From IMG/VR virus record IMGVR_UViG_3300009666_001319: a stretch of 20,000 nt of DNA, one strand, 5' to 3'. A program made the translations under genes and the position numbers. This document shows, in pieces, positions 1-20,000 of this stretch. The first letter of the stretch is position 1. Each line of letters starts with the position of its first letter. The DNA is from an uncultured virus (IMG/VR IMGVR_UViG_3300009666_001319) (Duplodnaviria; Heunggongvirae; Uroviricota; Caudoviricetes). The notes under the pieces are model-generated. The model had not been told where the DNA came from and searched no databases. It saw only the letters and a list, made by a program, of their open reading frames with translations.

Positions 1-1189
1 TGCAGGTATACACATCCCCGTTCTTCAGCTGCTTCATGACCTTGGCGCTGATGTAGTCAGGCACCATGCGTTTCGCGGTACACTCCGCGGCAAGGACGGT
101 CAGGTACCAGTAAGGCGCGTCCTCGGTGATGTTGTCCTCGTCCAGGACATAGATCAGTTTCGGAAATGCCGGCGACACCCAGACGCCGACCTCGTTCTTG
201 ATTCCTTCGTGGCGCTGCTTCAGCGTCTCCGCGATAATCAGCGCAAGGTCATCCCGTGTCTGACCCGGCTCCACTTCACCCAAATACATGAATACTGAGA
301 CGAAAGGCGTCTGTCCGTTGGTGGTAAGGAGCGTCTGGATCTGATACTGGATGGTCTGGATGCCGCGCTGCACTTCTTTTCTCACGCGCATCTCCGCCAT
401 ACGGCTGACCTCATCCTCGGTGTAGTCCCGGCCGATGGCCATGAACTCATCTTTGATCTCACTTTTATATTTCTGGCGGGACACATCCACAAAAGGCGCA
501 AGGTGCGCCAGGGAAATGGTCTGCCCGCCATAGGTATTCGATGCCACCTGCGCGATGATCTGTGTCGCTATGTTGCAGGCGGTCGAAAAGCTGTGCGGCT
601 TCTCGATCAGGGTCTCCGTGATCACCGTGCCATTCTGGAGCATATCCTCCAGGTTGACCAGCTCACAATTTGAAATCGGACCGGAGACATAGCCCATGTC
701 ATGGATGTGGATGATACCCTCGTCATGGGCATGGATCACATCCTCCGGGAAAATGTATCTCCGGCAGATATCCTCGGAGACCTCCGAGGCGAGGTAGTCC
801 CTCATGGTGGAATTCAGGATTGGGTCCTTGTTGGCGTTTTCCTGCTTCGCCAGCTCATTGTCATGGCGCAGGAGCGACAGGATCTTGGCATCCGTGCTGT
901 TCTGCTTCCTGAGAAGCTCGTGGCGCAGACGATAATCGCTGTAGTGCCGGGCAAGCCTGTGCGCCTCGGCCTGATCCAGTTCATCGATCACCATGTCCTG
1001 GATTTCTTCGACGCTGACACTCCGGCCAAGCGCCTCGCAGCGCACCCTGATTCTCCCGGCAATGGACTCAGCCTGTTCCGTAGGGATGCGGTCTTCCTCC
1101 ACCACATCCGCGTTCGCGGCTTCCAGCGCCGCGATGATCTTATCTGTCTTGAACGGTACCTCTGTACCATCCCGTTTGATGATCTTCAA
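1..1189 (-). CDS. nrdD: Anaerobic (class III) ribonucleoside-triphosphate reductase with N-terminal ATP-cone; 5' part only, runs off the left edge
   Basis: Not in the ORF track; translated by hand from TTG at 1189, which overlaps the upstream TGA. Reads MKIIKRDGTEVPFKTDKIIAAL (ATP-cone) ... ENANKD ... AHDEGIIHIHD ... NCELVNLEDML ... IEKPHSFSTACNIATQIIAQVASNTYGGQT ... TTNGQTPF ... PAFPKLIY ... KRMVPDYIS ... GDVYTC. Frame is open to the window edge. Confidence 0.95.
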   Translation of the reverse strand, partial: MKIIKRDGTEVPFKTDKIIAALEAANADVVEEDRIPTEQAESIAGRIRVRCEALGRSVSVEEIQDMVIDELDQAEAHRLARHYSDYRLRHELLRKQNSTDAKILSLLRHDNELAKQENANKDPILNSTMRDYLASEVSEDICRRYIFPEDVIHAHDEGIIHIHDMGYVSGPISNCELVNLEDMLQNGTVITETLIEKPHSFSTACNIATQIIAQVASNTYGGQTISLAHLAPFVDVSRQKYKSEIKDEFMAIGRDYTEDEVSRMAEMRVRKEVQRGIQTIQYQIQTLLTTNGQTPFVSVFMYLGEVEPGQTRDDLALIIAETLKQRHEGIKNEVGVWVSPAFPKLIYVLDEDNITEDAPYWYLTVLAAECTAKRMVPDYISAKVMKQLKNGDVYTC

Positions 1190-1665
1190 CTCATGTCCTC
1201 CCTCATTCTCTCCTCGGCTTCCTTCAGCAGTTCCTCGCAGGATTTCCCTTCATGGTCCCGGCACTGTATGTCCAGGCATTTGAAAACCTCGTTCTGCTCT
1301 TCAGCCGTCAGGTCGATAGTGTACAGTTCTTCGTTATCTTCAGAATCGGCGTTGACCACGATGAATTCGATACAGGAATCCATGTGGTTATCCGAGAAAC
1401 CGTTCAGGCCAACATAGAAGTCGTACCAGCCCTCGTTGTCACAGGTATCATCGGTGAACTCGTCCATCGGGTGCATCGGTTTGAAACCCGTGTCCTTGCG
1501 GATACGGTCTGCGATCTGCACCAGCCCGTTTGTCGCCATCAACTGGAAGCCCACGGTCGGAAACCGGCAGGGGTAATCCAGGTAGCACTGGTCATCGCCG
1601 TACATGATCTCCGATCCGAAGTCGATGAATATCTCGTCCTTCACAAAGCCTTCCGTCAGCGTCAT
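1186..1665 (-). CDS. Acidic hypothetical protein (~159 aa)
   Basis: ATG at 1665 with AGGAGG RBS; ATGA overlap with the upstream stop; its own stop overlaps the nrdD start. Confidence 0.8.
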   Translation of the reverse strand: MTLTEGFVKDEIFIDFGSEIMYGDDQCYLDYPCRFPTVGFQLMATNGLVQIADRIRKDTGFKPMHPMDEFTDDTCDNEGWYDFYVGLNGFSDNHMDSCIEFIVVNADSEDNEELYTIDLTAEEQNEVFKCLDIQCRDHEGKSCEELLKEAEERMREDMS

Positions 1666-1949
1666 AACCGCGCCTCCTGTCTCCTGCACTTCCTGTCCAC
1701 CATGATCTGTATGTCATGGTCGGAGATATCGTAGATTTCCTGCATCTGCTTCATGCAGATCAGGCAATCCGCCATCTCCTCGATAAGGTTATATCGTGCC
1801 GCTTCGTCGTTCTTCCCGGCATTGGCAGCCCTGCGCATCTTGGAAACAGCCTGGATCAGCTCTGCGGCTTCCTCCATATGTACCATTGCCTGTGCGTCAG
1901 CCCCGTACCGGGCGATAACCTTCGTCTGCTGCGGAACGTTAATCCACAT
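1662..1949 (-). CDS. MazG-like all-alpha NTP pyrophosphohydrolase
   Basis: EEAAELIQAVSK ... LIEEMAD matches the ExxE...ExxD metal-binding pattern of MazG-like proteins. Confidence 0.75.
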   Translation of the reverse strand: MWINVPQQTKVIARYGADAQAMVHMEEAAELIQAVSKMRRAANAGKNDEAARYNLIEEMADCLICMKQMQEIYDISDHDIQIMVDRKCRRQEARL

Positions 1950-2262
1950 CGCTGCCTCCCTTCTTCTGCTTTCCCAGAAATGTGATGTATCGGTTGATAT
2001 ACCAGATTGCCTTGCGGAGATCCTCCTCCGTCTTTGACGGGTCCTTGCGTCCGGCTCTTGCGATATATTTCACCGCGTTGCCGAGATGATACGGAAGGTC
2101 CAGTCCCTCGATCACGTCTATGACTTCGATGGAGCCATAGGTGTAATGGGCAGGATGGTTCACGTTGTCCGGAGCATCCGGTATGTCCTCAATGGGTTCT
2201 CCATTTGTCTGGGCCATACCATCCCTGTAGATGACCGGCTCACTTTTTCTTCTTCTCAGCAT
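1939..2262 (-). CDS. DUF3310 (SaV-like) phage protein
   Basis: DNVNHPAHY..G.IEVID ... GNAVKYIARAGRKD ... EDLRKAIWY signature; AGGAGG RBS. Confidence 0.9.
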   Translation of the reverse strand: MLRRRKSEPVIYRDGMAQTNGEPIEDIPDAPDNVNHPAHYTYGSIEVIDVIEGLDLPYHLGNAVKYIARAGRKDPSKTEEDLRKAIWYINRYITFLGKQKKGGSDVD

Positions 2263-2443
2263 TCTCGCGCCTCCTGTTCTGTTTGCATATGATGTCGATG
2301 CACTCTACTGCGTGGCAGCAGTAAGGGCAGTCATACGGATACCGCGGACAATCCTCACCGCGTTTCCTGGTAAAACGAAAAAGCGCCACAAAACAAACGG
2401 TGCCCGTTACGCATATGATTCCAGCCATGATCCAATCAAGCAT
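2240..2443 (-). CDS. Small hypothetical protein with N-terminal transmembrane helix and Cys-rich C-terminus
   Basis: ATG at 2443 after an AGGAGG RBS; overlaps both neighbours; WIMAGIICVTGTVCFVALF then CPRYPYDCPYCCHAVEC. Confidence 0.6.
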   Translation of the reverse strand: MLDWIMAGIICVTGTVCFVALFRFTRKRGEDCPRYPYDCPYCCHAVECIDIICKQNRRRENAEKKKK

Positions 2444-2753
2444 CGCTTCCTCCTGTTTCTTCCTGCGCCCGCTTCGCACGGCACCAGGCGGTCCGGCATT
2501 TCCCGGAGCAGAACTTCTTCCTCCGACCGCGCTTTGGCTGCGTCAGCTTCTTGCCGCACACAGGGCAGCGGTCGTTATGCTCACACCACACGGGATAGTT
2601 CAGCCTGACAAGCCAGCCGTCCCCGGCGAGTCCGTGGGTCTTGCAGTAAAGCTCTACCTTGTTCAGTTTCAGGTGAAGGCTTCCTGCAATCGCCCGGTAG
2701 CCGATTCCCTGGAGGCGCATGGAGCGGATCAGTTCTTTCTGTACCTCGGTCAT
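2436..2753 (-). CDS. HTH plus Zn-finger protein, putative regulator
   Basis: ATG at 2753 after AAGGAGAGAGG; HTH-like GIGYRAIAGSLHLKLNKVELYC; CPVCG ... FCSGKCR Zn-binding motif. Confidence 0.8.
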   Translation of the reverse strand: MTEVQKELIRSMRLQGIGYRAIAGSLHLKLNKVELYCKTHGLAGDGWLVRLNYPVWCEHNDRCPVCGKKLTQPKRGRRKKFCSGKCRTAWCRAKRAQEETGGSDA

Positions 2754-3019
2754 CAGCCTCTCTCCTTGTGCCATGCCCACACGGGGTTTTCATGTAATAA
2801 TGCGAATATGTAAAAAACGCCTGAGTTTCCGCTTGTTTCCGGCTCGAAAACAGCGTATTCCCATGCGTTTTTGTAACGAAATGCAGCACCCGCCAGCGCC
2901 TGCGGTTTTCCCAGCCGGGAATTCCAAAAACCGCTGAAAATCAAGGATGCAACAGCATTTTTCGGATGTAAACCGCACCCTGCCGGAGCCCATCCGGGGA
3001 CCCTGCCGGGTAGGGGGCC

Positions 3020-3100
3020 TTGCAATTTCGCGTTTTTCAACGCGAGAGGGGGCGGCGGTCTGTGGGAAACTTCACTGTAGAGAAGTGACCCAGGCCCCTG
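3020..3100. other. Candidate cos (cohesive end/packaging) site
   Basis: GC-only core GGGGGCGGCGG (3048-3058) flanked by AGA/TCT, next to inverted repeat TCGCGTT-N4-AACGCGA (3028-3045), in the non-coding region shortly downstream of the phage HNH gene, the usual cos position in HK97-like cos phages. Confidence 0.55.
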
Positions 3101-3126
3101 GGGGCCGCCGCTACCGCCTGCCCCGC

Positions 3127-3315
3127 TCAGTGCTTCAGCACAAGCACGATGATGACTGCGATGAAGACAGCCACGACAAAGGTCAGCCACAGAGGACTGA
3201 GCACCCACAGCCAGCTCCAGGTGATGACGCCGGTCAGCTTCAGCGCAACGAACAGCAGGGTCAGTGCCTCGAAGAAGCCGAGCCCCACGGTCTTGATCTC
3301 TTTCTTCTCGTTCAT
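3127..3315 (-). CDS. Small two-transmembrane phage protein
   Basis: GLGFFEALTLLFVALKLTGVITWSWLWVLSPLW, a recurrent phage membrane-peptide pattern; AAAGGA RBS. Confidence 0.8.
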   Translation of the reverse strand: MNEKKEIKTVGLGFFEALTLLFVALKLTGVITWSWLWVLSPLWLTFVVAVFIAVIIVLVLKH

Positions 3316-3330
3316 GTATCGGTTCCTTTC

Positions 3331-3690
3331 TCAGTAGTGGTAGGTCGGTGTGTTGTCGTTCGCCCTGGTCTTCATGCTGTGGTGACGGTGGCAGAGCGCC
3401 TGCCAGTTACCCTGATCCCAGAACAACGTCCGGTCACCTCGGTGCGGAATGATGTGGTCAACGTCGGTCGCCTTGACGTACCGGCCTTCCTTCATGCACT
3501 CCACACACAGCGGATGCGCTTCCAGGTATTTCTTCCTTGCTTTCTGCCATGCCCTTGTGTATCCCCTCGCATCGGCACTTCTCACTTCCTCCGGATGCAT
3601 CGGTTTGTGAACCTCGCAGTATTTGGTACCGTATGGTACGAGCGCCGCACAGCCGGGATGCCGGCATGGTGTCTTCGGTCGTGATGGCAT
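3331..3690 (-). CDS. Phage HNH endonuclease (terminase-associated, HK97 gp74-like)
   Basis: ATG at 3690 with AGGAG RBS; MPSRPKTPCRHPGC ... HPLCVEC ... ATDVDHIIPHRGD ... FWDQGNWQALCHRHHSMKT. Confidence 0.92.
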   Translation of the reverse strand: MPSRPKTPCRHPGCAALVPYGTKYCEVHKPMHPEEVRSADARGYTRAWQKARKKYLEAHPLCVECMKEGRYVKATDVDHIIPHRGDRTLFWDQGNWQALCHRHHSMKTRANDNTPTYHY

Positions 3691-3755
3691 GATGTGTAAT
3701 CTCCTATCGGGAGGGGAGTTGCTGTTTCCCGATTCCGGGCTGTCAAACAACTCCC

Positions 3756-3793
3756 CTCATATACTGTCGTGGGAGAGGCTGTTTTAGAAGTAT
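3756..3793 (-). promoter_or_regulatory. Copy A of a 38-bp direct repeat; candidate promoter for the element-encoded sigma-like factor
   Basis: CTCATATACTGTCGTGGGAGAggcTGTTTTAGAAGTAT, 36/38 identical to 17044-17081; lies just after the metK stop and upstream of the HNH gene. Confidence 0.65.
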
Positions 3794-3817
3794 GCCTCGA
3801 AAAAAAAGTTTTATTTT

Positions 3818-4909
3818 TTAGGACTCCCACGGAAGACCGGCTTTTCCGAAGTGCCCGTATGCGGAAACCTTGTTATAATCCACATTCAGCAGATCGAGAC
3901 TTTTGATGATCCCTTTCGGGGTCAGGTCGTAGTTCTCGCGCACAAAGGCTTCCAGAAACGCCTTATCCTGATGCTCGGTTCCGAAGGTCTCGATATAGAT
4001 GCTGACCGGCTCCGCCACACCGATGGCATAGGCGATCTGGACTTCGCACTTATCCGCATATCCGGCTCTCACGATATCCACCGCAATCTTTCTCGCAGCA
4101 TAGGCGCCGGAACGATCCACCTTGGATGGGTCTTTCCCGCTCATCGCGCCTCCACCGATATGACCGACACCACCGTAGGTATCGCAAGCGAGTTTTCTTC
4201 CGGTCACGCCGCAATCGGCAAAACTGCCGCCGATAACGAAACGGCCGGTCGGATTGACCAGTTTTTCAAAGTCGGTATTCAGCCCGTTCTCACAGGCGGC
4301 CAATACCATGATGCCCTCGATGATATGGCGGAAATCTGCGGGGTCCACATCTGTGGAATGCTGAACCGAACACAGGAAGGTTGTGATCTTCCCGGATTCG
4401 TAGTCATAGCTGACTTGGGCTTTCGCATCGGCGCGGAACATGCGGCTCGGATGCGCTTTGAGAATCTGGAGGAAACGGGTCGCCACCACAAAGGGGATCG
4501 GCAGAAGCTCCGCCGTCTCATTGGTGGCGTAACCGAACATCATGCCCTGATCTCCCGCTCCGCCCTTATCCACACCGAGAGCGATATCCGGGCTCTGCTC
4601 TTTCACCAGGATGCCGATATCGGGACCGAGGAAAAATGAATCCCTGAAATCGACCGCTTTTCCATAGTCCATCTTCTGCATCCCGATCCTCTCAAAGACC
4701 TGGTAAACCAGAGCCTTGTAATCCGGCTTGTGTTCGCTGGTCAACTCGCCGGCGATGATGATGTGGTTGTCCTTGATCAGGACTTCTATTGCGACCCTGC
4801 TCTTCGGATCGTGCTGCAGGCACTCCGTCACAATCGCATCCGCAATCTGATCGCAGATTTTATCGGGATGACCATTGCTGACCTGCTCACAAGTAATAAT
4901 TCTGCTCAT
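3818..4909 (-). CDS. metK: S-adenosylmethionine synthetase (363 aa)
   Basis: ATG at 4909 (ATGA overlap); GHPDKICDQIADA, QSPDI, GAGDQG, NPTGRFVIGG, TGRK, DTYGG, GGGAMSGKDPSKVDRSGAY, YGHFG motifs. Confidence 0.96.
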   Translation of the reverse strand: MSRIITCEQVSNGHPDKICDQIADAIVTECLQHDPKSRVAIEVLIKDNHIIIAGELTSEHKPDYKALVYQVFERIGMQKMDYGKAVDFRDSFFLGPDIGILVKEQSPDIALGVDKGGAGDQGMMFGYATNETAELLPIPFVVATRFLQILKAHPSRMFRADAKAQVSYDYESGKITTFLCSVQHSTDVDPADFRHIIEGIMVLAACENGLNTDFEKLVNPTGRFVIGGSFADCGVTGRKLACDTYGGVGHIGGGAMSGKDPSKVDRSGAYAARKIAVDIVRAGYADKCEVQIAYAIGVAEPVSIYIETFGTEHQDKAFLEAFVRENYDLTPKGIIKSLDLLNVDYNKVSAYGHFGKAGLPWES

Positions 4910-5094
4910 AATGTTTTCCCTTTCTGTCGATTCTTCCCGGCTCTTGATTCTTTGATTTCTTTCACCGCTTCTCTCATGATGTCGGATACTGAGAGATCCG
5001 GCCTGTGCGACCAGACGATTGACACAAAAATGACTCCAAACAAAAGCAGCGGCAGAAAAACCACCGCCGCAAGGATCACAAATATCAACTTCAT
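4906..5094 (-). CDS. Small membrane-anchored hypothetical protein (62 aa)
   Basis: ATG at 5094 with AGGAGGT RBS; hydrophobic N-terminus; stop coupled to the metK start. Confidence 0.7.
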   Translation of the reverse strand: MKLIFVILAAVVFLPLLLFGVIFVSIVWSHRPDLSVSDIMREAVKEIKESRAGKNRQKGKTL

Positions 5095-5199
5095 CGCACC
5101 TCCTGATGCCCGGATGAACCTGACATCCTTTGCCGCTGCCGCCTTTGTCGTCGCCCACATAGTCGGCTCATGCAATGGATGTCCAAGGCATATCCGGGT

Positions 5200-5382
5200 A
5201 TTCTCTTTCCTCTATTTTCTTTTTTGTTGCATGATGTTGCTAATAAAAACAGTAAAATCCTATAAAGAAATGAAAAATAGAAAAATGGGTTTTTTCCCTG
5301 CACCGCGCCGCAACACAGGAAGAAATCTGCTGTCGCGGACTCAAATCTGCTGTTGCGGGCTCAAATCTGCTGTCGCGGGCTT
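5200..5382. repeat. Three tandem 20-bp repeats (5323-5382) next to an AT-rich tract; candidate replication origin
   Basis: AAATCTGCTGTCGCGGACTC / AAATCTGCTGTTGCGGGCTC / AAATCTGCTGTCGCGGGCTT; AT-rich ~5200-5295 containing TGTTGC twice, with inverted GCAACA at 5310-5315; directly downstream of the primase/helicase gene. Confidence 0.7.
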
Positions 5383-5439
5383 ACCGCGGAACAGACCTGC
5401 CCTGTCGCCGGACGATGCAGGGGAAAAAGGCGAGAATGC

Positions 5440-7890
5440 TTATCCCAAAACAGGAAAATCATCCTTCCCAACCTGCAACACATCACCCTCCACAGGTTCC
5501 TCGCCGTTTTCATATTCACGGAACCGGCAGCCCAGGAGCATAGTTGTCGCGCTTCCCCCATCAGCCGGGCGCTTCCTCTTGATCTCGAAGTACCGCTGGA
5601 TGGCGCTGTTGAAGTTCTGCTGATTCTCCGGGCGATAGGTATGCTTATCGCACCAGTCCTTATACCGTGTATAGACGGCAGAAGTGCGGACTTCATAAGC
5701 CTCGCCTTCCTCCAGCCATGAAGAAACAAACTGTCCGATACGATCGGAGTCCTCGCGGTATTCCGTGTTGGCATCGATGACTGCCTGCGGATCATGAAGC
5801 TGTTCTGCGCGGAAAAGATGGTATCCCTCAAGGCACCAGTTGAAGATGGCGGACAGGTTGGCATCCTCGGCAAAGAAAGCCTTCAGCCCCTTGTCCTGCT
5901 CATGCTCCTCAAAATGCCTCTTAAACGGGATGGTCTTCAGACGGCCGGAATCAAAAAGGGTCATGTCACTGACGTTGGGACGATAGTTGGTGTTGATGAA
6001 AATCTTGAAGTTCGGCTTGAAGTCGAAGCTGTTCTCATGCAGAAACCGGGCATTCAGAGTATCGTTGCCGGTCATCCTCTTAACCAGCGCGGCATTGAAG
6101 GTGATCTTCTTTTCCGGTTCCGAGATGTTCACAAAGCGCACTCCGGCCAGACGCGCAATCTCCTCGGACGGTCCGGATGCATTGGTGTTGCCGAACTTCG
6201 TGGAAAGCATCTCAGGGTTACTGGTTTTGCCGTAGTCGCCCATGATACGCAGGAAGGTCTCCATCGTGGTACCCTTACCGTTGCGACTGGTGGCTCCGTA
6301 GAGGATGAAGAGACACTCCAAAGAAGTATCCCCGGTCAGCGCGTAACCGAGAGCCTTTTGCAGGTATGCCGCCAGGTCGGAATCATTCATCATGACCTCT
6401 GTGATGAACTGCGCCCAGCGAGGACACGATGCCTCCGGGTCATAGGTCACGCCGGACATCAGTGTGATGAAGTCCTCCGGATCATGCGGACGGAATTCGC
6501 CTGTCGTCAGGTTCAGCGTCCCGTTCTTGCAGTTGAACAGATTTGTATTCTGGTCAAAAACCCTGTGCTTTACAGGATGAACGGACTTCGCATCCTCGAT
6601 CATGGTCTTCCTGTGCTTCCGGAGCTGCAGCTTTACCGCCCTCTTGATCAGGCGGGTTCTCGTATCCTCGTTCTTGATATCCCCGGCGAAGTGGTAGAGC
6701 TTATTTGCCAGATTCTTTGCAAGTTCTGCTACCGCCAGGGCATTCTCGTCCGGCTGCCAGACAGAGCCGTCATAGACATACCAGATACCACGGTCGGCAT
6801 TGAATCTCGCAATCGGCTTGTAATAATCAGCGAAGAGATTACCAATACCGATTTCATCATTGCTGTACTTCTCCTCCGACTGCGGCTTGAGCTCCTCCAG
6901 CGTCTTGGTAACCCGGCTCAGATCAGGACGGAAGCTGGCATGCTCATCCTCATCATCCAGATCGGCAAAATCATCCTCCGCAGATGTGGTTTCCCGGATC
7001 GGGCGATAAATCGTATCATTCGAGGACACCGCATTGCGGATGGTGATCTGGCCGTAGGTGCGATCACCCGTCTGCCGATCCCACTTGTCGCGCATGAGTC
7101 CAGAAGTTCTGAAGATGCGGTCGATCTGCTCCTCCACATTCCCGCACCAGAACGACAGGATAGAAACCAGCGCCATGTCCGCATCGGACTGGCTGTCGTA
7201 GCCTTCCTCCCAGCGTCCATCCATCAGGGCTTTGAACTTCTCCCCGGATTCCGATCTGGAAGCGTGTTCGATGACCTGCTCATCGGTCAGATAGGAACAC
7301 GGCTCGACAGTACGATTCGACACCTGCATCTTCCGCTTCATGAAGGTGTCCAGGAGATTCTGCAGCGCCTCATCGTTCCTGGTCACCGTGCCGGCGCGGA
7401 ACTCATCACCTGTGACAGTCACAAAGCGGTTGGTCGTTCCCGGCAGATAGACTTCCAATCCGTGCTGACGGTTGTTGATGTAGTAGACGGTCTTGTCGTA
7501 GGCAAAATCCGGAGACAGGCGGAAGAAACCGCGAAGGCCGGTACCGCTCGGAGACTTCTCGAAATAGGCGTCCGGCAGGAATGCCAGGATGCTCGCCGCC
7601 ACATCGTTGAGGCTCCCGTCCTCCCGGATGCAGTGATCGATGTCGATAGCACCGATGCCCTCGGAAACACGATAGCCGATGCCGTCCCAGCCGCCCATCG
7701 CATAGGCTTTCATTGCCGTGCCGAAGTCAGCGAAGGTAGACGGATCGTTGGTCTTCGCAAGCTGCCCGGTCCTCGGATTATAGGGAACCTTGGTGGGTTT
7801 CCCTCTGCGCTTTTCCAGTTTCCACACGCAGAAGGACGCATTGTTTTTAAGTTCCTGCGGGATGTTTACAAAGTTCACTTTTGCGCTCAT
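5440..7890 (-). CDS. Primase-polymerase (NrS-1-like AEP) fused to D5/P4-family SF3 helicase
   Basis: KVPYNP, IDIDHC, EKSPSGTGL, EVY...RFVTVTG; helical bundle SQSDADMAL...SGLMRDKW; D5_N FNCKNGTLNL; Walker A GATSRNGKGT; VKRMTGNDTLNARFLH. Confidence 0.92.
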   Translation of the reverse strand: MSAKVNFVNIPQELKNNASFCVWKLEKRRGKPTKVPYNPRTGQLAKTNDPSTFADFGTAMKAYAMGGWDGIGYRVSEGIGAIDIDHCIREDGSLNDVAASILAFLPDAYFEKSPSGTGLRGFFRLSPDFAYDKTVYYINNRQHGLEVYLPGTTNRFVTVTGDEFRAGTVTRNDEALQNLLDTFMKRKMQVSNRTVEPCSYLTDEQVIEHASRSESGEKFKALMDGRWEEGYDSQSDADMALVSILSFWCGNVEEQIDRIFRTSGLMRDKWDRQTGDRTYGQITIRNAVSSNDTIYRPIRETTSAEDDFADLDDEDEHASFRPDLSRVTKTLEELKPQSEEKYSNDEIGIGNLFADYYKPIARFNADRGIWYVYDGSVWQPDENALAVAELAKNLANKLYHFAGDIKNEDTRTRLIKRAVKLQLRKHRKTMIEDAKSVHPVKHRVFDQNTNLFNCKNGTLNLTTGEFRPHDPEDFITLMSGVTYDPEASCPRWAQFITEVMMNDSDLAAYLQKALGYALTGDTSLECLFILYGATSRNGKGTTMETFLRIMGDYGKTSNPEMLSTKFGNTNASGPSEEIARLAGVRFVNISEPEKKITFNAALVKRMTGNDTLNARFLHENSFDFKPNFKIFINTNYRPNVSDMTLFDSGRLKTIPFKRHFEEHEQDKGLKAFFAEDANLSAIFNWCLEGYHLFRAEQLHDPQAVIDANTEYREDSDRIGQFVSSWLEEGEAYEVRTSAVYTRYKDWCDKHTYRPENQQNFNSAIQRYFEIKRKRPADGGSATTMLLGCRFREYENGEEPVEGDVLQVGKDDFPVLG

Positions 7891-8402
7891 ACACTTGCGC
7901 TCCTTTCCTCGTTGTGCAGCGAAATGGGTACCAGACCGAGCTGGACGGAAACGGCGTGGTCGATGGAATCAATCAGATCCCTGTCCTCGATTCTGCCCAC
8001 ATAGTTTCTCAGCTGATCCTTGCTGATAGTCGTGATCTGCTCCGCCAGGATCATGGAATTATCCATCATCTGATGCTTGTCCGTGATAACATCCGGGTCC
8101 AGTTCCGTGTGGCACGGCAGGTTCGGCTTCTTAAGCTGCCTCGTCATCGGCAGCACATTCAGCGTCTCCGCATAGGTGTTACCGACATCGTTCGACACGA
8201 TCAGCACAGGACGGCAGCCGCCCTGCACGCTTGTCCCCGCATGGGGTTCGAGGTCGGCAAACCAGATGTCTCCCCGTTGCGGAGTGCGGGATGTGTTCCT
8301 GTATCGTCTGACCGGCTCCGCTGCCGGCGTTATATATTTCCACGGATTGAAACCGAGCCTCGACCGGTAATCCGTCCGCTTGCGTTTGTTCTTGCGTCCC
8401 AA
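7887..8402 (-). CDS. PemK/MazF-family endoribonuclease-like protein with basic N-terminal extension
   Basis: TTG start with AGGAGGTG RBS; QRGDIWFADL ... GGCRPVLIVSND ... VLPMT ... SMILAEQITTISK. Confidence 0.9.
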   Translation of the reverse strand: MGRKNKRKRTDYRSRLGFNPWKYITPAAEPVRRYRNTSRTPQRGDIWFADLEPHAGTSVQGGCRPVLIVSNDVGNTYAETLNVLPMTRQLKKPNLPCHTELDPDVITDKHQMMDNSMILAEQITTISKDQLRNYVGRIEDRDLIDSIDHAVSVQLGLVPISLHNEERSASV

Positions 8403-8417
8403 GTTTTCTTCACCTCC

Positions 8418-8451
8418 TGAAAATATGAAAGGCCGGGTTTCTCCCCAGCCT
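8418..8451 (-). terminator. Putative weak intrinsic terminator between SNF2 and pemK-like genes
   Basis: Minus strand AGGCTGGG-GAGAAA-CCCGGCCT followed by TTCATATTTTCA. Confidence 0.45.
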
Positions 8452-8457
8452 GTGTGT

Positions 8458-9828
8458 TTACAATCTCGCCTTTACTGCGGCGATCAGCTTCTCCTGCGTC
8501 ACATCCTTGGATGCCAGCGCAGCCAGCACGTCCTCGTCCACCGTATCCTTTGTAACGATATGATGGATCGTAACGGTCTCGCTCTGCCCCTGCCGCCAGA
8601 GCCGGGCATTCGTCTGCTGATACAGTTCGAGGCTCCATGTGAGTCCAAACCAGATCAGGATGTGCCCGCCCTCCTGGATATTCAAGCCATGTCCGGCTCC
8701 TGCCGGATGGATCATGGCAACGGGTATCTTCCCGGCATTCCAGTCCTTGATGTCCTGGCTCTCCCGGATATCCCTCGGCGCGTATCCCGCCGCCGTCAGA
8801 TGATCAAAAATCCGCTGCCTGTCATGCCTGAACCAGTACGCGATCAGCACAGGCTGACCATTGGCCGCTTCGATCAGATCCTCCAGCATTTCCAGCTTCC
8901 GGCTGTGAATGTTTCTGGCTTCCCCATTTTCATCGTAGACGGCTCCGTTACTCATCTGCAGGAGCTTGTTCGACAGGGACGCGGCATTGGCGGCATCGAT
9001 GTCGCCGTCCTCCAGCGGGATGATGAGATCCTGCTTTAACTGGTCATACAGCTTTCTCTCCGCTCCCGACATCTGCACCTCATGGTTGACATAGACACAC
9101 TCCGGCATATCCAGATAGTCCAGCGCCTTCATGGAGATGGTCATATCGGAAATACGGTCGTAGATCTGCTCCTCCGCTCCCGGACGGGGAATGTATGAGA
9201 ATACCACGCCAGTCTGCGGATTCATGGAACCGGCTTTGAAATAAGCATCCCGGAACCGGCCGATGAAACGTCCAAGCCGCTCACCGCCGTCCAGGATGCC
9301 GATCTCCGCCCATAAGTCCATGAGCCCGTTGCTGGTCGGAGTGCCGGTCAAGCCTACCCAGCGGCGCACAAAAGGCCGCACCTTCCGCAGCCACTTGAAC
9401 CTCTGTGACTGGTGGTTTTTGAAGGATGACAATTCATCGATGACCACGCAGTCGAAGTCCCAGCGCAGCCCGTTCTTCTCGTAATACTCCACCAGCCATT
9501 TCACGTTTTCCCGGTTAATCACATAGATCATGGCATTGTGGTTCAGCGCCGCCGTCCGTTCCTTTACTGTTCCCACAATAACGGAAACATCAAGGTCGGA
9601 CAGATGATCCCACTTCTCCACTTCCGCAGGCCATGTATCCCTCGCTACTCTTAGCGGGGCTATCACCAGCACTTTTGAAACAGCCATATCATCCAGCATC
9701 AGATCCCGGAGAGCGGTCAGGGTCGTCACTGTTTTTCCCAAGCCCATATCAAGGAACAGGGCAGATATCGGGTGTGTTTTGATATAGTCGATGCAGTATC
9801 TTTGGTACTCGTGTGGTTTGAATCTCAA
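8458..9828 (-). CDS. SNF2-family (DEAD/DEAH-like) phage helicase
   Basis: Likely TTG start at 9828 after GGAGGTG (GTG at 9837 is the alternative); LDMGLGKT, VIDELS, GLTGTP, GHGLNIQ, YQQTNARLWRQGQ. Confidence 0.93.
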   Translation of the reverse strand: MRFKPHEYQRYCIDYIKTHPISALFLDMGLGKTVTTLTALRDLMLDDMAVSKVLVIAPLRVARDTWPAEVEKWDHLSDLDVSVIVGTVKERTAALNHNAMIYVINRENVKWLVEYYEKNGLRWDFDCVVIDELSSFKNHQSQRFKWLRKVRPFVRRWVGLTGTPTSNGLMDLWAEIGILDGGERLGRFIGRFRDAYFKAGSMNPQTGVVFSYIPRPGAEEQIYDRISDMTISMKALDYLDMPECVYVNHEVQMSGAERKLYDQLKQDLIIPLEDGDIDAANAASLSNKLLQMSNGAVYDENGEARNIHSRKLEMLEDLIEAANGQPVLIAYWFRHDRQRIFDHLTAAGYAPRDIRESQDIKDWNAGKIPVAMIHPAGAGHGLNIQEGGHILIWFGLTWSLELYQQTNARLWRQGQSETVTIHHIVTKDTVDEDVLAALASKDVTQEKLIAAVKARL

Positions 9829-9843
9829 TCGCGCCACCTCCGA

Positions 9844-10053
9844 TCAGCATCCGAGAATGCCAAAGGGCACCCTCACCCTTCCCGGAAAACGGATCGGCGC
9901 ATACGGACAGTTGCGATTGCATCTCCACATCTCATGAAAAAGGCCGCAGCACGGTATCCCGTTCCGGATCACACAGTGGCAGCACTTGGGGTTATATGGC
10001 GGGAACACAACCATGCTTCTTGGCTGTTCCTGAACTCCTGTGTTGTTCATCAT
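9844..10053 (-). CDS. Small Cys-rich hypothetical protein
   Basis: ATGA overlap with the VRR-NUC stop; GAAGGGAG RBS; fills the gap between VRR-NUC and SNF2. Confidence 0.55.
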   Translation of the reverse strand: MMNNTGVQEQPRSMVVFPPYNPKCCHCVIRNGIPCCGLFHEMWRCNRNCPYAPIRFPGRVRVPFGILGC

Positions 10054-10508
10054 GTACTCCCTTCTTCATCCAGATCATAAAAACCTGCCAGTTCGGACGG
10101 GTCTTCTATCTCCAAGGTATCTCCGTAATCGTCAAGGTCATCCAGGCTTCCTTGCTCAGACGGCAGCGTGGTGATCTCCAGCTCCGGCACCTCCGCGCCG
10201 ACTCCTTCCGGGAACGGCTCGCCGGGTGTCCAGGCGAGTATCGCATTGATGGCCGGTTTGATCTGACTCAGCCTGTCAATGCACAGTACAGGGAATCCCA
10301 GTTTCATCAGCTGAAACCGTCTCTTTCGCTGCAAAGGACGCAGCATTCTTCCCGGTGCCTTCAGTTCCACAAACACGGTTTTTGCCGGGAAGAAAAGAAC
10401 AAGCCGATCAGGGAGACCGTTCGCGGTCTGGCTGGTCAGCTTGTAAGCAACACCTCCGGCTTTGCGGACGGCCTTGACAAATTCATTCTCTACAACATAT
10501 TCTCTCAA
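10050..10508 (-). CDS. VRR-NUC domain nuclease with acidic C-terminal tail
   Basis: TTG start overlapping the upstream stop; GLPDRLV ... FVELKAPG ... LRPLQ motif. Confidence 0.9.
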   Translation of the reverse strand: MREYVVENEFVKAVRKAGGVAYKLTSQTANGLPDRLVLFFPAKTVFVELKAPGRMLRPLQRKRRFQLMKLGFPVLCIDRLSQIKPAINAILAWTPGEPFPEGVGAEVPELEITTLPSEQGSLDDLDDYGDTLEIEDPSELAGFYDLDEEGST

Positions 10509-10747
10509 TACCGGCCACCTTTGCCTTTCCAGTATTCACACCAGCCGCTGCCGTTATCAGGAGGATTATCGAACTCATCTGCTCCCGGTCTTACGCACTC
10601 TGATCCGTATTCGCTGCCGCAAAAGAACCGGCAGTTCCCGCAGCACTGGTCGTATACATAGATTTCCTGGTCGGAATGATCGTATTCCTCGTAGGAGCCA
10701 TGACGGACATGATGTCCGCCACAGCCCCATTCGGTATCATGGCTCAT
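10505..10747 (-). CDS. Small Cys/His-rich hypothetical protein
   Basis: ATG at 10747 overlaps the DUF932 stop; CCGNCRFFC ... C ... WCEYW. Confidence 0.65.
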   Translation of the reverse strand: MSHDTEWGCGGHHVRHGSYEEYDHSDQEIYVYDQCCGNCRFFCGSEYGSECVRPGADEFDNPPDNGSGWCEYWKGKGGRY

Positions 10748-11811
10748 GCGTTGATCTCCTTCCACTGTGCCTCCGGCATGGTAGCCACCTGCCAGCCGAT
10801 TCCCTCCAACGCAGTGGCACGGTCGTAGGACTCTACATCCTGCGAAGCGCGTGTGATGGCATTGGAAAGACCATAGAGGGAGAGGTCGCCGCCCTGGATC
10901 AGATAGTTCAGAATGTTGTCCTGCTCCGGCTGATTCAGCGCATAGGTCTTGCCAGTCAGTTCGATGACATCCTGCACCCTGCCAGTGATCTTCGCATGGG
11001 TGCTGTCCTGGAGCCTTCCGACGATCTGTGCGAATCGAGCCTCCTCGATGGCGGCCATCGTGGTATCACGGAGTTTGAGCATGAAAGCCTTGTCCTCCGC
11101 TTCCATCGTCTCATCCGAATAGATGCTGAAGCTGTCTTCCAGAGCCTTCGCCGCCCTGCCGACATGGGCACGGCGCTCCCCGAAATCGTTGACCACCATG
11201 CCGTTGGTGCAGACCAGGCGATATACAAGCGGCTGCACAGACACAGCGCCAAGGCCAACCTCAGAGTTACTGATCACCACACCGGCCTGCACATAGTCGC
11301 CGGGAACGACGGCCATTTCGAGCTTGTGATTAACCACCTTGATATGCAGCTTGTTCTCGGTCACTTCGCAGCTGACCACTTCCATCTCTTCCTTTCCCAC
11401 GAAGAGAGGAAGAACCGCCGATGCGACTTCCAGATTGTCGATGCGGCGGTAGCGGTCCGACAGAAGCGCACGGGCGACACGGCCATTGCCATAATCCATG
11501 CTGCGGATCATATAGGACTGTTCACTATCCCCAAACCAGGCGTTGACATTCTCCGCCAGAAGCTCCGGCTTCTGCAAGCGCATCATGTCATAGTATTTCG
11601 CCGGGATGTTCAGCGCCGAGCCGACCTGCCTGTGGAACAGATCGGTCGTGTCGAAGATTTCCTGCTCACCTGTGTTCAGGTGTGTGATGCCGAAGGTGGT
11701 TCCGTCCTCGTCCAGATGGAAGGACTGAGCCGGTCCGATGAAGTCCTGCTTCGCCGCATTCTGCCGCTGAAGCTCCGTAAGTACTGCGGGTAAATTTCTG
11801 CCCTGTTTCAT
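10744..11811 (-). CDS. DUF932-family protein (355 aa)
   Basis: ATG at 11811 with AAGGAGG RBS; RALLSDRYRRIDN, ISNSEVGLG, YRLVCTNGM, LYGLSNAITR. Confidence 0.8.
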   Translation of the reverse strand: MKQGRNLPAVLTELQRQNAAKQDFIGPAQSFHLDEDGTTFGITHLNTGEQEIFDTTDLFHRQVGSALNIPAKYYDMMRLQKPELLAENVNAWFGDSEQSYMIRSMDYGNGRVARALLSDRYRRIDNLEVASAVLPLFVGKEEMEVVSCEVTENKLHIKVVNHKLEMAVVPGDYVQAGVVISNSEVGLGAVSVQPLVYRLVCTNGMVVNDFGERRAHVGRAAKALEDSFSIYSDETMEAEDKAFMLKLRDTTMAAIEEARFAQIVGRLQDSTHAKITGRVQDVIELTGKTYALNQPEQDNILNYLIQGGDLSLYGLSNAITRASQDVESYDRATALEGIGWQVATMPEAQWKEINA

Positions 11812-11832
11812 GATGTATGTCCTCCTTGTGAT

Positions 11833-11868
11833 TGAAAATATGTAACCGGAGCCATCGCTGACCCCGGT
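11833..11868 (-). terminator. Putative weak intrinsic terminator between polA and the DUF932 gene
   Basis: Minus strand ACCGGGGTC-AGCGAT-GGCTCCGGT followed by TACATATTTTCA. Confidence 0.4.
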
Positions 11869-11920
11869 CAAAGTACGGTTTTGATATCGAATGTCCGCTT
11901 TCAATGTGCGGTTTTCGCTG

Positions 11921-13882
11921 CTAATCCTTGAAATAATGTGTTCCAGTATAACCAGCACTGGATAAAGGGAGTCCGTCAGCCCACACGGGATTCCGGTTCA
12001 TGATGGCACAGACCTCATCCACGGTGATGGATCCAACTGGTACTTCCAAAATGACTTCATCGTGGACATGACCGACAATAGCAAGTCCTACCTGCTCCAT
12101 GCGCCACATGGCTTCTGCCAAAAGATCCCGTGCTGTTGCCTGGGTGATGTTTTCCACCAACTTGCCGGAGTATGTTTCCCCTCGCGCCCATTTGTTCGCT
12201 GCGTTAAGTCCCTCGTAGGTAACCGCCATGCGACCGAACCGGTTAGGCTGAAGCCTCGGTTTGATATAGGCGAGTTTCCGTCCGGAGGGAAGCACGATCC
12301 AGAGTGTGTTTGCGTAAAACTGGAAGCCGACCCTGCCAACCTTCCGCTCCTGATGGTCTTTGATCGTATCGACCGCCGCCCGCTCGACATCCCACCAAAA
12401 CTGGACGATTTTCGGATTGGCCGTGCGCCAGGAGTCGATGATGTCCGGCAGCTCCGATTCCTTCAGACCCATGTCCAAAGCGCCCATGCTGATTAGGGCT
12501 CCGGCAGCGCCGCCATATCCACAGGCGAGCTCGGCAACCTTGCCCTTCTGCCTCAGTTCTCCGTTGATGCCGTGCTTCACAACAGGCACACCGAACATTT
12601 GCGATGCGGAAGCGCAGTAAATATCCTCGCCTCTCTGAAATGCCTCCAGCCGCCAGGTTTCCCCAGCAAGCCACGCCAGGACACGGGCTTCGATGGCGGA
12701 GAAGTCCGCGATGGTAAAGATGTGTCCCGGCTTTGCGATCAGCATCGTGCGGATCAGCTGTGACAGAATATCAGGCGTGTTTCCGTAGATGCTCTCCACC
12801 ATATCGAAGCAGCCCATCTTTACCAGATCCCGTGCTTCATCGAGGGTGGATATATGATTTTGGGGTAAGTTCTGTAATTGGATTCCTCTGCCTGCCCATC
12901 GCTGCGTCCTGTTGGCTCCGCTGAACTGGAACAGGCCATGCGCCCTGCCGTCATTGCAGATGTATCTGTCTGCCGCCTGGTATTTCTTGACGGAAGACTT
13001 CGCCATCTGCAATCTCAGCTTCAACATATCCAGGGCTTCCTGATCCAGACCGTTTTTATCTATCTCCTTGATCATGGCGGCCACATCCTTCTTGCCGAGG
13101 GAATCGATAGCGATGCCCCGTTCCTCCAGCCAGCCTTTGAGCTGGGATACGGAATTCGGATTCTCTAAGCCGGTCAGTTCATAGGCTTTCTTTGTCATCT
13201 CCTCCGACAGCATCAGGTCGCAGGTGATGGCCTGCTCGACCAGCGTCCTGTCGATCAGGACGCCTCGGTCGTTGATCCTCTGGTCCATGTGGTAGAAGTC
13301 CCACTCGGAGTGTTTCAGCGGAAGCGCCTCCAGCTTGTGCCGGATATCCCGCTCCGTCCGAACGTCCTGTTTGCAGTACGATTTGAACCGCTCCCAGTCC
13401 TCCGGCGCGTGTTCCGGCAGGTTCCGAGTCCGGCCGCCGTTGCTTTTGGTCGGCCTGCAGGGAACGGAGAAATACTTGATCAGCCTCTCGCCGGCATCGT
13501 CCTTCTGCTCCCCGGTCTTCAACACCTCCGCCGCCGTTTTCAATTTCAGAGGAAGCGACAGGCTTGCCGCCCAGACCATCGAACATTGCCAGGAGTCAGG
13601 GGAGAGGCGGGTACCAAAGAACTGTGAAAGACAGGTGCGCTCGAACTGCGCATTCCAGGCGGCTTTGATAACGGATTCATCAAAAACAGCATCCCGGACT
13701 TCCTGCGGCAGTTCCTCTCCGCAGGCCAGATCCACCACACGCACTTCCTCATCGTCAAATGCGTAGGCGAAAAGCAGGATATGAAAATCTCCCTCAACGT
13801 AGCGGTACACACCACAGCTTCCGAGGTCTACATCAGAGTACGTTTCCAAATCTATGGACAGGACTCGTCTTTTCTCATTCAA
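11921..13882 (-). CDS. Phage family A DNA polymerase with 3'-5' exonuclease domain
   Basis: Likely TTG start at 13882 after AGGAAGGTG; ExoI IDLETYS, ExoII AWNAQFER, motif A ADFSAIEARV, motif B RQKGKVAELACGYG, motif C HVHDE. Confidence 0.95.
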   Translation of the reverse strand: MNEKRRVLSIDLETYSDVDLGSCGVYRYVEGDFHILLFAYAFDDEEVRVVDLACGEELPQEVRDAVFDESVIKAAWNAQFERTCLSQFFGTRLSPDSWQCSMVWAASLSLPLKLKTAAEVLKTGEQKDDAGERLIKYFSVPCRPTKSNGGRTRNLPEHAPEDWERFKSYCKQDVRTERDIRHKLEALPLKHSEWDFYHMDQRINDRGVLIDRTLVEQAITCDLMLSEEMTKKAYELTGLENPNSVSQLKGWLEERGIAIDSLGKKDVAAMIKEIDKNGLDQEALDMLKLRLQMAKSSVKKYQAADRYICNDGRAHGLFQFSGANRTQRWAGRGIQLQNLPQNHISTLDEARDLVKMGCFDMVESIYGNTPDILSQLIRTMLIAKPGHIFTIADFSAIEARVLAWLAGETWRLEAFQRGEDIYCASASQMFGVPVVKHGINGELRQKGKVAELACGYGGAAGALISMGALDMGLKESELPDIIDSWRTANPKIVQFWWDVERAAVDTIKDHQERKVGRVGFQFYANTLWIVLPSGRKLAYIKPRLQPNRFGRMAVTYEGLNAANKWARGETYSGKLVENITQATARDLLAEAMWRMEQVGLAIVGHVHDEVILEVPVGSITVDEVCAIMNRNPVWADGLPLSSAGYTGTHYFKD

Positions 13883-13924
13883 AGGATCACCTTCCTTTCT
13901 GTTCGCAATAACCATCTGCGCCTT

Positions 13925-14005
13925 AAAAGAGCCTCCAAGGAAAATCTCCCGGATAATCCCTGGGGGGCTCTTGTAAAGCGCAGACAGGAGGGGAACTTCC
14001 CCTCC
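13925..14005 (-). terminator. Two tandem hairpins between the SSB and polA genes; the second is terminator-like
   Basis: GGAGGGGA/TCCCCTCC stem near 13986-14005; AAGAGCC...GGCTCTT stem 13927-13972 ending in TTTT on the minus strand. Confidence 0.45.
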
Positions 14006-14019
14006 CATCCGCTGTGCGC

Positions 14020-14604
14020 TTATTTCAGGTAATCGGGAACATCGTCACCGAACACATCGGTGCCGTCATCCTCGCCTTCGATCTCATCGAAATCGGAAGC
14101 TGCGGAAGCCTTACCCGCCAGACGCTCGCCGTCCTTCACCTTCTGGATGTTGCCCAGACCGGCCGCCACACCCTTGTTGCCGGATGCCGCGAATCCGTAG
14201 AAGTTCACGGACACATTGCAGTAGTCGCCGGAGCCGCACTCCATCGGGTCCAGGATCGGCTGCACCTTGCGGTCAACGATCTGGGGAGCGTCCTTGCTGG
14301 TGGCGTTCAGGAACATGTGGCCTGCGTAGTTCTCGTCATCCGGACGGTCGATGTCGCCGTCACGGAGCGGGAGCTTCAGATTGGCCGGAACCTTGCCGCC
14401 CCACTTCTTACCCTTCGCATCCTCCTTGGCTGCTTCCACAGCCTTCTGGATCTTGGTCAGGGTCGCCTTGTCCTCCTTCGGGATCAGGAGGGAAACGGAA
14501 TACTTCTCATCGCCGCCGTTGATCGACTTCGGCTCCCAGATGTTGGCGAAGCTGATGCGGCAGGGGATGATCACCTTGGTAGGGGATGTAGACTTATTTG
14601 CCAT
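14020..14604 (-). CDS. DUF2815 family single-stranded DNA-binding protein (gp2.5-like)
   Basis: ATG at 14604 with GGAGG RBS; KYSVSLLIPK, LPLRDGD, GNKGVAAGLGNIQKVKDGERL, acidic tail ending in DYLK. Confidence 0.9.
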   Translation of the reverse strand: MANKSTSPTKVIIPCRISFANIWEPKSINGGDEKYSVSLLIPKEDKATLTKIQKAVEAAKEDAKGKKWGGKVPANLKLPLRDGDIDRPDDENYAGHMFLNATSKDAPQIVDRKVQPILDPMECGSGDYCNVSVNFYGFAASGNKGVAAGLGNIQKVKDGERLAGKASAASDFDEIEGEDDGTDVFGDDVPDYLK

Positions 14605-14680
14605 ATGCTTTTTAACCTCCATAAAAATCGCGCCAGGGCTTTCCCGGCGCAGGATTTCAAATAATGATGCAGCCCTTCTT

Positions 14681-15931
14681 CTATTCCCCGTCAGGCAGGA
14701 CTGCAAATTCCTGATCGGGATTGCTGCTTAAGTCAACAGGCGGCCTCGGATCGTCCTCCGGGACAAGCGCCAGCTTTCCAGGCGGCTTGGCGACATACTC
14801 ACCGAGCAGCTCCGCAAACCGTTTCTTGGCCATCATCTTCTCAAATTCGGTCAGAGTGATGAGTTGCCGTTTGTATAGGTCGGTGTAGCCGTTTGCCACC
14901 GCTGTGTCCACCACAGCCTTGGTATCTGTGAAGACTCGCTTGCTCCTGCCTTCGACCACCTTGTAGCCGGGGATTGGGACGCCGTGGTTGATTGCTTCTG
15001 CTGATACGAATGCGAACACAGACTCAATCCATGAACTGATGCGGTTCAGCGTCGGCAGGATACCTGCCAGCTCGTCCAACGGGATCAGCCCCGGCTGTTT
15101 GAACACCGCTGTGTCTGTATCGGGATTGTAGGGAGCAGTCATATCGGTCTCCGGTATATCGTCTGTAAACGCGCCTGCGTCGAGATCCAAAAATTCTTCT
15201 CGGCAAAGCGCCAGTGCTTCATCCGCGCAGGCGCGGCATACAGGCTTGGCACGGCAGAACCGGCACCAGTCGCCGGGCTTCTGCTCTCCTTTTCCTTCGT
15301 AGGCCATCTTTGCGATGGGCTTGATGCTTTCTCCCCAGTCCTCCAGCTCTTTCCGGCTGCATTCAAAGGTTGAGATATTCTCAAGGCGCGGCTGGATGAT
15401 GCTCATACGGACAGTCTCGATCTCGTAAATATAGCCATAGGCGGCCAAGCCTCCGAGTGCGTATAGCATCATCTGGCTGTTGTGTTCTGCGTCCACAAAC
15501 ACGCCCTGCCCTGTCTTGAAATCACAGACATGGAGCAGCCCCTTTCCCTGATCATCCCTTCCGACGATCAGCATGTCAGCCGTACCAAAACCGGAAGGAG
15601 CGATGTGGCTGTAGTCCACCCGCTCCTCCACTAAAACCAGGGGTTCGCAGCCATTACGCTTCATCTCTTCGATAATCGTAATGACGAACTCCGCATACAC
15701 ATCGGTGATCGCATCGACCTCCTCCGTGTAAAACTCCTCAGACTGAGGACGCTTAACTCTCTCGTGCAGATACTTCCTGACCTTGTACTCGCACACCTCA
15801 TGAGCGAAGGTGCCCTCGGCGGCATAGACGGAGCTTTCATTCGGGAAGCTCTCCTGCAACCGGACCGATGGCGGGCAGTGAAGCCATTGCTTTGAACTGG
15901 ATGCGCTTAACAGCGCGTGTGCTTCCGGCAT
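14681..15931 (-). CDS. DUF2800 family Cas4-like PD-(D/E)XK exonuclease
   Basis: HALLSASS..WLHCPPS, EGTFAH, FGTAD, DFKTGQG, QMMLYALG, CRFCRAKPVC (four-Cys Fe-S pattern). Confidence 0.9.
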   Translation of the reverse strand: MPEAHALLSASSSKQWLHCPPSVRLQESFPNESSVYAAEGTFAHEVCEYKVRKYLHERVKRPQSEEFYTEEVDAITDVYAEFVITIIEEMKRNGCEPLVLVEERVDYSHIAPSGFGTADMLIVGRDDQGKGLLHVCDFKTGQGVFVDAEHNSQMMLYALGGLAAYGYIYEIETVRMSIIQPRLENISTFECSRKELEDWGESIKPIAKMAYEGKGEQKPGDWCRFCRAKPVCRACADEALALCREEFLDLDAGAFTDDIPETDMTAPYNPDTDTAVFKQPGLIPLDELAGILPTLNRISSWIESVFAFVSAEAINHGVPIPGYKVVEGRSKRVFTDTKAVVDTAVANGYTDLYKRQLITLTEFEKMMAKKRFAELLGEYVAKPPGKLALVPEDDPRPPVDLSSNPDQEFAVLPDGE

Positions 15932-15945
15932 AGGCAGACCTCCCG

Positions 15946-16458
15946 TTAAAGCTGGGAAAGGTCAGTCAGGAAAGCCTCGTACTTTTCGGCAGGCAGCTCG
16001 CTCACCTTTGCCACACCGTAGGTCTTAAGGATCGCGCCGATCTTCTCATTGTTGGAGCGATCCTTCTTCAGCTTCTGGACGATGATCTTCGTGATATCGT
16101 CCTGGGTGACGGACGGTGCGGGTGTATCTGCTGACTTCGATTCAGCGGGTTTCTCCTTCTGATCAGGCTGCTCCGCCTCTACTGCACCAGCCGTATCAGC
16201 CACAGGAGCAACATCAGCCCCAGCATCACCATCCACAGTTCCGGTTCCGGCATCCTCGGCATCATTGGCTTCACCTTCCTTCTTCCCACCCTGGCTGATG
16301 CTGTTCATGATGTCCCTCGCTGTGCCGGCATCCAGCGCCTCCAGCATCGAGATCACCCCGGCAAACACCAGGCCGACTCCATCCGTCAACTTGCTCCAGC
16401 TGACAGTCACTTCCTTCTTCTCGACTGTATTCACAGCAGCCGCATTAGTCTCCGTCAT
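15946..16458 (-). CDS. Phage hypothetical protein typical of the position upstream of DUF2800
   Basis: GGAGGG RBS; low-complexity linker; C-terminal ILKTYGVAKVSELPAEKYEAFL pattern. Confidence 0.8.
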   Translation of the reverse strand: MTETNAAAVNTVEKKEVTVSWSKLTDGVGLVFAGVISMLEALDAGTARDIMNSISQGGKKEGEANDAEDAGTGTVDGDAGADVAPVADTAGAVEAEQPDQKEKPAESKSADTPAPSVTQDDITKIIVQKLKKDRSNNEKIGAILKTYGVAKVSELPAEKYEAFLTDLSQL

Positions 16459-16939
16459 AGATCAGGCCCTCCTCTTCATCATCTTCATGGGGATTCCAGT
16501 CATCCTCCTCGTAGCCGGGATCAGGCTCAGAAGGCTTTCTTCCAAAGAATGCATCCAGCAGTTCCCCTTCCAGCACCAGGCACGGAATATGCTGCTTGAC
16601 CGGGATACCCAGTTCCCTTGCTACGGCGATCTCACGCTTCATGCCTTCGGTGATCCTGTTCCCGATGACCCAGAGCTCATCACAGCCGCTCAGCCAGTCA
16701 AGGCCGAACCGGATGCCCGCCTCCCGCTCCTCCGGCACATCCTCGGACAGAAATTCCGGGAAGAACAGGTGCGGAGCCATCGGCATACAGCCGAGGCTGA
16801 CAGCGTACCCACAGGCAAGCCGCGCCAACTGCCTGTTGTGCCGGAGGTCTTCCGCCCTCTGTCCGACCGTAGCGCCTCTCGGACGGAACGGCGAGCAGAT
16901 GAACACCCTCCTGTGTTTCTCAATGTGGACTTTCTTCAT
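16445..16939 (-). CDS. DUF4406-like protein (nucleoside 2-deoxyribosyltransferase-like fold)
   Basis: VFICSPF ... PMAPHLFFPEFL ... CDELWVIG ... ITEGMKREI; AAAGGA RBS. Confidence 0.8.
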   Translation of the reverse strand: MKKVHIEKHRRVFICSPFRPRGATVGQRAEDLRHNRQLARLACGYAVSLGCMPMAPHLFFPEFLSEDVPEEREAGIRFGLDWLSGCDELWVIGNRITEGMKREIAVARELGIPVKQHIPCLVLEGELLDAFFGRKPSEPDPGYEEDDWNPHEDDEEEGLIYDGD

Positions 16940-17043
16940 GTACGGTTCCTTTCTTCGGGTCTTTCCCGATTACAAAGCGAACGGCCACAGTCCGAAAACT
17001 GCAGCCGTCCGTATGTCAGATTGGTGGGAGGAAATCAGGTCCT

Positions 17044-17081
17044 CTCATATACTGTCGTGGGAGAAGGTGTTTTAGAAGTAT
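17044..17081 (-). promoter_or_regulatory. Copy B of the 38-bp direct repeat; candidate promoter for the element-encoded sigma-like factor
   Basis: CTCATATACTGTCGTGGGAGAaggTGTTTTAGAAGTAT; starts 5 nt after the sigma-like gene stop and points into the replication genes. Confidence 0.65.
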
Positions 17082-17086
17082 CACCT

Positions 17087-17863
17087 TCAAAAAATTTTAT
17101 AAACTTTCTTCACATGCGTAATTGCTCCTTCCAGACGGTAATTTACCGCTCTCTGAGAAATACCGATAATGTCCGCAATCTCCTGCTGCGTGTAACCATA
17201 CTGATAATAAAGAATGAATACCTCGCGCTGCTTATCGGTCATGCTCTCCAGCATCTCGCGCCTGGTCTCCTTGCGGATGTAGATGGTCAGCGGGTCTTCA
17301 CCGATACGATCTTCCCGCCAGTTGTACTCATTACGGTAGGATTTCTCAAGCGCATCTTCGGCATCGCCGTCCTTGTCGCCGTTGTCATCGCTGTCATAAT
17401 CCTTGGTACCCGTCCTGCTTCCCGTGCGATTCATGCTGTTCTGCTCCACCCTGTGATTCCCGATCAGCGTAAGGGCAAGCACCCAGGGCTGGGATTCCAG
17501 AAAGCCCTCCGGCAGTTCGATGTTCTGCTTGATCTCGCCGCCCTTCTCGCTTTCCTTCATCTTGTCGAAATAGTAGGTGAAGGAGGTGCAGGACGGCACC
17601 CAGACAACCGTGCGACCGGAGCCGTTGTCGTAGACCGCGTAGCCATTCGAGTAGACCAGAATGCCGTCTCCGTATCCCAACGGATCGGGATAAGATGCAA
17701 TCGGCTCCCCGGCTTCTTCAGCCAGCTTCTTCGAGGTAGGAGTCTTTTCCGCCTTGCTGACAGGTCCAAGGATGCTGATCAGTTCGCCCAGGGTGGTATT
17801 CTCGGTGATGGTCGAGATGATGTTGCTGCCGCCATTGATGTTCTCGTTAATAATGTTCTTCAT
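17087..17863 (-). CDS. Sigma-70 region 4-containing protein (258 aa) with uncharacterised N-terminal domain
   Basis: ATG at 17863 after AGAAAGGA; C-terminal LESMTDKQREVFILYYQYGYTQQEIADIIGISQRAVNYRL is a region-4 HTH. Confidence 0.85.
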   Translation of the reverse strand: MKNIINENINGGSNIISTITENTTLGELISILGPVSKAEKTPTSKKLAEEAGEPIASYPDPLGYGDGILVYSNGYAVYDNGSGRTVVWVPSCTSFTYYFDKMKESEKGGEIKQNIELPEGFLESQPWVLALTLIGNHRVEQNSMNRTGSRTGTKDYDSDDNGDKDGDAEDALEKSYRNEYNWREDRIGEDPLTIYIRKETRREMLESMTDKQREVFILYYQYGYTQQEIADIIGISQRAVNYRLEGAITHVKKVYKIF

Positions 17864-17935
17864 CTTGCGTCCTTTCTGCGGACGCATAAGGCAGGGACAT
17901 TCTGCGGGACACCGATGGCGGCAGGCACAGGGCAT

Positions 17936-17989
17936 AAAGAAAGCCGGGCATGACGACAAAGGGTGTCCTTACGATCCGTCCATGCCGGC
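17936..17989 (-). terminator. Terminator-like hairpin in the leader of the sigma-like gene
   Basis: Imperfect stem 17943-17955 with 17977-17989, followed by TTTCTTT on the minus strand. Confidence 0.45.
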
Positions 17990-18336
17990 CGCCTGTACTG
18001 GCTGTACAAGCTGCCAAGCTGGATTTATCGTCTGAACATCCGCTGCCGTATGCATCCGGCTTAAGATATTGTTTTTGATATGTTCCTATTTTCAGGGTTA
18101 TCGGACTTACGGACCGGTGTTCCCCTGAACTGTGTTTAGCTTACTGCTGAAATCGCTTCTGGTCGTTAGCGCCGGCGACCACGGCTGTTGTCGCCAAAGA
18201 CCACACCCGGTGGCCCCTGCTCCAAAATTGCGTCTTCATTCGCATCCCGCTCACCTCTCCTTTCGGTCATCATCTTCGCATTTACAGATTTCAGATCTTT
18301 TTCTCGGTTCCGGCAGATGTTTTTACACATCATCCG

Positions 18337-18364
18337 TTGTAAAAAACGCATTTTCTGATATACT
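18337..18364 (+). promoter_or_regulatory. SigA-type promoter candidate for the defence operon
   Basis: TTGTAA (18337-18342), 16-bp spacer, TATACT (18359-18364) preceded by TGn (extended -10). Confidence 0.5.
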
Positions 18365-18520
18365 GTAATCAGGCGGTTCTATGTGCTGCCCTTTTTGATT
18401 GCCCTGTAATGTAGTCTGGGCAGCTCCCACGACGGTTTTCGTCGATCTAAATCTCTCCAACCGTTTATCCCCAGGAGACATTTAGAGTTTATTCCATTTC
18501 AAAAATACAGGCGGTACACC

Positions 18521-18548
18521 ACGCGCCATGACGCGCCATGACGCGCCA
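18521..18548 (+). repeat. Tandem 10-bp repeat ACGCGCCATG x2.8
   Basis: ACGCGCCATG ACGCGCCATG ACGCGCCA, ending 26 nt before the ATG at 18575. Confidence 0.9.
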
Positions 18549-18574
18549 AATCTGCAGGAAGGACAGAGCGAGGC

Positions 18575-19780
18575 ATGACCTTTGAAGTTTTTTTCAACCT
18601 GATATTTGATATCCTCGGCGGAGGAAAAGACATCGCTGTCTTCATGCGTGAACTGTTCGACCAGATTCTGGAGCCACCGGAAAACTCGGGTTTCATAAAC
18701 CCGCTATACGACAAGGGCGCACCAACACTGCGGAAGTATGTGAATCCCAATGACACCAAACACCATCTTCCGCCCAAAGTGGTAAAGCAGATGCACGATT
18801 ACATAGAACCGGCAAAGTTCTCGACTTATCTGCTTACCTTTTCTGAACAAACCCTGGAGGACCTGACCGAAGTACTGAAACCGCACATCCCGGATGTCAC
18901 CGCCTACAATGTAAATGACAGATGCGCCGACCTCTTCAAAAAGATCCTCGATGATATCATTGGGCTGAACCAACAGCCTGAGCAGCTGTCTCTTTCCACA
19001 GTTATGAGTACTTCTCTGCCTCCGGCTGTGCGTGACCAGTTCGGCGCTCGGCTCCTTTTGGAGACCCACGGCTTCTGCCCATCCAAAGGCTGCACCAACG
19101 AGCTGAGGGAGATCACGGAAGATGGCTCTGCCGTTCCCAACTATGTCCCGACCCTGATTGACGGGATGCAACCTCCTGTGTTTGAAAACCTCATCGCTCT
19201 GTGTCCGGCCTGTCATGCACGGTATCTGGCCGAAGTCAGACGCTCCTCAAATGAAAAATCGCTCCAGTTTCTCCGGCAGAAAAAACAGGAACTCATGATT
19301 GAGGACACGACAAACAGCATTCTTCCGCGCCACGTAATTGAAGAAGGTGTGGACAGGCTCCTTCGGAAAATACAGGATGACCTTATAGAACTGAGCGATG
19401 ACGATCTCGATGCACTCCGCCTGAACTATGACCCGGTCAAAGTCCGGCAGAAGATTCCGGGCGATACCCGCGAACAGCGGAAGCTTCTGAAAAAAGTGTT
19501 GGAGAATGTCCGCGAGAACTACAGCCTGGTCGAAAACAATCTGAAAAACCTGAACAAGGAACAGGTTCTCCGGCAGCGGGTATTTTCCGCCCAGATCAAG
19601 AACCTGTTCATAGATTTCGATGAGACGACTTTTGATGGTGAGCCCCTGTCCCAGACGGTCATCTTTGACAAGCTGGTGGACTGGCTCCATAGAAACACGG
19701 ATGAAGATGTGGAGATCTGTGCCATAGTGGTTTCCTATTTCATCCAGAGCTGCGAGGTGTTTGATGCTATTTCCGAGTAA
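18575..19780 (+). CDS. ABC three-component/Lamassu-like effector: unknown N-terminal domain, HNH-like Zn-binding domain, ABC-3C C-terminal domain
   Basis: CPSKGC ... FENLIALCPACHARY; C-terminal IVVSYFIQSCEVF matches the ABC-3C CTD pattern; overlaps a small middle-component gene. Confidence 0.75.
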   Translation: MTFEVFFNLIFDILGGGKDIAVFMRELFDQILEPPENSGFINPLYDKGAPTLRKYVNPNDTKHHLPPKVVKQMHDYIEPAKFSTYLLTFSEQTLEDLTEVLKPHIPDVTAYNVNDRCADLFKKILDDIIGLNQQPEQLSLSTVMSTSLPPAVRDQFGARLLLETHGFCPSKGCTNELREITEDGSAVPNYVPTLIDGMQPPVFENLIALCPACHARYLAEVRRSSNEKSLQFLRQKKQELMIEDTTNSILPRHVIEEGVDRLLRKIQDDLIELSDDDLDALRLNYDPVKVRQKIPGDTREQRKLLKKVLENVRENYSLVENNLKNLNKEQVLRQRVFSAQIKNLFIDFDETTFDGEPLSQTVIFDKLVDWLHRNTDEDVEICAIVVSYFIQSCEVFDAISE

Positions 19781-20000
19781 AGTAATATCCTATAATGAGA
19801 GCATCCTGCCCAAGCTGCCTCTCGTCCTGCACTATCTTGAGAATGGACCGAAGAAGATCAGTGACGTTTACCGGTACACGAAAGGAAAAGTGACAGACCT
19901 CAGCGACCTGTTCGAGGTCCTGGATTGCCTTTATGCCCTGGGAATGATCGATCTGAACGGAGACAGTCTTTTGAGAATCGGGAAGGAGGATGCAGAATAA
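19764..20000 (+). CDS. ABC three-component middle component (MC7-like / LmuC-like)
   Basis: MLFPSKVISYNESIL ... EVLDCLYALGMI; GAGGTG RBS; ends with an internal AGGAGG, suggesting a coupled third gene at the window edge. Confidence 0.7.
   Translation: MLFPSKVISYNESILPKLPLVLHYLENGPKKISDVYRYTKGKVTDLSDLFEVLDCLYALGMIDLNGDSLLRIGKEDAE

Follow-up and report, generated by a model that had tools for sequence, protein, structure and literature searches.

The window analysed here, a stretch of 20,000 nt from an uncultured Caudoviricetes virus (IMG/VR record IMGVR_UViG_3300009666_001319), ends in a defence operon in which the HNH module of the effector has lost its catalytic histidine. On sequence grounds the operon is a short-Lamassu/ABC-three-component (ABC-3C) system, and we consider it on balance probable that it combines Lamassu-type sensing with a dead HNH and a non-nucleolytic output made up of an N-terminal domain (NTD) and a small HTH_26 protein. 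The observations behind this reading are the gene content, the domain folds, the loss of the histidine, purifying selection and the co-occurrence of the NTD with HTH_26. Studies of Lamassu have so far dealt with how an SMC-like sensor unleashes a nuclease. The sub-class described here is widespread; it has abandoned the nuclease yet is strongly conserved, which suggests that it must stop phages in another way.

Gene order and genomic context

The operon adjoins the phage replication module at the outer edge of the prophage and is transcribed away from the replication operon (Table 1). The same layout, a sigma70 gene pointing one way and a CTD11 gene the other, is annotated in Streptococcus phage phiStag1. 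The 401-aa open reading frame (ORF) that heads the operon is present as an earlier, sequence-only reading had described it, including the C-terminal ABC-3C domain. The gene for the middle component, MC7, overlaps the effector gene by 17 nt, and the alignment with MC7 relatives begins at residue 2 of the TTG-started ORF. The ATPase ATG in turn overlaps the MC7 stop codon as TAATG, and all three core genes are intact and translationally coupled. A DUF2326-like ATPase had been expected just beyond position 20000 and is indeed encoded there; it matches Pfam DUF2326 (1.7e-15) and PADLOC LmuB (1.6e-11), and carries a Walker A motif (...SNSIGKST) and a Walker B motif (AFIHDS). NCBIfam contained no family for either the effector or MC7.

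Table 1. Features of the operon and its flank in the window
Feature	Position (nt)	Strand	Evidence and remarks
Sigma-factor-like gene	17087..17959	-	heads the phage replication operon, divergent from the defence operon; PHROGs sigma factor 4.8e-11
Divergent intergenic region, 615 nt	17960..18574	.	one promoter-like site, inverted repeat, tandem repeat
Promoter-like site in intergenic region	18337-18364	+	number of such sites is at chance level
Inverted repeat in intergenic region	18446-18458 / 18474-18486		
10-nt tandem repeat in intergenic region	18521-18540		
lmuA-like effector gene, 401 aa	18575..19780	+	NTD, degenerate HNH and CTD11
NTD (aa 1-135)	18575..18979	+	acidic eight-helix domain, matches no described family
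Degenerate HNH (aa 151-247)	19025..19315	+	beta-beta-alpha-metal fold; Zn ligands C168, C173, C210, C213; N205; catalytic His column is L194 (19154-19156)
CTD11 (aa 252-396)	19328..19762	+	domain coupling to ATPase and middle component; Pfam PF20277 E 5.3e-28
MC7 middle component (LmuC equivalent), 78 aa from ATG 19764	19764..20000	+	Pfam PF20292 E 2.1e-21
ABC ATPase (LmuB equivalent), 585 aa	20000 (first ATG base)	+	continues beyond the window (G000:C1:1771 down to 14; L002:17-1771:-)

The earlier description of the operon as ABC-3C/Lamassu-like holds. Our assignment to the Lamassu family follows from the Pfam families CTD11, MC7 and DUF2326, the PADLOC families LmuA and LmuB, the LmuA-like C-terminal fold and the gene order. 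This order, effector, middle component and ATPase, is preserved in 143 of 160 related loci, with contig ends cutting most of the remainder. Downstream neighbours among the relatives include genes of restriction-modification (RM) types I-III, McrBC, BREX and Druantia, a hint by association that the operon may serve in defence against phages or plasmids.

An HNH fold without the catalytic histidine

The effector scored 15.5 bits against Pfam HNH, below the cut-off of 21.4 (E 0.02, aa 202-216), and a McrA profile matched with an E value of 0.0014. Structural comparison of aa 145-247 using VIA gave Z scores of 7.9 to IscB, 7.8 to McrA and 7.8 to Cap5, and Foldseek aligned the module with Cap5 over 110 columns at an rmsd of 3.2-3.6. 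The zinc ligands previously picked out in CPSKGC...CPACH correspond to four cysteines that, together with N205, are invariant in 52 aligned homologues. It had also been noticed that the segment NYVPTLID contains no catalytic His, and the alignment agrees: the window strand reads AVPNYVPTLID where NTD-less relatives read Y[QE]IAHIYP, which places the catalytic column at L194, and an intact active site was not found in this alignment.

Among 93 distinct sequences with an NTD, two hold His in the catalytic column; the other 91 have L, V, R, I, G or another residue there. The terminal His column is His in 18 of the 93; the window protein has H214. By comparison, all 120 listed HNH-CTD11 proteins without an NTD retain the full set of residues (Cys, Cys, His, Asn, Cys, Cys, His), and 80 of 83 short-class loci show the catalytic-His motif. 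Loss of the His is thus, as judged from these alignments, a family-wide trait of the NTD-bearing class. Killing via HNH cleavage is unlikely on this evidence, as the sequence-only reading had suspected, and labelling such a gene "HNH endonuclease" or "Lamassu-HNH" can be incorrect.

All parts of the effector are under purifying selection, with median dN/dS values of 0.084 for the NTD (19 pairs), 0.077 for the degenerate HNH (15 pairs) and 0.059 for CTD11 (12 pairs). The lost His might suggest that an HNH-type Lamassu has decayed here to an inactive remnant. This is barely credible, given three intact and translationally coupled genes, dN/dS values of 0.06-0.08 in every domain and relatives with conserved gene order in 127 species genomes and 109 IMG/VR stretches. 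The selection on the HNH module (omega 0.077) would also fit a nuclease that is still active through a base or metal site of a non-canonical kind, such as H214, D196, E163 or Y190, with the NTD being auto-inhibitory or targeting and HTH_26 an ordinary operon repressor. The HNH fold, the zinc site and the Asn are all retained, the window protein keeps CPACH as well as H214, D196, N205 and E163, and two NTD-bearing members do have a His in the catalytic column. However, a general-base His is the defining feature of His-Me finger nucleases, and both this column and the terminal one have diverged in most of the family. Furthermore, NTD-CTD6 and NTD-CTD11 proteins exist that contain no HNH at all, so the module is dispensable in these systems. 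We therefore regard an active HNH as quite unlikely.

An acidic helical domain shared by several architectures

Residues 1-135 were modelled as a confident eight-helix domain (pLDDT 92.5, pTM 0.85), in agreement with the helical N-terminal domain proposed earlier. The further proposal that this domain binds DNA, through an HTH-like APTLRKYVN, was not supported: no HTH family or fold matched the NTD by sequence or by structure, and the domain is acidic, with a pI of 4.94 in the window protein and a family median of 4.97. Its conserved residues are mostly hydrophobic, and we observed neither a conserved polar constellation nor a catalytic signature. Pfam gave no match for the NTD of the window protein, and at most three of 35 members matched any single family at E<=10. 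In the PDB, searched with Foldseek and VIA, nothing convincing was found; the lowest E was 0.6, and the highest Z, 4.9, was to a membrane transporter. BFVD returned just three uncharacterised Siphoviridae proteins, which are evidently homologues, and a protein atlas search with aa 1-135 gave no usable match.

The NTD family comprises 709 library representatives at E<=1e-3. Window residues 1-134 align with positions 1-134 of the PADLOC LmuA model PDLC03857 (E 4.3e-15), and NTD-CTD6 proteins match this model over its entire length, with nothing else in them. The NTD heads CTD11, CTD6, AAA_13-linked and NACHT proteins, the latter two seen as NTD proteins beside AAA_13 ATPases and as NTD-NACHT-SNaCT14 proteins. 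There is also weak similarity to the N-terminus of a PADLOC HamA model (best E 4.9e-9, in five of 22 proteins). This suggests that the NTD can sit beside a real nuclease, a position that would suit an accessory role more than that of an effector. The case for the NTD as effector is one of position only, since it has neither a conserved polar constellation nor a fold match.

An acidic, helical domain free of catalytic residues might instead be an effector-associated or death-like adaptor, which after release and oligomerisation would recruit or activate an effector from outside the operon, either a host or a phage protein. Adaptors also sit at the N-terminus of NACHT/STAND and ABC-3C proteins, as the NTD does, and the HamA similarity would be consistent with such a role. 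However, four of the five genomes searched contained one NTD copy and the fifth contained two, which argues against a second NTD-tagged effector encoded elsewhere and thus against a homotypic partner in those four. In addition, among 269 downstream neighbour proteins, forming 150 clusters, we found no conserved extra gene besides HTH_26. An adaptor role seems unlikely to us.

A small HTH gene follows the ATPase in relatives

A small Cro/C1-type HTH_26 gene abuts the ATPase gene in 106 of 116 evaluable NTD-CTD11 loci; it is missing from the other ten and hence is not obligatory. For the other NTD architectures it lies downstream in 13 of 13 evaluable loci, from a set of 21 of which eight end before the position where the gene would be expected. 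Two sets of short-class loci gave 0/4 and 1/50 with an HTH_26 gene abutting the ATPase, the lone case (L169) being without the catalytic His; for His-intact loci the count was 0/53 (0/4 and 0/49). In L213, a His-intact locus, an ORF resembling HTH_26 lies some 1 kb beyond the ATPase. After clustering at 60% identity the gene was present in 23 of 25 NTD clusters versus 0 of 19 His-intact clusters (Fisher p 1.5e-10), where the clusters are still related by descent and the locus set contains some records twice. PADLOC returned weak generic HTH matches for seven HTH_26 proteins (best E 1.7e-5).

Within the record itself no HTH_26 homologue was found. The record stops 13 nt past the ATPase stop codon, on a conserved AAGGAG ribosome-binding site (the end reads ...AAGGAGCACTGTT), and in L003, a 75%-identical element, the same AAGGAG site lies ahead of a Cro/C1-type HTH gene that starts with TTG. 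The record ends exactly at the expected start-codon position of the HTH_26 gene. From the ribosome-binding site and the gene order of the relatives we infer that the operon has HTH_26 as its fourth gene, cut off by the record. An IMG/VR search for the continuation, using an 18-nt junction pattern, gave one unrelated chance match.

These results alter two further suggestions of the sequence-only reading. The operon had been said to occupy the repressor position; it does diverge from the replication operon, but the impression is partly a truncation artefact, because the record ends where the HTH_26 gene should begin. Coupling of the sensor to DNA binding or regulation had been proposed as well. 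This would not run via the NTD, but in altered form the idea may stand through the separate HTH_26 gene that co-occurs with it.

Regulation could also take the form of a prophage lysogeny switch, in which HTH_26 represses the divergent early operon and the Lamassu-type sensor relieves this repression via the NTD, so that foreign DNA or DNA ends would induce or reprogramme the element. The operon diverges from the early/replication operon in the window, L003, phiStag1, Javan422 and NatCom_28274, and no other repressor was seen between the two operons. Of 80 IMG/VR loci, 29 break off inside the operon or within 1 kb downstream of it, versus 1 of 80 on the upstream side, an asymmetry that points to a fixed outward orientation at prophage ends. 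Nevertheless, the four-gene module is also found in chromosomal defence islands, where its neighbours are RM, BREX, McrBC and Druantia genes and phage genes are absent, and the module occurs on NACHT proteins too. The HTH_26 proteins are Cro-sized (65-89 aa) and have neither a sensor domain nor one for oligomerisation. In L003 the HTH_26 gene is followed by a second, divergent gene of the HTH_3 type, which could be the real repressor. Finally, a comparison of five elements revealed no common inverted repeat upstream of the effector gene that might serve as a shared operator. A lysogeny switch is, in our view, very unlikely.

Proposed mechanism

Our preferred reading, Lamassu-type sensing with an NTD and HTH_26 output, goes beyond the observations in its sensing mechanism, in the NTD as effector and in any NTD-HTH contact, all of which we infer. 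By analogy with solved Lamassu complexes, an ATPase dimer and MC7 would hold one LmuA-like monomer through CTD11. The complex would sense DNA ends or replication intermediates, upon which the LmuA-like protein would be released and oligomerise via its C-terminal domain. The HNH module, lacking the general-base His, may have been retained as a zinc-bound structural or DNA-contact module. The output would then be the acidic helical NTD acting together with the HTH_26 protein, not HNH cleavage. Direct binding would be the most likely relation between the two. It is possible that HTH_26 neutralises and autoregulates a non-enzymatic toxic NTD, in the manner of downstream XRE antitoxins, or that the activated NTD captures the HTH protein.

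A broader proposal, possible but doubtful, is that the NTD and HTH_26 form a portable non-enzymatic output module common to three kinds of ABC-3C/Lamassu ATPase and a NACHT STAND protein. Once activated, the acidic NTD would either capture a Cro-like repressor or release it, causing a change in transcription instead of cleavage. If this were true, the output would be de-repression of a killing function or, in prophages like this one, of their own early operon. A Lamassu lineage would then have traded its nuclease for gene regulation, leaving the dead HNH as a DNA-contact relic.

Comparison with known systems

The Lamassu complex is described in PMC12663957 and 10.1101/2025.06.23.660979 as one LmuA, two LmuB and one LmuC, with sensing of DNA ends and oligomerisation of LmuA. 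Short (type II) Lamassu systems, such as Vibrio cholerae DdmABC (LmuACB) and Salmonella enterica LmuACB (PDB 9hqx, 9nxx), share with the window operon the order of effector, small middle component and SMC-like ATPase of ~600 aa, with overlapping genes. The C-terminal helical domain of the window effector is modestly similar to solved LmuA (9nxx_A Z 5.9, 9hqx_A Z 5.7), and the Walker B of the window ATPase (hhhhDS) fits the short Lamassu pattern, given in PMC12663957 as hhhhD[Q/S/T/E]. The effectors of DdmABC and Salmonella LmuACB are, according to 10.1101/2025.06.23.660979, active Cap4 nucleases combined with CTD7 and MC3, whereas the window has CTD11, MC7, a His-less HNH and an extra NTD, and its relatives have a fourth gene, HTH_26. 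Short Lamassu is also distinguished by an N-terminal enzymatic effector domain; in the window protein the sole enzyme-like domain is the HNH without its catalytic His. Effector types named 'HNH' and 'SMEK' appear in PMC12663957, as does a clade said to have 'seemingly lost the effector domain'. Literature searches turned up no relevant report of a Lamassu system with a degenerate HNH or with an HTH gene as its fourth member. The E. coli 'Lamassu-var' (PMC11754643) was considered as a system of the same kind and rejected, as it has neither the NTD nor HTH_26.

The NTD-less HNH-CTD11 proteins (241-304 aa) belong with the same CTD11, MC7 and DUF2326 ATPase families, and their HNH domains are homologous to that of the window protein, with 27-31% identity over aa 161-401. 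Unlike the window protein, with its L194 and 135-aa NTD, they have no NTD, no abutting HTH gene and, among those listed, a full set of HNH residues. Compared with bona fide HNH/His-Me finger nucleases (EcoKMcrA 6ghc, ScoMcrA 5zmm, CBASS Cap5 8fm1 and the IscB/Cas9 HNH), the module shows the same fold (Z 7.1-7.9 over 73-91 aligned residues), four-Cys zinc site and structural Asn, but it is without the general-base His, and the terminal His is not conserved in the NTD-bearing family.

Type II toxin-antitoxin pairs with a downstream XRE-HTH antitoxin, such as HigBA and MqsRA, offer a working analogy for the HTH gene. In both cases a small XRE-type HTH gene would be translationally coupled downstream of a gene with a presumed toxic module. 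Here, however, that module would be a single domain within a protein coupled to a sensor, two genes separate the effector gene from the HTH gene, and the likeness is one of gene layout alone.

Closer to the window in their N-terminus are the systems with the PADLOC LmuA PDLC03857 (NTD-CTD6, MC2 and an ABC ATPase), which have the same NTD and an HTH_26 gene after the ATPase in L275, L276 and L282. They differ in using CTD6 and MC2 where the window has CTD11 and MC7, and in having no HNH relic. The NTD-NACHT-SNaCT14 proteins (L286, L288) likewise begin with this NTD, with an overlap between HTH_26 and the 3' end of the NACHT gene in L286, although their sensor is a STAND NTPase, not an ABC ATPase, and they have no middle component. 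The pairing of the NTD with HTH_26 across Lamassu types and a NACHT protein may be an immune output of a new kind, a proposal that can be tested.

The effector gene heads a short Lamassu operon

The window covers bases 1771-21770, minus strand, of a 33.5-kb IMG/VR provirus record. The sequence-only reading had described a 401-aa protein diverging from the phage operon, and its open reading frame is present (table below). Pfam recognised the CTD11 domain of ABC-three-component systems at its C-terminus; the HNH segment stayed below threshold, scoring 15.5 bits where 21.4 were required. The next gene encodes MC7, the LmuC equivalent, and its true ATG start gives an overlap of 17 nt with the effector gene. 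A 585-aa ORF begins on the final base of the window, the A of its ATG; it overlaps the MC7 stop as TAATG and matches Pfam DUF2326 (1.7e-15) and PADLOC LmuB (1.6e-11), so the ABC ATPase predicted just past base 20000 does start there. Its translation contains a Walker A motif, ...SNSIGKST, and a Walker B motif, AFIHDS, which agrees with the hhhhD[Q/S/T/E] given for short Lamassu in PMC12663957. Judged from sequence, the locus is an ABC-3C, or short (type II) Lamassu, operon.

Coordinates of the features discussed (window positions unless another record is named)
Feature	Position	Strand	Size	Detail
Effector ORF	18575..19780	+	401 aa	
CTD11 (ABC-three-component systems)	aa 252-396 of effector			Pfam E 5.3e-28
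MC7	ATG start 19764			next ORF after effector gene; Pfam E 2.1e-21
MazF-like growth-inhibitor gene	7887-8402	-		between primase and helicase genes; PHROG 1936, E 3e-26
Open frame	16265-17953	+	562 aa	antisense to three phage genes; GC-rich sequence
Inverted repeat	18446-18486		13 nt	TCTAAATCTCTCC / GGAGACATTTAGA, 15 nt apart; about 90-130 nt upstream of effector start
Tandem repeat	18521-18540		10 nt x2	ACGCGCCATG; just before effector start
CTD11 protein of related locus L169	L169:4542-5786	+	415 aa	
MC7 gene of phage phiStag1 (L166)	PP091924.1 40989-41213			annotated 'MafI family immunity protein'

The HNH domain has lost its catalytic histidine

The effector was modelled from 52 homologues (mean pLDDT 76, with the N-terminal 130 residues near 90) and aligned structurally with VIA against 48,161 PDB chains. 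Residues 145-247 aligned to HNH domains (IscB 9liq, Z 7.9, 73 aligned; McrA 6ghc, Z 7.8, 85 aligned; Cap5 8fm1, Z 7.8, 88 aligned) and residues 254-401 to solved LmuA (9nxx_A, Z 5.9; 9hqx_A, Z 5.7). Foldseek was weakly concordant (McrA E 0.039; Cap5 110 columns, rmsd 3.2-3.6), and a profile search of PDB sequences returned McrA at E 0.0014.

Across the 52 aligned full-length homologues C168, C173, N205, C210, P211 and C213 are invariant, and the hairpin has no conserved His. Relatives without the N-terminal domain (NTD), of 234-269 aa and from Paenibacillus, Cohnella, Rhodanobacter and others, carry the motif 'Y[QE]IAHIYP...FENK[VI]ALC.DCH'. In an alignment with these, L194 of the window protein occupies the column of the catalytic His, bearing out the earlier remark that this residue is missing. 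Among 93 distinct HNH segments of NTD-bearing proteins, drawn from 149 NTD-positive loci of 160, only two have the catalytic His (otherwise L 39, V 13, R 10, I 6, G 5 and others) and 18 the terminal His. For NTD-less HNH-CTD11 proteins we counted the best 120 listed of 837 at E<=1e-5, and among these matches the catalytic His, the terminal His, both Cys pairs and the Asn are each retained in 120/120. Short-class (NTD-less) loci from metagenomes and viruses have the catalytic His motif in 80/83 and the terminal His motif in 76/83; of the three lacking the former, one is cut by the contig and two are variants. The HNH of NTD-bearing proteins is predicted to be dead family-wide. By dN/dS across independent pairs of 70-93% identity it is not decaying, the medians being 0.077 for the degenerate HNH (15 pairs), 0.084 for the NTD (19 pairs), 0.059 for CTD11 (12 pairs) and 0.225 for the linker (18 pairs), all rough values as dS is saturated in many pairs.

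One group of loci (L021-L028) is among the few keeping His at the catalytic column ('YCVAHIS'). Its hosts are Kallipyga, Atopobium, Collinsella, Actinotignum, Alterileibacterium and a Clostridiales MAG, and the tblastn statistics are identical for all three proteins, which points to a single element having moved between distant genera very recently. A third effector variant of 286-360 aa (L074, L076, L077) has an NTD-like N-terminus and CxxC...CRRC, and has also lost the conserved Asn (K in the N205 column); tblastn for MC7 or the HTH protein gave no match in these loci.

The N-terminal domain forms a family of its own

The PADLOC LmuA model PDLC03857 covers residues 1-134 of the window protein (E 4.3e-15). 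When 1.84 billion cluster representatives were searched with a profile of 35 NTDs, 709 matched at E<=1e-3, and the match is N-terminal in nearly all of the best 150. Pfam scanning of 40 representatives placed CTD11 in 14, some too short for an HNH (e.g. 289-290 aa), CTD6 in five, NB-ARC, TPR and Sel1 in one each, odd fusions in two and nothing recognised in 16. All 22 representatives tested matched PDLC03857, and five of these 22 showed weak similarity to the N-terminus of a PADLOC HamA model (best E 4.9e-9). NTD-CTD6 proteins match the full length of PDLC03857, so that LmuA class consists of the NTD and a coupling domain only.

Pfam has no family for the NTD, any one family matching at most 3 of the 35 members at E<=10. 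Folded by itself it gave eight helices (pLDDT 92.5, pTM 0.85) with no convincing relative in the PDB, where the best hits were a membrane transporter at Z 4.9 and a Foldseek E of 0.6; in BFVD only three uncharacterised Siphoviridae proteins matched (E 1.5e-6 to 3.7e-3). The domain is acidic (median pI 4.97, 91 of 108 acidic; window protein 4.94) and conservation falls mostly on hydrophobic positions, with T51, Y55 and N112 in addition. This argues against an enzyme and also against a classical DNA-binding domain, the role suggested for it earlier. It is possible to picture the NTD as a homotypic adaptor for a second NTD-tagged effector, but four of five operon-carrying genomes hold a single copy (the fifth has two), making this unlikely.

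A small HTH gene follows the ATPase

A 75%-identical phage element in a Lachnospiraceae MAG (L003) carries the same operon, and there AAGGAG comes after the ATPase stop and, 7 nt further on, an 82-aa Cro/C1-type HTH_26 protein starts with TTG; a second, divergent HTH_3 gene lies beyond. The window's record terminates '...TGAAAGGAGCACTGTT', the same RBS as in L003, its final base being the one before the expected HTH_26 start codon; no HTH_26 homologue was found elsewhere in the 33.5-kb record.

Of 116 NTD-CTD11 loci that continue for at least 260 nt past the ATPase, 106 have the HTH_26 gene, which starts -7 to +82 nt from the ATPase end. The other NTD architectures (NTD-CTD6 / MC2 / 604-aa ATPase; NTD protein / 215-221-aa protein / AAA_13 ATPase of 760-789 aa; and NTD-NACHT-SNaCT14, where the HTH gene overlaps the 3' end of the NACHT gene) have it in 13/13 evaluable of 21 loci, the remaining eight stopping before its expected position. 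It follows the ATPase in 0/4 short His-intact loci of the genome set and in 1/50 short-class metagenome loci, the sole case, L169, being without His; in His-intact L213 an HTH_26-like ORF lies some 1 kb past the ATPase. With effectors clustered at 60% identity, 23/25 NTD clusters have the gene versus 0/19 His-intact clusters (Fisher p 1.5e-10), although the clusters are still related by descent and the raw counts include some records twice. Most HTH_26 proteins are basic (median pI 8.6), and PADLOC's Lamassu components do not include them.

The L169 effector has a different N-terminal region of ~190 aa with no match to the NTD profile. Its HNH is also dead, with R in the His column and S in place of the terminal His, and HTH_26 is encoded after the ATPase; the region may be a second N-terminal domain, or a very divergent one, paired in the same way.

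Position at the phage genome edge

On its minus strand the window carries a phage replication module, which encodes a sigma-like protein, nucleoside deoxyribosyltransferase, exonuclease, Gp2.5-like SSB, DNA polymerase, helicase, a MazF-like protein, primase, HNH and NrdD. The 562-aa open frame opposite three phage genes is almost certainly spurious. Deposited phages share the layout, an early operon diverging from effector, middle component, ATPase and, in some, XRE at the genome edge: Streptococcus phage phiStag1 has sigma-70 divergent from CTD11, 'MafI' (MC7), DUF2326 and XRE yozG, and Javan422 and Ruminococcus phage NatCom_28274 are arranged likewise. The 'MafI' label is probably a misannotated ABC-3C middle component. 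The 'repressor position' proposed for the operon holds as geometry, which does not show that it replaced a repressor.

In 80 IMG/VR loci (L083-L162), 29 records stop within the operon or less than 1 kb past it versus one beginning within 1 kb before it, suggesting a constant, outward-facing orientation at the ends of prophages; automated provirus boundaries seem to fall systematically at the cassette. In other loci the downstream neighbours are type I, II and III RM, McrBC, BREX and Druantia genes, and the operon family is not confined to phages. The repeats upstream of the effector gene could be HTH_26 operators; none comparable was common to four related elements.

Proposed mechanism and comparison with known Lamassu

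In solved Lamassu, according to PMC12663957 and 10.1101/2025.06.23.660979, an LmuB dimer with LmuC grips monomeric LmuA via its C-terminal domain, the complex binds DNA ends, and freed LmuA tetramerises through the same domain. We infer that the window operon follows this sensing logic, with an output other than canonical HNH cleavage. In four sensor architectures the NTD takes the effector's place, and it co-occurs with HTH_26; the most economical reading is that the two would form a two-part output module, interacting directly. In one form HTH_26 would neutralise and autoregulate a toxic NTD that is not an enzyme. Downstream XRE antitoxins offer an analogue for such a role. In a second form the NTD would capture the HTH repressor. 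In the output module so proposed, the basic degenerate HNH, stabilised by Zn, may be retained for structure or for contact with DNA.

This system falls within a family already catalogued, and might be covered by the 'SMEK' class or 'effector-less' clade of PMC12663957. In the literature we found no report, for Lamassu, of family-wide HNH His loss, of gain of the NTD, or of a co-occurring HTH_26 gene common to Lamassu and NACHT proteins. These three features, the lost His, the undescribed NTD and the HTH_26 gene common to NACHT proteins, are linked.
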